Notes under the pieces: model-generated | Databases searched by the model: none | What the model was told of the DNA's origin: nothing | Seen by the model: the letters and a program-made list of their open reading frames with translations, nothing else | Program-made: the position numbers and the translations under genes | Part shown: positions 1-64,000 of the stretch, piece after piece | How the letters are laid out: each line of letters begins with the position of its first letter | How positions within the stretch are numbered: the stretch's first letter is position 1 | Assembly: GCA_964604905.1 (NCBI GenBank) | Contig: CAZSCC010000566.1 | Location: forward strand, 682-64,681 | Reading direction: 5' to 3' | Source: an uncultured Planctomycetales bacterium | GTDB taxonomy: Bacteria > Planctomycetota > MHYJ01 > JACPRB01 | DNA: 64,000 nucleotides

Positions 1-452
1 GCGACCTGGCGATGCTCCGGATCGTCAAGGCCTTCGAGAAGGCCCCGGGCGGCGCGCAGGTGAGCGACGCGCTCATGGCGGGCCTCCCTCCCGGCTCGAA
101 GCCCGAGACGGGCGGCTTCTTCGACTTCGGCGGCCGCTGGGTGGACCAGCGCGTGACGGGCATCCTCTGGCTGACGAACTATGCCCCGGGCGAGGCGGCC
201 CACGCGCCCCAGCTCTTCCGCCGGAAGGACGGGACGATCACGATCCTCTGGGAGAAGACGGGCGGCGCGGGCGGCGCGTCGATCCAGGCGCTCACGGTCG
301 ACGAGAGCGGCAAGAAGCTGGGCGAGCCGACGCGCCTGGGCGCGCCGCTCCAGCTCTCGCGCGAGGCGCTCCCGGTCCGCGTCGCTGACCGCCTCTTCAC
401 GCTGACGCGGGAGGGCCCGCGCCTGCTCCTCTCGTTCCTCCGGGACGATTGA
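1..452 (+). CDS. hypothetical protein, C-terminal part (frame open to window edge)
   Basis: Track ORF 12..452. The same frame has no stop back to nt 3 and shows a GC3-rich codon pattern. No motif recognised. Confidence 0.45.
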   Translation, partial: DLAMLRIVKAFEKAPGGAQVSDALMAGLPPGSKPETGGFFDFGGRWVDQRVTGILWLTNYAPGEAAHAPQLFRRKDGTITILWEKTGGAGGASIQALTVDESGKKLGEPTRLGAPLQLSREALPVRVADRLFTLTREGPRLLLSFLRDD

Positions 453-536
453 GCGCCCCGCCCGCCATTCATTCCGGATTTGACCGCAAGAATCGGATGT
501 CGCCGGCGGGACTCTGCCGCTATCCTGCCTCCTGAG

Positions 537-1577
537 ATGGGCCTGACGGCGACGGAGCGGCGATGGTGGCGCGGGGCGCTCCGTCGCGACCCCGCCTACG
601 ACGACGCCTTCGTCTTCGGCGTCGCCACCACGGCCATCTATTGCCGGGCGAGCTGTCCGGCGCGCCGGCCGCACCTCGCGAACGTCGCCTTCTTCCGGTC
701 CCCCCGCGAGGCGGAGCGCGAGGGCTTCCGCGTCTGCCTTCGCTGCGGTCCCTCGCGACGGGCGGGGGTCCTGGGAGCCTGCGAGTGGATCGCGCGTTCC
801 GTCGAGGCGCCGCCGACCCTCGAGCGCTTGGCGCGTCATGCGGGCTGGAGCCCCGGTCATTTCCAGCGCGTCTTCCTCCGGAGCCTCGGCGTCACACCCC
901 TGCAGTTCGCGCGCCGCCTCCGCTTCGAGCGCTTCGGGCGCGGCCTCCGTTCCGGGGGCCGCATCGCGTCTTCTCTTTACGCGGCGGGCTTCGGCTCTTC
1001 AAGCCGGCTCTACGAACGCGCGCTCTCCCAGATGGGGATGACTCCCGCGACCCTGGCCAGGAAGGGAGCCGGGATGCAGATCGCCTATGACCTGATGGAG
1101 AGCCCTCTCGGAAGGGTCCTGATCGCGGCGACTCCGCTCGGGATCTGCGCGGTGGAGCTCGGCTCCTCCGATCGCACGCTCGCGAAAGGGCTCCGGGACC
1201 GCTTCCCGGCGGCGTCGATCGGGAGAAGCTCGGCGCTCCTCCGGTTCGCGAAGAGCCGCCTGCGGGAGCTCTTCGCGGGCGCCATCCAGGACCCGTCGCT
1301 GCCGCTCGATCTGCGGGCGACGGCCTTCCAGGCGCGGGTGTGGGAGTCGCTCCGCTCCATCCCTTACGGAGAGACGCGCACCTACGCGGAAGTGGCGCGC
1401 GCCCTCGACGGTCCGCGCTCCGTGCGGGCGGTGGCGCGGGCGTGCGGCTCAAACCCTGTGGCGCTCCTCATCCCGTGTCACCGCGTGGTCGGCTCCGGCG
1501 GCGAACTGCGCGGCTACCGATGGGGTCTCGTGCGGAAGCGGGCGCTTCTTCGGGGAGAAAGGCGGAAGGCGCACTGA
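537..1577 (+). CDS. ada: bifunctional Ada: methylphosphotriester-DNA methyltransferase / AraC-type regulator / O6-methylguanine-DNA methyltransferase
   Basis: N-terminal Ada zinc-site pattern (YCRASCPARRP ... VCLRC), a central AraC-type HTH region, and the C-terminal alkyltransferase active site IPCHRVV. ATG at 537 is preferred over the TTG at 480 used by the track. Confidence 0.85.
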   Translation: MGLTATERRWWRGALRRDPAYDDAFVFGVATTAIYCRASCPARRPHLANVAFFRSPREAEREGFRVCLRCGPSRRAGVLGACEWIARSVEAPPTLERLARHAGWSPGHFQRVFLRSLGVTPLQFARRLRFERFGRGLRSGGRIASSLYAAGFGSSSRLYERALSQMGMTPATLARKGAGMQIAYDLMESPLGRVLIAATPLGICAVELGSSDRTLAKGLRDRFPAASIGRSSALLRFAKSRLRELFAGAIQDPSLPLDLRATAFQARVWESLRSIPYGETRTYAEVARALDGPRSVRAVARACGSNPVALLIPCHRVVGSGGELRGYRWGLVRKRALLRGERRKAH

Positions 1578-1581
1578 GGGA

Positions 1582-1627
1582 GAACTACGCCCCTTCGCCC
1601 AGCGCCTCCAGGTCGGCAAGGTCCTTC
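1582..1627. repeat. dispersed repeat copy A (3-prime end of the nucleotidyltransferase gene)
   Basis: 46 nt (gaactacgccccttcgcccagcgcctccaggtcggcaaggtccttc) recur at 7009..7054 with 2 mismatches. Confidence 0.85.
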
Positions 1628-2034
1628 TTTCGTCCCGCCGCGCGCTTGTTGGCCGTCAGCTGATCGCGGCCCAAGTAGGAAACCGATACGTCGCCATAGG
1701 CGCCGGGCGCCTTCCCGCGATCAGCTTCCTCCCAGGTCACGCCCGAGATCGAGGTGAGAAGGTCGATGCGGACGGGGGGCCTTCCCAGTTGGATCACCTG
1801 GTTCGGCTGGGTGAAGTCGGACTCGGCCAGCCCGAGCGAACCGAAGCTGAATTCACTGAGGACCTTCACCACTCTCCGCGCGTTCTCCTGGGACGGGCGG
1901 AGGTAGAGATCGAAGACTCCGGTGTTGCGGGGCGCTCCATGATGGGCGAGGGCGTAGGCGCCCACGACGACGCACTCAACGCCGTGATTGTTGAGCAACG
2001 CGAGCATGTCTCTGAAGTCGGGCTGAACTTCCAT
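1585..2034 (-). CDS. minimal nucleotidyltransferase-fold protein (toxin-antitoxin-like NTase family)
   Basis: 149 aa. It has an NTase-like G-x-(n)-D-x-D region (VVVGAYALAHHGAPRNTGVFDLYL) and the family-typical C-terminus ANKRAAGRKKDLADLEALGE. Confidence 0.65.
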   Translation of the reverse strand: MEVQPDFRDMLALLNNHGVECVVVGAYALAHHGAPRNTGVFDLYLRPSQENARRVVKVLSEFSFGSLGLAESDFTQPNQVIQLGRPPVRIDLLTSISGVTWEEADRGKAPGAYGDVSVSYLGRDQLTANKRAAGRKKDLADLEALGEGA

Positions 2035-2164
2035 ACCTCTCTCTTCGCAAGAGCTCTACGGCTTCAACACGCTCCTCGGGCGGCCGGCTCATCCAATAGG
2101 CCAGATCGTCGGCCTGGGCGGATGGGTCGCCCAGGGTCCGCTTCCGGACGACCTTCTGGATCAT
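1976..2164 (-). CDS. small partner protein upstream of the NTase (antitoxin-like)
   Basis: 62-aa ORF on the same strand whose 3-prime end overlaps the NTase start by 59 nt. Coding-like GC3. The functional call rests on context only. Confidence 0.4.
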   Translation of the reverse strand: MIQKVVRKRTLGDPSAQADDLAYWMSRPPEERVEAVELLRRERYGSSARLQRHARVAQQSRR

Positions 2165-2263
2165 GGAGTCATCCTACGACAAGGGGGTGAGTCGAGTCAA
2201 TTCTCCCCTGGCGGAGGGTCGTTCCAGCGGGGCGGCCAGGCGAAACAAATCGGTGAGGCAGCC

Positions 2264-2785
2264 TCAGTCCCCCTGCTCGGCCCGCTTCCGGATCCGGATC
2301 GGCGTTCCCAGAAGATGCAGGAATTCCGGGTAGTCCGAGAGGAGACGCTGGTAGGCGTGGATGGAGGCTTCGCTCTCCTCGTTCCAGAGCAGGTCGGCCG
2401 CGGCCAGGAGGAGCCGCGCTTCGTGCAGCAGCCGCGCCACCGGGCGGCCCCGGTGCCGGGGACACAGGCCCGCCCTTGTCTCGGGTTGATCGGCGGGGTC
2501 CGGGTGAAAGACGGTCCGCTCCCCGCCGTCGACCTCGACGAGGAGGAGGCGACGGGTCGACACCTTCACGGTTCCGGCGGGGACGATCTCGCAGCGGGTC
2601 CGGTCCGCGAGTGAGTCGACCTTCGTGCGGCACTCCCACGCGGTCACGTGGACGTCCGCCGGCTCGTTCCAGACCACCTTGATCCTGCGATCGGGGACGG
2701 TCGCCGCGGGAGGGGCGTCGCCGATCCCCGGACCCTGCGGGCAGCCCATGAGGAGCAGGGCCGGGAGGGCTCCGGAGAAGCGCAC
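2264..2785 (-). CDS. hypothetical lipoprotein
   Basis: N-terminal signal peptide with lipobox (ALLLMGC). No further motif recognised. Confidence 0.6.
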   Translation of the reverse strand: MRFSGALPALLLMGCPQGPGIGDAPPAATVPDRRIKVVWNEPADVHVTAWECRTKVDSLADRTRCEIVPAGTVKVSTRRLLLVEVDGGERTVFHPDPADQPETRAGLCPRHRGRPVARLLHEARLLLAAADLLWNEESEASIHAYQRLLSDYPEFLHLLGTPIRIRKRAEQGD

Positions 2786-2898
2786 GTATTGAAGACGTGC
2801 CGGCGGACGTCGATGCCGGAGGGGACCACGAAGGGCCGCGACGCCCGGCCGTGCACCGACCGAGGAGAAGCGCCTTGCCTGCGGCCGGCGGGAACTTC

Positions 2899-4248
2899 CT
2901 ACCGCTTCTTGAATCGACCCGCCTTCTCGGCCATCTCGCGGACCGCCTGGACCACCGCGTCCTGCGCGGCGGAGGCGAAGATCCCGGGGCCTCCGGAGTA
3001 GACGCCCCGCGTCTCGTAGCCCCCCTCCTCGAGCACCCGCGCCGACGGCAGGTAGCCGAAGACGTCGTTGCAGTAGGCGGCCACCCAGAGGTTGAGCGGC
3101 CCGAGCGCCTTCTCCAGGAAGGTCACGTAGTCCACCACCACTTCCCCCGGGAGGCCCACCATCGTGAGGTCGTCCCCGAACTGCCAGAGCGCCACGGGCG
3201 CGGCGTAGTGCGACGGCACTTTCTCTCCCTTGTCGAGCAGCGCGAGGAGGCCCTTGTACACACCCCGCTTCTCGCCCGGTCCGCTCTTCGCGAGCTTCTC
3301 GAGCTCGTCGCGCGCGGGCGCCGCCTGCAGGGGGAGGTCGACCTTCTGCATCAGGGTCTGGAGCGGCCCGCGCAGCGGCTGGAGCTTCGAGCCCAGGACC
3401 CGGCTCACCTCGCGGCCGAGCGAGGTCCCGTGCTCGCGGGCGATCTCGGCCGTCCCGCGCGGGTGGGGGTTCGCGTCCCCCGCGCAGCCCAGCATCATCA
3501 GCGCCCGGGCGCCCGGGTGGAGCTCCTCCACCTGCCGCTGCGCGTAGCCGCCGTAGTCCCCCGAGAGGAGCATGTTCTTGTCGGTGAGCGTCGTGTTGTG
3601 GCAGGCACAGCCGAAGAGCACCGCCCGGAGCTTGCCGTCCGCGCCGTCCACGCGGAGGACCGGGACGCTCCGGTCGACGAGCCCGCGGGCGTTCACCCCC
3701 AGGATCACCCCCCGCGGCGTGAACTCGCGGCGGTTCATGACGAAGCCCGCCACGCCTGCGCCCCAGGAGAGCCGCGCCGGCTCCAGGTTCGCGAGCGCGG
3801 CCGCGACGAGGTCGACCACCTGGTCCTGCAGCCGGCGCGTGTAGGCGGCGGTCCGCCGCGCATCCTCGGCGGGGAAGTTCTCGCGAGCGTTCTCGTCGAG
3901 GCTCAGCGTCGGGCCGCTGTGGGTGTGGATCGAGTTGAGGAGGATCTGCCCGCGCTTGAGGCCCGATTTCGCGGAGATCCTCTCGCAGATCGCCTCCGCG
4001 ATCGCGGCCCGGAAGCCGATGAGGTCGGAGGTCACGATCACGCCGCGGTTCCCCTGGGCGTCGGCGAACGCCAGCGCCTTCGCGAAGAGGTCGTCGTTCA
4101 CCTTCTCGAAGGGCTTCGTCCGCGACGCGTAGCCCGACATCTGGACCGGCTCGTCGGGCGTGATCTTGACCGACGCGACGCCGACCTTCCAGTCGTCGTC
4201 GAGGGGAGCCGCGAAAACGGCGAACGCCAGGAGGATCCGTCCGATCAT
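2899..4248 (-). CDS. neutral/alkaline non-lysosomal ceramidase-like hydrolase (secreted)
   Basis: Signal peptide MIGRILLAFAVFAAP. N-terminal family pattern KITPDEPVQMSGYASR ... DLFAKALAF ... SIHTHSGP. ATG at 4248 chosen; the track ORF extends to 4347. Confidence 0.75.
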   Translation of the reverse strand: MIGRILLAFAVFAAPLDDDWKVGVASVKITPDEPVQMSGYASRTKPFEKVNDDLFAKALAFADAQGNRGVIVTSDLIGFRAAIAEAICERISAKSGLKRGQILLNSIHTHSGPTLSLDENARENFPAEDARRTAAYTRRLQDQVVDLVAAALANLEPARLSWGAGVAGFVMNRREFTPRGVILGVNARGLVDRSVPVLRVDGADGKLRAVLFGCACHNTTLTDKNMLLSGDYGGYAQRQVEELHPGARALMMLGCAGDANPHPRGTAEIAREHGTSLGREVSRVLGSKLQPLRGPLQTLMQKVDLPLQAAPARDELEKLAKSGPGEKRGVYKGLLALLDKGEKVPSHYAAPVALWQFGDDLTMVGLPGEVVVDYVTFLEKALGPLNLWVAAYCNDVFGYLPSARVLEEGGYETRGVYSGGPGIFASAAQDAVVQAVREMAEKAGRFKKR

Positions 4249-4334
4249 GGGAATGCCCTCTACCGGATACTTAACGCCCCGCGCCGTACGCTTTTCCCTT
4301 TCCGGTGCCACGGAGAAGGGATAAGGAGGACTCG

Positions 4335-4793
4335 ATGAAGATCGCAAGCCTGATCCTGGTCTTTGCCGCCGGGGCGGCCCTCATGGCGTTGACGCAGGCG
4401 CCCGCGCAGGAACCCAAGCCCATCGCCTCGGGCGTGGTCCCCTGGAGCGAGACGCCCGAGACCTTCGCCTGGGGGGAGATGCGGAAGGCGTTCACGGGCG
4501 AATCGTTCGCCACGAAGAAGCTGTTCGTGTCGTCCTTCGTCCTCAAGGCCGGGACGGAGGTCCACGCCCCGCACCGCCACGCGCAGGAGGAGTTCATGAC
4601 GATGGTCGAGGGTTCGGGGACGTGGCATCTGGACGGGAAGGAGATCCCGGCGAAGAAGGGGGACGTCATCTACGTCGCCCCCTGGGTGAGGCACGGGCTC
4701 AAGAACACGGGCCCCACGCCGCTCGTCTACTTCGTCGCGCAGTGGAATCCCAAGGGGATGGAGGCGGCGCCCGACCCCGAGAAGGCGAAGTAG
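4335..4793 (+). CDS. cupin domain protein (secreted)
   Basis: AAGGAGGA lies 6 nt upstream of the ATG at 4335. Signal peptide present. Cupin motifs HAPHRHAQEEFMTMVEG and GDVIYVAPWVRHGLKN. Confidence 0.8.
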   Translation: MKIASLILVFAAGAALMALTQAPAQEPKPIASGVVPWSETPETFAWGEMRKAFTGESFATKKLFVSSFVLKAGTEVHAPHRHAQEEFMTMVEGSGTWHLDGKEIPAKKGDVIYVAPWVRHGLKNTGPTPLVYFVAQWNPKGMEAAPDPEKAK

Positions 4794-4826
4794 CCGCATC
4801 TTCCGGGGAGGACGGTTGTTCAACAC

Positions 4827-6140
4827 ATGATGCGTCTCGCGCTCGCCGCCCTGGCCTCGCTGATCGGGTCCCAGTCCGGGCCCCCGCGGCCCCACATCGT
4901 CTTCATCCTCGCCGACGACATGGGATGGAAGGACGTCGGCTACCACGGGAGCGAGATCAGGACGCCGAACCTCGACCGGCTGGCCGCCGAGGGGGTCCGC
5001 CTCGAGCAGTTCTACGTCCAGCCGCTCTGCTCCCCGACGCGCGCGTCGCTCATGACCGGGCGGTACCCGATGCGGTACGGCCTCCAGGTGGACGTGATCC
5101 GCCCCGACGCGACCTACGGGTTGCCGCTCGAGGAGCGGATGCTTCCCCAGGCGCTCCGCGAGGCGGGGTATGCGACGCACATGGTCGGCAAGTGGCACCT
5201 CGGGAGCTTCGACGAGAAGTACTGGCCTACGTCGCGCGGGTTCGACCATCACTACGGCCACCTCTTCGGCATGATCGACTACAACACCCACCTGCGCAAC
5301 GGCAAGCTCGACTGGTACCGCGACGGGAAGCCGCTCCAGGAGGAGGGCTACACCACGCAGCTCATGGGCCGCGAGGCGGTCCGGATCGTCCGCGAGCACG
5401 ACCTCTCGAAGCCGCTCTTCCTCTACGTCGCCTTCAACGCCACCCACTCGCCGCTCCAGGCGCCGCAGGAGTACGTCGACCGGGCCAAGGACATCGCCGA
5501 CGGCGACCGGCGGCTCAAGGCGGCGATGACGGCGTGCATGGACGACCAGGTGGGCGCGATCGCCACCGAGCTCGAGAAGCGCGGGATGCGGGGAAAGACG
5601 CTCTTCATCTTCCTGAGCGACAACGGCGGGCCGATCGGGAAGGGTCAGGCGTCGGACAACACTCCGCTCCGGGCCGGCAAGGCGACGCTCTACGAAGGCG
5701 GGGTCCGCGTCCCCGCGTTCGCGGTGTGGCCGGGCCGGATCCAGGCGGGCGCGGTCGTGAACGAGATGCTCCACATGGTGGACTGGCACCCGACTCTTCT
5801 CGGGCTCGCGGGGGCGAAGCGGGACTCCCCGCTGCCTCTCGACGGGAAGGACGCCTGGGCCGCGATCGCGGAAGGCAAGCCCTCGCCGCGCGACGAGATC
5901 CTCCACAACGTCGAGCCCGCGCGCGGGGCGCTCCGGAAGGGCGCGTGGAAGATCGTGGTCCAGGGGAAGCTCCCCGCCGAGGACGCCGGCGCTCCCCGGA
6001 ACGTGGAGCTCTTCAACATCGGCGACGATCCGAACGAGAAGAACGACCTGGCGGCGAAGCATCCCGACCGGGTGAAGGAGCTCCTGGAGCGCCTCAACAC
6101 CTTCGCGCGCGAGGCGGTCCCTCCCAGGAACCGGCCGTAG
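4827..6140 (+). CDS. arylsulfatase (formylglycine-dependent sulfatase family)
   Basis: Sulfatase signature CSPTRASLMTGRYP, ILADDMGWKDVG, and DNGGP further on. Confidence 0.9.
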   Translation: MMRLALAALASLIGSQSGPPRPHIVFILADDMGWKDVGYHGSEIRTPNLDRLAAEGVRLEQFYVQPLCSPTRASLMTGRYPMRYGLQVDVIRPDATYGLPLEERMLPQALREAGYATHMVGKWHLGSFDEKYWPTSRGFDHHYGHLFGMIDYNTHLRNGKLDWYRDGKPLQEEGYTTQLMGREAVRIVREHDLSKPLFLYVAFNATHSPLQAPQEYVDRAKDIADGDRRLKAAMTACMDDQVGAIATELEKRGMRGKTLFIFLSDNGGPIGKGQASDNTPLRAGKATLYEGGVRVPAFAVWPGRIQAGAVVNEMLHMVDWHPTLLGLAGAKRDSPLPLDGKDAWAAIAEGKPSPRDEILHNVEPARGALRKGAWKIVVQGKLPAEDAGAPRNVELFNIGDDPNEKNDLAAKHPDRVKELLERLNTFAREAVPPRNRP

Positions 6141-6171
6141 CCCTGCTTGTCGAGAATTGAAACGCCTGCTC

Positions 6172-6200
6172 TTGGTTCCGTGGCACGGGGTACCTATATA
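6172..6200 (+). promoter_or_regulatory. candidate sigma70-like promoter (TTGGTT-N17-TATATA)
   Basis: Hexamers at 6172..6177 and 6195..6200 with a 17-nt spacer, ~70 nt upstream of the 6266/6270 starts. Consensus match only. Confidence 0.2.
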
Positions 6201-6265
6201 TAGGCGAGGAGACGAGATCGTCCTCGAACAGCCGCTTGAAGTGAAGCCGTAACGCCACAGGAGGC

Positions 6266-7273
6266 ATGCATGTGGCGATTCCTGCCCGCGCTGTTCCTTG
6301 CGAGGGCGATCGGGTGCGGGAGCGCCCGGGAGGAGAGCGTTCCCCCGTCCACATCGGTGAAGCCCCCGCCCCTGCGAAGGCGCCCGGACCCGCTCCGGCG
6401 GAGAAGCCTGCTCCTTCTCCGCCTCCCCCAGCAGTGCCGCGCAAGGTCGTTGCCGGACTCGTCGCCCCCGTCGGTCCGCGCGGAACCCTCACGCGCGTCC
6501 GGACCCTGACGATCGACAAACCCGGCGTCTACGAAAACTATCTGGTGGATGCCGAGTTCGCCCCGCAGGACGCCGTCCGGATCAAGGCCGACGGCGTCGT
6601 CCTGCGCAACTGCGAGATCCGCAACGGGGCCCGCGACGGCATCGAGATCTACGCGTCGGACGTGCTCATCGAGAACTGCCGCATCCACCGCTTCCTCAAC
6701 GGCAGCTTCGCGCCCCACCTCGAAGCTCACGGCATCACCGGTCAGCCCACGCGCCTGACGATCCGCAACTGCGAGATCTCCTACGTCTCGGGCGATTGCG
6801 TCCAGTTCGATCCCGGCCGCAAGCCGTGGACCGACGTGGTGATCGAGAACTGCGTGTTCTACGACAACGAGATCTCGCTGCGGCTCCGCGGGCCGCAGGG
6901 CAATCCCAACGGCCTGGGCGGCGCGTGGGTGACGGCGGAGAGCTGCGCCTTCTACTCCTCCGGCGTCGCCGTGCGGCTGGAGGACCGGATTGAGAGACGC
7001 GCACATAGGAACTACGTCCCTTCGCCCAGCGCCTCCAGGTCGGCAAGATCCTTCCTGTCCCCGGGACCCGCTTGTTCCACGGTGCAGGCAAGCAGCCCCC
7101 GGGTAGGGATCTTCAGCAATCCAGGATCTTTCTCGCGAACGCAGACCGTGTGGCGCACTTGGACTTCTATCGGTGGGGCGGGCGATTCCTGCCACGGATC
7201 CGCGCCCCTCCCATTCAAGCGTACGGTCGGGACGCCTTCTGGGAAGCCTGCGCGGGGAGCGGCAGCGGCGTGA
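6266..7273 (+). CDS. right-handed parallel beta-helix (pectate-lyase-fold) protein; signal peptide lies in another frame (possible frameshift) and the 3-prime end runs into an antisense gene remnant
   Basis: Repeated NCEI/NCRI/NCEI/NCVF beta-helix rungs (VLRNCEIRNG, LIENCRIHRF, TIRNCEISYV, VIENCVFYDN). A lipoprotein signal MWRFLPALFLARAIGCGS starts at 6270 in the adjacent frame. Confidence 0.55.
   Translation: MHVAIPARAVPCEGDRVRERPGGERSPVHIGEAPAPAKAPGPAPAEKPAPSPPPPAVPRKVVAGLVAPVGPRGTLTRVRTLTIDKPGVYENYLVDAEFAPQDAVRIKADGVVLRNCEIRNGARDGIEIYASDVLIENCRIHRFLNGSFAPHLEAHGITGQPTRLTIRNCEISYVSGDCVQFDPGRKPWTDVVIENCVFYDNEISLRLRGPQGNPNGLGGAWVTAESCAFYSSGVAVRLEDRIERRAHRNYVPSPSASRSARSFLSPGPACSTVQASSPRVGIFSNPGSFSRTQTVWRTWTSIGGAGDSCHGSAPLPFKRTVGTPSGKPARGAAAA
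7009..7054. repeat. dispersed repeat copy B
   Basis: Matches 1582..1627 with 2 mismatches. Confidence 0.85.
7012..7218 (-). pseudogene. remnant of a second NTase-family gene (C-terminal part only)
   Basis: The translation ends ...GDRKDLADLEALGEGT, as does the intact NTase at 1585..2034 (...GRKKDLADLEALGEGA). An upstream PPIEVQV resembles PPVRIDL. The N-terminal catalytic half is absent. Confidence 0.45.
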
Positions 7274-7316
7274 GGAGTCTCACCCGATCACCCCTCATCC
7301 GTGACGCGTCCCGCCG

Positions 7317-9050
7317 TCAATGGTTGTCCCGCGGCACGGCGGCCCCGCTCCGGCCCACCAGGAAATCGAGGTCGGCGCCGCGGTCGGCCTGGAGCACGTG
7401 GTCCACGTAGAGCTTGTAGTACCCGCGCGCGAGGTGCTTGGGTGGGCCCTTCCACTCCGCGCGTCGCCTCGAGAGCTCCGGGTCGCCCACCTCCAGGTGC
7501 AGTCGCCGCTTTTCGACGTCGAGCTCGATCAGGTCTCCGTTCCGGACGAGGGCGAGCGGCCCGCCGGCGGCCGCTTCGGGAGCGACGTGGAGCACGACCG
7601 TGCCGTAGGCCGTTCCGCTCATCCGCGCGTCCGAGATCCGGACCATGTCCTTGACTCCCCGCCGCAGCAGTTTCGGGGGGAGCGGCATGTTCCCGCACTC
7701 GGCCATGCCGGGATAACCCTTAGGCCCGCAGTTCTTGAGCACCATGACGCAGGTCTCGTCGATGTCGAGGCCCTCGTCGTCGATCCGGCCGTAGAAGTCG
7801 TCGATGTCCTCGAAGACGACCGCGCGGCCGCGGTGCTTGAGGAGCGCGGGGGTGGCCGCGCACGGCTTGATCACGGCGCCCGAGGGCGCCAGGTTCCCGC
7901 GGAGGACGGCGATGCCCGCCGTCGGCTTGAAGGGCTTCCCCCACGGGTGGATCACCTCGCGGTTCCAGCAGGGCGCCTCGCGGTTGTTCTCCCCGAGGGT
8001 CCGGCCGGTCACGGTGAGCGCGTCCGCGTGGAGCACGCCCGCCTCGACCAGTTCGCGCAGGACCGCGGGCAGCCCCCCGGCGTAGCAGAGGTCCTCCATC
8101 AGGTACTTGCCCGAGGGCTGGAGGTTCACGAGGCACGGGAGGCGGCTCCCGATCCGGTCGAAGTCCTCCAGCTCCAGCGCGACGTCGATCCGCCCGGCGA
8201 TCGCGAGCAGGTGGATCACGGCGTTTGTCGAGCCCCCGATCGCGGCGAGCGTCATGATCGCGTTCTCGAACGCCTCGCGGGTGAGGATCTTGGACATGAC
8301 GAGGTCCTCGCGGACCATGTCGACGATTCGCCGGCCCGCCATGCGCGCGAGAAGGTTCCGCCGCGAATCGACCGCGGGGATCGCCGCGTTTCCCGGCAGT
8401 CCCATGCCGAGCGCCTCGACCATCGACGCCATCGTCGAGGCCGTCCCCATCGTCATACAGTGGCCCTGCGAGCGGTGCATGCACGACTCGGCCTCGCAGA
8501 AGTCGGCGAGCGGCATCCGGCCGGCCCGCACCTCCTCGGACATCTGCCAGATGCCCGTGCCGGAGCCGAGATCCCCGCCCCGCCAGCGGCCTGAGAGCAT
8601 CGGCCCGCCCGAAAGTCCGATCGCGGGAATGTCGCAGCTCGCCGCGCCCATCAGGAGCGAGGGCGTCGTCTTGTCGCAGCCGAACATCAGGACGACGCCG
8701 TCCATCGGATTGGCGCGGATCGATTCCTCGACGTCCATGCTCGCGAGATTGCGGAAGAGCATCGCCGTAGGGCGGACGATCGACTCGCCGAGCGACATCA
8801 CGGGGAACTCGAGGGGGAACCCGCCTGCCTCGAGCACCCCATGCTTCACGTGCTCGACGAGGAGGCGGAAGTGCGAGTTGCAGGGCGTGAGCTCGGAGAA
8901 GGTATTGCAGATGCCGATCACGGGGCGGCCGTCGAACTGGTCGTGCGGGACCCCGCGGTTCTTGACCCAGGTGCGGTAGATGAACCCCTCGCGGCCGTCG
9001 CGGCCGAACCATTCGGCGGAGCGGTGCGTGCGCGCTCGATCTTCAGACAT
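7317..9050 (-). CDS. IlvD/Edd family dehydratase (dihydroxy-acid / sugar-acid dehydratase)
   Basis: Family motifs GICNTFSELTPCNSH, MFGCDKTTPS, SGGPM, TDARMSGTAYG. 577 aa. Confidence 0.9.
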   Translation of the reverse strand: MSEDRARTHRSAEWFGRDGREGFIYRTWVKNRGVPHDQFDGRPVIGICNTFSELTPCNSHFRLLVEHVKHGVLEAGGFPLEFPVMSLGESIVRPTAMLFRNLASMDVEESIRANPMDGVVLMFGCDKTTPSLLMGAASCDIPAIGLSGGPMLSGRWRGGDLGSGTGIWQMSEEVRAGRMPLADFCEAESCMHRSQGHCMTMGTASTMASMVEALGMGLPGNAAIPAVDSRRNLLARMAGRRIVDMVREDLVMSKILTREAFENAIMTLAAIGGSTNAVIHLLAIAGRIDVALELEDFDRIGSRLPCLVNLQPSGKYLMEDLCYAGGLPAVLRELVEAGVLHADALTVTGRTLGENNREAPCWNREVIHPWGKPFKPTAGIAVLRGNLAPSGAVIKPCAATPALLKHRGRAVVFEDIDDFYGRIDDEGLDIDETCVMVLKNCGPKGYPGMAECGNMPLPPKLLRRGVKDMVRISDARMSGTAYGTVVLHVAPEAAAGGPLALVRNGDLIELDVEKRRLHLEVGDPELSRRRAEWKGPPKHLARGYYKLYVDHVLQADRGADLDFLVGRSGAAVPRDNH

Positions 9051-9375
9051 GGCAGGCTCCGATCAGGGAGTCCACTATAGACGGATTCAGAGGGTCGCGG
9101 AAAGAGAATGTTCCCGGCCCTCCTCCGGAGCTAACACCCTCAAGCAACAGGCGGCGCAGGATACGGTCGAGCCCCGGGGGGCCCCTCCGGATTCCGCGGG
9201 GCGGGGGTCGTGGCCGGGCCGAGATTCCCCTTGAGGGCCCCCTGTCTCCGGGAGCGGGGAGAGCTCCCGATGATTTACAGTTATACAAAGATTATGTCTT
9301 TCATGCCCCGAGGGGGCGGAGAGGGCGGGATCGATAGGATATTAGGTAGAGGCGGGTTGTGGAGGTCAAGGGGCG

Positions 9376-12126
9376 ATGGGTAAAGAGATCGTCTACTGCT
9401 CGGAGTGCGGGAAGATCATCCGCGAGGCCGACTTCGCCGGGGGGAAGGCCGCCACCCATGAGTGGCGCCCCTACTGCGGGGCGTGCCGGCCGGTGGCGAC
9501 GCCTCCACCCCGCGCTCCCGTGAAGCCCGCGACCTTCCGGACGTCCGTCCCGCCGACCGCTCCCGCGGAACCGGGGGGCGACCGGCGCAAGAGGATCCTC
9601 TTCGGGGGCGGAGCCGCGGCGGCGGCCGCGATCGTCGTCGCCGTTCTCGTCCTGGCCCTTTCGGGCAGGAAGGACGAAGCGCCCCCGGCCCCGGCGCCCG
9701 ATCTCGCGGCCCAGGTCTACAAGGATTTGGAGGGCTACGCCGCTTCGTCCACGGACGCCGAAGGCATCCTGCGCCGCTGCGGCGAGTCGCGCGCGACGCT
9801 CGCGGGCACGGCCCACGAGCGAGGCCTGCGGCGAATCGAGGAACAGGCCCTCAGGATGAAGGAGGCGAAGGAGCGCGAGGCGAAGCTCAATGCGCTCCTC
9901 GAGACGGCGCGCAAGATGCAGGAAGGCGACCCGAAGTTCCAGCGGCAGGACGGGGTCCGCGCTCTGTATGACAGCGCGCTCGAAGTGGCCGGGCCGCGCG
10001 CGGAGGAGATCGGGGAGCTCAAGGCCAGATACGAGAGGAAGGCGAAGGAGGCGGCAGTCGCCGCGCTCCCGAAGGAACAGGCCCCGGCGCCCGCGCCGGC
10101 CGCGGAGATCCCGAACCGGCCCCCGCAGGTGTCCATTACCCGCCCACTCGAAGGCGCGACGTTCAGCTCGCCGGCCGAGGTCGCGATCGTCGCGGACGCA
10201 TCCGACCCGGACGGCAAGGTCGCCCGCGTGGAGTTCTTCCTGGAGGTCGTGAAGCTGGGCGAGGCGAGCTCCGCGCCCTTCTCCATCACGAAGGCCATCG
10301 GCCAGGCCGGCAGCTACGTCCTGACGGCGAAGGCGATCGATGACGCCGGGGCGGAGACGACGTCCGGCCCGGTGACGATCGTCGTGACCCGGGATCTGAA
10401 GCGGGGCCCGTTCAAAGGCGTGGCGGCCTCCGTGCCGGGCACGATCGAGGTCGAGGACTTCGACGAAGGCGGCGAAGGGATCGCCTATCACGTCCTGGGT
10501 CCGACCCCGAAGGAGAGCCCCTATCGGGCCGGCGGCGTGGCCCTGTCGCCCTCGGGCGACGGAGGACTGTGCGTGGTCTCGATGAAGGCGGGCGAGTGGC
10601 TGGAATACACGATCGAGGTCCCGTCCTCCGGGACCTACACGGTCGAGGTCCAGGCGGCCTCGAAAGGGCCCGGCGGGACCTTCCACGTCGAGTTCGGGAA
10701 GGCGGACAAGACGGGGCCGCTGCTGATCCTCGACACGGGCGGTGATCTCTTGTGGAAACCCGTGACAAGGCCCGGGTTCGTCCTCGAGCTCGGCCAACAG
10801 GTCATGCGCCTCGTGATGGACAAGGACGGCCCGTCGAAGGCGGTGGGCTCTTTCAACAGCATCAAGATCGAGAAGGATGCGTCCTCCCCGGAAACCGCCA
10901 AGCCCGCGCTTGCGCCGCCCAAACCCGTCGCCAAGAAGCCGGCCAAGCCCGATCCGTTCCTCCTCAAGGTGGACGAGGCGATCAAGAAGGGGACGGAGTA
11001 CCTCAAGGCCCAGCCGAACATCCACCCGCAGTACAAAGAGCTGGTGATGCTCACGTTCCTCCACGCGGGGGTGCCGGAGAAGGACTCCCGGTTCCAGGAC
11101 CTGCTCAAGCAGTCGCTGGCCTTCACCAACGACGGCTACAGCGCCCGGACCTACAACATCTCGCTTCTCGCGATGGCCCTCGAGGAAATGGACCGCGTGA
11201 CCTACCAGCACGACCTCTACAAGTGCGCGCAGTTCCTGGTCGACAACGAGGCCGCGAACGGCCAGTGGGGCTACGGGTCGCACACGACCTACCTGGACAA
11301 GGTCCCCACGACGTCCGCCAAGAACGTCGCCACGCCCTCGAAGAGCAAGGCGTCGTCGTCGAAGACCCCGCAGGATCCGTACGCACTCTGGACTCCGCGC
11401 GTGAAGCCGCCCCTCCGGTTCAACGTCAAGGTGAAGCCGCAGCGGACCGGGCCCGACCACGGCGACAACTCGAACTCGCAGTACGCCGCCCTCGGCCTGC
11501 GCGCGTGTCATGACGGCGGCATCGTCTTTCCGAGGGAGCTCGTCGAGCGGGCGCGCAAGTGGTGGGTGGATGGCCAGCAGCCGGACGACGCGAAGAAAAA
11601 CAAGCCCGACGTGCCCACGGGGGCCGCGATCGGAGAGCCCCGGGGCTGGGGCTATCTCTCGGACGGGAAGGTGCCGTCGGCGGGCTATTACCACCCTACG
11701 GGCTCGATGACCGCCGGCGCCATCGGCGGCGTGTGCATCTACGACTACATGCTGGGCTTCAACTGGAAGGGCGATCCCTCGGTCCGCGACGGCATGGCGT
11801 GGCTCTCGGAGCACTTCGCGGTGACGGGGAACCCGCTGGAGGAGAAGGGGAAGGCGGGGCCGGACTGGCACTACTACTACCTCTACGCGATCGAGCGCGT
11901 CGGCATGCTCTACGGCACGGCCCAGATCGGGCGCCACGACTGGTACGGCGAAGGCGCCAAGCACCTGCTCGAGAAGCAGCTCGCCGACGGATCCTGGAAC
12001 GGGAGCAAGTACCACGGCAGCCCGGCCCCCGTCCTCGACACCTGCTACGCGATCCTCTTCCTCCGGCGCGTGACACGGCCGCTCGAGGACGTGGCGTCCG
12101 TCGACCCCTTCAAGAGCAAGAGGTAG
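9376..12126 (+). CDS. large multidomain membrane-anchored protein (Zn-ribbon, TM, coiled coil, Ig-like, CBM6-like, prenyltransferase/terpenoid-cyclase-like repeats)
   Basis: CSECG...CGAC at the N-terminus. TM segment AAAAAAIVVAVLVLAL. Ig-like segment PPQVSITRPLEGATF...VARVEFF. CBM6-like GTIEVEDFDEGGEGIAYH...GEWLEYTIEV. C-terminal NGQWGYG / DGSWNG repeats. Confidence 0.8.
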   Translation: MGKEIVYCSECGKIIREADFAGGKAATHEWRPYCGACRPVATPPPRAPVKPATFRTSVPPTAPAEPGGDRRKRILFGGGAAAAAAIVVAVLVLALSGRKDEAPPAPAPDLAAQVYKDLEGYAASSTDAEGILRRCGESRATLAGTAHERGLRRIEEQALRMKEAKEREAKLNALLETARKMQEGDPKFQRQDGVRALYDSALEVAGPRAEEIGELKARYERKAKEAAVAALPKEQAPAPAPAAEIPNRPPQVSITRPLEGATFSSPAEVAIVADASDPDGKVARVEFFLEVVKLGEASSAPFSITKAIGQAGSYVLTAKAIDDAGAETTSGPVTIVVTRDLKRGPFKGVAASVPGTIEVEDFDEGGEGIAYHVLGPTPKESPYRAGGVALSPSGDGGLCVVSMKAGEWLEYTIEVPSSGTYTVEVQAASKGPGGTFHVEFGKADKTGPLLILDTGGDLLWKPVTRPGFVLELGQQVMRLVMDKDGPSKAVGSFNSIKIEKDASSPETAKPALAPPKPVAKKPAKPDPFLLKVDEAIKKGTEYLKAQPNIHPQYKELVMLTFLHAGVPEKDSRFQDLLKQSLAFTNDGYSARTYNISLLAMALEEMDRVTYQHDLYKCAQFLVDNEAANGQWGYGSHTTYLDKVPTTSAKNVATPSKSKASSSKTPQDPYALWTPRVKPPLRFNVKVKPQRTGPDHGDNSNSQYAALGLRACHDGGIVFPRELVERARKWWVDGQQPDDAKKNKPDVPTGAAIGEPRGWGYLSDGKVPSAGYYHPTGSMTAGAIGGVCIYDYMLGFNWKGDPSVRDGMAWLSEHFAVTGNPLEEKGKAGPDWHYYYLYAIERVGMLYGTAQIGRHDWYGEGAKHLLEKQLADGSWNGSKYHGSPAPVLDTCYAILFLRRVTRPLEDVASVDPFKSKR

Positions 12127-12157
12127 CGACTGAAATGGATCGGCGAGGAGGGTCAAG

Positions 12158-13465
12158 ATGAAGGGTTTCACCGTTCTGATCCTTTCCGGGGCGGCCGTCC
12201 TGGGGAGCCCCTTGGCGCTTGGCGCGGACGAGCCCCGGCCGATCCCGCCGGACCGGTTCGACACGCTGCACCAGATGATCAAGCCGCAGCCGGGCGAGCA
12301 ACGCTTCTGGAAGATTCCGTGGAAGCTCAGCATCACGGAAGCCCGGGAGGAGGCGGCGAAGGAGGGGAAGCCGATCTTCGTCTGGGCGGGCGCGGGCGGC
12401 GCCCCGATCGGGGTCTGCTGAGCGGCGGCCTCCGCCGGCCGTGCGCCGGCCATCTGGACCGAAGAGGTCGTCCAGCTGCTCAAGGATAAGTTCGTCTGCG
12501 TGGCCCTCGACGCCCGTAAGGAGCGCGGCGAGTACAAGGATGCCGACGGCGATTTCGTCCGCGCCACCGCGTGTGTCACGGTCACGGCCTCCGGTTCGGT
12601 GTGCGTGGTGACCGCGGGCGCCAGGGCGCTCGGGCCGTACAGCGGTCCCGGACAGGGCATGGACAAGTGGCTGCAGGCCAAGCTCAAGGCCTGGAACGAG
12701 CTTCCGGAGTCCGAGCGCGCCCCCGGCGCCGTGACCGTGCCCAAGCCGGAGTCCGTCGATCCGAAGCGCGCCGCCCTGGCGCTGCCGCCGGGAGCGCTGG
12801 TCGTGCGGGTCTTCAACCGGCACCTCGGCTGGGACAAGGACGGGTCGCTGCGCTTCGTCGTTGCGGAAGACTACCTGCCCGGCGCGAGCAAGACGGAGGT
12901 CGAGCGTTTCGCCATGGCCCAGAACGATTTCATGTGGATCCCCGAAAGGGAATGGCAGGGACTGCTGCCTTCGGAGCCGAAGAAAGGCGAAAGCCGGCCC
13001 GTCCCCGTGTCCTTCGCCCTGCGGCTCTTCAGGTCCCATCTCGACCCGGCGCGGGGCTTCACCGAGGGGGCGAACTTCTCCGATTCCTCTTCCGACGCCG
13101 GCCGGCTGGCCCTGACGGTCCGCGACGTCACGGCGGACAAGCTGCAGCTGATGCTGGAGGGGAAGGCCGACCTCAAGCAACCCGGAAGGGACGAGCCGTC
13201 GACCTACCAGCCGGCCATCCTGGGCTGCCTGGAGTACGATCGAAACAAGAAGGCCTTCACCCGTTTCGACCTGCTGGCGCTGGGGAGCGCCTCCGGACTG
13301 CCGCGCGACGCCAACGGACGGATCGCGTTCCGCCAGGGGGCGTACCCGGTCGGCATCGCCTTCGAGTTGGTCGCCACCCCCACGTCGGCCGAACGGCTCC
13401 ATCCGCGGGGCGCCCGCGACAACCCGGCCGCCTACTTGGAACCGAAGGAAAAGGGAAAGCCATGA
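12158..13465 (+). CDS. secreted thioredoxin-fold protein with in-frame TGA (12419..12421): candidate selenoprotein (CU motif) fused to a C-terminal domain of unknown function
   Basis: Track ORFs 12158..12421 and 12500..13465 are in the same frame, and there is no other stop in 12422..12499. The TGA falls where the thioredoxin CxxC would sit (KPIFVWAGAGGAPIGVC-U-AAAS...IWTEEVVQLLKDKFVCVALD). A GC hairpin at 12434..12450 lies 13 nt downstream. Confidence 0.55.
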
Positions 13466-13613
13466 TGAGGGGGCCGGAGGCGGTTTCGTCGTACGCTTCG
13501 TACTGAAGCCCGTCGAGCGTCTCTGGACCTGAAGAGGGACCCGACTGCCCCTTCCGACTCGCGCCGTTTCCGAGGCGCTGGACTTTTCGTCCGCGGAGAA
13601 GTCTACTTGGGGC

Positions 13614-14969
13614 ATGCGGGCCGGCACGATCCTTCTGATGGGCCTGGCGGCCCTCGGCTGCCAGAAGCCCGCCCCCGATTCCCCCGAATCGAAGGCGCCG
13701 GACCCGGAGGTGACCGACGGCGCGGAGGCCTTCTGGCCCCACTGGCGCGGGCCGACGGGAAACGGCGTGGCGCCGAAGGCCGATCCGCCGGTCAACTGGG
13801 GCGAGGACAAGAACGTCCGGTGGAAGCTCGCGCTGCCGGGGCTGGGGCACTCGACGCCGATCGTGTGGCGCGACCGGGTCTTCGTAACGGCGGCCCTCTC
13901 CACGGGCGATCCCCTCCCGCCCCCCGCCGGGCACCGCGACGGCGAGCACGACAACCTCGAGTCCGTGCAGCGCCAGAAGTTCATGGTCATCGCGATCAAC
14001 CGCGGAGACGGGACGATCGCCTGGCAGCGCACGGTGCACGAGGGCGTCCCGCACGAGACCCGCCATCAGACCGGGAGCTTCGCCTCGCATTCCCCGGTGA
14101 CCGACGGCGAGCGGGTGTACGCCTCCTTCGGCTCGAGCGGCCTCTACTGCCTGGATTGGGACGGCCGTCCGCTGTGGCAGAAGGACTTCGGCCGGATGCA
14201 CTCGCTGCACGCGCACGGCGAGGGCAGCTCTCCCGCGCTGCACGGCGAGACGCTGATCGTCAACTGGGATCACGAGGGCGCGTCGTTCCTGGTCGCGCTG
14301 GACAAGCGGACCGGCCGGGAGCGGTGGAAGACGGCGAGGGAGGAGATCACCTCCTGGTCGACTCCGCTCGTCGTGGACCATCACGGCCGGCCGCAGGTGA
14401 TCGTGAGCGCGACGAAGCGGATCCGCGGATACGACCTCAGCACCGGCCGGGTCCTCTGGGAATGCGGCGGCCTGTCGCAGAACGTCGTCGCCTCGCCGGT
14501 GGCGGGCGACGGGATCGTGATCGCGGGCAGCAGCTACGAGAAGCGGGCGATGCTGGCGATCCGGCTCGAGGGCGCTCAGGGCGATCTCACGGGCACGGAC
14601 CGCGTGATCTGGACCCGGGACCGGAACACCCCGTACGTCCCGTCGCCGTTGCTCTACGAGGGCAAGCTCTACTTCTTCAGCCACTACCAGGGGATCCTGT
14701 TCTGCCTGGACGCGAAGACCGGGGTTCCGCATTTCGGTCCCGCCCGTCTGCCCGAGGTCACCGATTTCTACGCCTCGCCCCTGGGCGCCGCCGGTCGGGT
14801 CTACGTGATCTCCCGGGAAGGCGTGACCCTGGTCCTCAAGCACGGCCCCGCGCTGGAGATCCTCGCCACGAACCGCCTCGACGACCGCTTCAGCGCGTCG
14901 CCGGTCGCGGTCGGAGGCCAGCTCTTTCTCCGCGGCGAGCGCCGCCTCTACTGCATTTCGCGCGAGTAG
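13614..14969 (+). CDS. PQQ-like beta-propeller repeat lipoprotein (BamB-like fold)
   Basis: Lipobox LAALGC. WPHWRGPTGNG start and repeated propeller blades typical of the PQQ_2 repeat family. Confidence 0.85.
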   Translation: MRAGTILLMGLAALGCQKPAPDSPESKAPDPEVTDGAEAFWPHWRGPTGNGVAPKADPPVNWGEDKNVRWKLALPGLGHSTPIVWRDRVFVTAALSTGDPLPPPAGHRDGEHDNLESVQRQKFMVIAINRGDGTIAWQRTVHEGVPHETRHQTGSFASHSPVTDGERVYASFGSSGLYCLDWDGRPLWQKDFGRMHSLHAHGEGSSPALHGETLIVNWDHEGASFLVALDKRTGRERWKTAREEITSWSTPLVVDHHGRPQVIVSATKRIRGYDLSTGRVLWECGGLSQNVVASPVAGDGIVIAGSSYEKRAMLAIRLEGAQGDLTGTDRVIWTRDRNTPYVPSPLLYEGKLYFFSHYQGILFCLDAKTGVPHFGPARLPEVTDFYASPLGAAGRVYVISREGVTLVLKHGPALEILATNRLDDRFSASPVAVGGQLFLRGERRLYCISRE

Positions 14970-15017
14970 GACGCCACAAGGTCGGGAGGCGTCCGTCAAT
15001 CCAGCAGGGGGATTCTC

Positions 15018-16247
15018 ATGGACATCGCTCGAACGGCCGTCTGGCTCCTGGCTCTTTCCGCGTCCGTTCAAGGGCAGGCGGACGAGGGCCGGGATGGGCC
15101 GCTGAAGGGGCTGCCGAGCGCCGCGGGTCCCCATGCGACCGCGATCCGCGACCTGGCCGACAACCGCTGGGTCGATCTCGGGGCGCCGGCGCCCGACCCG
15201 AAGTGGGGCCGCGCGCCCGGCCGGAGTTGGTGCTGCACGATGCCCTTCGCCCCCGGGGCGCGCGGCGCCTTTCTCTACGGAGAGGGGCAGCACGGGTACG
15301 TCAAGCCCGGCGGCCGGTACATGGACGACTGCTGGTTCTACGACCTCAACGCCCACCGGTGGATCTGCGTCTATCCGGGGACGGACGTGAAAAACCCGGG
15401 GCTCAAGCCCGACGCCGACGGTTTTCCCGTCGACGCGGACGGCCGGCGGACGCCGGTCTCGCTCTGCGTCCACGCGTACGATCTCCTGACCTACGACAGC
15501 GACCTCCACAAGCTCATGATCATGGGGACGCACGAATACCATTTCGCGCCCAAGGCGATCAAGGAGCTTCTTCTCCCGACCGGCAAGGTCCCTCCGAGCA
15601 GTCCGTGGTCCTATGACCTCGGGAAGGGGAAATGGGAGGTGCGCGCGGTCGACGGTCCGTCGCCCGAGAAAGCGGAGGGGACCCTGCTCTACATCCCGGG
15701 AATGAAGAAGGCCTTCTACCGGTCGGGCAAGAGCGAGTTCGTGTGGTTCTACGATCCCGCGACGAACGCCTGGACGCGGGTGACGCCGAAGGGGCCGCGG
15801 CCGCCGTTCGGGATCGACCCGACCTCCTGCCTCGACCCCAAGCGCGGGCGGATCTACATCGGCGGGGGAAGCTACCCGTCCGTCGAGGAGGGGAAGAACG
15901 CCCTCTGGATCTACGACCTCAAGAACGACGCGTGGATCGACCCGCAGCCGAAGGGCACGCCGCTCAGCCATTTCGCGACGACCTACGCCGTGATGCGGTA
16001 CGACCCGGTGGCGGACGTCGTGCTCGTGTCCGCGCACGCGGAGAAGAAGCGGGGGATCCACGTCTACGACCCCTCGGCCAACGCGTGGAAGGAGGAGACC
16101 CTCCCGTTCCCGGAGGGTTTCCCGAAGAAGAGCGTCAACGGCTTCTACGATCCCGAGTGGAACGTGCACGTCTTCCACGTCGCGGGGGACAGCCGGGACG
16201 ACGGCCGGGTCTGGGCGTACCGATACCGCCGCGCGGGGCCGCGCTAG
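15018..16247 (+). CDS. secreted Kelch-like beta-propeller protein
   Basis: Signal peptide. Repeated blades of the form ...W..., e.g. NRWVDLG, HRWICVYPG, NAWTRVTP, DAWIDPQP, NAWKEETL. Confidence 0.7.
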   Translation: MDIARTAVWLLALSASVQGQADEGRDGPLKGLPSAAGPHATAIRDLADNRWVDLGAPAPDPKWGRAPGRSWCCTMPFAPGARGAFLYGEGQHGYVKPGGRYMDDCWFYDLNAHRWICVYPGTDVKNPGLKPDADGFPVDADGRRTPVSLCVHAYDLLTYDSDLHKLMIMGTHEYHFAPKAIKELLLPTGKVPPSSPWSYDLGKGKWEVRAVDGPSPEKAEGTLLYIPGMKKAFYRSGKSEFVWFYDPATNAWTRVTPKGPRPPFGIDPTSCLDPKRGRIYIGGGSYPSVEEGKNALWIYDLKNDAWIDPQPKGTPLSHFATTYAVMRYDPVADVVLVSAHAEKKRGIHVYDPSANAWKEETLPFPEGFPKKSVNGFYDPEWNVHVFHVAGDSRDDGRVWAYRYRRAGPR

Positions 16248-16267
16248 GAGGCGAAGCCCGGCTTTCA

Positions 16268-18589
16268 ATGGAACTTCCGGGGCCTCGCCTCCATACTTAC
16301 TTAGTGATGACCCTGAGAGCGGCCTTCGCTTCCGTCCTCCTCCTTCTGGGCGGAGTCGTCTTCCCGCAGCAGAAGCGCCCCGATCCCGTCGACTTCGCCC
16401 GCGACGTCGAGCCCATCCTCAGGGCCTCCTGCGTCAAGTGCCACGGACCCGAAAAGCCGAAAGCTCAGCTTCGCCTCGACTCGAAACCCCACGCCCTGAA
16501 GGGAGGGGTCGGCGGGCCCGCGATCCTCCCGGGGAAGGGCGCCGAAAGCCCGCTCGTGAAGCTGCTCCTCTCCGCCGATCCCGAAGAGCGCATGCCCCGC
16601 AAGGCGGAGCCGCTGCCCCGCGAGAAGATCGACCTCCTCCGCCGCTGGATCGACGAGGGCGCCGCGTGGCCCGACGCCGGCGCCGCACGGCTCGAGAAGC
16701 ACTGGGCGTACGTGAAGCCCGCGCGCCCCCGGACGCCGCCGGCGAAGGACGCGCCCACGCCGATCGACGCCTTCATCCGCGCGCGGCTCGAGAAAGAGGG
16801 CGTCGCCCCGTCTCCCGAGGCGCCGCGCGAGAAGCTCCTGCGGCGGCTCTGGATCGATCTCATCGGCCTCCCGCCCTCGCCCCGGGAGATCGACGACGCC
16901 CGGGACGAGCCGCTCGAGAAGATCGTCGACCGCCTCCTCGACTCGCCCCACTACGGCGAGCGGTGGGCGCGGACCTGGCTCGACCTCGCGCGGTACGCCG
17001 ACACTAACGGCTTCAACTTCGACAGCCCGCGTTCGATGTGGCGCTACCGCGACTGGGTGATCGACGCGCTCAACCGCGATCTGCCCTTCAGCGACTTCAC
17101 GGTCGAGCAGCTGGCCGGCGACCTCCTTCCGGGCGCGACCCTGGAGCAGAAGGTCGCCACCGGCTTCCACCGGAACACCATGATCAACGAGGAGGGCGGC
17201 GTCGATCGCGAGGAGGCGCGCTGGGAGACGCTCCTCGACCGGGTTCACACCACTGCGACCGTCTGGCTCGGCACCACGCTGGCCTGCGCCCAGTGCCACA
17301 ACCACAAGTTCGATCCCTTCACGCAGAGGGAGTTCTACCGCCTGCTCGCCTTCTTCGACCATCAGGACGAAGTGACGCTCGACTTCCTCCCCCCCGAGCA
17401 GGAGGCGCGGCGGAAGGACCTCAAGGGCGAGGTGTCGAGGCTGAACGCCGTCGTGAAGAACGACCGCACCGACCCCGTGACGATGAAGGACGCGAAGGAC
17501 CGGCTCGCGCGCTGCACGAAGGAGCTCAAGGAGATCGAGGGCGTGTCCACCACCTACGTGCTCCGCGAGAAGCAGACGAAGGAGGTCCCCTCCACGCGAC
17601 TCCGCGTGCGCGGGAGCTTCGAGAACGTGGGCGAGAAGGTCTCGGCCGGCGTCCCGGCGTCGCTCCATGCGTGGCCGGAGGGGGCGCCGCTCAACCGCCT
17701 GGGCCTCGCGCGGTGGCTGGTCGGCGACGAGAACCCGCTCGTCGCGCGCGTCGCGGCCAACCGCCTGTGGGACCAGCTGATGGGGCGGCCCCTCGTCGAA
17801 TCGCCCGAGGACTTCGGCACCCAGGGCCAGCCGCCCCTCCACCGCGAGCTCCTGGACTGGCTGGCGGTCGAGTTCATGGAGAACGGGTGGAGCCAGAAGA
17901 AGCTGCTCCGCACGATCGTCCTCTCCGCCACCTACCGGCAGTCGTCCCGCCTGACGCCGGCGCTCCTCGAGAAGGACCCGTACAACCGCCTCCATGCCCG
18001 CGGGCCGCGCCACCGGCTGGACGCCGAGCCCATCCGCGACGTCGCGCTCACGGCGAGCGGGCTCCTCTCGCGCAAGATCGGCGGCCCCAGCGTCTACCCT
18101 GTCCAGGCCGACATGAGCGGCGTGACGCCGATCAACAAGGTGTCGACCCAGTGGACCCCGAGCGCCGGGGAGGACCGCTACCGCCGCGGCCTCTACACCT
18201 ACTGGCGAAGGACCGCGCCCTTCGCGGCATTCGCCACCTTCGACGCGCCGAGCCGCGAGTGCTGCACCGTCAAGCGGCAGCGGACCAACACGCCGCTCCA
18301 GGCCCTGAGCGGCCTGAACGACCCCGGCTTCTTCGACCTGGCGCGCGGCCTCGCCCGTCGCGCGATCGCGGAGGGGGGCGCGGACGACCGATCGCGGATC
18401 GCCTACGCCTTCCGCTGCTGCACCGCGCGGACCCCCGTGAAGGATGAGATCGACCTGCTCGAGAAGGAGCTGGGCCGCGAGCGGGAGCATTACCGGAATG
18501 GAAAGGGGAAGGGCGACGCGGAGCTCTCGGCCTGGGCGATCGTGGCGAACATCCTCCTCAACCTCGACGAGACGATGAGCCAGGAATGA
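16268..18589 (+). CDS. PSCyt1 / DUF1549 / DUF1553 domain protein (planctomycete cytochrome-c-like)
   Basis: [17 protein letters not shown] (PSCyt1 CxxCH), [11 protein letters not shown], and a long DUF1553-type C-terminus. Starts at ATG 16268 or ATG 16307; the track ORF upstream of 16268 overlaps the previous gene. Confidence 0.9.
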
Positions 18590-20004
18590 ACCCCGAAGAT
18601 CTCAAGGCGGTCACGCGGCGCCACTTCTTCTCGAGGAGCGCCTGCGGGATCGGCACGCTCGCGCTGGGTTCGCTCCTCCAGGAGGGCCTCTTCGCGGGGG
18701 ACGAGCGGAATCCGCACCACGCCCCGAAGGCGAAGCGGATCCTCTACCTCTTCATGATGGGCGCCCCCTCGCAGATCGACCTCTTCGATCCGAAGCCGAA
18801 GCTCGAGGAGCTGCACGACAAGCCGATCCCGGAGGAGATGATCAAGGGGCAGCGCTTCGCGTTCATCAAGGGGACGCCGAAGGTGCTGGCGTCCCCCTAC
18901 AAGTTCCAGAGGCACGGCCGGTCGGGCGCGACGATCTCGGAGCTGCTCCCCCACACGGCGTCGATCGTCGACGAGCTCGCGATCGTGCGCTCGATGCACA
19001 CGGACCACTTCAACCACGGACCGGCGCAGATCTACATGAACACGGGCCACCAGATCCCCGGCCGGCCGAGCATGGGGTCGTGGACGACGTACGGCCTGGG
19101 AAGCGAGGGGCGCGACCTGCCGGGCTTCGTCGTGCTCGTCTCGGGGAAGATCGACCCCGGCGCCGGCGCGGCCTGCTGGTCGAGCGGCTTCATCCCGAGC
19201 AGCTACCAGGGCGTCGAATTCCGCTCGAAGGGCGACCCGGTGCTCTCGGTCTCGAACCCGGAAGGGGTCGACCCGGAGGTGCGGCGTCGGTCGATCGACG
19301 CGATCGAGGCGCTCAACCGGAAGCGTCTCGAGGAGACGGGCGACCCCGAGATCGCCACCCGCATCGCGGCGTACGAGATGGCCTACCGGATGCAGATGAG
19401 CGTGCCGGAGCTGGTCGACCTCTCGAAGGAGCCCAAGTGGGTCCACGAGATGTACGGCACGGAGCCCGGGAAGGCGTCGTTCGCGAACAACTGCCTCCTC
19501 GCCCGGCGGCTCCTTGAGCGCGGCACGCGGTTCGTCCAGCTCTATCACCGCGGCTGGGACCATCACGGGACCGACGCGAGCGACGACCTGATGAGCGGCC
19601 TCCCCGCGCTCTGCCGGCAGACCGACCAGGCCACGGCGGCGCTGATCCGGGACCTGAAGGCGCGGGGGCTCCTCGAGGACACGCTGGTGATCTGGGGCGG
19701 CGAGTTCGGGCGGACGCCCATGAACGAGTCGCGCGCCGCCGGGAAGTTCCTCGGTCGCGACCACCACCCGCGCGCGTTCACGGTCTGGCTGGCCGGCGGG
19801 GGCATCAAGCCGGGGATCTCGATCGGCGCGACCGACGAGCTCGGCTACAACGTGGTCGAGGACGCGGTCCACGTCCACGATCTCCACGCGACCGCACTCC
19901 ATCTGATGGGCATCGACCACACGAAGCTGACCTATCGTTTCCAGGGCCGGGACTACCGGCTGACCGACGTGCACGGAAAGGTGGTGGACAAGCTGCTTGC
20001 GTAG
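18586..20004 (+). CDS. DUF1501 domain protein (sulfatase-like fold, Tat signal)
   Basis: Twin-arginine signal [28 protein letters not shown] and GRDHH motifs. ATGA start/stop overlap with the preceding gene. Confidence 0.9.
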
Positions 20005-20593
20005 CGCCCTCGCGCTCCTCCTGTGCCTGGCCTCCTGCGCCACCGGCCCGAAGGCCCCCGCCGCGATCGACCTCCTCAAGCTCATCGACCCCAAGCGGGA
20101 CGCGGTCGACGGGGCGTGGGCGTTCGACGGCGGCGTCCTGGTGACCTCGACGGTCAGCTTCGGGCGCCTGCAAGTCCCCTACGCGCCGCCCCCGGAGTAC
20201 GACGTCCGGATGGTGGCCGAGCGGCGGGGCCCGGTCAACTCGATCGTGCTCGGCCTGGTGGCGGGCGGAAAGCAGTTCGCGGTCGTGATCGACGCCTTCC
20301 CCCGCGACACGACGAGCGGGGTGGACCGTGTGGACGACAAGGCGTTCCCCGACAACGAGACGGGCTTCAAGGGGGTCCTGCTGGCGGAGGGGAAGGCTTC
20401 TACTATTGTCGCCTCGGTCCGGAAGGGCTCGCTGGTCGTGACGGTGGACGGCCGGAAGATCGTGGACTGGAAGGCCGACTACAAGCGGGTCTCGCTCTAC
20501 CCGAACTGGAAGGTCCCGCGGGCGGACGCCCTCTTCCTGGGCGCCTGGACGACCCCCTACCGCATCCACTCCCTGGACCTGGTCCCGATATGA
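19997..20593 (+). CDS. hypothetical lipoprotein (possible lectin/jelly-roll-like)
   Basis: Lipobox LCLASC. Overlaps the DUF1501 stop by 8 nt, so probably the third gene of the operon. TTG start as given in the track. Confidence 0.6.
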
Positions 20594-20621
20594 TAAAGTA
20601 ATCCGATTACTTTATCATATC
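20587..20621. terminator. AT-rich perfect palindrome (17-nt arms, 1-nt centre) between convergent genes; candidate bidirectional terminator
   Basis: gatatgataaagtaatc c gattactttatcatatc. Both stop codons (TGA 20591..20593 on the plus strand; TCA 20615..20617, i.e. TGA on the minus strand) lie inside the arms. Confidence 0.5.
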
Positions 20622-21580
20622 TTGTTGGCCTGGGCGAGAGGGGGCTGGCCGCCCAAGACGCGGATCAGGTTCTCGGCCGCCATCGTCGCCTGGCGCTCGA
20701 CGCTCTCGTACGTGCGCGACGCGACGTGGGGAGTGAGGACGACGTTGGGCGCGCCGAGCAGCGGGTTGGTCTTTGCGATCGGCTCGGGCTCGACCACATC
20801 GGCGCCGTAGCCGCCCAGCTGGCCGCTCATGAGCGCCGCCGCGACGTCCGCTTCGTGGATCAGGGCGCCGCGCGCGCAGTTGAGCAGGTAGGCGCCCTTC
20901 TTCATGAGCGCGATCCGCGCCGCGTTCACGAACTCCTTGTTCTCCCCGGTCAGGTTCATGTGGAGCGAGACCACCTCCGAGGCCCGGAGGACGTCCTCGG
21001 CGGCGGTCTTCCGCTCGATCCCGTGCTGCTTCGCGAACGCCTCGTCCCAGTAGAGATCGAAGGCGCAGACCTTCATCTCGAACGCGACCGCCCGCTTGGC
21101 GACCTCCTTGCCGATGCGGCCCAGGCCCAGGATGCCGAACGTCTTCCCGGCGAGCTCGCGGCCCGTCGAGCGCTTCCACTCGCCCTTCTTGACGACCGCG
21201 TCCTGCTGCGGGATGAGGCGGGTCAGGGCGAGCAGCAGCCCGAACGTGTGCTCGGCGACCGTCACGTGGTTCACGCCGGGGCAGTAGGTCACGGGGATCC
21301 GGAGCTCCGTCGCGGCGGCCAGATCGATCTTGTCGACGCCGATCCCGTACTTCGAGAGGACCTTCAGGCGCGGGAGACACTTCTGGAGCACGGGGCGGGT
21401 GAAGGCGTCGTCGCCGCAGACGATGCCGTCGAAGCTCCCGACGAGCTTCAGCATCTCCGGCTCGGGGAGCGGGCCGCGGGCGCGCTCGACCTCGAAGCCG
21501 GCGCCGGCGATCAGGTCGTGGTGCCGTCCGGGGGTGTCCTGGAACGACGTGGTGGTGATCAGGATGCGCGTCTTGTCCAT
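20615..21580 (-). CDS. D-isomer-specific 2-hydroxyacid dehydrogenase (phosphoglycerate dehydrogenase-like)
   Basis: NAD-binding GILGLGRIGKEVAKRA. Catalytic-region pattern NCARGALIHE ... TPHVAS. Confidence 0.9.
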   Translation of the reverse strand: MDKTRILITTTSFQDTPGRHHDLIAGAGFEVERARGPLPEPEMLKLVGSFDGIVCGDDAFTRPVLQKCLPRLKVLSKYGIGVDKIDLAAATELRIPVTYCPGVNHVTVAEHTFGLLLALTRLIPQQDAVVKKGEWKRSTGRELAGKTFGILGLGRIGKEVAKRAVAFEMKVCAFDLYWDEAFAKQHGIERKTAAEDVLRASEVVSLHMNLTGENKEFVNAARIALMKKGAYLLNCARGALIHEADVAAALMSGQLGGYGADVVEPEPIAKTNPLLGAPNVVLTPHVASRTYESVERQATMAAENLIRVLGGQPPLAQANKI

Positions 21581-21608
21581 GGTGCTCCTCGTGCTCCGGC
21601 GGGGTCGA

Positions 21609-23657
21609 TCAGGCGGACTGTTGCGACATCTCCAGCAGCGCCGCGGTCAGCGCGCCCTTGGCGGTCGCGTTGAGCGGGTCCTTTGCCAGGCGGACCTCCT
21701 TCACGGGGATCGGGAAGTCCAGGTCCTTGAAGATCGTGCGGACGAGCTCGATGAAATTTCCCGCGAGGGCGGTGCCGCCCGAGAAGACCATCGTGATCGG
21801 GTCGGCGAAGGTCGGCATGTTCTCGGCGGCGCGGAATCGCTCGGCGATGTTGCTGAGGTTGTACTGGATCAGGTTGCGGTAGTAGATGGCGATGGCGTCC
21901 TCCTCGCGGGTCCTCGGGTTCATGAGGTCCACGCCCTTCTCCTTGATGAGCGCCGCCCTTGCGGGCTTCATGTTGAGCGTCTGTCCGACGTTGAGGTCGA
22001 TCCAGTCGCCGCTCCGCGCGGTCGAGAAGGTGAGCGCCGGCATCGACATGTACGCCACGCAGACGTTGAACATGCCGCCGCCGCAGGAGACGCCGATGCC
22101 GGTGAAGTCCTCGTCGGCCAGCTCGGAGAACGTCACGGCGTGGCCCTCGATGATGTGGCGCGGCGTGTAGCCCAGCGCCCTGAGCACCGCGTCGAAGAGG
22201 TCGCGGTGGTAGGCGACGGAGAGGTCGGCGTCCACCGGTTCGCCGGGGACCGAGTAGAAGCACGATTCGCCCGTGACCCGCGGCTCGCCCAGGATCGACC
22301 CGATCAGGAGCTTCATGATGGGGAGCGCGTCCGTCTCCTTGGGCGAGATGAGCCCGTCCTTCATGGGCCGGCGCGTGTTGCGGTTGAGGACGTTGGCCAG
22401 CTCGAAGGCCTGCTCGCCCAGGACGTACATGCGGCTGCCCTGCATGAAGTAGGGGACGTTGAGCCGCGTCAGCATCGACTTCGTATAGGCCGTCGTCTCG
22501 ACGTCGATGAACGCGTTCCGGGCGAGGCGGAGCTCGACCTCGCCCTGCACGTTCTGCTCCGCGGCGACGAGGTTGACGGTCCCGATGTCGAGGCCCTTGC
22601 CGGTGAGGAGTTGGCCCGCCTTGGCGGCGGCCTTCCTCCGCTCGAGGAGCACGATCGGGATCCGCTTGGGCCCGCGGGCCTTCTCCTCCTCTTCGGCGCG
22701 GCGCGCGGCCTCCTCGGCTTCGGCGCGGGCCTTCGCCTCCTCCTCGGCACGGATCGCCTCCGCGGCCTCGGTCTCGGCCTGTTCCGCGGCGCGGCGTGCT
22801 TCCGCCGCGGCCTCGGCCTCGGCCCTGGCCTTCGCTTGTTCTTCGGCGCGGCGGGCGGCCACGGCCTCTGCCTCGACCCGCGTCTTCTCTTCTTCCTCGG
22901 CGCGGCGCGCCACGTCGGCTTCGGCCTCGGCCTGTTCCGCGGCGCGGGTCCTCTGCTCCTCCTCCTCGGCACGGCGGTCCCCCGCCTGCTTGGCGTCCTG
23001 CGCCTTCTGCTGCTCGCCCTCGAGCTGGGTCCGGAGCGAGTCCACCTCCTGGAGGGCGTCGTCGAGCTCCTGGGAGGCGCCGGCCTGCTCGTCCGCCTTC
23101 GCCCGCAGGGCCTCGAGCTCGCGCGTGAGCCGGTCGATCTCCGCCTGGAGCCTCTTGATCTCGCTCTGCGCCTTGTCCAGCTCCTCGACCATGCGATCGT
23201 GCTCCTCGCGGAGCCAGACGTTGTCCGCGAGGGACTCCTTGAGCTTGGATTCCGTGGCCTGCTGGCGGTCGATGATGTCCTTGAGCTGGGTCTTGAAGTC
23301 GGACTCGCCCTCCTCCTCGATCTGGCGGCGGAGCTTGAGCTCGTTCTGGAGTTTCTCGATCTGCGCGACGAGGTCGGTCTTGCCGGCCTCGAGCAGGTTC
23401 GCCCGGGAACCGAACTGGTCGCGCTCGGCCATGAGCTTGGAGAGTTGCTTGCGGGAGTCGGCCAGGATCTTGGTGCGCTCCTCCGCGGTCTGCGTGGAGA
23501 TGACCAGGTCGACGGCCCGCTCGATCATCTCCTGGAGCGCGGCCTCGTCGAGCACCTTGACGTTCCGCACCCCCATGCTGGCGAGGTTGGAGACCGTCGT
23601 GTGCTGCGCGCCCTGGTCGATGACCTTCTTGATGTCGAGCCGTCTGTCGTTCGCCAT
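21609..23657 (-). CDS. actin/MreB-fold (ASKHA) ATPase with a long N-terminal coiled-coil / EA-rich extension
   Basis: C-terminal ~330 aa carry GLDIGTVNLV, RPMKDGLI, GIGVSCGGGMFNV, MVFSGGTALAGNF and AKDPLNATAKGA in MreB order. The N-terminal ~350 aa are heptad-like and E/A/R/K/Q-rich. Confidence 0.8.
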   Translation of the reverse strand: MANDRRLDIKKVIDQGAQHTTVSNLASMGVRNVKVLDEAALQEMIERAVDLVISTQTAEERTKILADSRKQLSKLMAERDQFGSRANLLEAGKTDLVAQIEKLQNELKLRRQIEEEGESDFKTQLKDIIDRQQATESKLKESLADNVWLREEHDRMVEELDKAQSEIKRLQAEIDRLTRELEALRAKADEQAGASQELDDALQEVDSLRTQLEGEQQKAQDAKQAGDRRAEEEEQRTRAAEQAEAEADVARRAEEEEKTRVEAEAVAARRAEEQAKARAEAEAAAEARRAAEQAETEAAEAIRAEEEAKARAEAEEAARRAEEEEKARGPKRIPIVLLERRKAAAKAGQLLTGKGLDIGTVNLVAAEQNVQGEVELRLARNAFIDVETTAYTKSMLTRLNVPYFMQGSRMYVLGEQAFELANVLNRNTRRPMKDGLISPKETDALPIMKLLIGSILGEPRVTGESCFYSVPGEPVDADLSVAYHRDLFDAVLRALGYTPRHIIEGHAVTFSELADEDFTGIGVSCGGGMFNVCVAYMSMPALTFSTARSGDWIDLNVGQTLNMKPARAALIKEKGVDLMNPRTREEDAIAIYYRNLIQYNLSNIAERFRAAENMPTFADPITMVFSGGTALAGNFIELVRTIFKDLDFPIPVKEVRLAKDPLNATAKGALTAALLEMSQQSA
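22674..22979 (-). repeat. in-frame imperfect tandem repeats encoding an EA-rich low-complexity tract
   Basis: Protein residues ~227-328: RRAEEEEQRTRAAEQAEAEA / RRAEEEEKTRVEAEA / RRAEEQAKARAEAEA / RRAAEQAETEA / RAEEEAKARAEAEEAARRAEEEEKAR. DNA words such as ctcggcctgttccgcggcgcgg occur twice. Confidence 0.8.
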
Positions 23658-23873
23658 GGATTACTCTCGCAAAGCCAATGGGAGGCTCGATTCTACGGAC
23701 TGGGACGGATGGGTTCAATGTCGATCCGTCGTCGGCGGCGGAATCGCGGCGGGTCGCGGGGCGGGGCGAGTCAAGAGTGCATCGCGGGAGAGATTGACAC
23801 ATAAACAATCGTCCGGTGAATGCCACGGAACGCGATCTCGGCCGCCCCTCTTTCCATAGTAGGAGGGGATCTC

Positions 23874-25877
23874 ATGGCGATGCTGATCGCGGCGCTCCTG
23901 GGGTTCGTCTCTCAGTCGGACTGGGGGAAGCACCCGGAGAACCAGTGGGTGAAACAGAGCCCGCGCGAGGGCGCCCCGGCGCCCAGGCTGGGATGGGAGG
24001 GCAGCGGCGCCTACGATCCCCTCCACCGCACGTGGATCCACCATGCGGGGCACGACGGCATCCCGCAGGGATTCGTCCTCTTCACGTTCAGCCTCGATTC
24101 GGGCGCCTGGCAGCAGCGCTTCCCGGCGAACTCGCCTCCGGGCGTGTGCTGCGTGGACGGGGCGAACGTCTTCGACCCCGCGGCCGGGCGGTTCGTCCGG
24201 TTCCCGGGCGGGAGTCTGGGCCACGGCTACCAGTGGAGCCGCGGCGTGCGGCTCAAGGAGTCGCCCGTCTGGCTCTACGACCCGTCGGCGAACCGCTGGA
24301 CCAATATGCGGCCACCGCCCTACGCCGAGCCCGAACGGCGCCAGGCGACCGGCGGACTCTGTCCCGGAGCGGCCTCCGCGGAGAACCTCGAGCTCTCGAT
24401 CTCCTTCGGCGGGACGGGCTCCGCCGGGGCGAAGAACAACCTCCACGCCTACGACGCGTGGACCAACACGCTCCACCTCCCGAAACCGGCGAATTCCCCG
24501 GACGCGCGGGACGGGATGGGACTCGCCTACGACCCCGGGAACGACGTCCTCGTGATGTTCGGGAGCCAGTACTTGAGCGACGAGAAGACCTGGCTCTACC
24601 GCTTCAAGACGAACGCCTGGGAGTCGCACGACCTGTCGCCCCGCCCGCCCGGAAAGAAGACGGGCACCTACTCGACGATCCCGAAGATGGCGTACGACTC
24701 GGCGAACCGGGTCCTCCTCTGCATCGCATGGCTGGGCGAGAAGGGCGGCCACGAGACGTGGACGTTCGATGCGGCCAAGCTGCAGTGGGCGAAGATGGAT
24801 CCGAAGGCGGACGTCGCGCCTTCGAAGAGCCGCGCGCGGAATCTCGCCTACTCGCGCGACCACAATGTCTTTATCCTCGAGACCACCGCCGTGAGCGGCG
24901 GGCCGGAGGTCTGGACCTACCGAACCCGGAATGCGCCGGCGCCCGTCGCGACGTTGTCGGGCCTCGAGGTCGTCACGGAGAAGGAGAAGGCGGTCCTGGC
25001 CTGGAGGGGCGCGGCCGAAGCGGAGATCCTCCGCGCCGAGCCGGCCGATCCGTGGGCGCTGGACTTTAAGAAGCTCGGGGCGGCGAAGGGCGGGCGGTAC
25101 GAGGACGCCGGCCTCGTGGGCGGGAAGGCGTATGTCTATCTCGTCCGGAGCGGCGGCGCGGTTCTGCGAGGCCGCGCGCAGCCGCGCGTCCCCGAGCCAC
25201 CCACGGTCTCGGTCGTCACGGCCGACCGGGTGGAGGTCCGCTGGAGCGCGCATCCGGCGAAAGACGTCGCCGGCTACAACGTCTACCGCGGCATCGCCGC
25301 TGTCAAGACGGTCATGAAGGGGCAGCCGGCGCCCTGGAAGGACAACGACCCCGAGTACGCCGGGCCGCAGGTGGTCCGCATCGTCGACGTCACCAGGATC
25401 GAGAAGCTGAATGGCGCGCCGCTCGCGGGGACGGCGTTCGAGGACCGGATCGACCTTTCGAAGAAGGGGCCGGAATCGGAAGACTACGCGTGGGCGGTAT
25501 ACGCCTACATCGTCCGTGCGGTGAACCGTCTGGGGACCGAGAGCGGCCCGTCGCCCTATGCGCTTACGATCCCCTCGGAGCCGCCGGGCCTGCTGTGCCG
25601 CGAGAAGGGGACGACGGCGGAGCTCCGCTGGGGCGCGAGCCCCGAGAAGGGGATCCGCGGGTATCACGTCTACAAGCTGGAAGGCGGCGTCTTCGGGATC
25701 AAGCGGGTGACGGAGACGCCGGTCGCCGCGACGACGTTCACCCACGAGGCGGGGAAGGGCGCGACCCGCTACTGGGTGGTCGCGGTCGACGCGCTCGGCC
25801 AGGAGGGCCAACCGTCGTCGCCCGCCTGGTTCGGCCAGTCGTACAAGGGCTTCTTCGAGGGCGAGTGGCACCCCTGA
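23874..25877 (+). CDS. Kelch-like beta-propeller plus fibronectin-III-like domains, membrane-anchored or secreted
   Basis: AGGAGGGG RBS precedes the ATG at 23874. N-terminal hydrophobic segment MAMLIAALLGFV. Propeller blades (NRWTNMRPP, NAWESHDL, LQWAKMDP) followed by two FN3-like segments (VEVRWSAHPAKDVAGYNVYR; AELRWGASPEKGIRGYHVYK). Confidence 0.8.
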   Translation: MAMLIAALLGFVSQSDWGKHPENQWVKQSPREGAPAPRLGWEGSGAYDPLHRTWIHHAGHDGIPQGFVLFTFSLDSGAWQQRFPANSPPGVCCVDGANVFDPAAGRFVRFPGGSLGHGYQWSRGVRLKESPVWLYDPSANRWTNMRPPPYAEPERRQATGGLCPGAASAENLELSISFGGTGSAGAKNNLHAYDAWTNTLHLPKPANSPDARDGMGLAYDPGNDVLVMFGSQYLSDEKTWLYRFKTNAWESHDLSPRPPGKKTGTYSTIPKMAYDSANRVLLCIAWLGEKGGHETWTFDAAKLQWAKMDPKADVAPSKSRARNLAYSRDHNVFILETTAVSGGPEVWTYRTRNAPAPVATLSGLEVVTEKEKAVLAWRGAAEAEILRAEPADPWALDFKKLGAAKGGRYEDAGLVGGKAYVYLVRSGGAVLRGRAQPRVPEPPTVSVVTADRVEVRWSAHPAKDVAGYNVYRGIAAVKTVMKGQPAPWKDNDPEYAGPQVVRIVDVTRIEKLNGAPLAGTAFEDRIDLSKKGPESEDYAWAVYAYIVRAVNRLGTESGPSPYALTIPSEPPGLLCREKGTTAELRWGASPEKGIRGYHVYKLEGGVFGIKRVTETPVAATTFTHEAGKGATRYWVVAVDALGQEGQPSSPAWFGQSYKGFFEGEWHP

Positions 25878-25905
25878 GCGGTGTACAGCCCTGAGCGGTG
25901 TATAG
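25872..25905 (+). repeat. 17-nt tandem duplication spanning the stop codon of the preceding gene
   Basis: ccctgagcggtgtacag (25872..25888) is followed directly by ccctgagcggtgtatag (25889..25905), with 1 mismatch. Confidence 0.8.
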
Positions 25906-25923
25906 TCAGGAGAGGACCGACCC

Positions 25924-26613
25924 ATGCCCACGCTCCTGGCCATCGGCGCCCACTACGACGACAGTGTCTTCGGGCTCGGCGGGACCCTGCTCCGTGCCGT
26001 CCGGAAGAACTACCGCACCGTGGTCCTCTCGCTCATCGGCGACTACACGAACTGGAAGCCGGTGCGGGGGCGCGAGGCGCAGCTTCTGGCACGGTCGGTC
26101 GAGCTCGCGAAGGCGCGCGGGGTGGAGATGAGGTTCCTCGAGTTCTCCGAGATGAAGTTCGACGTGACGGTCGAGGCCAAGCGCGCGGTCGCGAAGGCCG
26201 TGGCGGAGATCCAGCCCGACGTCGCCCTCATGCTCTGGCCCGACGATCGCCACGCCGACCACGCGGTCGCCTCCGCGCTGTCCAAGGTGGCGCTCCAGCA
26301 CGGCGACCGCCTGCTCGAGCCGGACGCGGGGTACCGTCCCGCGAAGGCGATCTACTGGTACGACAACGGCCCGGGCCACACGATCGGCTATGAGCCCGAC
26401 ACCTACATGGACGTCTCGGACGTGTGGGGCGAGGCGAGCGACTGGCTGGGCGAGCTGATGGCGGCGCTGCGGAACGAGGCGTACGACCGCGCGAAGCCCG
26501 ACGGCGCCCGGTCGGCGAAGGAGGCGCTTTCCCGGTATCGGGGTTCGGCCTGCGGCGTCCGCTACGCCGAGGCGCTGAAGTCCTTCCGTCCGCGCCCGCA
26601 GGACATCCTGTAG
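25924..26613 (+). CDS. PIG-L/LmbE family deacetylase
   Basis: N-terminal LAIGAHYDDSVFGLGGTLL (AHPDD-type motif), then HADH further on. Confidence 0.85.
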   Translation: MPTLLAIGAHYDDSVFGLGGTLLRAVRKNYRTVVLSLIGDYTNWKPVRGREAQLLARSVELAKARGVEMRFLEFSEMKFDVTVEAKRAVAKAVAEIQPDVALMLWPDDRHADHAVASALSKVALQHGDRLLEPDAGYRPAKAIYWYDNGPGHTIGYEPDTYMDVSDVWGEASDWLGELMAALRNEAYDRAKPDGARSAKEALSRYRGSACGVRYAEALKSFRPRPQDIL

Positions 26614-26632
26614 GGCGGCGGGATCCGCTGGC

Positions 26633-28051
26633 CTACGTTCCCCACTCCGTGTGGAACGGCCCCTGCCCGGGTTTGTCCACGCGCTCGTAGGTGTGCGCGC
26701 CGAAGTAGTCGCGCTGCGCCTGCGTGAGGTTGAGCGGCAGCCTCTCGGCCCGCACGCTGTCGTAGTAGGCGAGGCTGGCCGACATCGCGAGCACCGGGAT
26801 CCCCATCGACTGGGCCGTCTGCACCACGTGGCGCCAGCGCGGCTGCGCCTCCGTCACCCACGCCTTGAAGTGGTCGTCGAGCAGCAGGTTCGGCAGGCCC
26901 GGGTTCTTCCGGAACGCGGTCTTGATGAGGTCCAGGAACTGCGCGCGGATGATGCAGCCGCCCTTCCAGATGCGGGCGATCTCGCCGAGCTCGAGCCCCC
27001 ATTTGTACTCGTCGCTCGCAACCTTCATCATCAGCAGCCCCTGCGCGTAGGAGCAGATCTTGGAGGCGTAGAGCGCGTCCTGGACCGCGTCGATCAGCGA
27101 CTGGGGATCTCCCGCGTACTTCGTCGGCTTCGGGCCCGAGAGGACCTTGCTCGCCGCCACGCGCTCGGTCTTGTAGGCCGAGAGGATGCGCCCCTCGACC
27201 GCGGCGTTCACGGTCGGGATCGCGACGCCCAGGTCGAGCGCGATCTGGCTCATCCACTTGCCGGTCCCCTTCTGTCCGGCCTTGTCGAGGACCAGGTCGA
27301 CCAGCCACTTCCCGGTCTCGGCGTCCTTCTTCCGGAGCACCTTGCCGGTGATCTCGATCAGGAAGCTGGAGAGGAGGCCCTTGTTCCACTCCTCGAAGAT
27401 CTCGGCCAGCCTCGGGGCGTCCAGCCCCAGCGCCTGCCGGAGCACGTCGTAGCTCTCGGCGATCAGCTGCATGTCGCCGTACTCGATCCCGTTGTGGATC
27501 ATCTTGACGAAGTGCCCGGCGCCGTCGGGGCCGATGTAGGTGACGCACGGGCCGTCGTCGACCTTGGCGGCGATCTTCTCCCAGACGGGGCGGATCTTCT
27601 CGTACGCCTCCTTCGGGCCACCGGGCATGAGCGACGGGCCCCAGAGCGCGCCCTCCTCGCCGCCCGAGACACCCGAGCCGACGAAGTGGAGCCCCTTCGC
27701 CCGGATCGCCGCGTCGCGGCGGCGGGTGTCGGCGAAGTGGGAGTTGCCGCCGTCGATCAGGATGTCGCCGGGCTCGAGGAGCGGGGCGAGCTGGGCGATC
27801 ATGTCGTCGACCGGCGCGCCGGCCTTGACCATGAGAATGATGCGGCGCGGCCGCTCGAGGGAGGCGACCAGTTCCTGGACGGTCTTCGCCCCGGTGAAGC
27901 GGAGCCCCTTGGCCCGGCCGGCCAGGAGCGCCTCGGTGCGCTCACCGGTCCGGTTGTAGACCGTGATGGGGAAGCCGTTGCGCTCGATGTTGAGCGCCAG
28001 GTTCTCGCCCATGACGGCGAGGCCGACGAGCCCGATCTGCGATTTCGTCAT
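26633..28051 (-). CDS. gnd: 6-phosphogluconate dehydrogenase, decarboxylating
   Basis: GLVGLAVMGENLALNIERNGF NAD(P)-binding start, GGNSHF, IHNGIEYGDMQLI, WKGGCIIRAQFL. 472 aa. Confidence 0.95.
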   Translation of the reverse strand: MTKSQIGLVGLAVMGENLALNIERNGFPITVYNRTGERTEALLAGRAKGLRFTGAKTVQELVASLERPRRIILMVKAGAPVDDMIAQLAPLLEPGDILIDGGNSHFADTRRRDAAIRAKGLHFVGSGVSGGEEGALWGPSLMPGGPKEAYEKIRPVWEKIAAKVDDGPCVTYIGPDGAGHFVKMIHNGIEYGDMQLIAESYDVLRQALGLDAPRLAEIFEEWNKGLLSSFLIEITGKVLRKKDAETGKWLVDLVLDKAGQKGTGKWMSQIALDLGVAIPTVNAAVEGRILSAYKTERVAASKVLSGPKPTKYAGDPQSLIDAVQDALYASKICSYAQGLLMMKVASDEYKWGLELGEIARIWKGGCIIRAQFLDLIKTAFRKNPGLPNLLLDDHFKAWVTEAQPRWRHVVQTAQSMGIPVLAMSASLAYYDSVRAERLPLNLTQAQRDYFGAHTYERVDKPGQGPFHTEWGT

Positions 28052-28069
28052 AGAGAGGACCTTAAAGAG

Positions 28070-28127
28070 GCCGCAGAGGCGCAGAGAATTCTCTCGATAG
28101 ATTCAAGCTTCTCTGCGCCTCTGCGGC
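28070..28127 (-). terminator. 19-bp perfect inverted repeat with 20-nt loop between the kdgK-like gene and gnd (terminator/attenuator or REP-like element)
   Basis: gccgcagaggcgcagagaa (28070..28088) pairs with ttctctgcgcctctgcggc (28109..28127). On the minus-strand RNA the hairpin is followed by CUCUUUAAGG. Confidence 0.4.
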
Positions 28128-28133
28128 TGTTTT

Positions 28134-29210
28134 CTACCTCTTGATCCGCGCGCTCCCGCCCTTCCGGACGTGCTCGATCTCGTCCAGCGTCACCATCGAG
28201 GTGTCGCCGCGGGTCGACTGCGCGAGCGCCCCGTGCGCCGCGCCGTATTCCACCGCTTCCTGCGCTCCCTTCCCGGAGAGCAGGCCGTAGATGACGCCGC
28301 CGGCGAAGCCGTCGCCGCCGCCCACCCGGTCCTCGATCTCCAGGTTCTCGTACTTCCGGCTCTCGTAGAACCGGCCTTCGCACCAGAAGATGGCGCTCCA
28401 GTGGTTGACGAGGCCGCTCACCACCTCGCGGAGCGTCGTCCCGACGGCCTGCACCTGCGGATGGGCCTTCACCACCTGCTCGACCATCCGCTTGTAGCCG
28501 TCGACTTCCAGGCCCTTGAAGTCCTCCTTCACGCCCTCGATCTTCATGCCGAGGACCTTGATGAAGTCCTCCTCGTTGCCGATCAGGACCTGGATGTGGG
28601 GGAGGAGCTTCTGCGTCGCCGCGCTGGCCTCCTTCGCGCTCCAGAGCTTGGAGCGGAAGTTGAGGTCGTAGCTCGTGACCACGTCTGCCTCGCGGGCGGC
28701 CTTGAGCGCCTCGAGCGCCACCTCGGCGCACGAAGTCGAGAGAGCCGAGAAGATGCCCCCCGTGTGGAACCAGCGGACCCCCTTCGCGAAGACCTTCTTC
28801 CAGTCGACCTCGCCCGGCTTCAAGTGCGACGCGGCCGAGTGGCCGCGGTCGTACATCGTGACCGAGCCGCGCACGCCGGTCCCGACCTCGGTCCAGTTGA
28901 GGCCCACGCGGTCGGTCCGCCCGACGCCGTCGTAGGGGACCCAGACGACGTCCGAGATGTCGAGGCCGCCGCCCCGCGCGTGGTTGCGGATCATCGAGGC
29001 GACATAGTTGTCGGGGAGGCGCGAGACCCAGCCCGCGCGCAGCCCCATGCGCGCCACCGCGTAGGCGACGTTGTATTCTCCGCCGCCCACCCACGCCTCG
29101 AAGAGCGGGGCGAACTCGATCCGCTGGCGCCCCTCGGGGGAGAGACGGACCATGCATTCGCCGAGCGAAAGCATGTCGAGCGTCGCTTCTTTAGCGTCCT
29201 TGATCTTCAT
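28134..29210 (-). CDS. PfkB-family sugar kinase (2-dehydro-3-deoxygluconokinase-like)
   Basis: LSLGECMVRL ... GGGEYNVAYAVARMG N-terminal pattern and C-terminal DRVGGGDGFAGG (PfkB signature 2). Confidence 0.85.
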   Translation of the reverse strand: MKIKDAKEATLDMLSLGECMVRLSPEGRQRIEFAPLFEAWVGGGEYNVAYAVARMGLRAGWVSRLPDNYVASMIRNHARGGGLDISDVVWVPYDGVGRTDRVGLNWTEVGTGVRGSVTMYDRGHSAASHLKPGEVDWKKVFAKGVRWFHTGGIFSALSTSCAEVALEALKAAREADVVTSYDLNFRSKLWSAKEASAATQKLLPHIQVLIGNEEDFIKVLGMKIEGVKEDFKGLEVDGYKRMVEQVVKAHPQVQAVGTTLREVVSGLVNHWSAIFWCEGRFYESRKYENLEIEDRVGGGDGFAGGVIYGLLSGKGAQEAVEYGAAHGALAQSTRGDTSMVTLDEIEHVRKGGSARIKR

Positions 29211-29255
29211 GGCCTCTCTCTTCGTCTGGCTTCCAGCTTCCAGTTTCCAGCTTCT

Positions 29256-30041
29256 TCATGAAAATTCCATGCAGGAGAACCCGCCGTCCACGGTCAGGTG
29301 GCATCCCGTGACGAAGCTGCCCGCCTTGCGGGCGCAGAGGAAGACGATCGGGCCCATGAGCTCGGAGGCCTCTCCGAACCGGTTCATGGGCGTGTGGGCC
29401 ATGATCTTCGCGACCCGCTCGGGCTGCAGGATCTTGCGGTTCTGCTCGGCAGGGAAGAAACCCGGCGAGAGCGCGTTCACGCGGATCCCCTCCGGCGCCC
29501 ACTCGCGCGCGAGGTTCATCGTGAGGTTGAGCACCGCCGCCTTGGTCGCGCTGTACGTGAAGACGCGCGAGAGCGGCCGGATGGCCGACATCGACGAGAT
29601 GTTGACGATGGTCCCGCCCTGCTTCTGGTCGATCAGGACCTTCCCGAAGACCTGGCAGCCGAAGACGACCGACTTGTAGTTGGTCTCCAGGATCCGCTGC
29701 ATCTCCTCGTCGGAGATCTCGAGGAAGGGGGTGGGGGAGTTGGTCCCCGCGCCGTTCATGGCGATCGTGAGCTTCCCGAACTTCTTGACGGTCTCGGCTG
29801 CGACCCGCTCCAGTTCGGCTTTCTTCGTCACGTCCGCGGCGATGAAGACCGCCTCGCCGCCCGCCCTGCGGATCGCCTCCAGGCGCTTCTCCGCCTTCGC
29901 CGCGTCGCGCCCGACGATCGCCACTTTCGCGCCCGCCTGCGCCATCGCCTGGGCCATCGCACTGCAGAGTTCGCCCGTGCCGCCCGTCACGACGGCCACT
30001 TCGCCCGAGAGCGAGAACTGTTCTTCCAGGAAGGGGTTCAT
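29256..30041 (-). CDS. SDR-family oxidoreductase (sugar-acid/gluconate 5-dehydrogenase-like)
   Basis: VVTGGTGELC cofactor motif, NGAG, and the catalytic YSATKAA (YxxxK). Confidence 0.9.
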   Translation of the reverse strand: MNPFLEEQFSLSGEVAVVTGGTGELCSAMAQAMAQAGAKVAIVGRDAAKAEKRLEAIRRAGGEAVFIAADVTKKAELERVAAETVKKFGKLTIAMNGAGTNSPTPFLEISDEEMQRILETNYKSVVFGCQVFGKVLIDQKQGGTIVNISSMSAIRPLSRVFTYSATKAAVLNLTMNLAREWAPEGIRVNALSPGFFPAEQNRKILQPERVAKIMAHTPMNRFGEASELMGPIVFLCARKAGSFVTGCHLTVDGGFSCMEFS

Positions 30042-30118
30042 GGCCCGGTATTCTAGGAACTGCCGCGCCGCTTGTGTAGAAGTCTCGTGCGCGAATTCGG
30101 CCCCTCCCTGTGTATTCC

Positions 30119-30132
30119 AAGTGTATACACTT
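30119..30132. promoter_or_regulatory. 14-bp perfect palindrome AAGTGTATACACTT; candidate GntR-family operator in a divergent promoter region
   Basis: Self-complementary sequence with a GT-N-AC core, 4 nt upstream of the GntR gene start and 78 nt from the divergent SDR gene start. Confidence 0.45.
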
Positions 30133-30135
30133 TAG

Positions 30136-30819
30136 GTGATGAGCGAGAGCGTTGCGCGCGGAGGACTGGGGGAGCCCCGGACCCTCATGCCCCGGGGGAG
30201 CCGGGAAGGGGAAGTGGACCGGGTGCACCGCCTCGTCAAGGGATGGATCCTCCAGGGGCGCGCCCGCCCGGGCGAGTTCCTGGCGGAAGTGGCCCTGGCC
30301 CGGCTCTGCCGGACGAGCCGCACCCCGGTCCGCGAGGCCTGCAACCGCCTGGCCCAGGAGGGCTGGCTCTCCCACATCCGCCACAAGGGGTACCTCGTCC
30401 CCCCTCTCTCCGTGCGGGAGATCGTCGACGTCTACGAGTACCGGAAGCTCCTCGAGGGCTTCACGGCGGAGAAAGCCGCCCGGACGGCCGGGGCAGAGCA
30501 GATCGAGGTGCTGAAGGCAACCCTCGAGGCCGAGCGGAATCCCCGCTCCACGCAGGGCGAGCTCGTCGCGGCCAACCACCGGTTCCACCTCGGCCTCGCG
30601 GAGATCGCGGGGAACCAGCGGGTCCTGGACCAACTGAAGCATCTCCTTGAGTACGTCGACCGCCTCGACCTCCTGTCGCTGGAGAAGGACCGCGCCGTCG
30701 TCCGCCACGACGAGATCGTCCGGGCGGTCGCGGCGCACAATCCGCGGACGGCGCAGCGGGCCATGCTGGCCCACATTGATTCCGCCCGCGACCGCATGGT
30801 GAAGCTCTTCGGGACATAA
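30136..30819 (+). CDS. GntR-family transcriptional regulator (FadR/FCD type)
   Basis: Winged-HTH segment FLAEVALARLCRTSRTPVREACNRLAQEGWL followed by a helical FCD-like C-terminal domain. GTG at 30136 or ATG at 30139. Confidence 0.9.
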   Translation: MMSESVARGGLGEPRTLMPRGSREGEVDRVHRLVKGWILQGRARPGEFLAEVALARLCRTSRTPVREACNRLAQEGWLSHIRHKGYLVPPLSVREIVDVYEYRKLLEGFTAEKAARTAGAEQIEVLKATLEAERNPRSTQGELVAANHRFHLGLAEIAGNQRVLDQLKHLLEYVDRLDLLSLEKDRAVVRHDEIVRAVAAHNPRTAQRAMLAHIDSARDRMVKLFGT

Positions 30820-30832
30820 TAAGAGAGACCTT

Positions 30833-32215
30833 ATGAAGCGGCGCGAGTTCCTCCGGGCCGGACTCTCCGGGTTCGCGAGCCTCTCGCTCCCGGGGCTCTT
30901 CCGTCTGCGCGCGGCGACGGCCCAGGAGGCGAAGCCCAGGACGGCCGTCATCCTGGTCTGGCTGCGCGGAGGGGCCTCCCACCTCGAGACGTACGACCCC
31001 AAGCCCGAGGCGTCGTCCGAATTCCGCGGCATCTTCGGCCCCCTCTCCACGCGCGTGCCCGGCCTGCGGGTCAGCGAACTGCTCCCGCTCCACGCGAAGA
31101 TCGCCGACAAGTTCACGCTGGTCCGCTCGATGTCCCACACCGGCGGAGGCCATCCGGCCGGCTCGCTCCAGATGCTCGGCGGCGATCCCGACCCGCAGGA
31201 CAAGCAGCGGCCGATCTATCCCGACTGGATGACGGTGGCCAACCTGCTGCGCGCCGACCGCGCCCGTCCGCTGCCGAACTACGTCGGCGTGAACCCGGTC
31301 TCCACCTACGACGGCTTCGTCATCGCGGGCTCCGGCTACGTGAGCCCGGCTTACGGCCCCTTCTCCGTGACGGGCGACCCCAGCGACCCCCGCTTCGAGG
31401 TCCCCAACATCGGCCTCCGGGACCCGGCCCAGGCGGAGCGGCTCGGCGAGCGTGTCCGGCTCAGCCGACGGCTCGACGGCCTCGCGCGGGCCGCGGATCA
31501 CTCGGGGGCGATGAAGACGATCGACGACTTCGAGGGGCAGGCGCTCAAGCTCCTGACCAGCCCCTCGGCCCGGGAGGCCTTCGACCTGACGCGCGAGCCG
31601 GACCGCGTCCGCGACCGCTACGGCCGCCACGCCTGGGGGCAGCAGTGCCTCATGGCCCGCCGGCTCGTCGAAGCCGGCGTGGAGATCGTCACGACGACCT
31701 TCGACGGCCCGCTCTGCGGGCGTGTCGGCAACTGGGACGACCACGCGGTCAACCACCACATCTTCGACGCGATGAAGTTCAGGGCGCCCGTCTTCGACCA
31801 GGCCGTCAGCGCCCTGATCGAGGACGTCACCGCGCGGGGCCTGGACAAGCGGGTGCTCGTGGTCGTCACCGGCGAGTTCGGTCGGACGCCGCGCCTGACC
31901 GAGGTGGCCAGCAGCGGCGGCGGGGTCGCGAGCGGCCCGGTGGGGACGGTCCAGCCCGGCCGCGACCACTGGCCGCGGGCCTTCTCGCAGCTTTGGGCGG
32001 GCGGCGGCATCGAGACGGGCTGCGTGATCGGCGCCACGGACAAGCGGGGCGAGGAGGTGGTCGAGCGGAGGTTCTCGACCGGGGATTTCCTGGCCACGAT
32101 CTACCGCCATCTGGGCATCCCGGCGGAGCAGGTGGCGCTCCCCGATTTCTCCGGGCGGCCCACGCCGATCCTCACCCACGGCGCGCCGATCCCGGAGTTG
32201 AAGGGACGGTCCTGA
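30833..32215 (+). CDS. DUF1501 domain protein (Tat signal)
   Basis: MKRREFLRAGLSGFASL twin-arginine signal, TGEFGRTPR, GRDHW. Confidence 0.9.
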   Translation: MKRREFLRAGLSGFASLSLPGLFRLRAATAQEAKPRTAVILVWLRGGASHLETYDPKPEASSEFRGIFGPLSTRVPGLRVSELLPLHAKIADKFTLVRSMSHTGGGHPAGSLQMLGGDPDPQDKQRPIYPDWMTVANLLRADRARPLPNYVGVNPVSTYDGFVIAGSGYVSPAYGPFSVTGDPSDPRFEVPNIGLRDPAQAERLGERVRLSRRLDGLARAADHSGAMKTIDDFEGQALKLLTSPSAREAFDLTREPDRVRDRYGRHAWGQQCLMARRLVEAGVEIVTTTFDGPLCGRVGNWDDHAVNHHIFDAMKFRAPVFDQAVSALIEDVTARGLDKRVLVVVTGEFGRTPRLTEVASSGGGVASGPVGTVQPGRDHWPRAFSQLWAGGGIETGCVIGATDKRGEEVVERRFSTGDFLATIYRHLGIPAEQVALPDFSGRPTPILTHGAPIPELKGRS

Positions 32216-32234
32216 CGCCCCAGCCCCCGGCGGC

Positions 32235-32912
32235 TCAGAAGCCGGGCTTCTCGGAGCTGAGCGAGACGGAGGGCGCCTGGCCCGGCGAAGGCGACGTGGC
32301 CTGGACCCCCCACTGGAATGGCCCTCGCACGGCGGCATTGCAGGCGGCTTTCGGAAAGTCGGCCTGCAGGAGCTTGATCAGCCGCCCGGCCAGCGCCTTC
32401 TTCCCGTCGTTGCCGTAGTCCCTGAGGCGTTCGGTCTCGACGAAGACCGACGCCTTCTTCGCCGTCGCGGGATCGGGTCCGTCGAGCTCGACGGAGACGC
32501 TCACCTTGCCCGAGAGCCCGGCCTGCTTTTCGAACTCGAGGACCGAAAGCCGGTACGCGCCCGCCTTCGACTCCGCGATCGGATGGGAGCCGCTCGCGAG
32601 GTTCGCGGAGAGCTTCCCGGTCGCCGACTTCGCCTGCTCCTTCACCCGCGACTGCTCGTTGAACCCCGCGGGCCAGAGGAAGGTGGCGATCCCGACGCCG
32701 GCGACCAGGACGCCCCAGGCGGGGAGCTTTCCGTCGCGGACCCGGGGGTCGCGGCGCGCGAGGAGGATCACGGTCACGCCCCAGGCGATGCAGCCCGCGC
32801 CCCCCGCCCGCACATCCTTGAGCCCGAGCATCATCGCGACCCCGCAGGCCACGAGCCCGACGACGGCGCCCACGATCTTGATCAGGCAACCGCCGCCACT
32901 CAGGAGGATCAT
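32235..32912 (-). CDS. hypothetical membrane protein
   Basis: Three N-terminal hydrophobic segments (IVGAVVGLVACGVAMMLGL, CIAWGVTVILLA, WGVLVAGVGIATFLW) and a soluble C-terminus. Starts 9 nt after the HEAT gene. Confidence 0.6.
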   Translation of the reverse strand: MILLSGGGCLIKIVGAVVGLVACGVAMMLGLKDVRAGGAGCIAWGVTVILLARRDPRVRDGKLPAWGVLVAGVGIATFLWPAGFNEQSRVKEQAKSATGKLSANLASGSHPIAESKAGAYRLSVLEFEKQAGLSGKVSVSVELDGPDPATAKKASVFVETERLRDYGNDGKKALAGRLIKLLQADFPKAACNAAVRGPFQWGVQATSPSPGQAPSVSLSSEKPGF

Positions 32913-32921
32913 CGCTCCATT

Positions 32922-33914
32922 CTACCGCATCCGCTCGAGGGCCCGCGCAGCCTTCGAACGGACCGCCTCGCGGGGATCCCCCAGGGCCTTGCGGATCGAA
33001 GCGACGGCCTCTCCCGCTTCGAGCTGAACGAGGGCGTCCAGGGCCGCGAGGCGTTCGTCCTCCCGCTCGGACGACAGCAGGTCGATGAGCGCAGGAACGG
33101 CTTTGCGGACGCCGAGTTCGGCAAGCGATCGGGCCGCGCTTCCTCGAGCGCCGTCCTTGGTTCGAAGCTCCGCCAGGAGAGCTGGAGAGGCCTCGGGAAC
33201 GCGCAACTTTCCCGCCGCGCGGATCGCCGCCGCGCGGAGGCCGCCCGGTTTTGATCCCAGGAACGGCGCGATCTTCTCCCATGACTCGCGGATGCCGAGA
33301 TCGCTCAGGGTGAGGATCGCTTGTTCGGCCACCGATGGATCCCGGTCCTGCAGGGCCGCCACGATCGCGGGAAAGTCCGCCTTCGATCCCAACTCGCCGA
33401 CCGCCCAGACGGCGCTCACGCGGATTTCCCCGGACCGATCACCCAGAAGCTTCCGGGCCTCGGGAAGGATGAGGACGTGCTTCCATGCCACCGCATGTCC
33501 GAGGATGAGGCGCTTCTCGTCCACCGTCGCAGCGCCGCGGTCCGCCGCGCCCGCCAGGAGGGCAAGGTCCTCTCCATCCAGCGGCGGGTCGACGGTCGTC
33601 TGCACGATACGGAGGTACAACTCGGCGAAGCTGCGGTCATCGCGCCGCTCGGCCCGGTCGAAGAGGTCGGGCAGCTCCCGGAGTAGTTTAGGCGTGACCA
33701 TCCGGTCGAGGAGCCCGCGGGAACGGGCGGCCACTTCGCTGTCGGGGTCCCGTGCCCCCCGCCTGAGAACGGGAAGGGCGGCCTCCCCGAGGGACTTGAG
33801 GCCGGCCACGGCGGCGTCCCGCTCGGCGATATCGGCCGAACGGAGCATTTCCAGCAGCCGGCCAGGGTCATCCTGGATCGACGCCAGGACGAAGGCCGCC
33901 AGGACGGGAAACAT
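32922..33914 (-). CDS. HEAT-repeat protein
   Basis: Repeated units such as RDAAVAGLKSLGEAALPVL, RVSAVWAVGELGSKADFPAIVAALQD, RAAAIRAAGKLRVPEASPALL, RGSAARSLAELGVRKAVPALIDLL. ATG at 33914; the track ORF extension overlaps the FHA gene. Confidence 0.75.
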   Translation of the reverse strand: MFPVLAAFVLASIQDDPGRLLEMLRSADIAERDAAVAGLKSLGEAALPVLRRGARDPDSEVAARSRGLLDRMVTPKLLRELPDLFDRAERRDDRSFAELYLRIVQTTVDPPLDGEDLALLAGAADRGAATVDEKRLILGHAVAWKHVLILPEARKLLGDRSGEIRVSAVWAVGELGSKADFPAIVAALQDRDPSVAEQAILTLSDLGIRESWEKIAPFLGSKPGGLRAAAIRAAGKLRVPEASPALLAELRTKDGARGSAARSLAELGVRKAVPALIDLLSSEREDERLAALDALVQLEAGEAVASIRKALGDPREAVRSKAARALERMR

Positions 33915-33958
33915 CCCCTGTTGAACGGAGGAGGCGGGCCTGAGGTTCGGCTTCTCGG

Positions 33959-35671
33959 CTAACCCAGTTCCCGGACCTGCGCGTCCAGGAGCAGCACCTC
34001 GGCGATCTGCGCGCGCTCGGTCTCGAGCGGGACGCCGCGGTCGACGACGCTCCGGCCCAGTCGCAAGAGCGAGCGCTCGAGGCGGAGCTCGGCGTTCTTC
34101 AGTTCGTGCCTGGCGAGGATCACGTCCTTCGCGGGGGTCGTCCCGCCGTCCCCGCCGCAGCGGCGCCTCGAGACCTCGAGTTCCTGGGAGACCTTCTCGA
34201 CCGCGTCGGCCTCGGCGCAGGGGATCTTCGAGACGCGGGCTGCCGCGCCCACCCGGCGGAGGAGGTCGTCCCTCTTCCGGAAGAGGAGCGCCTTCTCGTG
34301 CGCCCGCCTGCCGGTCATGTCGCGAAATATCCGGAGGGTCGTCCCGCTCGCGAGCGCCGCTGCGCCCTTCACCGAGCCCCAGAGCTTCTTGGGGTGGGAG
34401 AGGGGCGTGGCCTCGCGCAGGTCGCGCCGCAGCCAGACGGAGAGGAGGACCGCGACGCCGGAGAGCATCGCCAGGTGAAGGCCGACCCCGCCGCTTGCCG
34501 CCGGGTCGAGCGCGAGGGCGATCAGGCGGGTCATGCCGATCCCCGCGACCAGGGCCGGCGCGGCGACGATCGCCATGAGGACACGGCCCTCCGGGGCTCG
34601 CGAGCGGTCCTTGAGGAGTGCGAGCACGGTCGTCCCGCCGAATAGGACGAGCGCGACGAGGCCGAGGCCCTTTATCCCCGGCGTGGTCGCGCCGTCCGCG
34701 TGGCGGGTCCATGGGAGGAAGGAGGCGAGCATCCCGATCCAGGCGGCGAGGACGAAGAGCTGACGCTGCGGATGGACGCCCGGCGCGAGCTTCGCGAAGA
34801 CGCGGCGGAAAGCCTCGCTAGGTTTCACGCGAGCGCGAGGAGGAGGAGGCGGTTCGGGCGGCGGCTCCCCAAGCGCGATGCCCGGCCCGACCGCGTAGCG
34901 GAAGATCGCGTCGCCGATCCGGATGCGGTCGCCGGGCAGGAGCGCGCGGGGGACCGCGAGGCGCTCGCCGTTCACGTAGGTGCCGTTGCGGCTGTCGAGG
35001 TCGGCGAGGACGTGCTGCCGGGTCACGGCCGAGAACTCGAGGCGCGCGTGGTTGCGGGACGAGCCCATATCGGGCACGGGGACCTCGTGGGAGCTCATGC
35101 GCCCGATCATCGCGGCGGCGCCCACGGGAAAGGGCTCGTGCCGCCCCGCGGAGGTCTCCAGGATGAGCCACGCGCCCGGGTCCGCGGGGGCGGCGGCCGG
35201 GGCCGCGACGACGGGGACCTCCTTCGTCTCCACGTCGAGTTCCTCGTCGGAAATCGCGCCCTTCCGGAGCCTCTCCTGGGCGGCGAGGAGCGCGCTGAGC
35301 GCCTGGGTCGAGATCGCGCCCTTCTCGAGGAGGATCTCACCGAGCTTTGCGAGAGCTCCGGTCTGATGGACGAGGGCGGCGCCGATGTCTTCCTCCCGGG
35401 CGAAGCCGTTCCGGACGGCAAGGGAGCCCAGGCGGGTCTCCACCTCGGCGACTGCGCCCTCCCGCTGGACCTGGAGGATCCGGCGGATCTGGTTGGAGCT
35501 CAGCAGGCCGCGGCGGCGGCAGATTTCGCCGAGCGGGGCGGGGGCCTTCTCCTGCTCCTCGAGGACGGCGTCCAGGGCTTCCTTCGTCAGCCGACCGGTC
35601 TGCAGGGCGATCGTGCCGAACAGGAGGGCGGGATTGACGGCGGCCACGATAGGTTCTCCCATCCTCTCCAC
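33959..35671 (-). CDS. membrane protein with two N-terminal MshEN-type (c-di-GMP-binding-like) motif pairs, an FHA domain, 4-5 TM segments and a C-terminal coiled coil
   Basis: Four 24-residue matches to (R)LGxxLLxxGLLxxxxLxxxLxxQ in two pairs, each with a 5-residue spacer. FHA pattern IGRMSSHEVPVPDMGSSRNHARLEF...SRNGTYVNGERL. Hydrophobic segments follow. Confidence 0.8.
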   Translation of the reverse strand: MERMGEPIVAAVNPALLFGTIALQTGRLTKEALDAVLEEQEKAPAPLGEICRRRGLLSSNQIRRILQVQREGAVAEVETRLGSLAVRNGFAREEDIGAALVHQTGALAKLGEILLEKGAISTQALSALLAAQERLRKGAISDEELDVETKEVPVVAAPAAAPADPGAWLILETSAGRHEPFPVGAAAMIGRMSSHEVPVPDMGSSRNHARLEFSAVTRQHVLADLDSRNGTYVNGERLAVPRALLPGDRIRIGDAIFRYAVGPGIALGEPPPEPPPPPRARVKPSEAFRRVFAKLAPGVHPQRQLFVLAAWIGMLASFLPWTRHADGATTPGIKGLGLVALVLFGGTTVLALLKDRSRAPEGRVLMAIVAAPALVAGIGMTRLIALALDPAASGGVGLHLAMLSGVAVLLSVWLRRDLREATPLSHPKKLWGSVKGAAALASGTTLRIFRDMTGRRAHEKALLFRKRDDLLRRVGAAARVSKIPCAEADAVEKVSQELEVSRRRCGGDGGTTPAKDVILARHELKNAELRLERSLLRLGRSVVDRGVPLETERAQIAEVLLLDAQVRELG

Positions 35672-35753
35672 GTCGGACTGGGCTCGGCCGAGGAATCGTT
35701 CAATATTATATCCCCCGGGCGTCCGGGAGCAAGGATCGGGAGAAGAAGGGCGG

Positions 35754-37781
35754 CTACGCCCGGCGTGTCTGGACGATCTTCTGCCGGGAGGCCACGATCT
35801 CCTCCGCCAGGCTGAACGGCACCGGCTCGTAGTGGTCGAAGGTCATCGTGAAGGTGGCCTTGCCGCTCGAGAGGGTGCGCACCTGGGTGGAGTAGCCGAA
35901 CATCGAGCCCAACGGGACGTAGGCGCGGATCTCGTGGTTGACGCCCTTCTGCTCCATCGCCTCGATCCGGCCGCGGCGGGAGGCGAGATCGCCGTTCACG
36001 CCCCCCAGGTACTCCGCGGGGGTGACCACGCTGACGGACATGACGGGCTCGAGGAGCGCGGGTGCGGCCTTCCGGAAGAGCTCCTTGAAGGCCATCGACG
36101 CGCAGGTGAAGAACGCGCGCTCGCTCGAATCGACGTCGTGATAGTCGCCGTCGGTGAGCGTCACGCGGAGGTCGACAACCGGGAAGGCCGCGTAGGGGCC
36201 CTTCTGCATCGCGTCGATCACGCCCTTCTCGACGGCGGGGACGTACTCCCTGGGGACATTGCCGCCCTTGACGTCGTTGACGAACTCGAAGCCGCTCCCG
36301 GAGGGGAGGGGCTCGCAGCTGAGGCAGACGCGGGCGAAGTCGCCCTTGCCGCCGGTCTGCTTCTGGAGCTTGTGGTCGACCTCGGAGGCCGCGGTCGCGG
36401 TCTCGCGGTAGGCCACCTGGGGGCGGCCGACCTTCGCCATGACGTTGTGCTCGCGCTTGAGACGGTCCACCAGGATCTCGAGGTGGAGCTCGCCCATGCC
36501 CGACATGATCGTCTCCTCGGTCTCCTGGTCGAAGCTGACGATGAACGTCGGGTCCTCCTCGGCCAGCTTGGCGAGGGCATACGAGAGCTTGTCCCGGTCG
36601 CCGCGCGACTCGGGGGTGATGGAGACCGAGATGACGGGGGAGGGGAACTCGATGGCCTCGAGCTGCACGGGGTGCTCGGGGTCGCAAATCGTGTTGCCGG
36701 TCAGGGTCTTGTCGAAGCCGATGACGGCGCCGATCTCGCCGGCGTCCAGGTACTCGCGGGCGATCGGCTTGTTGGCGTGCATCTCGACGAGGCGGCCGAC
36801 GCGCTCGCGATGGTTGCGGGTGCTGTTGAGCACGTAGGATCCCGCGTCGAGGCGGCCGCGGTAGACGCGGACGTAGGTCAGTTTGTTGTGGCGGTCGCTG
36901 AAGATCTTGAAGGCGAGCGCGGCGAGCGGTCCCTCCTCGATCTTGGGGGCCGGTAGGTAGTCGATGACGGCGTCGAGGAGCCGCTGGATGCCGATGTTGC
37001 GGGCGGCGGAGCCGCAGAGGACCGGATGGATCGAGCGGGCGAGCGTCGCCTTGCGGAGCGCCGCGCGGATCTCCAGCTCGCTGGGCTCCACCCCGGAGAC
37101 GAACTTCTCGAGGAGGCTCTCGTCCTGCTCGGAGACCTTCTCGACGAGGTTCTTCCGCCACTTGTGGGCCTCGTCCTTCCACGCCTCGGGGATGGGCCGC
37201 TCCTCGACGTGGAGCTGCCCCTTGGTCTCGTGGAAGAGGACCTCGCAGTTCTTGACCAAGTCGATGAGGCCGTTGAACTGCTCCTGCTTGCCGACAGGGA
37301 GGACGATGGGGACGGCGTTCCCGCCGAGCTCCTTCTGGATCTTCTCGACGACGTCGAAGAAGTCGGCGCCCGTGCGGTCCATCTTGTTGATGAAGCAGAT
37401 CGAAGGCACCTGGTATTTCTCGGCCTGGCGCCAGACGGTCATGGACTGGGGTTCGACACCGCCGACGCCGCAGAAGAGGGCCACGGCGCCGTCCAGGACG
37501 CGGAGCGAGCGTTCGACCTCGACGGTGAAGTCGACGTGGCCGGGGGTGTCGATCAGGTTGATGCGGTGGTCCCGCCACTCGACGGCGGTGGCGGCGGCGG
37601 TGATGGTGATGCCGCGCTCGCGCTCCTGGTCCATCCAGTCGAGGGCCGTGTTCCCGTCGTCCACCTCGCCGATCTTGTGGGTGCGGCCGGTGAAGAATAG
37701 GATGCGCTCGCTCGTGGTGGTCTTCCCCGAGTCGATGTGCGCGATGATGCCGATGTTGCGGATCTTGCTGGCGTCGATCAT
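35754..37781 (-). CDS. fusA: elongation factor G family GTPase
   Basis: RNIGIIAHIDSGKTT (G1), DTPGHVDF (G3), NKMDR (G4), and EF-G domains II-V in collinear order. ATG at 37781 (alternative at 37814); the track ORF extension upstream is rejected. Confidence 0.9.
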   Translation of the reverse strand: MIDASKIRNIGIIAHIDSGKTTTSERILFFTGRTHKIGEVDDGNTALDWMDQERERGITITAAATAVEWRDHRINLIDTPGHVDFTVEVERSLRVLDGAVALFCGVGGVEPQSMTVWRQAEKYQVPSICFINKMDRTGADFFDVVEKIQKELGGNAVPIVLPVGKQEQFNGLIDLVKNCEVLFHETKGQLHVEERPIPEAWKDEAHKWRKNLVEKVSEQDESLLEKFVSGVEPSELEIRAALRKATLARSIHPVLCGSAARNIGIQRLLDAVIDYLPAPKIEEGPLAALAFKIFSDRHNKLTYVRVYRGRLDAGSYVLNSTRNHRERVGRLVEMHANKPIAREYLDAGEIGAVIGFDKTLTGNTICDPEHPVQLEAIEFPSPVISVSITPESRGDRDKLSYALAKLAEEDPTFIVSFDQETEETIMSGMGELHLEILVDRLKREHNVMAKVGRPQVAYRETATAASEVDHKLQKQTGGKGDFARVCLSCEPLPSGSGFEFVNDVKGGNVPREYVPAVEKGVIDAMQKGPYAAFPVVDLRVTLTDGDYHDVDSSERAFFTCASMAFKELFRKAAPALLEPVMSVSVVTPAEYLGGVNGDLASRRGRIEAMEQKGVNHEIRAYVPLGSMFGYSTQVRTLSSGKATFTMTFDHYEPVPFSLAEEIVASRQKIVQTRRA

Positions 37782-37940
37782 AGGTCCCTGATTAGAAAAC
37801 CGAAGGCGGGGCATATTAGCGGGAAGGGGGCCGGAATGCAACGGGGAAACGGGGGCCGGGGGTGGAATGCGGGACCGCGGAGGCGGCTGCGGGGAGTGCT
37901 GGACTTGACCCGGACCGCCCCTCATAATGCCGGGCGAATC

Positions 37941-38855
37941 ATGACCCGGATCGCGAAGAAATTGGGCCTCGTCCCCGAGGAGGCGGCCCTGGCGGCCTCC
38001 GCCAAGCGCTTCCCCGACGGCGCCCAGTACCGCTTCGAGATCCCCAGCATCGAGACCCCCGAGGCCCTCTCCGCCGTCCTGGAGGAGGCCGACAAGCACA
38101 AGATCCTCATCCACCGCGTCAGCCAGGGCTCGGGCATCATGCTCCTGACCGACGCGGAGATCGCGTCGATGTGCCGGATCGCCCGGGACGCGAAGATGGA
38201 GCTGTCGCTCTTCGTCGGCCCCCGCGCGGGGTACGACACGACCCCGCAGCCCCACGTGCCGGCGGGGAAGATCATCGGCGGGAACCTCCGGGGCGCGTCG
38301 CAGCTCCTCTACGCGGTCGAGGACGTGAAGCGCGGCTGCGACCTCGGGCTCCGCAGCGTCCTGGTCGCCGACCTCGGCCTGCTCCACGTCCTGAACGAGA
38401 TGAAAAGGGCGGGCGAGCTCCCCGCGAGCCTCGTCCTGAAGATCTCCATCCTCTTCAGCGTCACCAACCCCATGACCGCGAAGGTCCTCGAGTCGCTCGG
38501 GGCCGGGACGATCAACGTCTCGCCCGACCTCTCGCTCGCCCACCTGGCCGGGCTCCGCGGCGCGATCGACGTCCCGCTCGACATCTACGTCGAGGTCCCC
38601 GATGGCTTCGGCGGCTACATCCGCACCTACGAGGTCCCGGAGATGATCCGCGTCGCCTCCCCGGTCTACGTCAAGATGGGCCTCCGGAACGCGCCCGACA
38701 TCTACCCCTATGGGGAGCAGCTGAGGAACGTCGCCCTCGCCATGAGCCGCGAGCGCCTCCACCGCGCGCGCCTCGTGATGGACATGATCCAGCGCCACGC
38801 TCCCGAGGCCGTGATGTCCCAGAGAGGCGCGAAAGGGCTGGGGATCCCCGAATGA
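37941..38855 (+). CDS. conserved hypothetical protein (first gene of the 4-gene sugar-acid-type operon)
   Basis: 304-aa ORF with coding GC3. Its stop overlaps the next start (ATGA at 38852..38855). No family motif recognised. Confidence 0.6.
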   Translation: MTRIAKKLGLVPEEAALAASAKRFPDGAQYRFEIPSIETPEALSAVLEEADKHKILIHRVSQGSGIMLLTDAEIASMCRIARDAKMELSLFVGPRAGYDTTPQPHVPAGKIIGGNLRGASQLLYAVEDVKRGCDLGLRSVLVADLGLLHVLNEMKRAGELPASLVLKISILFSVTNPMTAKVLESLGAGTINVSPDLSLAHLAGLRGAIDVPLDIYVEVPDGFGGYIRTYEVPEMIRVASPVYVKMGLRNAPDIYPYGEQLRNVALAMSRERLHRARLVMDMIQRHAPEAVMSQRGAKGLGIPE

Positions 38856-40108
38856 TCCGGATGATGGCGGTCCGGCAGGACTTCCCGAAGGCGCCGCCGC
38901 TCGACATCGCGGCAACGCTCCGGCGCGACTTCAAGCCCTCCGTGAAGCGCGGCGCCTCGATCGCCGTCGCGGCCGGCAGCCGGGGCATCTCGAACTACGC
39001 CGCCGTCGTCTCGACCGTGATCGCGATCCTGAAGGACGCCGGCGCGAACCCCTTCATCGTCCCCGCCATGGGGAGCCACGGCGGCGCCACGCCCGAGGGA
39101 CAGCGCGGGCTTCTCGCCGAATACGGCATCACCGAGGAGAAGATGGGCGTCCCTCTCCGCGACTCGATGGCCGCCGAGCGGCTCGGGACCACGGAGGAGG
39201 GCATCGCGGTCCACTTCAGCGCGGAGGCGCTCAAGGCGGACGGCATCGTCCTCGTCAACCGCGTGAAGCCCCACACCGACTTCATCGGGAAGGTCGGGAG
39301 CGGCCTCCTCAAGATGGCCGCGATCGGCCTGGGCAAGCAGGCGGGCGCGGCGGCCTGCCACGCGGCGGGGCAGAAGTTCGGCCTCGAGCGGGTGATCCAG
39401 GGCGTCGCCGCCGTGTCGCTCCGGAAGGCCCCGATCCTCTGGGGCGTGGCGATCCTCGAGGACCCCTACCACGAGACCGCCCGCCTCGCGGTCGTCCCGG
39501 CCGCCGAGATCGAGGCGCGCGAGGTGGAGCTCCAGGCCGAGGCGCGGACGCTCATGCCGCGGCTGCCGTTCGACGACATGGACCTCCTCATCATCGACCG
39601 GATCGGGAAGAACATCAGCGGCCCCGGCATGGACCCGAACGTGGTCGGCCGGCCCGTGCAGGGCTACACGGCCACGCTCTCCGACCGCTCGTGGAACCCG
39701 GTCGTCCGCCGCATCCTCGTCACGGACCTCACCCCAGAGTCCCACGGCAACGCGATCGGGATCGGGATGGCCGACTTTACGACGGCGAAGCTCGTCGCGA
39801 AGATCGACAAGAAGTCGATGTACATGAACGCGCTGACGTCGCTCAGCGTGGCGACGGTGAAGATCCCGATCACGTTCGACACCGACCGCGACGCCGTGGC
39901 GGGGGCGCTCGGGACGCTGGCGCTCGAGGACCCTTCGAAAGCCAGAGTGATCCGTATCCAGGACACGCTCTCGCTCGGCGTCATCGAGGTCTCGGATGCG
40001 TTCGCGGAGGCGGTGAAGGGGAAGAGGGAGCTCGCGGCCCTCGGGCCGCCCGCGGAGATCGCATTCGACCCGGCGGGGAACCTGCTTCCGATCGGATCCC
40101 AGCGATAG
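38852..40108 (+). CDS. DUF2088/LarA-N-terminal-like domain protein (tentative)
   Basis: Pattern IAVAAGSRGISN...FIVPAMGSHGGATPEGQ...GI resembles the N-terminal domain of lactate-racemase-like proteins. Assignment is from memory of the family, not from a search. Confidence 0.6.
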   Translation: MIRMMAVRQDFPKAPPLDIAATLRRDFKPSVKRGASIAVAAGSRGISNYAAVVSTVIAILKDAGANPFIVPAMGSHGGATPEGQRGLLAEYGITEEKMGVPLRDSMAAERLGTTEEGIAVHFSAEALKADGIVLVNRVKPHTDFIGKVGSGLLKMAAIGLGKQAGAAACHAAGQKFGLERVIQGVAAVSLRKAPILWGVAILEDPYHETARLAVVPAAEIEAREVELQAEARTLMPRLPFDDMDLLIIDRIGKNISGPGMDPNVVGRPVQGYTATLSDRSWNPVVRRILVTDLTPESHGNAIGIGMADFTTAKLVAKIDKKSMYMNALTSLSVATVKIPITFDTDRDAVAGALGTLALEDPSKARVIRIQDTLSLGVIEVSDAFAEAVKGKRELAALGPPAEIAFDPAGNLLPIGSQR

Positions 40109-40115
40109 GTGAACG

Positions 40116-41708
40116 ATGGCGCTTCACGGAAAGAACCTGGTCGCCGGCGAGCTCGGCGCCGCCGGCCCGAAGACCTTCAAGGCGTGGAACCCCGGCGCCG
40201 GCGCCGCGATGGAGCCCCCCTTCCACGAGGTCGCGGCCGACGAGCTCGACCGCGCGATGGAGGCCGCCGAGGCGGCGTTCCAGGTCTACCGGAAGGTCAA
40301 ACCCGAGGCGGTCGCGGCGTTCCTCGAGCGGATCGGGACGGAGATCGTCGCGCTCGGGCAGGAGCTGATCGACCGCGCCTCCGCCGAGACGGCGCTCCCG
40401 CCCGACCGGATCACCGGCGAGCGCGGCCGCACCGTCGGCCAGCTCAACCTCTTCGCCGGACTCGTGCGCGACGGCTCGTGGGTCGACGCGCGGATCGACC
40501 GCGCGATCCCCGACCGCAAGCCCCTCCCCAAGCCCGACGTGCGGCGGATGCTGATCCCGATCGGGCCGGTGGTGGTCTTCTGCGCGAGCAACTTTCCGCT
40601 GGCCTTCTCGGTCGCGGGCGGCGACACGGCGTCGGCGCTCGCGGCGGGCTGCCCGGTGGTCGTGAAGGCGAACCGTGCCCATCCGGGGACGGCCGAGCTG
40701 GTCGGCGAGGCGGTCCGGAAGGCGGTCGCCGCCTGCGGGATGCCGCCCGGGGTCTTCTCGCTCCTCCAGGGCGCGAACCATGAGATCGGGACGGCGCTCG
40801 TGCGCCATCCGAGGGCGCGCGCGGCGGGCTTCACCGGCTCGCAGGGCGGCGGCCGCGCGCTCTTCGACGCCGCCGCCCGGCGGCCCGATCCGATCCCGGT
40901 CTACGCGGAGATGGGGAGCGTCAATCCGGTCTTCATCCTGCCGGGCGCTCTCCGCGAGCGCGCCGAGTCGATCGCGGAGGGGCTCAAGGGTTCGGTGGCG
41001 CTCGGGAACGGCCAGTTCTGCACGAAGCCGGGGGCCGTGCTCGCGGTGGACGACCCGGCGCTCGGGAAGCTCATGGAGAAGCTGGGCGGCCTGATCGCGC
41101 AGCAGCCCGCCGGGACGCTCCTCCACACGGGGATCCATAAGGGGTACGAGCAGGGGGTGAAGGAGATCGCCTCGGTCGACGGCGTGAAGGTGGCGAGCCG
41201 GTCGGCGGCCGCCGCCGACGCGCAGAAGACGCAGGTGAAGGCCGCGCTCTTCACGACCGACGGAGCGACGTTCCTCAAGGAGCGCCGCCTGCGCGAGGAG
41301 GTCTTCGGTCCGGCGACGCTCGTGGTCCGCTGCGGCTCGCGCGACGAGCTCGAGAAGGCCGCGCGGGCGATGGAAGGACATCTCACGGCGACGGTCCACG
41401 GTACCGAGGCGGACCTCAAGGAGTACGCGGGCCTGGTTTCTATCCTCGAGACCCGGGTCGGCCGCCTCGTCTTCAACGGCTATCCGACGGGCGTCGAGGT
41501 GTGCCCATCGATGAACCACGGCGGGCCGTATCCCGCGACGACGGACGTCCACTCGACCTCGGTGGGGACGGCCGCGATCTACCGCTGGGCGCGCCCGGTC
41601 TGCTACCAGAATTTTCCGCAGGAGGCGCTCCCGGCCGAACTTCAGGACCGGAACGCCCGGAAGGTCTGGCGCACGGTCGACGGAAAGCTCACCCAGGAGG
41701 ACCTCTAG
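40116..41708 (+). CDS. NADP-type aldehyde dehydrogenase (alpha-ketoglutaric semialdehyde dehydrogenase-like)
   Basis: ~530-aa ALDH with catalytic-region motifs EMGSVNP and GQFCTKPG and the N-terminal HGKNLVAGE pattern of the KGSADH type. Confidence 0.85.
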   Translation: MALHGKNLVAGELGAAGPKTFKAWNPGAGAAMEPPFHEVAADELDRAMEAAEAAFQVYRKVKPEAVAAFLERIGTEIVALGQELIDRASAETALPPDRITGERGRTVGQLNLFAGLVRDGSWVDARIDRAIPDRKPLPKPDVRRMLIPIGPVVVFCASNFPLAFSVAGGDTASALAAGCPVVVKANRAHPGTAELVGEAVRKAVAACGMPPGVFSLLQGANHEIGTALVRHPRARAAGFTGSQGGGRALFDAAARRPDPIPVYAEMGSVNPVFILPGALRERAESIAEGLKGSVALGNGQFCTKPGAVLAVDDPALGKLMEKLGGLIAQQPAGTLLHTGIHKGYEQGVKEIASVDGVKVASRSAAAADAQKTQVKAALFTTDGATFLKERRLREEVFGPATLVVRCGSRDELEKAARAMEGHLTATVHGTEADLKEYAGLVSILETRVGRLVFNGYPTGVEVCPSMNHGGPYPATTDVHSTSVGTAAIYRWARPVCYQNFPQEALPAELQDRNARKVWRTVDGKLTQEDL

Positions 41709-42866
41709 ATGAAGATCTCGAAGATGACGCCCATGGTGATGGGCACTCCCTGGAGGAACCTGACGTTCCTGAAGCTTGAGACCGACGAGGGGCTGGTCGG
41801 CGTCTCGGAAGTCCGGTCGATCCGGACCGACGCGCTGCTCGGCTACCTCAAGCAGATCGAGAAGCGCTACGTGCTCGGGAGCGACCCGTTCAACGTCGAG
41901 CAGCTCGTCCAGCGGGCGTTCGTGGACGACTTCCTGCGCGTGAACGACATCACGGGGGCGGGGATCGCGCTCGTCGAGATGGCCTGCTGGGACATCATCG
42001 GGAAGGCGGTCAACCAGCCGGTCTACAAGCTCCTGGGCGGCGCGTGCCGGGACAGGATCAAGACCTACGCGAACGGCTGGTACACGGTCGAGCGGACCCC
42101 TGCGGCGTTCGAGGAGGCCGTGAAGAAGGTCGTCGCGCGCGGGTACCTGGGGCTCAAGGTCGACCCGTTCGGGTCGGGCTTCTACGAGATGGAGCGCGCA
42201 GAGAAGAACAAGTCCATTTCGCTCATCGAGGCGATCCGCGGCACGGTCGGGCCGGACGTGGAGATCATGATCGAGATGCACGGGCGCTTCAGCCCGGCGA
42301 CGGCGATCGATCTCTCGCGCGACCTGGAGAAGTTCAAGCCCTCGTGGGTGGAGGAGCCGGTCCCCGCGGACAATCTCGAGGCGATGGCGAAGGCGGCGGC
42401 GAAGATCAACATCCCGGTCGCGGCGGGCGAGCGGATCCACACGCGGCACGAGACGCGCCGGCTCCTCGAGCTGGGCGCGCTCGACGTCCTCCAGACCGAC
42501 ATCACGATGTCCTGCGGGATCCTGGAGGGGAAGAAGATCGCGGCGATGGCGGACGCCTACTACGTGACGTTCGCGCCGCACAACACGGGCGGCCCGGTGA
42601 GCACGGCGGCGTGCCTCCATCTCGCCGCCTGCACCCCGAACTTCAAGATCCAGGAGCACTTCAACGACTTCGTGGACGCATGGGTGAAGGATGCGGCGAA
42701 GGGGCCGGGCTATCCCGAGGTGAAGGACGGCTATTTCCCGCTCCCGTCGGGGCCGGGCCTGGGCGTCACGCTGAACGAGGACTTCATCCGCGAGCATCCG
42801 ACCCAGGGCGAGACCTTCAACCTGTTCAAGGAGGACTGGCACCGCCGCCAGTCGGCCAAGAAGTAA
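41709..42866 (+). CDS. enolase-superfamily (mandelate racemase/muconate lactonizing) acid-sugar dehydratase-like enzyme
   Basis: GLKVDPFG, WVEEPVP and AAGERIH metal-ligand segments, and HNTGGPV near the C-terminus. The start follows the ALDH stop directly (TAGATG). Confidence 0.9.
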   Translation: MKISKMTPMVMGTPWRNLTFLKLETDEGLVGVSEVRSIRTDALLGYLKQIEKRYVLGSDPFNVEQLVQRAFVDDFLRVNDITGAGIALVEMACWDIIGKAVNQPVYKLLGGACRDRIKTYANGWYTVERTPAAFEEAVKKVVARGYLGLKVDPFGSGFYEMERAEKNKSISLIEAIRGTVGPDVEIMIEMHGRFSPATAIDLSRDLEKFKPSWVEEPVPADNLEAMAKAAAKINIPVAAGERIHTRHETRRLLELGALDVLQTDITMSCGILEGKKIAAMADAYYVTFAPHNTGGPVSTAACLHLAACTPNFKIQEHFNDFVDAWVKDAAKGPGYPEVKDGYFPLPSGPGLGVTLNEDFIREHPTQGETFNLFKEDWHRRQSAKK

Positions 42867-43011
42867 GCAACAGAGGAGCTTCGAATCCGTTCAGGGGTTC
42901 GATGTCTGGCCTCGGGCATCGGAGGATTCCCGGGGTCGATCCTTGAACGAATGCGGGGCTTCTTTGCCGAATCGTGCCACGCCGCGACGACCTCCCCGTC
43001 AGTCCTGTTAG

Positions 43012-43551
43012 ATGTTCGTGACGCAAGAATCGGAGACGGGGACCCGGGACGCCCGGCTCGCGATGCAGGGCGATGCCGCCGCGCGCGACCGCCTCTTTGA
43101 GGAGATCTACGCCCGGATCCTCCGGTACCACCGGAAGCTTGCGACGGGCCGCCCCGCCCTCGCCGAGGAGCTCACCCAGGAGGCGATGGTCCGTCTCATT
43201 AGGTCGTTCGACCAGCTCCGCGAGCCCGGGCGCTTCATTCCCTGGGCCTTTCGGATCGCCACGAACGTCTGGCGCGACCACCACCGCCCCAAGGGGAAGC
43301 GAGGGGCGGACGCCCCGGCCGAGGCGCCGGCGAGTGGCCGCGTCGCGGAGCGCGAGGAGCTGGCGGAGCGGGTCCTCGAGGAGGTCGGCCGGCTGCCGGA
43401 GACCTACCGCGTGGTCCTCACGCTGCACTACCTGGAAGGGATGGACTACGAGGCGATGGCGGATGTCCTCGACACGCCGGTCCCGACGCTGCGGTCGCAG
43501 ATCGCCCGGGGACGCCAGATGATCCGACGACTATTGGGAGACGAGCGATGA
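43012..43551 (+). CDS. ECF-type RNA polymerase sigma factor
   Basis: Region 2 (LTQEAMVRLIRSFDQL...FIPWAFRIATNVWRDHHR) and region 4 (YRVVLTLHYLEGMDYEAMADVLDTPVPTLRSQIARGR). Confidence 0.9.
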   Translation: MFVTQESETGTRDARLAMQGDAAARDRLFEEIYARILRYHRKLATGRPALAEELTQEAMVRLIRSFDQLREPGRFIPWAFRIATNVWRDHHRPKGKRGADAPAEAPASGRVAEREELAERVLEEVGRLPETYRVVLTLHYLEGMDYEAMADVLDTPVPTLRSQIARGRQMIRRLLGDER

Positions 43552-46127
43552 ACTGCGAGCGCGCGAACGACCTGCTGGAGTCCTACCAGGACGACCTTCT
43601 TGACTCCTCCGAGCGGCCGGCCGTCGAGAACCACCTGGTCGAGTGCGCGGAGTGCCGGCGCGGCTTCCGCCGCGCGCAGGCGATCGAGGAGGTCCTCGAG
43701 GAGGCGGGCGAGCGAGACCCCGTGGCCCCCGACGCCGTCGCCGCGGGGATGCGGCGCGTGCAGCAGCGGCTGGCGCCTCCCGTGCGGTGGAAGGAGCGGC
43801 TGCCGATGGCCGCCGCGGCGCTCGTGACGCTCGCGATGCTCGGCTGGTTCCTGGGGCCCGGCCGCGCCGCCGAGTTGATCCGCTCCGCCAAGAGCGGGTC
43901 CTGGTCGGACAAGGCCACCTGGGAGGGCGGCGCCGTACCGGGCGCCGGCGCGCGGGTCCAGATCCGGGCGGGCCATGCGGTCACCTACGACGTCGTCTCC
44001 GACCAGGCGATCCGCCTGATCCACGTCGCCGGAACGCTCGACTTTGCCCGCGACCGCGACACGCGGCTCGATGTCGGCCTCATCAAGATCCAGGGAGGCG
44101 AGGACGCGAGCGAGGACGGCTTCAGCTGCGACGCGCGGGTCACGGTGGGCGAGACGGCCGACGCGAAGCCGACGCTCCGCGTGGGCGCGGCCGACCAGCC
44201 GGTCGACGCGAAGCACACCGCGCTGATCCGCCTGGTCTACTTCGACGGCATGGACAAGGCCACCTGCCCCGCGATCGTCTCCTGCGGCGGCCGGCTCGAG
44301 TACCACGGCGCGCCGATGAGCCGCACCTGGCTCAAGCTCGGCGAGACCGCGAAGGCGGGGGCCTCCGAGGCCCTCCTCGCGGAGGCCGTCACGGGCTGGA
44401 AGACGGGCGACCGCGTGATCGTCACCGCGACGCAGCGCGACATGAACGAGCAGGGGACGCGCCGCGCGGGCGACGCGAAGCGCCGGAAGGTCTTCACCGA
44501 GGAGCGGACGATCAAGGCGATCGAGGGCGCGAAGGTCGCGCTCGACCGGCCCCTCGAGTTCGACCACCTGGGCGCGGGCGACTTCCGGGGCGAGGTGGCG
44601 AACCTCAGCCGGAACGTCGTCGTCGAGTCGGCCGACCCGGCCAAAGGGCGCGGCCACACGATGTGGCACCGCCACTCGGCGGGCGGCGTCAGCTACGCCG
44701 AGTTCCGTCACCTCGGAAAGGAAAACGTCCTAGGCAAGTACAGCCTCCACTTCCACCTCGTGGGGGACTCGATGCGCGGCGCGCAGGTCCTGGGCGCGTC
44801 GATCTGGGACAGCGGCAACCGGTGGATCACGATCCACGGGACGAACTACCTGGTCGTCCGCGACTGCGTGGGCTACCAGAGTGTGGGCCACGGCTTCTTC
44901 CTCGAGGACGGGACCGAGGCGTACAATGTCCTCGACCGCAACCTCGCGGTCCAGGCGTACCTGGGGAAGAGGCTTCCCAAGCAGGTCCTCCCGTTCGACC
45001 CCAACGACGGAGCAGGCTTCTGGTGGGCGAACAACCTGAACAGCTTCACGCGGAACGTGTCGTGCGAGAACGATCGCTACGGCTTCCGGGCGGAGGCGAC
45101 GCCGTCCAGCCAGTTCGATCTGAAGCTGCCCATCCTCCACCCCGACGGAGAGCGGAAGACCGTCGACATCCGGACGCTGCCGTTCGTCCGGTTCGAGGAC
45201 AACGAGTCGCACTCCGAGGGCCTCTACGGGATCCGCCTGGGCGAGTGCGTCCGCGGGGCGCAGCGCGCGGGTCCCGACGAGAAGCACCCGCACGTGATCC
45301 GGAACACCAAGATCTGGGACATCCACTACGCCTTCCGTCCGGAGGTGCCGAACGTCCTGGTGGAGGACATGAAGCTGTGGCGGCCGGTCTACGGGATCTA
45401 CCACCCGGACTTCGACCGGCACGTCTACCGGCGGCTCCTCATCAGCGAGTCGACGGCCGAGCCGTTCAACCGGGGCCACGACGACGACAACCGCCAGCAC
45501 GGGCCCCTCAGCGTGGACGGGTTGACGATCGAGCGCTCCCACGGCACGCTCATCCAGGTGAGCCAGTGGTCGCCCGCCGGGAAGACGGAGTCGCACTTCC
45601 GGAACGTGGTCTTCAAGGACAACAAGCCGTACCGGGCCGCGTACGTGGACACGACCGCGAACGGCCAGCCGAAGAACCCCCCGCCCGACGACCTGATCCC
45701 CTACTACTTCCACGACTGGTTCGGCCCGGGCCGGACGGCGAAGCTCCTGACGGCGAGCATGGTGGAGAAGGCGAAGGACGGCCTGGACTACCAGCCCGGC
45801 CCGACCCCCTTCACGGGGAAGAACATGCGGGTGGTCGAGGTGAAGGACGCGGCGTTCCCCGAGTTCCTCTCACCGGTGGACGATCTCCCGCCGGCGACGG
45901 TGATCACATCGATCCGCCGCTCGGGAGGGAAGCTCCTCGTGCGCGGGACGACTTCCGACAACGGCGAGGTGAAGCGCGTGGTCGTGGGCGGCCGCGAGGC
46001 CCGCGCGCTGGCGCCGAACTTCCTCGAGTGGGAGGCGGAGGTCGACGCGACCGAGAAAGTATCCGCGCATGGCGAGGACGCGGCGGGAAACGTCGAGAAG
46101 CTCGTCCACGAGGTGGGCGGAAAGTAG
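43548..46127 (+). CDS. anti-sigma factor (zf-HC2) fused to a large extracytoplasmic G8 / right-handed beta-helix domain
   Basis: ATGA overlap with the sigma gene. HLVECAECRRGF zinc motif. One TM segment (AAAALVTLAMLGWFL). G8-like SGSWSDKATWEGGAVPGAGARVQIRAGHAVTYD...LIHVAGTLDF. Confidence 0.8.
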   Translation: MNCERANDLLESYQDDLLDSSERPAVENHLVECAECRRGFRRAQAIEEVLEEAGERDPVAPDAVAAGMRRVQQRLAPPVRWKERLPMAAAALVTLAMLGWFLGPGRAAELIRSAKSGSWSDKATWEGGAVPGAGARVQIRAGHAVTYDVVSDQAIRLIHVAGTLDFARDRDTRLDVGLIKIQGGEDASEDGFSCDARVTVGETADAKPTLRVGAADQPVDAKHTALIRLVYFDGMDKATCPAIVSCGGRLEYHGAPMSRTWLKLGETAKAGASEALLAEAVTGWKTGDRVIVTATQRDMNEQGTRRAGDAKRRKVFTEERTIKAIEGAKVALDRPLEFDHLGAGDFRGEVANLSRNVVVESADPAKGRGHTMWHRHSAGGVSYAEFRHLGKENVLGKYSLHFHLVGDSMRGAQVLGASIWDSGNRWITIHGTNYLVVRDCVGYQSVGHGFFLEDGTEAYNVLDRNLAVQAYLGKRLPKQVLPFDPNDGAGFWWANNLNSFTRNVSCENDRYGFRAEATPSSQFDLKLPILHPDGERKTVDIRTLPFVRFEDNESHSEGLYGIRLGECVRGAQRAGPDEKHPHVIRNTKIWDIHYAFRPEVPNVLVEDMKLWRPVYGIYHPDFDRHVYRRLLISESTAEPFNRGHDDDNRQHGPLSVDGLTIERSHGTLIQVSQWSPAGKTESHFRNVVFKDNKPYRAAYVDTTANGQPKNPPPDDLIPYYFHDWFGPGRTAKLLTASMVEKAKDGLDYQPGPTPFTGKNMRVVEVKDAAFPEFLSPVDDLPPATVITSIRRSGGKLLVRGTTSDNGEVKRVVVGGREARALAPNFLEWEAEVDATEKVSAHGEDAAGNVEKLVHEVGGK

Positions 46128-46133
46128 AAGGCG

Positions 46134-48779
46134 CTACCAGGTCCTGCGGTCGGCCAGCATCGCCTCGGCCTGCACGGGGACGACAGGCTTGGAGAAGATG
46201 TAGCCTTGGGCGTACTCGCAGCGGAGCGCCCGGAGGGCCGCCAGTTGCTCGGGGGTCTCGACCCCTTCCGCGATCACGTTGATGTCGAGGTTCTGGGCGA
46301 GCGAGATGATCGTCCGCACGATCTCGTGGCCTTCCCCCACCGAGCCCATCCGACCCACGAACGAGCGGTCGATCTTGAGCGCGTCGATCGGAAACTTGTG
46401 GAGGTAGGAGAGGGACGAATAGCCGGTCCCGAAATCGTCGAGGTAGAACCGCGCGCCGCCGCGGCGGATGTTCTCGAGGATCGCGTTGGCGGCGTCGGCG
46501 CCGTCCATGAGGACGCTCTCGGTGATCTCCAGGCCGAGCGAGTCGCCGTGCAGCCCGGTCGACTGGAGGGTGCTCTCGATGTAGTGGGCGAGGTCCGCCT
46601 GGCCGAACTGGCGGCCGGAGAGGTTGACGCTCACCGAGAGCGGCCGGGCCTTGGGGAATTTCAGGTGCCACTCCTGGAGTTGCCGGCACGCCTCGCGGAG
46701 CACCCAGCGGTCGATGTCGATCACGAGGCCGGTCTCCTCGGCCATCTTGATGAATTCGCCGGGCGCGACGAGCCCGCGACCGGGGTGGTTCCAGCGGACG
46801 AGGGCTTCAAAGCCCGAGATGCGTCCGTCCTGCAGGGAGACGACCGGCTGGTAGTGGACGACGAACTCCTGCCGCTCGATGGCGCGGCGAAGGTCGGTCT
46901 CCATCTTGAAAATGTGGAGCGCGCGGGCGTGCATGGCGCGGTCGAAGACCTCGTGGCGCGCGCCGCCATTCGATTTCGCGCGGTACATGGCGATGTCGGC
47001 GTCGCGAAGGATGTCGTCCGTCTTCTCGTAGCCGGTCTCGCTGAGCGCGACGCCGATGCTCGCGCTCGTGAAGATCTCCTGGCCGCCGAGCAGGATGGGC
47101 TGCCTGAACTGCGCCTGGATGCGGTCCGCCACCTGCGAGGCATCGGCGCCGTCCTTCACGTCCTCGAGGAGGACGGTGAACTCGTCGCCGCCGAGGCGGG
47201 CGGCGGTGTCCCCGGGCCGCACGCAGCGCTCGATGCGGCGGGAGACCTCGATCAGGAGCTGGTCGCCGGCGAGGTGGCCGAGGCTGTCGTTGACCACCTT
47301 GAATCGGTCGAGGTCGAGGAAGAGGACCGCGAAGCGCAAGTCCTTCCGGCGGAGCGCGAGGCGGAGGCACTGGCCGAGGCGGTCCATGAAGAGCGCGCGG
47401 TTGGGGAGTCCGGTGAGCGCGTCGTGGAACGCGTCGTGGATGAGCTGCTCCTCGAGGGACTTGCGCTCGGTGATGTCGGTGGCGGTGACGACGTAGAACC
47501 GGGGCGCGCCGTCGTGGCCGGCGAGCGACGTCCGCGACCAGCTGATCCGGGGACGGCTCCCGTTCTTCGTCACCCACGAGTGCTCGAAGAGGTCCGAGGT
47601 GGGCGCGTCGTGGCCCTGCGAGAGGATGGTGCGGCCCTGCTCGACGTCCTCCGGGGACAGGAAGAGCGGGGCGAAGGGGAGCCCTCTTACCTCGTCGGGC
47701 GAGTGGCCCATCGTGTGGGCGCACTGCCGGTTGATCCGCACGACCCGGAGCGACGCGTCCAGGACGATCACCATGATGTTGGCGGTGTCGAGGACGGCGG
47801 AGACGAAGTTGCGCTCCTCGCGGAGCGCCTCCTCCGCGCGGCGCCGGCCTTCGGCCTCGATCGCGAGCGAGGCCATGTCGGCGATCGACGAGGCGAACTC
47901 CTGTTCCTCGAGCGTCCACTCGCGGGCCGGCCCGACGTGCTCGTAGCAGAGGACGCCTGCCAGCTTGCCGTGGAGGCGCACGGGGACGTCCATCATGGAC
48001 GTGATTCCGAGCGGCTTTAGGTAGCCCTCCGTGAACTCGGCGGTGCGGGGGTCCTTCCGCGCGTCGTCGGCCGGCACGACGCGGCTCTCCTCGAGCGCCC
48101 CGAAGTAGCGGGGGTAATCGCGCGCGGCGAGGCGCATGCCCTGCTCGTAGACCCGCGCGTCGAGCCGGTAGAGGAGCCGGCACTGGATGTCGCTGTGGTC
48201 CTCGTTGAACAGCCACAAGCCCACGCGCTCCACCTTCAGCATCTGGGAGGAACAAAGGGTCAGCCTCCGCAGGGCGGGCTCGAGGTCCGAAGAGTCGAGC
48301 CGGGCGAGCTCAAGGAGCGCCTCCTGGTAGCGGTGGACGAGGTCGGTCCGCTTCAGGAGCGCCTCGCGGGAGCGCCGTCGTTCCGCGGCGTAGCGGACGG
48401 ACCGGACGAGGAGGTACGGGTCGAGCCGGTTCTTGAAGAGGAGATCGAGCGCTCCCCGCTGGGCGGCGAGCGTGGGAGTGCATCCCAAGGACGAATGGGC
48501 CAGGGCGATCACGGGGACGCCCGGGGCGCCTTGGCGGAAGCGGTCAATGGCGTCGAGCCCGGGGGCGTCCGGGAGCGCCAGGTCGAGGAGCGCGACGTCG
48601 TGGGGCTGCTGGGCGTGCCGCTCGAGGGCCGCGTCGAGCCGGGTCGCATGGCTGATCGAGAAGTTGAGGAGCGGCTTGACGGTGTCTAGCATCGACATGA
48701 TGAGCTTGACGTCTACGGGGTCGTGCTCGATGAGGAGGATGCGGAAGGGCTCGCGCCGGTCGGTTCTGGAACTGTCCAT
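46134..48779 (-). CDS. response-regulator receiver / GAF / PAS / GGDEF / EAL protein
   Basis: REC (ILLIEHDPVD...VALLDLALPD), RLGGDEFTVLL, GFEALVRWNHP, DDFGTGYSSLSYL. Confidence 0.9.
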   Translation of the reverse strand: MDSSRTDRREPFRILLIEHDPVDVKLIMSMLDTVKPLLNFSISHATRLDAALERHAQQPHDVALLDLALPDAPGLDAIDRFRQGAPGVPVIALAHSSLGCTPTLAAQRGALDLLFKNRLDPYLLVRSVRYAAERRRSREALLKRTDLVHRYQEALLELARLDSSDLEPALRRLTLCSSQMLKVERVGLWLFNEDHSDIQCRLLYRLDARVYEQGMRLAARDYPRYFGALEESRVVPADDARKDPRTAEFTEGYLKPLGITSMMDVPVRLHGKLAGVLCYEHVGPAREWTLEEQEFASSIADMASLAIEAEGRRRAEEALREERNFVSAVLDTANIMVIVLDASLRVVRINRQCAHTMGHSPDEVRGLPFAPLFLSPEDVEQGRTILSQGHDAPTSDLFEHSWVTKNGSRPRISWSRTSLAGHDGAPRFYVVTATDITERKSLEEQLIHDAFHDALTGLPNRALFMDRLGQCLRLALRRKDLRFAVLFLDLDRFKVVNDSLGHLAGDQLLIEVSRRIERCVRPGDTAARLGGDEFTVLLEDVKDGADASQVADRIQAQFRQPILLGGQEIFTSASIGVALSETGYEKTDDILRDADIAMYRAKSNGGARHEVFDRAMHARALHIFKMETDLRRAIERQEFVVHYQPVVSLQDGRISGFEALVRWNHPGRGLVAPGEFIKMAEETGLVIDIDRWVLREACRQLQEWHLKFPKARPLSVSVNLSGRQFGQADLAHYIESTLQSTGLHGDSLGLEITESVLMDGADAANAILENIRRGGARFYLDDFGTGYSSLSYLHKFPIDALKIDRSFVGRMGSVGEGHEIVRTIISLAQNLDINVIAEGVETPEQLAALRALRCEYAQGYIFSKPVVPVQAEAMLADRRTW

Positions 48780-48871
48780 GACCCCGCAGGAAAAGGTTCG
48801 AAGAAACTATACCCCGCCGAGGGGAGATTGGGGGCAAAAACCATAGGGGATCGGGTGATTAGAAAGAGGGG

Positions 48872-49063
48872 TCAGTCGCGGCGGGAGACGCCGGTCTGCC
48901 AGGAGGCGAACTCGAGGACCCCCCGGCAGTGAGGGCAGAAGTAGACGCACTCGAAGACGTGGGGCTGCGCCTCGCGGACGTCCCGGCGCACGGTGGTCCA
49001 GTCGACGGGCTTGCGGCATTGGCGGCAGAGGGGACCGTCGGGGCGTGAGGCGAAAGAGGGCAC
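48872..49063 (-). CDS. small zinc-ribbon protein
   Basis: 63 aa with CRQC...CPHC spacing and GC3-rich codons. No homology evidence available. Confidence 0.45.
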   Translation of the reverse strand: MPSFASRPDGPLCRQCRKPVDWTTVRRDVREAQPHVFECVYFCPHCRGVLEFASWQTGVSRRD

Positions 49064-49111
49064 CGGACCATTCTTGCCGCGATTCCCGGGCGCGGCAAAG
49101 AAAATCCCCCC

Positions 49112-49411
49112 CTACTGGAAGTCGTAGACCTCGACGCGGAGCCAGTTTTTCCTGTTTCGCCGGATGAAGACCTGGTGCTGCGGATCGTCCTGGTAGGCGT
49201 CGTGGTCGGCGACGTTGTCGAACGTCACGAGCAGCCCGACGTCGAAGGTCGCATTCACGACGTCGCGAACCGTCGTCTTCGCGGGCGGCCCGGCGTGGAG
49301 CGTCCGGACGGTCTTCGACTTCAGGTACTTCTTCGCGTCCCGGATCGTCTGTTCGGCGGCCCCCTTGAGGGCGTTCTTCTTCATCCAGAAGTACACGGCG
49401 TGGATCAGCAT
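49112..49411 (-). CDS. Dabb (stress-responsive alpha/beta-barrel) family protein
   Basis: 99 aa. MLIHAVYFWMK ... FDNVADHDAYQDDPQHQVF, the typical Dabb pattern. The track ORF extension upstream overlaps the sulfatase gene. Confidence 0.75.
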   Translation of the reverse strand: MLIHAVYFWMKKNALKGAAEQTIRDAKKYLKSKTVRTLHAGPPAKTTVRDVVNATFDVGLLVTFDNVADHDAYQDDPQHQVFIRRNRKNWLRVEVYDFQ

Positions 49412-49473
49412 GGGACGAGTCTCCGATGGTACGGCCGGGGAATGTACCTGAGGAGGGGGCCCGAGTCCAGAGT

Positions 49474-50820
49474 CTATTTCCCCTTGGGATCGTAATCCGG
49501 GTTGGGCGAGGGCATCTGGGCCCCCACCGCGGCCCGCCAGTCGGCGAGGCGCTTCCGGAGCTCGCGGGCGATCTCGGGCCGCGCCGCGGCCAGGTCCTTC
49601 GTCTCGCCCACGTCCTCCTTCAGGTCGTAGAGCTCGACGCGACCGTCCTCGAAGAACTCGACCAGGCGGAGGTCCCCCTGGCGGATCGCACCGTGGGGGG
49701 TCGCGCCGCCCGGATGGTAGTGCGGGTAGTGCCAGAAGATCGCGTCGCGCGACAGGCCGCCCGTGCCCTTGAGGAGCGGGACGAGGCTCAGGCCGTCGAC
49801 GGCCGGCTTCGCGCCCGCGAGGTCCAGCATCGTGGCCGCGTGATCGGGGGTGATCACCGGCGTCGCGCAGACGGTCCCGGCCTTCACTGCGCCGGGCCAG
49901 CGGACGATCAACGAAACGCGGACTCCGCCCTCGTACGCGGACCCCTTGCCCGCGCGGAGCGGCCGGTTGGAGGTGCTCCGGAGGAGCCCGCCGTTGTCGC
50001 TGGTGAAGACGATCACGGTGCGCGACGAGAGCTTGAGCTCGTCGAGCTTGGCCACCACTCGGCCCACGCTGTCGTCCACGCTCTCGATCATCGCCGCGTA
50101 GGTCGCGTTCGAATGATCCGCTCCGGCTTTCGCCTTCGCCTGGTACTTCTCGACGAGCGCCTTCTTCGCCTGGAGCGGGGTGTGGACGCCGTAGTGGGGG
50201 AAGTAGAGGAGGAAGGGGCGGTCCTTGTTGGAATCGAGGAACGCGAGCGCCTCGGTGGTCAGGCGGTCGGTCAGGTATTCGCCCTTCTCGCCCTCCTCGA
50301 GAGTGGGGATCTTGTAAGGCGAGAAGTAGCTGGGCGGCTGCCCCTTGTCGCTTCCACCGCGGTTGAGGTCGAAGCCCTGCTTCTCGGGGAAGTACGCGGG
50401 CGGCCCGAGGTGCCACTTGCCGATCGAAGCGGTCGCGTAGCCGGCGCCTTTGAGCGCCTCGGCGATCGTCACCTCCTCGTGCGCGAGGTGCATCGTCCAG
50501 TCCGGCACCTTGAGCTTGGCCTTCGGCTGCTTGTGGCCGGCGATCCAGTCGGTCACGTGGAGTCGGGCCGGGTATTTCCCGGTCATGAGGCTGGCGCGGG
50601 TCGGGGAGCAGACGGTGCACGCCGAGTAGGCGTGGGTGAACTTCATTCCCTGCGCGGCCAGGCGGTCGATGTGGGGGGTCTCGTAGAACGAGCTGCCGAA
50701 GCAGCCCAGATCGGTCCAGCCCAGGTCGTCGACCAGGAAGATGACGAAGTTGGGCCGGTCGGACTGGGGGGAGGAGGCCGCGGGGAGGATGAGGGCGAGG
50801 AGGAGCGCGAGCGTTCTCAT
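49474..50820 (-). CDS. arylsulfatase A-family sulfatase
   Basis: Signal peptide, FLVDDLGWTDLG, CSPTRASLMTGKYP, SDNGG. Confidence 0.9.
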   Translation of the reverse strand: MRTLALLLALILPAASSPQSDRPNFVIFLVDDLGWTDLGCFGSSFYETPHIDRLAAQGMKFTHAYSACTVCSPTRASLMTGKYPARLHVTDWIAGHKQPKAKLKVPDWTMHLAHEEVTIAEALKGAGYATASIGKWHLGPPAYFPEKQGFDLNRGGSDKGQPPSYFSPYKIPTLEEGEKGEYLTDRLTTEALAFLDSNKDRPFLLYFPHYGVHTPLQAKKALVEKYQAKAKAGADHSNATYAAMIESVDDSVGRVVAKLDELKLSSRTVIVFTSDNGGLLRSTSNRPLRAGKGSAYEGGVRVSLIVRWPGAVKAGTVCATPVITPDHAATMLDLAGAKPAVDGLSLVPLLKGTGGLSRDAIFWHYPHYHPGGATPHGAIRQGDLRLVEFFEDGRVELYDLKEDVGETKDLAAARPEIARELRKRLADWRAAVGAQMPSPNPDYDPKGK

Positions 50821-50892
50821 GCAGGTCTAAACCGCGCCCCGGGACAAACGTTGCGCGACCCGCTATTATAGTAGGTCGACGAGGGAGACCCT

Positions 50893-51609
50893 ATGAACCG
50901 ATGGGCATTGATCCTGGCGCCGCTGTTCCTGGCGTGCGTCCATCAGGAGGACAAGCTTCCTCCTCCGCCCGACCCGCTTTACGAGACGCGCGCGAAGCAC
51001 GATCCGAACGGGATCGGCAAGTTCTACATGGATCGCGAGATCGCGCACGTGATGGGGCCCGGCGGGATCCCCTGGCTGGAGCGCCCGGAGCGGGAGGACG
51101 AGGAGCGGCCCACCAAGGTCATCGAGGCCCTGGGGCTCAAGGGGGACGAGGTGGTCTGCGACCTGGGAGCCGGGAGCGGCTACTACACGTTCCGACTGGC
51201 TCCGAAGCTCCCCAAGGGGAAGGTCCTCGCCGTCGAGATCCAGGACGACATGATCAAGGAGCTCAAGAAGAACATCGAGTCGAAGAAGACCACGAACGTC
51301 GAGATCATCAAGGGGGAGGAGAAGGATCCGAAGCTCCCGGAGAAGGGCGTGGACCTGCTCCTCATGGTCGACGTCTACCACGAGCTGGCGTTCCCCTACG
51401 AGACGATGCTGGCGATCAGGAAGGGGCTCAAGCCGGGGGCGCGGGTCGTGCTCGTCGAGTTCCGCAAGGAGGACCCGAAGGTCCCGATCAAGGAAGTGCA
51501 CAAGATGTCGGAGGAGCAGATCAAGAAGGAGATGGCGGTCGTGGGGCTCACGCACGTGAAGACGGTGGGGACGCTGCCGTGGCAGCACATCGCCATCTAC
51601 AGGAGATAG
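50893..51609 (+). CDS. class I SAM-dependent methyltransferase with lipoprotein-type signal
   Basis: LFLAC lipobox and motif I VCDLGAGSGYYT. 238 aa. Confidence 0.8.
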   Translation: MNRWALILAPLFLACVHQEDKLPPPPDPLYETRAKHDPNGIGKFYMDREIAHVMGPGGIPWLERPEREDEERPTKVIEALGLKGDEVVCDLGAGSGYYTFRLAPKLPKGKVLAVEIQDDMIKELKKNIESKKTTNVEIIKGEEKDPKLPEKGVDLLLMVDVYHELAFPYETMLAIRKGLKPGARVVLVEFRKEDPKVPIKEVHKMSEEQIKKEMAVVGLTHVKTVGTLPWQHIAIYRR

Positions 51610-51655
51610 GGAGATAGGGGAGATTAGGAGATAAGAGAAGAGGAGAAGAGGGGAT
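51601..51655 (+). repeat. C-free polypurine-rich tract with four GGAGAT(A/T) units at 8-9-nt spacing
   Basis: aGGAGATAgGGAGATAggGGAGATTaGGAGATAagagaagaggagaagagggga. By my count, 49 of 55 positions are purines and there is no C. It overlaps the methyltransferase stop (51607..51609). Confidence 0.8.
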
Positions 51656-51737
51656 CCGAGAGGAAAATATTATAGGGCACGGGGCAGGCCATACGTGAGG
51701 GAGCGGCGTATACTCCCCCAGACGGAGGGTGACTGGA

Positions 51738-52496
51738 ATGAAGATGCTCTCGATGGCTGCGGTGGCGCTGGCGCTCATGGCCTCCTCGGCCCTGGCGGGC
51801 GGCGGCGGGAAGATCAAATTCAGCGAGGGGAAGCAGCACGACCAACTCCTCGCCGAGGCGAAGGCGAGCGGCACGCCCGTCATGCTCTACTTCACGGGCG
51901 AGGGGTGAGTGTACTGCAAGCAGCTGGACGCAGGTGCGTTCTCCGACGACAAGGTGGTCAAGGCCTCGGAAGGGTTGATCCGGATCCTGGTCGACAACGG
52001 CAAGGACGGGAAGCTCTTCCAGAAGTACAACATCAGCGGCATGCCGACGATCCTCTTCCTCGACGCGGAAGGCAAGCAGGTGGGCTCGCTCGGGGACCGG
52101 AGCGCCGGCGGCGTGGAGAAGCAGCTGACCGAGATCGTCTCCAAGCACAGCCGGGCCCCGCAGTGGACGGCGGGCGCCGACGCGACGGTGACGGCGGCGA
52201 AGGACGGCTCCAAGCCCGGGGTGCTCGTCTTCGTGGACGACAAGCCCAAGTCGCAGCTGTTCCTCAAGATCTTCAGCGATCCGGCGCTGGCCTCGCTCTA
52301 CGAGAAGGCCTCGTTCGGGAAGGTCGAGTTCAAGAAGGACTCGGAGGAGTGCAAGAAGTGGAAGGTGACGGAGGCGCCGGTCTGCCTGATCGTCGATCCT
52401 GCGGATGAATCGAAGCCGCTCAAGACGTGGAAGAGCGGGACGGCCAAGGCGCTCGCCAAGGAGATCGAGGAGGCCGCCAAGAAGCTGAAGAAGTGA
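51738..52496 (+). CDS. secreted thioredoxin-fold protein with in-frame TGA (51906..51908): candidate selenoprotein with UxxC redox motif
   Basis: The ATG at 51738 (GGAGGG 8 nt upstream) opens signal peptide MKMLSMAAVALALMASSALA, then ...GTPVMLYFTGEG-TGA-VYCKQLDAGAFSDDKVV... The track ORF 51909..52496 is in the same frame and starts on the codon right after the TGA. Confidence 0.7.
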
Positions 52497-52601
52497 TCTG
52501 AAGGAGAGTCCCGAACGGGCCCTGCTTCCTGTGGGGCCCGCTTCATTTTAAATGATGTGCGCGATCGTGAATCAAGCGGACCGGCCGGTCGTCTCCTGAA
52601 C

Positions 52602-53480
52602 ATGGAACCGAAGCCGAACCGAGGGGCCTGGATCGTCGGGCTGGGGGCGATCGTCGCCTGTCTCCTGATCGTGGGGCCGATCGCGTGCTCGATGAGCTCC
52701 GCCCGCCATACCGGGGAAAGGGTCGAGCTGCGCTACCGGTTCGAATGGATCGTGAGGCGCTCCGGCCCCCCTCAATCGATCCCTCAGCTGACCGACTCTG
52801 TCCGTCGACGCCTGGAATCCCTGGACAGCGGCGAGGTCCGGGTGAGGGTCGAGAGAGACGAGGTCGTGGTGAGGATGGACGGGATCGACCCCGTGCGCCT
52901 GCCCGACGCCCGAAGATTGCTCGGACAGACGGGATTCCTGGAGCTCTGCCCCGTCGCGGATCGGGCGGTCCAGGATCAGTTCAAGCGGGACGGCACCCTC
53001 CCGCCCGGGTACCGTGGCGTCGAGAACAAGGTCCGGTCGTTCGACGCGGAATACGCACCCTGGAGCGGGCCGATGCTCATCATAGAGAGCCGGCCAGCTC
53101 TCCACGGTGGCCACATCATCGCAAGCGAGGCCCAGCAGGAATTGGGGCTCGGTGGATCCATGTGGGTCACGACGTTCGAGCTGGACGCGGACGGGGCGCG
53201 GTCCTTCGACGCGGCGGCGAAGATCCTCTATCACCGGAGCCCGGCGGGATTGGTCGCCATCCTGCTCGACGGGACATTGAAGAGCGCTCCGGCCGTCCTC
53301 TCGGAGTCGTTCGTCGGCCGCGTTCGGATCTCGGGGGCCAAGAGCGAGCAGGAGGCGAAGGAACTGGCCATCATCCTCAAGAGCGGAGCGCTCCCGGCAC
53401 GGCTGGGGAGGATCAAGGACGGCGTCTTCGTCCCTGGCGAGCCCCAGGAGGAGCGCCGCTTTGGTCCGGAGAAGAAGTAG
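52602..53480 (+). CDS. SecD-like periplasmic (P1) domain protein lacking the SecD/F membrane domain
   Basis: One N-terminal TM segment, then FLELCPVAD, ...LDADGARSFDAAAK..., VAILLDGTLKSAPAVLS...ISGAKSEQEAKELAIILKSGALPARL, which resembles the SecD P1 head/base. No further TM segments. Confidence 0.55.
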   Translation: MEPKPNRGAWIVGLGAIVACLLIVGPIACSMSSARHTGERVELRYRFEWIVRRSGPPQSIPQLTDSVRRRLESLDSGEVRVRVERDEVVVRMDGIDPVRLPDARRLLGQTGFLELCPVADRAVQDQFKRDGTLPPGYRGVENKVRSFDAEYAPWSGPMLIIESRPALHGGHIIASEAQQELGLGGSMWVTTFELDADGARSFDAAAKILYHRSPAGLVAILLDGTLKSAPAVLSESFVGRVRISGAKSEQEAKELAIILKSGALPARLGRIKDGVFVPGEPQEERRFGPEKK

Positions 53481-53518
53481 GTCTGCTCTGCGTCTCTGTG
53501 GCTCTGCGGCTGGCTCTT

Positions 53519-55963
53519 CTACCAGCGGGGCTCGGTGGCGACGAGCGCGGCGATCTCCTCGGCGCTCACCGGCTTGCTGAAGAGGTAGCCCTGCCCGAAG
53601 CCGCACTTGAGCATGCGGAGCTCGCCCAACTGGTTCTGGGTCTCCACGCCCTCCGCGACCACGCGCATCCCCATGTTGTGAGCGAGCGTCACGATCGCGC
53701 GCACGATCTCGTGGCCCTCGCGCTTGGCGCCCATCCGCGAGACGAAGGAACGGTCGATCTTGACCGCGTCGATCGGGAACCGGTGGAGGTAGCTGAGCGA
53801 GGAGTAGCCCGTGCCGAAGTCGTCGAGGTAGATCTGGACCCCGTGCTTGCGAAGGTCGCGCAGCATCTGGCCGGCCGCCTCGGCGTTGTCGATCAGGACG
53901 CCCTCGGTGATCTCGACCGCCAGGCTGCTGGGGGAGAGGCCCGTCTCCTTGAGCGCCCCCGTCACGGCGTCGACGAGATCGCTCTGGCGGAACTGGCGGC
54001 CGGAGAGGTTGACGCTCACGGTGAGTCGGCCGCCGTCGGGGAAGTGGCCCTGCCACTCCTTGAGCTGGCGGCAGGCCTCGCGCAGGACCCAGCGGTCGAT
54101 GGCGATGATGAGGCCCGCCTCCTCGGCCACGTTGATGAAGTCGAAGGGCGAGACGAAGCCGCGCTGGGGGTGATTCCACCGGACCAGCGCCTCGAAGCCG
54201 ATGATGCGGCCGCTCTCGAGGGAGACGATGGGCATGTAGTAGGCGACGAACTCGCCGCGCTCGATGGCCTGCCGGAGCTCGGTCTCCATCTGGAGGAGCA
54301 CGACCGCGCGGGCGTGCATGGTGGTGTCGAAGACCTCGGCGCGCGCGCGGCCCAGGGACTTGGCGCGGTACATCGCGGTGTCGGCGTCGCGGAGGACGTC
54401 CTCCGCCTTCTCGTATCCCGTCATGCCCATCGCGATCCCGATCGAGGCGCTGCAGACGATCTCCTGCCCGCCCACGTGGACGGACTCCTTGAGGGCGACC
54501 TGGATGCGGTCCGCCACGACGGCGGCGTCCGCGGAGTCGGTCACGTCCTCGAGGAGGATCGCGAACTCGTCGCCGCCCAGGCGTGCGACCGTGTCGCCGG
54601 GGCGGACGGACTTCTCGAGGCGGCGCGCGGTCTCGACCAGGAGTTCGTCGCCGGGCCCGTGGCCCATCGAGTCGTTGATCAGCTTGAAGCGGTCGAGGTC
54701 GAGGAAGAGGACGGCGAAGAGCTTGTCCTTCTCGCGCCGCTTGTGCTTGAGGCGGTGGCCGAGGCGGTCGATGAAGAGCGAGCGGTTGGGGAGGCCGGTG
54801 AGGGCGTCGTGGAGGGCCTCGTGGATGAGCTGCTCCTCGGCGAGTTTGCGCTGGGTGGTGTCGGTCTGGGCGCCGACCATGCGGTAGGCGTGGCTGTCGC
54901 CGTTGCGGACGGCGAGGCCGCGGCTGAGGACCCAGCGGTAGCCGCGGTCCTTGTGGCGAATGCGGTGCTCGATCTCGAAGGTGGCGGTCCGGCCCTCGAG
55001 GTGTTCCTGGAGCGCGGCCTGGACGTTGGCGAGGTCGTCGGGGTGGATGCGGCGGAACCATTCGAAGGGGGTGGTCCCGATCTCGCCGTTGTCGCAGCCC
55101 AGCATCTCCTTCCAGCGCAGGGAGTAGTAGACCTCGTTGGTCTTGAGGTTCCAGTCCCAGAGGCCGTCGTTGACGCTCTGGGCGGCGAGGGCGTAGCGCT
55201 CCTCGCTGGCGCGGAGGGCTTCCTCGGCGACGCGGCGCTCGCTGATGTCGACGGCCATGCCGCCCACGAAGCGTTGGCCCGAGCCGTCGTCGACGGGGAA
55301 CTGGAGGATCCACCAGTGCTGGAGCGGGCCGCTCTGGACGGGGAGAGTCTCGTAGAGCTGGCGGGACTTGCCGGTCTCGAGGATGGCGCGGTCGTTCTCG
55401 GCCATCTGGCGCGAGGTCTCGGAGGTCCAGGGGCCCGCGCCGGAGCGGCCGGCGACGTCGGCGAGACGGAGCTTGAAGGTCAGCTCGAAGGGGGTGTTGA
55501 CGTACACGTAACGGCCATGCTCGTCCTTCATCCACGCGACGGTGGGGCTGTGGTCCATGAACGCCTTGAACCGTTCCTCGCTCTCGCGGAGCTTGAGCGA
55601 GACCCGGCTGGCGCCGCGCCGGTAGAGGAGGCCGACCATCAGGACGATGACGGGGAGGATGATCGTGGCCCCGATGACGCGGCGGAGTTCCTCGGGCTCG
55701 TACCGGAAGGGACGGCCCGGGAGCGAGAAGGACCACGCGAGGTAGATCCAGCCGATGGCCGCGCTGGCGAAGCCGGGGCGGAGGCCGCCCGAGAAGGCGG
55801 AGAAGACGACGGCAAGGAGGACGAGCGCGGAAGGGTCATGGATGGGAAAAGCGAAGCGGAGAAGCTCCAGCGCTCCCACGCCCGCGAGGGTGAGCGCCGG
55901 CCCGCCGGCCTGGGTCCAGAACTTCTTGCGGGAGGGGTCCCGCAGCCAATCCCCGATTCCCAT
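53519..55963 (-). CDS. membrane sensor with PAS domains / GGDEF / EAL
   Basis: N-terminal hydrophobic segments, PAS repeats, RLGGDEFAILL, GFEALVRWNHP, DDFGTGYSSLSYL. Confidence 0.9.
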   Translation of the reverse strand: MGIGDWLRDPSRKKFWTQAGGPALTLAGVGALELLRFAFPIHDPSALVLLAVVFSAFSGGLRPGFASAAIGWIYLAWSFSLPGRPFRYEPEELRRVIGATIILPVIVLMVGLLYRRGASRVSLKLRESEERFKAFMDHSPTVAWMKDEHGRYVYVNTPFELTFKLRLADVAGRSGAGPWTSETSRQMAENDRAILETGKSRQLYETLPVQSGPLQHWWILQFPVDDGSGQRFVGGMAVDISERRVAEEALRASEERYALAAQSVNDGLWDWNLKTNEVYYSLRWKEMLGCDNGEIGTTPFEWFRRIHPDDLANVQAALQEHLEGRTATFEIEHRIRHKDRGYRWVLSRGLAVRNGDSHAYRMVGAQTDTTQRKLAEEQLIHEALHDALTGLPNRSLFIDRLGHRLKHKRREKDKLFAVLFLDLDRFKLINDSMGHGPGDELLVETARRLEKSVRPGDTVARLGGDEFAILLEDVTDSADAAVVADRIQVALKESVHVGGQEIVCSASIGIAMGMTGYEKAEDVLRDADTAMYRAKSLGRARAEVFDTTMHARAVVLLQMETELRQAIERGEFVAYYMPIVSLESGRIIGFEALVRWNHPQRGFVSPFDFINVAEEAGLIIAIDRWVLREACRQLKEWQGHFPDGGRLTVSVNLSGRQFRQSDLVDAVTGALKETGLSPSSLAVEITEGVLIDNAEAAGQMLRDLRKHGVQIYLDDFGTGYSSLSYLHRFPIDAVKIDRSFVSRMGAKREGHEIVRAIVTLAHNMGMRVVAEGVETQNQLGELRMLKCGFGQGYLFSKPVSAEEIAALVATEPRW

Positions 55964-56023
55964 GGTCTCCTAGACTCCCCCTCTCCGTTCTCCCCATAAG
56001 TTATACCCCCTCATTCGAGGAGT

Positions 56024-56048
56024 GACAAAACAAACGGTTTGTTTTGTT
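56024..56048 (-). terminator. AT-rich hairpin 8 nt downstream of the SUI1-family gene stop
   Basis: gacaaaacaaac g gtttgttttgtt: 12-nt arms (outermost pair G-U in RNA) in otherwise GC-rich DNA. Confidence 0.45.
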
Positions 56049-56055
56049 ACGCGGG

Positions 56056-56406
56056 CTACCCGCCCGCCCGCTTGGAGCGGAAGCCGCGTTCCAGGAGCGC
56101 CTCGGCCAGCGCGTCTCGGTGGTCCCCCTGGATCTCGATCGTGAAGTCGCGGACGCAGCCGCCGGTGCCGAGCCGCTTCTTCAGGTCCCGCGCGAGGGCG
56201 TCCAGGTCGAAGCCCCCCTTGGGGAATCCCTCCAGGATGACCAACTCCCGCCCGGCCCCGCGCTTCTCCCGGCGCATCTTGATGATCTCGGGCCGGACCT
56301 TGGGCTTCGACGGGGTGGGGTCGGCCGGCCCCGGCGGGAGCGGCGGACAGGCGCAGTCGGGCGGCGGGATCTTTCCGCACTGCGGGCACGGGATTTCAAG
56401 CGGCAT
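56056..56406 (-). CDS. yciH: SUI1/YciH-family translation initiation factor-like protein
   Basis: C-terminal SUI1 pattern KRGAGRELVILEGF...LARDLKKRLGTGGCV...IEIQGDHRD. Cys/Pro-rich N-terminus. Confidence 0.8.
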   Translation of the reverse strand: MPLEIPCPQCGKIPPPDCACPPLPPGPADPTPSKPKVRPEIIKMRREKRGAGRELVILEGFPKGGFDLDALARDLKKRLGTGGCVRDFTIEIQGDHRDALAEALLERGFRSKRAGG

Positions 56407-56454
56407 CCCGGGATGATAGCGGGCGGCGGTGGGGGCCGCCAGAGTCCGACGCCG

Positions 56455-57144
56455 CTACGCCAGGTCGAACAGGATGAACTCCGAGGGCTCGACGCCCGAG
56501 AGCTCGAGCGTCTCCCTTCCGCCGACCGCCGCGCCGTCTCCCGCGGTGAGTCTTTGGCCGTTGAGCGAGACAGCGCCCCGGGCGATCTGGAGCCAGGCGT
56601 GCCGCCCGGCGGCCACGTCGTGCGTGGCCCTCCCGCCCTTCGCGAGGGCCCCGCGCCAGACGGACGCGTCCTGATGGATCCCGAGCGAGCCGTCGCGGCC
56701 GTCGCGCGACGCCACGAGCTGCAGCCCCTCCTTCGGGGGGAACGCCTTCTGGTCGTAGCCGGGGGGGAGCCCCTTCCGGTCGGGGAGGATCCAGATCTGG
56801 TAGAGGTGGGCCGGGTCCTTCTCCGACGGGTTGAACTCGCTGTGGATCACGCCCGTCCCCGCGGTCATCCGCTGCACTTCGCCGGGGCGGATGATGCTTT
56901 CGTTCCCCATGCTGTCCCGGTGCTGGAGCGCGCCCTCGAAGACGATCGTCACGATCTCCATGTCGCGGTGCGGGTGCATCCCGAACCCCTGGCCGGCGGC
57001 GACCCGGTCGTCGTTGAGGACCCGCAGCGTGCGGAAGCCCATCCAGTCGGGATCGTGGTAGTCCGCGAACGAGAAGGTGTGCCAGGTGTCGAGCCACCCG
57101 TGGTCCGCGTGGCCGCGCTCGGCGGCCTTCCGGATCGTGATCAT
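56455..57144 (-). CDS. pirin family protein
   Basis: GFGMHPHRDMEIVTIVFEG and the bicupin layout. 229 aa. Confidence 0.9.
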   Translation of the reverse strand: MITIRKAAERGHADHGWLDTWHTFSFADYHDPDWMGFRTLRVLNDDRVAAGQGFGMHPHRDMEIVTIVFEGALQHRDSMGNESIIRPGEVQRMTAGTGVIHSEFNPSEKDPAHLYQIWILPDRKGLPPGYDQKAFPPKEGLQLVASRDGRDGSLGIHQDASVWRGALAKGGRATHDVAAGRHAWLQIARGAVSLNGQRLTAGDGAAVGGRETLELSGVEPSEFILFDLA

Positions 57145-57230
57145 GCCGCCCTTCTAACTCCCGCGGGCCGGGAGACCATCCGATTTTCGGTGTCACATTC
57201 GGAGCCCGGCTCCATAGACTGGATGACCGC

Positions 57231-57788
57231 ATGACCGACGACCAGGCAAGACAGGCCCTTGAGCGCGTGCTCGCGGGGGACCGCGACGCGTACGGGGAGA
57301 TCGTCTCGGGCTTCCAGGACGCGCTCCGCGGAGCCCTCGGCGGCTTCGCCCGCTCGCTCGAGGAGCTCGAGGACTTCTGCCACCTCGCGTTCGTCGAGAC
57401 CTACTTCAAGCTGGGCGAGTACCGTCCGCAGCGCGGACCGGTCTTTCCGTGGTTCCTGGCCGTCGCCCGCAACGCCGTCCTCGAGGAACTCCGCCGCCGC
57501 CGTGCCCAGGGACGGAGGCTCTTCCGCTACGTCGAGCGGAACGCCGCGCAGGGGCCGGTCCACGAGGAGACCGATCATGCCCGGCGAGCGCTCGAGCGCT
57601 GCCTCTCCGAGCTCGAGCCCGGAGAATCGCGCGTCCTCCGCGACCACTACCGCGACGGCCGTGGCTGCAACGAGATCGCCTCCGCGCTCGGGAAGAGCGG
57701 CCCCGCCGTCCGCAAGATCCTGCAGAGGCTTCGCGAGCGCCTTCGCGCCTGCGTGGAGAAGCGGATGGTCGCGGCGGAGGAACCGTGA
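57231..57788 (+). CDS. ECF-type RNA polymerase sigma factor
   Basis: Region 2 (FPWFLAVARNAVLEELRRR) and region 4 (SRVLRDHYRDGRGCNEIASALGKSGPAVRKILQR). Confidence 0.85.
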   Translation: MTDDQARQALERVLAGDRDAYGEIVSGFQDALRGALGGFARSLEELEDFCHLAFVETYFKLGEYRPQRGPVFPWFLAVARNAVLEELRRRRAQGRRLFRYVERNAAQGPVHEETDHARRALERCLSELEPGESRVLRDHYRDGRGCNEIASALGKSGPAVRKILQRLRERLRACVEKRMVAAEEP

Positions 57789-59500
57789 GCACGCCCGAAT
57801 TCGAGGACCTCCTGGCCCGCCATTTCGAGGGGACGCTCGATGAGGCCGGCGCCGCGCGGCTGGACGAGCTGCTGGCGGCCGATCCCGCGGCGTTCGAGCG
57901 GTTCCGCGGCCTCTCGGAGGTCCACGGCTTCCTCCGCGCCCGGGAGGCTTCTGACTCCGACCGCGATCGCCTCGAGGCGGGCGTCGCCCGGTCGATCGTC
58001 GAAGAGGATCGCCGCCGGCGACTGACCTCGCGCGTGCTCGGCACGATCCGCAACCGTCGTCCGGCGCCGACCCGCCCGTGGGGCGCGATCGGGATCGCCG
58101 CCGCGGGGGTGCTGGTTGCGATCCTGGTCGTCCTTGCGACCCGTCCCTCGCCGAAGCCGCCCCGTCCCGAGATCGCCCTCCCTCCGGTCCCTCTCGAAAA
58201 GGCGGTGATCGGGGAGGAGTCGCCGCAGCCGCCCGTGCCGGAGCCCGAACGCCCTCTTCCGATTCCGCCTCCCGTGCCTCCCAAGCCGGTCGTGCCGAAG
58301 GAGAAGAAGCCCGAACCTCCACCCCCGGCTCCAGAGCCTCCCAAACCCGTCGTGCCCGAGAAGACGATCCCCGAACCGCCGAAGCCCCGCGCGATCGCGC
58401 GGACCTCGCTGGTCGCGACCCCTCGCCGGGGTGCCCGATTCACTCCGGCGGGCTTCGCGGTCACGCTCGAGCGGGGCTCGTCGCTGCTCCTCGAGCAGGA
58501 GGAGGGCGGCGGGACGCGGGCGACGCTCTCGGCGGGCCTCGCCTTCTTCGAGGTCGAGAAGCGGACGTCGCCGTTCATCGTGAACCTGGGCGTCGCGGAG
58601 GCGGTGGTCGTGGGCACCTCCTTCCAGGTCGAGCGGACCGCGCTCACGGTCGTGGAAGGCTCGGTCCGGCTCCGGAACGAGAAGGGCGAGGTGCTCGTTC
58701 GCGCGGGCCAGCGTTCGACGCTCCGCGCGGGCGAGAAGCCGTCCGCCCCTGCGAAGGCGGAGGTGGAATCGATCACGGCGTGGCGCCGGCGGCCCGAGCT
58801 TCTTCCGAACCCGGAAGGCGCTCCGTTCGTGGAGCGCGAAGTCGGCGCGAGCCGGAGGCTGCCGGGGTTGGTCCTCGCATCGCCCTTCGGGGAAGGGGAG
58901 GCCGAGTCGGAGAAGCTCGCGCGCGCGACGGCCGAGCGGATGGACCTGGGGCTCGTGGTGGGCCACCGCTTCCGCGACCCCGTGAAGAAGACCTGGATCA
59001 ATGTCGACCGCGCGATGGAGGCCGACGTGCGAGACGACGGGACGCCCGGGAAGGAGGCGTTCACCGACCGCGCGCGGAAGGCGACGGCCGAGTACCTCGA
59101 CCACCTGCGGGCGGCGGCGGGGGTCGCGCCGCGCGAGGCGGTCCCGATGGTCGTCCAGTTCCGAAACCACTACGAGCCGGGGCTCGACGTCTGCGAGGTG
59201 GCGCTGTCGGGCTGGAACAAACAGACGGTCGCGGGGCTGAAGGCGCTCTATGTCCAGCTGCTCGAGAAGCACAAGCCCGCCGCGCGGATCGAGATGCGCT
59301 TTCAGGGAGTGGACGACACCTACGAGCACAAGGGTGCGAAGCGGGCGTTCACGTTCACCGAGGCGGACGCGCGGATCGAGGGGTACATGGCTCCGAAGAA
59401 CGCGCGGAACGCGGCCGCGTTCTTTTTCAAGAGCCCGGGCGACGCGGACGCGAGGATCCTGGGGGAGCTGATCGAGTACCTGTACTCCCGGAGGAGGTAG
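57785..59500 (+). CDS. FecR-like anti-sigma factor with Pro-rich spacer and an extra C-terminal domain
   Basis: GTGA overlap with the sigma gene. TM segment IGIAAAGVLVAILVVLA. Pro-rich PPKPVVP repeats. FecR-like beta segment (FEVEKRTSPFIVNLGVAEAVVVGTSFQV). ~230 further residues of unknown family. Confidence 0.7.
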   Translation: MSTPEFEDLLARHFEGTLDEAGAARLDELLAADPAAFERFRGLSEVHGFLRAREASDSDRDRLEAGVARSIVEEDRRRRLTSRVLGTIRNRRPAPTRPWGAIGIAAAGVLVAILVVLATRPSPKPPRPEIALPPVPLEKAVIGEESPQPPVPEPERPLPIPPPVPPKPVVPKEKKPEPPPPAPEPPKPVVPEKTIPEPPKPRAIARTSLVATPRRGARFTPAGFAVTLERGSSLLLEQEEGGGTRATLSAGLAFFEVEKRTSPFIVNLGVAEAVVVGTSFQVERTALTVVEGSVRLRNEKGEVLVRAGQRSTLRAGEKPSAPAKAEVESITAWRRRPELLPNPEGAPFVEREVGASRRLPGLVLASPFGEGEAESEKLARATAERMDLGLVVGHRFRDPVKKTWINVDRAMEADVRDDGTPGKEAFTDRARKATAEYLDHLRAAAGVAPREAVPMVVQFRNHYEPGLDVCEVALSGWNKQTVAGLKALYVQLLEKHKPAARIEMRFQGVDDTYEHKGAKRAFTFTEADARIEGYMAPKNARNAAAFFFKSPGDADARILGELIEYLYSRRR

Positions 59501-59503
59501 GCC

Positions 59504-60766
59504 ATGCTGTTCCAGATGCTCTTCGTCCTACTCGCGACGCAGGACCCCGGGACGCCCGAGCTCCGGGGGGCGTGGCTGGCGAACGATACGGTCGACACGG
59601 CGGCGCACCGGGCGGAGATGCTGGCGAAACTCCGGCGAGGCCACTTCAACACGGTCTTCATCGCCGTGCCGTCGCTGGGGGGGCAGTACGGGACCTCCGA
59701 CGCTGCAGGGTTCGGCGCGATGGTGGACGACTGCAGGGCGGCCGGGCTTTCGGTCCACGCCTGGTTCCAGAACTTCAAGCGCCTGGGCGAGTCGACGCAG
59801 GCGGACTTCGCGAGCGCCGCGGAACGGGCGGCGCAGCGGCAGTGGGTCCTCGACATGCTCGTCGCCTATCCGAAGCTGGACGGCGTGCAGTGCGATTACA
59901 TCCGGTACTCGACGTGGGAGGCCTGCAACGGCGCGAAGATGCAGGGGGTGGCCGACACCGTGAAGGCCATCCGCGATGCGGTCGCACCGCGGCCGGTCAC
60001 CTGCGCGGTCTTCAACGCGGCGTCGATCAGCTACCGCGGGTGGAAGCCGACCTGGGAGGGGGACGTTCCCCCATGGTATCGCGACTGGTACGCCGCGAAT
60101 CCCGACAACTATTACGAGCAACAGGCGAACGCGGCGGGGAGCAATCCCAACTGGCTGCTCGGGGGGAGTTTTTTCAGCTACCAGCAGGACCCTGCGGCAT
60201 GGATCAAGGCCGGGCTTGCGGACGGCTGCGCGACGATGCAGTACACGGCGGTCGACGCGACCTGGCAGAACGAGGTGCAGATCTGGAAGAGTTTCCTCGG
60301 GGCGGAGAACGGGAAGCTCTACATGGGGCTGGGTTGGATGGGGCCGACCCAGTGGTTCACGGACTCGGCCTTCGACGCGGCCGCGATGGTCCGCTTCATC
60401 AAGTATGGCCGCGCGAACGGGGTGAAGGGGTTCGTGGTCTTCCGCCTGGGGCAGCCCGGGGTGGACGACGGGCCGTTCCTGGATGCTCTTTCGGTGGACG
60501 GTCCGGCGAATGGGAACGCGGCGCCGTTCACGCGGGATGTGGCATCGACGCTCTCCTCGGGCGGCAGCCCTTCACCCGCTCCGGCGCCTTCGGCTCCCGG
60601 AGCTTCCGGGGGCGGCGGGGGAGGGCACTCGGGCTGCGGCGGGACGATCTCCGCCCGGAGGCCCGTCGCTCCGCTCTTCCTGGGTCTGGTCGCGCTGCTG
60701 CTGGCTACTTGGCCTTGGGCTTGGTCCGGACGGTGCGGGGCGGCTGGCCGCAGTCGGGGCACTTGA
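59504..60766 (+). CDS. glycoside-hydrolase-like (GHL10/DUF187-type TIM barrel) protein with Gly/Cys + hydrophobic C-terminal tail
   Basis: ELRGAWLAN...HFNTVFIAV...GLSVHAWF...DGVQCDYIRY pattern. The C-terminus is GGGGGGHSGCGG...LFLGLVALLLA followed by basic residues. Confidence 0.65.
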   Translation: MLFQMLFVLLATQDPGTPELRGAWLANDTVDTAAHRAEMLAKLRRGHFNTVFIAVPSLGGQYGTSDAAGFGAMVDDCRAAGLSVHAWFQNFKRLGESTQADFASAAERAAQRQWVLDMLVAYPKLDGVQCDYIRYSTWEACNGAKMQGVADTVKAIRDAVAPRPVTCAVFNAASISYRGWKPTWEGDVPPWYRDWYAANPDNYYEQQANAAGSNPNWLLGGSFFSYQQDPAAWIKAGLADGCATMQYTAVDATWQNEVQIWKSFLGAENGKLYMGLGWMGPTQWFTDSAFDAAAMVRFIKYGRANGVKGFVVFRLGQPGVDDGPFLDALSVDGPANGNAAPFTRDVASTLSSGGSPSPAPAPSAPGASGGGGGGHSGCGGTISARRPVAPLFLGLVALLLATWPWAWSGRCGAAGRSRGT

Positions 60767-61085
60767 GGGCCGCGTTGTCGTACAGCTTGAGGCACGCGTA
60801 GCAGCGGAACGCCTCCTCGGCGTGGTCGCGGTAGAAGTAGTTGATCTGCGAGCACGACGCGCACATGGAGATGAAGACCTCCCGGTCCTCGTGCTTGTCG
60901 CTGTTGGCGCAGATCCACATGATGGCGCCGGTGTCGGAGGCGCTCATCCCGTCGCGCTCGGCGGGGATGGACTGGCCCGGCAGGATGCCCGCGCGGGCGA
61001 GGTGGGGTTTGCGGACGACGGAGGCCTCGTTTCCCGACGCGCAGGCGCCGAGGGCGACGAGCAGGAGCGGCAGGGCGTGCTTCAT
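60705..61085 (-). CDS. Cys-rich (double zinc-ribbon-like) lipoprotein
   Basis: MKHALPLLLVALGACASG lipobox, then CASC / CYAC / CPDC pairs. ATG at 61085 chosen. Confidence 0.55.
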   Translation of the reverse strand: MKHALPLLLVALGACASGNEASVVRKPHLARAGILPGQSIPAERDGMSASDTGAIMWICANSDKHEDREVFISMCASCSQINYFYRDHAEEAFRCYACLKLYDNAALKCPDCGQPPRTVRTKPKAK

Positions 61086-61129
61086 GGCGATCCCCCTATG
61101 ATTCACAAACGGACGGTCGACGCGCTCAA

Positions 61130-61159
61130 AGTATAACCTATGGGTCATCGGTTCGGCAA
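61130..61159 (-). promoter_or_regulatory. candidate sigma70-like promoter (TTGCCG-N18-TATACT on the minus strand)
   Basis: Hexamers at 61154..61159 and 61130..61135 (minus strand), ~45 nt upstream of the ATG at 61085. Consensus match only. Confidence 0.25.
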
Positions 61160-61325
61160 CGTTCGCCTGCCTTTTTTTTGAGGAGTGAGTGGGGCAGGAA
61201 CCGGTCGCCGGCATGAGCCGTGATCCGGTGCGTGCGGGCCGCCGAATAAAGGAGAGGGTCGGTCGAAGGGCCGCAGGCCCGAATTTCGTTTCGCCTCTCC
61301 CGGGCGCGCCTTAGAATGACGGCCC

Positions 61326-62153
<828 letters not shown>

Positions 62154-62155
62154 CG

Positions 62156-63169
62156 ATGACTCTCACCGAGGACGTGCCCTTCAAGGTGCTCCGGCGGACT
62201 TGGCAGCCGGTGGCGCTCTCGCGCGACCTCAAGGAGAACCAGGTCCGCGGCTACACGCTCCTCGACCAGGAGATCCTCGTCGCGAGATTCCCCGGGACTC
62301 TGATGGCCTCGCAGGCGTGGTGCCCCCACAAGGGGATGCGCCTGGAGAACGGGACGATCGCGGGCGGCGAGCTCCGCTGCGCCTACCACGGCTGGCGGTT
62401 CGACGCGTGCGGGAACTGCACCAACATCCCGTCGCTGATCGAGCCGGTCCCCAACAAGCAGGAGCAGGCGCGCCTCGAGACGTACGACGTCCGCGAGCGG
62501 TACGGCATGGTGTGGGTGAAGCTCGAGAAGGGCGAGGCGGCGCCGCTCCCCGACGTGGCCGAGTTCGAGGACCGCGCGTGGACCTACGTCGTGGCCGACC
62601 CCATGGTCTTCCAGGCGGGCTTCCGCCGCGAGATCGAGAACTACCTCGACATGACCCACTTCGCGTTCGCCCACGCGACGACGCTCGGGGTCGCGGCCGA
62701 CGCGGTCGTGCCGCCCATGAAGATCGAGGAATATCCCGACGGCTTCCTGATGGACGCGCCGTTCCCCTCGCTGGCGTCGCCCGAGAACCCGCCCGGGAAG
62801 CTCCAGCAGGCCCACCGGCGGCGGCAGCGCTGCTGGCTCCCCAACTTCACGACGATCCGGCAGTCGTTCCTGGACGGCGACGAGCGCGTCCTGGTCCACA
62901 TCCCGTCGCCCAACACTGTCGACCGCTGCACGGTCTTCTGGGCGCTGGCGATCTCCCCCGGCTTCAAGGGCCCCGCGCCCGAGGAGCAGATGCGGTTCGC
63001 CGTCAACGTCCTGAAGGAGGATCGGCGGATGTGCGAGAGCCAGGTCCCGGCGGAGGTGCCGGTCAACCCCTCGCGGGGCGGCTGGGGAGTGCTCGTCACG
63101 CCGGGCGACACGCTGGCCAACACCTTCCAGCGGACGTTCCGGAAGTTCCTGCTCGCCTCAGATCGCTAG
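62156..63169 (+). CDS. Rieske [2Fe-2S] non-heme-iron oxygenase (alpha subunit-like)
   Basis: CPHKGMRL-x-CAYHGWRF Rieske motif and the mononuclear iron motif E-x3-D-x2-H-x4-H (EIENYLDMTHFAFAH). Starts 2 nt after the FAH gene. Confidence 0.9.
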   Translation: MTLTEDVPFKVLRRTWQPVALSRDLKENQVRGYTLLDQEILVARFPGTLMASQAWCPHKGMRLENGTIAGGELRCAYHGWRFDACGNCTNIPSLIEPVPNKQEQARLETYDVRERYGMVWVKLEKGEAAPLPDVAEFEDRAWTYVVADPMVFQAGFRREIENYLDMTHFAFAHATTLGVAADAVVPPMKIEEYPDGFLMDAPFPSLASPENPPGKLQQAHRRRQRCWLPNFTTIRQSFLDGDERVLVHIPSPNTVDRCTVFWALAISPGFKGPAPEEQMRFAVNVLKEDRRMCESQVPAEVPVNPSRGGWGVLVTPGDTLANTFQRTFRKFLLASDR

Positions 63170-63463
63170 GAGCCGGACCGCCGAGCCCAGGAGGAGGAGG
63201 GCTCCACTCCACTTCACCCACTCCACGGGATGCTCGCGCCATCGGGAGCGGGTCCAGCCGTAGTCGCCCGTGGTCATCGCCACCTCGTCGCTGGCGAGGA
63301 AGGAGACCAGGCCGAGGAGGGCGAGGAGGAAGGGCTTGAGGTCGAGCATCCAGCTGTGGCCGATCCAGACCTTGGCGAGGCAGGCCGCGAAGAGGGCGAT
63401 CGCGAGCAACTCCTGCCACCAGGTTTGGAGGAAATCCCGGGTGAGGGTCCGCAGGCGGTTCAT
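63158..63463 (-). CDS. small hypothetical membrane protein
   Basis: 101 aa with three hydrophobic segments (LLAIALFAACLA, FLLALLGLVSFLA, ALLLLGSAVRLLAI). 12-nt convergent overlap with the Rieske gene. Confidence 0.5.
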   Translation of the reverse strand: MNRLRTLTRDFLQTWWQELLAIALFAACLAKVWIGHSWMLDLKPFLLALLGLVSFLASDEVAMTTGDYGWTRSRWREHPVEWVKWSGALLLLGSAVRLLAI

Positions 63464-63589
63464 CTCGGGTGAGACGGGGGGGCAGGTGCGCCGTTACAGG
63501 CCTGAATTTGCGCTCGGTGTCATAACGGCAGGTGCTCGGGCTATGTACTGATACTTGGCGTTTCGTTCAAGGACACGGGAGGCTATGCC

Positions 63590-64000
63590 ATGAAGACGAT
63601 CATCCGCGCCTTCGCGCTCCTTCTGCTGCTCTCGCCCCTGGCGGGCGCCGCCCAGGAGAAGAAGAAGTACAAGGTCCTCGCGCTCACCCAGTCCAAGGGC
63701 TTCCGGCACGGCCCCGTGACCCGGAAGAGCCCCCAGGACCTCTGCCTCTCCGAGGTCACGATCACCCAGATCGGGAAGGACTCGGGCCTCTTCGACACCG
63801 AGTGCACCCAGGACGCCAACACGATCACCGCCGAGAAGCTCAAGGACGTCGATCTCCTCCTCTTCTACACGACCGGCGGCGACCTCCTTAGCCCCGCGAC
63901 CTGGACCGCGATCGACGAGTGGCTCAAGAGCGGCAAGGCCTTCGTCGGCACCCACAGCTCGACCGACACGATGAACAACCACAGGGGCTATTACGAGATG
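63590..64000 (+). CDS. ThuA-domain protein, N-terminal part (runs off window)
   Basis: Not in the ORF track because no stop is reached. ATG at 63590 follows GGGAGG. Signal peptide MKTIIRAFALLLLLSPLAGAA, then KVLALTQSKGFRHG, typical of the ThuA family. Confidence 0.7.
   Translation, partial: MKTIIRAFALLLLLSPLAGAAQEKKKYKVLALTQSKGFRHGPVTRKSPQDLCLSEVTITQIGKDSGLFDTECTQDANTITAEKLKDVDLLLFYTTGGDLLSPATWTAIDEWLKSGKAFVGTHSSTDTMNNHRGYYEM

Follow-up and report, generated by a model that had tools for sequence, protein, structure and literature searches.

The window analysed here, a stretch of DNA of 64 kb (64,000 nucleotides) with 69% GC, holds families that are hallmarks of planctomycetes, such as PSCyt1/PSCyt2/PSD1, DUF1501 and several sulfatases, together with a gene on the forward strand that is interrupted by a single in-frame TGA codon (Table 1). 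According to the earlier note, an ATG at 51738 behind a GGAGGG motif opens a frame that reaches the TGA at 51906-51908 and then continues without another stop for 195 codons, and both observations were borne out by the sequence and its translation, the frame remaining open up to the TGA at 52494-52496. Read through, the region surrounding the site becomes ...VMLYFTGEG-U-VYCKQLDAGAFSDDKVV, and the GC3 of both halves, 0.90-0.95, is gene-like. When both strands of the 64 kb were scanned blindly for TGA codons flanked on each side by 30 stop-free, coding-like codons with GC3 of at least 0.85, only two sites were returned, the one at 51906 and another at 12419. Two further pairs of ORFs sharing a frame, 3-452/453-1577 and 28134-29255/29256-30131, were considered as split genes and rejected, since they represent separate neighbouring genes. 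The statement that TGA is an ordinary stop elsewhere in the window also proved correct: at least eight Pfam-validated genes of the window end normally with this codon, so the genetic code is not globally altered.

Table 1. Positions of the predicted selenoprotein gene, of its parts and of other TGA sites in the window.
Feature	Position	Strand	Description and basis
Shine-Dalgarno-like motif GGAGGG	51724..51729	+	8 nt 5′ of the start codon; sequence reading
Predicted selenoprotein CDS, complete	51738..52496	+	252 codons, predicted Sec = codon 57; stop TGA 52494-52496; translation
Start codon ATG	51738-51740	+	Sequence reading
Predicted Sec-type signal peptide MKMLSMAAVALALMASSALA	51738..51797	+	Cleavage after ALA; MK n-region, hydrophobic core, AxA; pattern only
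Domain 1, DsbD-gamma / Thioredoxin_2/7-like thioredoxin fold	51810..52142	+	Residues ~25-135; Pfam and PDB match
In-frame UGA, predicted Sec	51906..51908	+	First, nucleophilic position of UxxC; U-V-Y-C = 51906-51917
Proposed SECIS core	51926..51941	+	GGACGC-AGGU-GCGUUC, 16 nt; RNAalifold consensus
Stem of the proposed SECIS, 6 bp	51926-51931 with 51936-51941	+	GGACGC/GCGUUC; folding
Apical loop of the proposed SECIS	51932-51935	+	AGGU; folding
cis-Pro loop M-P-T, Pro103	52044-52046	+	Within domain 1
Domain 2, thioredoxin-like, without CxxC (KPKS instead)	52155..52493	+	Residues ~140-252; resembles PDI 'b' domain; AlphaFold2 and Foldseek
Intrinsic-terminator-like hairpin with T-rich tail	52516..52550	+	20 nt past the stop codon; terminator scan
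Second selenoprotein candidate, unrelated (GVCU protein)	12158-13465		In-frame TGA at 12419
Ordinary TGA stop, Ada	1575-1577		Example
Ordinary TGA stop, Kelch protein	25875-25877		Example
Ordinary TGA stop, DUF1501	32213-32215		Example

Regarding the surroundings of the gene, no conserved operon was found, as the neighbouring genes vary among the loci compared. The gene at 51738 has methyltransferase and GGDEF/EAL neighbours in common only with loci L015, L007 and L021, and other genes lie next to the orthologues in L053 and L055. Because the neighbours are not conserved, genomic context gives no clue to the function of the protein or to its partner, and no DsbD or CcdA gene is a neighbour of it.

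The protein joined across the TGA, with U replaced by C, matched three Pfam families above their gathering cut-offs within residues 34-128, namely Thioredoxin_2 (PF13098) with 44 bits (cut-off 27), Thioredoxin (PF00085) with 40 bits (23.5) and Thioredoxin_7 (PF13899) with 38.3 bits (27). In the PDB, E. coli DsbD gave the best match with its gamma domain (1uc7, E = 2.9e-10), where VMLYFTGEG-U-VYCKQLDAGAFSD aligns on the CxxC strand region and GMPTILF on GLPTILF. As this alignment puts U57 on the first Cys of CVAC, the TGA occupies precisely the place of the leading Cys in the CxxC motif, behind the central beta-strand, in agreement with what the earlier note had proposed. Its reading of the product as a secreted thioredoxin-fold protein is likewise supported, with a DsbD-gamma-like domain scoring above the Pfam cut-offs and a signal peptide predicted from its pattern. 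The first 20 residues, up to the ALA/GGGG junction, lack a lipobox Cys, and the mature N-terminus GGGGKIK is kept in homologues. The C-terminal part folds, in an AlphaFold2 model that covers the 195-residue piece after the UGA, into a second thioredoxin-like domain of beta-alpha-beta-alpha-beta-beta-alpha topology (pLDDT 85-96). The top Foldseek matches of this model were two-domain proteins, including PDI a-b, QSOX1 Trx1-Trx2, ERp57 and ERp44, with TM-scores of 0.3-0.47 for the PDI/QSOX entries and a query devoid of the first 57 residues; single DsbD gamma domains were matched as well. In two proteins (P0043 and P0044) domain 2 is joined to another N-terminus.

Among 5.8 billion proteins searched, 42 close homologues with 52-96% identity were found, all of them gene-called from the TGA position onwards. 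They are 153-198 residues long, start with VYCKQLD..., LDAGAF... or VVKAS..., and cover at most 77% of the joined protein. At the DNA level, 23 related loci with 44-96% protein identity all have an in-frame TGA at the same position. They belong to no fewer than 20 independent assemblies, the sources being JGI, ENA, Logan and NCBI MAGs that carry the label Planctomycetota or Planctomycetales; a scan of genome contigs gave no match with a single-protein query and 6 loci with an alignment as the query. The distance between ATG and TGA is exactly 56 codons in 19 of 22 loci, and the peptide GGGGKIKxxEGKxHDxxLAEAKxxGxPxxLYFT, located between the signal peptide and the TGA, is conserved in these loci, while the redox motif itself varies among UVYC, UGAC, UGPC, UGYC and UPPC. 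Comparison of the window sequence with 11 homologues gave a dN/dS of 0.34 for the upstream codons 21-56 and of 0.52-0.59 for the downstream part; both halves are under purifying selection, and frameshifts were not observed in them.

An alignment of homologues had been suggested as a check of the column that holds the TGA, and its outcome agrees with the prediction: where the 23 loci have the TGA, more distant relatives carry Cys, or in some cases Ser, Ala or Asn. Full-length two-domain relatives of 250-350 residues were retrieved when 1.84 billion representatives were searched with a profile, and four of them have Cys at the Sec column (CPAC in P0188, CKYC in P0215, CRIC in P0270 and CPLC in P0301). 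Other divergent full-length relatives have Ser (n=3), Ala (n=1) or Asn (n=1) there, and the first position is for this reason not universally redox-active among divergent relatives. More distantly related loci of the DsbD-gamma-like type, belonging to Aminicenantes and other phyla, show DWCxxC at the TGA position, and E. coli DsbD gamma carries CVAC at this column. The second Cys of the motif (Cys60) is invariant in the TGA loci and in the full-length relatives. Judged from these alignments, 51738-52496 and its Cys-bearing relatives constitute a predicted Sec/Cys pair.

In regard to the RNA, the hairpin at 51926-51941 has its loop 23 nt and its stem 17 nt from the UGA, and a folding energy of -7.9 kcal/mol. 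It pairs in 20 of 20 distinct sequences (120 of 120 cells), and all four one-sided changes found in the stem, of the types G-U to A-U and A-U to G-U, keep the pairing. In homologues that use AGC for the next Ser, the stem reaches 8 bp. Double-sided covariation was not seen among the 20 distinct sequences, because the hairpin is nearly invariant. The strongest argument for an RNA element is the retention of rare codons in the loop, where Ala is encoded by GCA in 16 of 18 sequences and Gly by GGT, again in 16 of 18. Elsewhere in the same genes, GCA makes up 1.6% of Ala codons and GGT 2.4% of Gly codons; for the window's other genes the respective values are 1.4% and 2.9%. Three Cys- or Ser-form relatives with the D-G-A-(F/L) peptide use the common GGC, and P0301, with its CPLC motif, retains a hairpin (GAGCGC-AGGA-GCGUUC) that is possibly a fossil SECIS.

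The published criteria for bacterial SECIS elements (bSECIS) comprise an apical loop of 3-9 nt with a G within its first two positions, a stem of 4-16 bp, a spacing of 16-37 nt and an MFE of at most -7.5 kcal/mol (PMC13188914), and the 51926-51941 hairpin lies within all of these ranges (AGGU, 6 bp, 23 nt, -7.9 kcal/mol). The GC-rich window contains 1204 TGA trinucleotides, however, of which 20% pass as well in our own implementation, so the match alone is weak and it is the conservation that carries weight. No SECIS or other credible Rfam family was found in the whole window at the gathering threshold or in 51700-52100 at E <= 10. Folded as a single sequence, the segment 51900-51965 is not better than its shuffles (z = +1.3), and thermodynamics alone is therefore uninformative here. 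The hairpin drawn in the earlier note was a different one, placed directly after the UGA (about 51907-51917 with 51930-51941). Such a structure can form, at -8.6 kcal/mol, and nearly equals the fold predicted from the window sequence by itself, but as a conserved element it was rejected, as 3 of its 11 pairs, located centrally, break in 10-12 of the 20 distinct homologues. It also lies outside the bSECIS model (PMC13188914), with a 12-nt loop starting with AA, 9 nt from the UGA. A conserved SECIS-like hairpin is thus present, although it differs from the one that was initially proposed.

The genes selA, selB and selD and a tRNA-Sec were not found within the 64-kb window, in which ARAGORN detected no tRNA at all. 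Indirect evidence for the use of Sec by the organism is good. Complete sets of selA, selB, selC and selD have been described in Gemmata, Isosphaera and two other planctomycetes, and one of these planctomycetes is also reported to have split selenoprotein candidates named 'thiol-disulfide isomerase-like thioredoxin' (PMC4807772). Within our window, the TGA at 12419 is shared by more than 100 homologues, whose gene calls all begin downstream of it, and is present in all three loci that were read as DNA. It is followed by a hairpin at 12434-12450 (GCCGGC-CGUGC-GCCGGC), in which one compensatory change, C-G to A-U, was found in L061. This site had been presented as a second case in a paralogous domain. 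The conserved in-frame TGA is indeed there, but no sequence similarity was detected between the 51738 protein and the product of the 12158 gene, which leaves the paralogous domain unsupported. Further putative Sec paralogues were found beside the orthologues in other loci, with the motifs G-U-SSGSC, W-U-GYC and C-U-ASC; one of them, lying in tandem in L009, L014, L017 and L024, bears a GGUC loop on a stem of 8 bp, as in E. coli fdhF. Altogether, four candidate Sec families were noted within a few kb of one another: the UxxC protein, a UxxxxC paralogue in tandem, a metal-site-like protein with CUxxC and, at 12158, the GVCU protein. Each seems to rely on a very compact SECIS hairpin set within a conserved peptide motif.

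Several explanations of the interrupted frame can be weighed against each other. A pseudogene, or a TGA introduced by a sequencing or assembly error, has nothing further in its favour than the in-frame stop itself, and is excluded by the fact that the same TGA recurs in 20 or more independent assemblies (23 loci, 44-96% protein identity), under purifying selection and without frameshifts, so that its probability is practically nil. Termination at 51906 followed by a restart at GTG 51909, with a secreted peptide of 56 aa and a cytoplasmic protein of 195 aa as products, is in line with the two ORFs annotated by gene callers and with the GTG that directly follows the TGA. The earlier note had described the downstream piece as lacking an RBS, yet a GAGGGG sits 3 nt before this GTG; the spacing is nevertheless too short, and the start codon itself is absent there in most homologues. 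Subfamilies with UGAC, UGPC, UGYC or UPPC have GGG, GGC or CCG behind the TGA, none of which is a start, and there the callers begin further downstream, losing the conserved Cys. Since most subfamilies lack a start directly behind the TGA, a general stop-restart is ruled out. Such a split would also part the signal peptide and beta1-alpha1-beta2 from the rest of one thioredoxin fold, whereas the full-length Cys-form relatives are single proteins, and we regard this explanation as very improbable.

It could also be argued that a tRNA for Trp, Cys or Arg, near-cognate or suppressor, reads the UGA at 51906, or that some other recoding takes place, so that position 57 holds an ordinary residue. 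Within the 64-kb window no Sec machinery was found, and a fifth of its TGAs pass the generic SECIS criteria, both of which would be compatible with such a scenario. On the other hand, the TGA has long been kept at the position of the catalytic Cys, although a single base change would turn it into TGC or TGT, and persistence despite this one-step route to Cys is the signature of Sec rather than of leaky read-through. A hairpin conserved at the nucleotide level, with a GG(U) loop and SECIS-like spacing, also speaks against an ordinary residue, as does the Sec machinery documented in Planctomycetes (PMC4807772), and we consider read-through without Sec unlikely.

The insertion of Sec at the UGA, as put forward by the earlier note, is supported by the conservation of the TGA, by Cys in relatives and by the conserved hairpin, with each of the suggested checks that was run favouring it, and 51738-52496 is very probably one real selenoprotein gene in which the UGA at 51906 is read as Sec. 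We hold with similarly high confidence that insertion would depend on SelB and proceed via the 51926-51941 hairpin, and that the product would be an exported two-domain oxidoreductase. Ribosomes would start at the ATG at 51738, and the small hairpin with its AGGU loop would recruit the complex of SelB and Sec-tRNA(Sec) to the UGA, where selenocysteine would be inserted in place of termination. Translation would then run to the TGA at 52494, followed by the terminator. The 252-residue product would be exported by means of its cleavable signal peptide and most likely act as a periplasmic or extracytoplasmic thiol-disulfide oxidoreductase, either a reductase or an isomerase. In this enzyme Sec57, in place of the exposed first Cys, would be the nucleophile for disulfides of the substrate, and resolution of the selenenylsulfide would fall to the invariant Cys60; binding of the substrate would probably be the task of the inactive second domain, as in PDI. 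The data show the structure of the gene, the conserved TGA with the protein sequence around it, the Cys of relatives, the conserved hairpin and the fold, and from these we infer the actual insertion of Sec, the export, the catalytic role and the redox partner.

If so, the protein adds a predicted secreted, Sec-dependent thiol-disulfide oxidoreductase to the envelope redox biology of planctomycetes, and points to selenium dependence in soil and freshwater members of the group and to a selenoprotein-rich lineage. Its nearly invariant 16-nt hairpin could serve as a compact test case for SelB recognition outside Proteobacteria and Firmicutes. The main value of the finding is in annotation, as the gene is mis-split wherever it was found: in all database entries seen, current pipelines cut it into ORFs of 56-57 aa and of 180-198 aa, and because of this split at the TGA annotation shows neither the family nor its active site or signal peptide. 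More tentatively, at chances that we would place a little below even, the two-domain family with a signal peptide may be an undescribed one. It may also be essentially obligate-Sec, because every close orthologue seen carries UGA, and could form part of an extracytoplasmic selenoproteome, large and for the most part unannotated, of soil and freshwater Planctomycetota.

Among predicted bacterial selenoproteins, no class is commoner than the thioredoxin-fold UxxC proteins. Being a thioredoxin-fold UxxC protein, the one studied here falls into a known class and involves no new mechanism. Such selenoproteins have been predicted before, also in Planctomycetes, and the finding is conceptually not new. 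A predicted selenoprotein family listed under the name 'thiol:disulfide interchange protein' and with the motif UxxC (PF13098; PMC13188914) resembles it in the best match to PF13098, in Sec as the first residue of UxxC and in the signal peptide, and both were predicted from Sec/Cys pairs together with a SECIS in the coding region. In contrast to that family, whose reference protein is WP_011366075.1, the family studied here has an additional C-terminal thioredoxin-like domain without CxxC and occurs in Planctomycetota. The cut-offs of the curated NCBIfam selenoprotein models were not reached: TsoB (NF045694) scored 62.4 bits against a cut-off of 805, Trx7/PDZ (NF041199) 21.8 against 300, and VPGUxxT type 2 (NF041383) 21.2 against 275. 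These partial matches reflect the shared thioredoxin domain only, the best of them being to the DsbD-like part of TsoB.

Among solved structures, E. coli DsbD gamma (PDB 1uc7, 2fwe, 1vrs) is the closest in sequence; the protein has in common with it the run of beta-strand, CxxC and K-x-(L/F) ... F-S-D, as well as G-L/M-P-T-I-L-F in the cis-Pro loop. DsbD gamma is, however, tethered to a membrane electron-transfer domain, whereas the planctomycete protein is predicted to be soluble and secreted with its own signal peptide, carries a predicted Sec in place of Cys and has a second domain. An arrangement like the one predicted here, in which a redox-active thioredoxin domain is followed by an inactive one, is found in the PDI a-b pair (OsPDIL2-3, 9wzl; ERp57; ERp44) and in QSOX1 Trx1-Trx2. 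The TM-scores are only 0.3-0.47 for the model without the first 57 residues. No sequence relationship to these proteins is detectable beyond the fold, and the planctomycete protein differs in being bacterial, extracytoplasmic and, by prediction, Sec-bearing. The fdhF-type SECIS of E. coli is a 17-nt minihelix with a GGUC loop, the essential G23 and U24, and an 11-nt spacer. Like it, the candidate SECIS at 51926-51941 is a short GC-rich stem located just 3′ of the UGA inside the coding sequence, with GGU in an apical tetraloop, but its spacer is 17 nt instead of 11 nt, it has no bulged U, and its loop is AGGU, with GGGC in two homologues.

Besides the UxxC thioredoxin-like selenoprotein gene at 51738-52496, the window carries a second gene with an in-frame TGA, which may represent an undescribed selenoprotein family. 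In regard to this second case at 12419, the earlier note had placed it in a domain paralogous to that of the 51738 protein; the conserved in-frame TGA was borne out, being kept in three loci when these were read at the DNA level, while the paralogy was not supported, as comparison of the two proteins revealed no sequence similarity. The motif around the TGA reads ...WAGAGGAPIGVC-U-AAASAGRAP, and the protein had no match in Pfam or NCBIfam. In all of its more than 100 database homologues the gene calls begin only 3′ of the TGA, and the sole full-length homologues found, P0151 of Thermogemmata fonticola and P0153, hold Arg, not Cys, in the Sec column (GNCRWS). The hairpin of this gene, GCCGGC-CGUGC-GCCGGC, has its G-U at positions 23-24 counted from the UGA, and its counterpart in L061, a locus from another assembly, shows one compensatory change (C-G to A-U).

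Features of the window and of loci from other assemblies (L-numbers)
Feature	Location	Strand	Remarks
Second selenoprotein candidate	window 12158-13465	+	in-frame TGA 12419-12421; hairpin 12434-12450
Large GGDEF/EAL signalling protein	window 46134-48806	-	
ORF	window 52557-53480	+	directly 3′ of terminator; ends shortly before convergent GGDEF/EAL gene
Large GGDEF/EAL signalling protein	window 53519-55969	-	
Tandem paralogue	L009 ~400-1180; also L010, L014, L017, L024		directly 5′ of orthologue; in-frame TGA
Paralogue	L025 ~1-700		in-frame TGA
Small secreted protein	L002 ~3760-4300		~1.5 kb downstream of orthologue; in-frame TGA

Around the 51738 gene, the two GGDEF/EAL genes, whose products are 62% identical in their C-terminal halves, bracket the sulfatase, methyltransferase and selenoprotein region. 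A purine-rich stretch with imperfect repeats (GGAGATAGGGAGATAGGGGAGATTAGGAGATAAGAGAAGAGGAGAAGAGGGGA) lies at 51600-51660, between the methyltransferase gene stop and the selenoprotein gene, and no sigma-70-like promoter was found 5′ of 51738. The only match of the ORF following the terminator was the SecDF P1-head subdomain (PF22599), at residues 191-301 of the stop-to-stop segment.

Tandem paralogues of the 51738 protein in six other loci share its two-domain architecture, and their motifs are NGSG-U-SSGSC, with UxxxxC spacing, and TADW-U-GYC. The former paralogue has an 8-bp stem with the apical loop GGUC, 28 nt 3′ of the UGA. The small secreted protein of L002 has the C-terminal domain of the 51738 protein behind a Cys-rich N-terminus, and its motif reads ...ALCPVKPG...IGLC-U-ASC, with CCTAC in place of C-U-ASC in the Cys forms P0043 and P0044. 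Pfam search of P0043 gave no match; the L002 protein is possibly a Sec-containing metal- or redox-site protein. An unrelated thioredoxin-like gene with an in-frame TGA (FTRSYAP-U-PPCKALESG) was also observed at ~3991 of L051, with a strong hairpin, GGAGAGUGG-UUC-ACUCUCC, 3′ of the TGA.

The orthologue of the 51738 protein at 2817-3255 of L003, a Planctomycetales MAG, stops 87 codons past the TGA (...KKHGREAKKK*) and therefore lacks the second domain; this reflects either a genuine single-domain form of the protein or an artefact of assembly or a frameshift. The Cys-form relative P0301 (CPLC; L062/L063) retains a hairpin, GAGCGC-AGGA-GCGUUC, where the Sec forms have their SECIS, perhaps as a remnant left after Sec was recently replaced by Cys.
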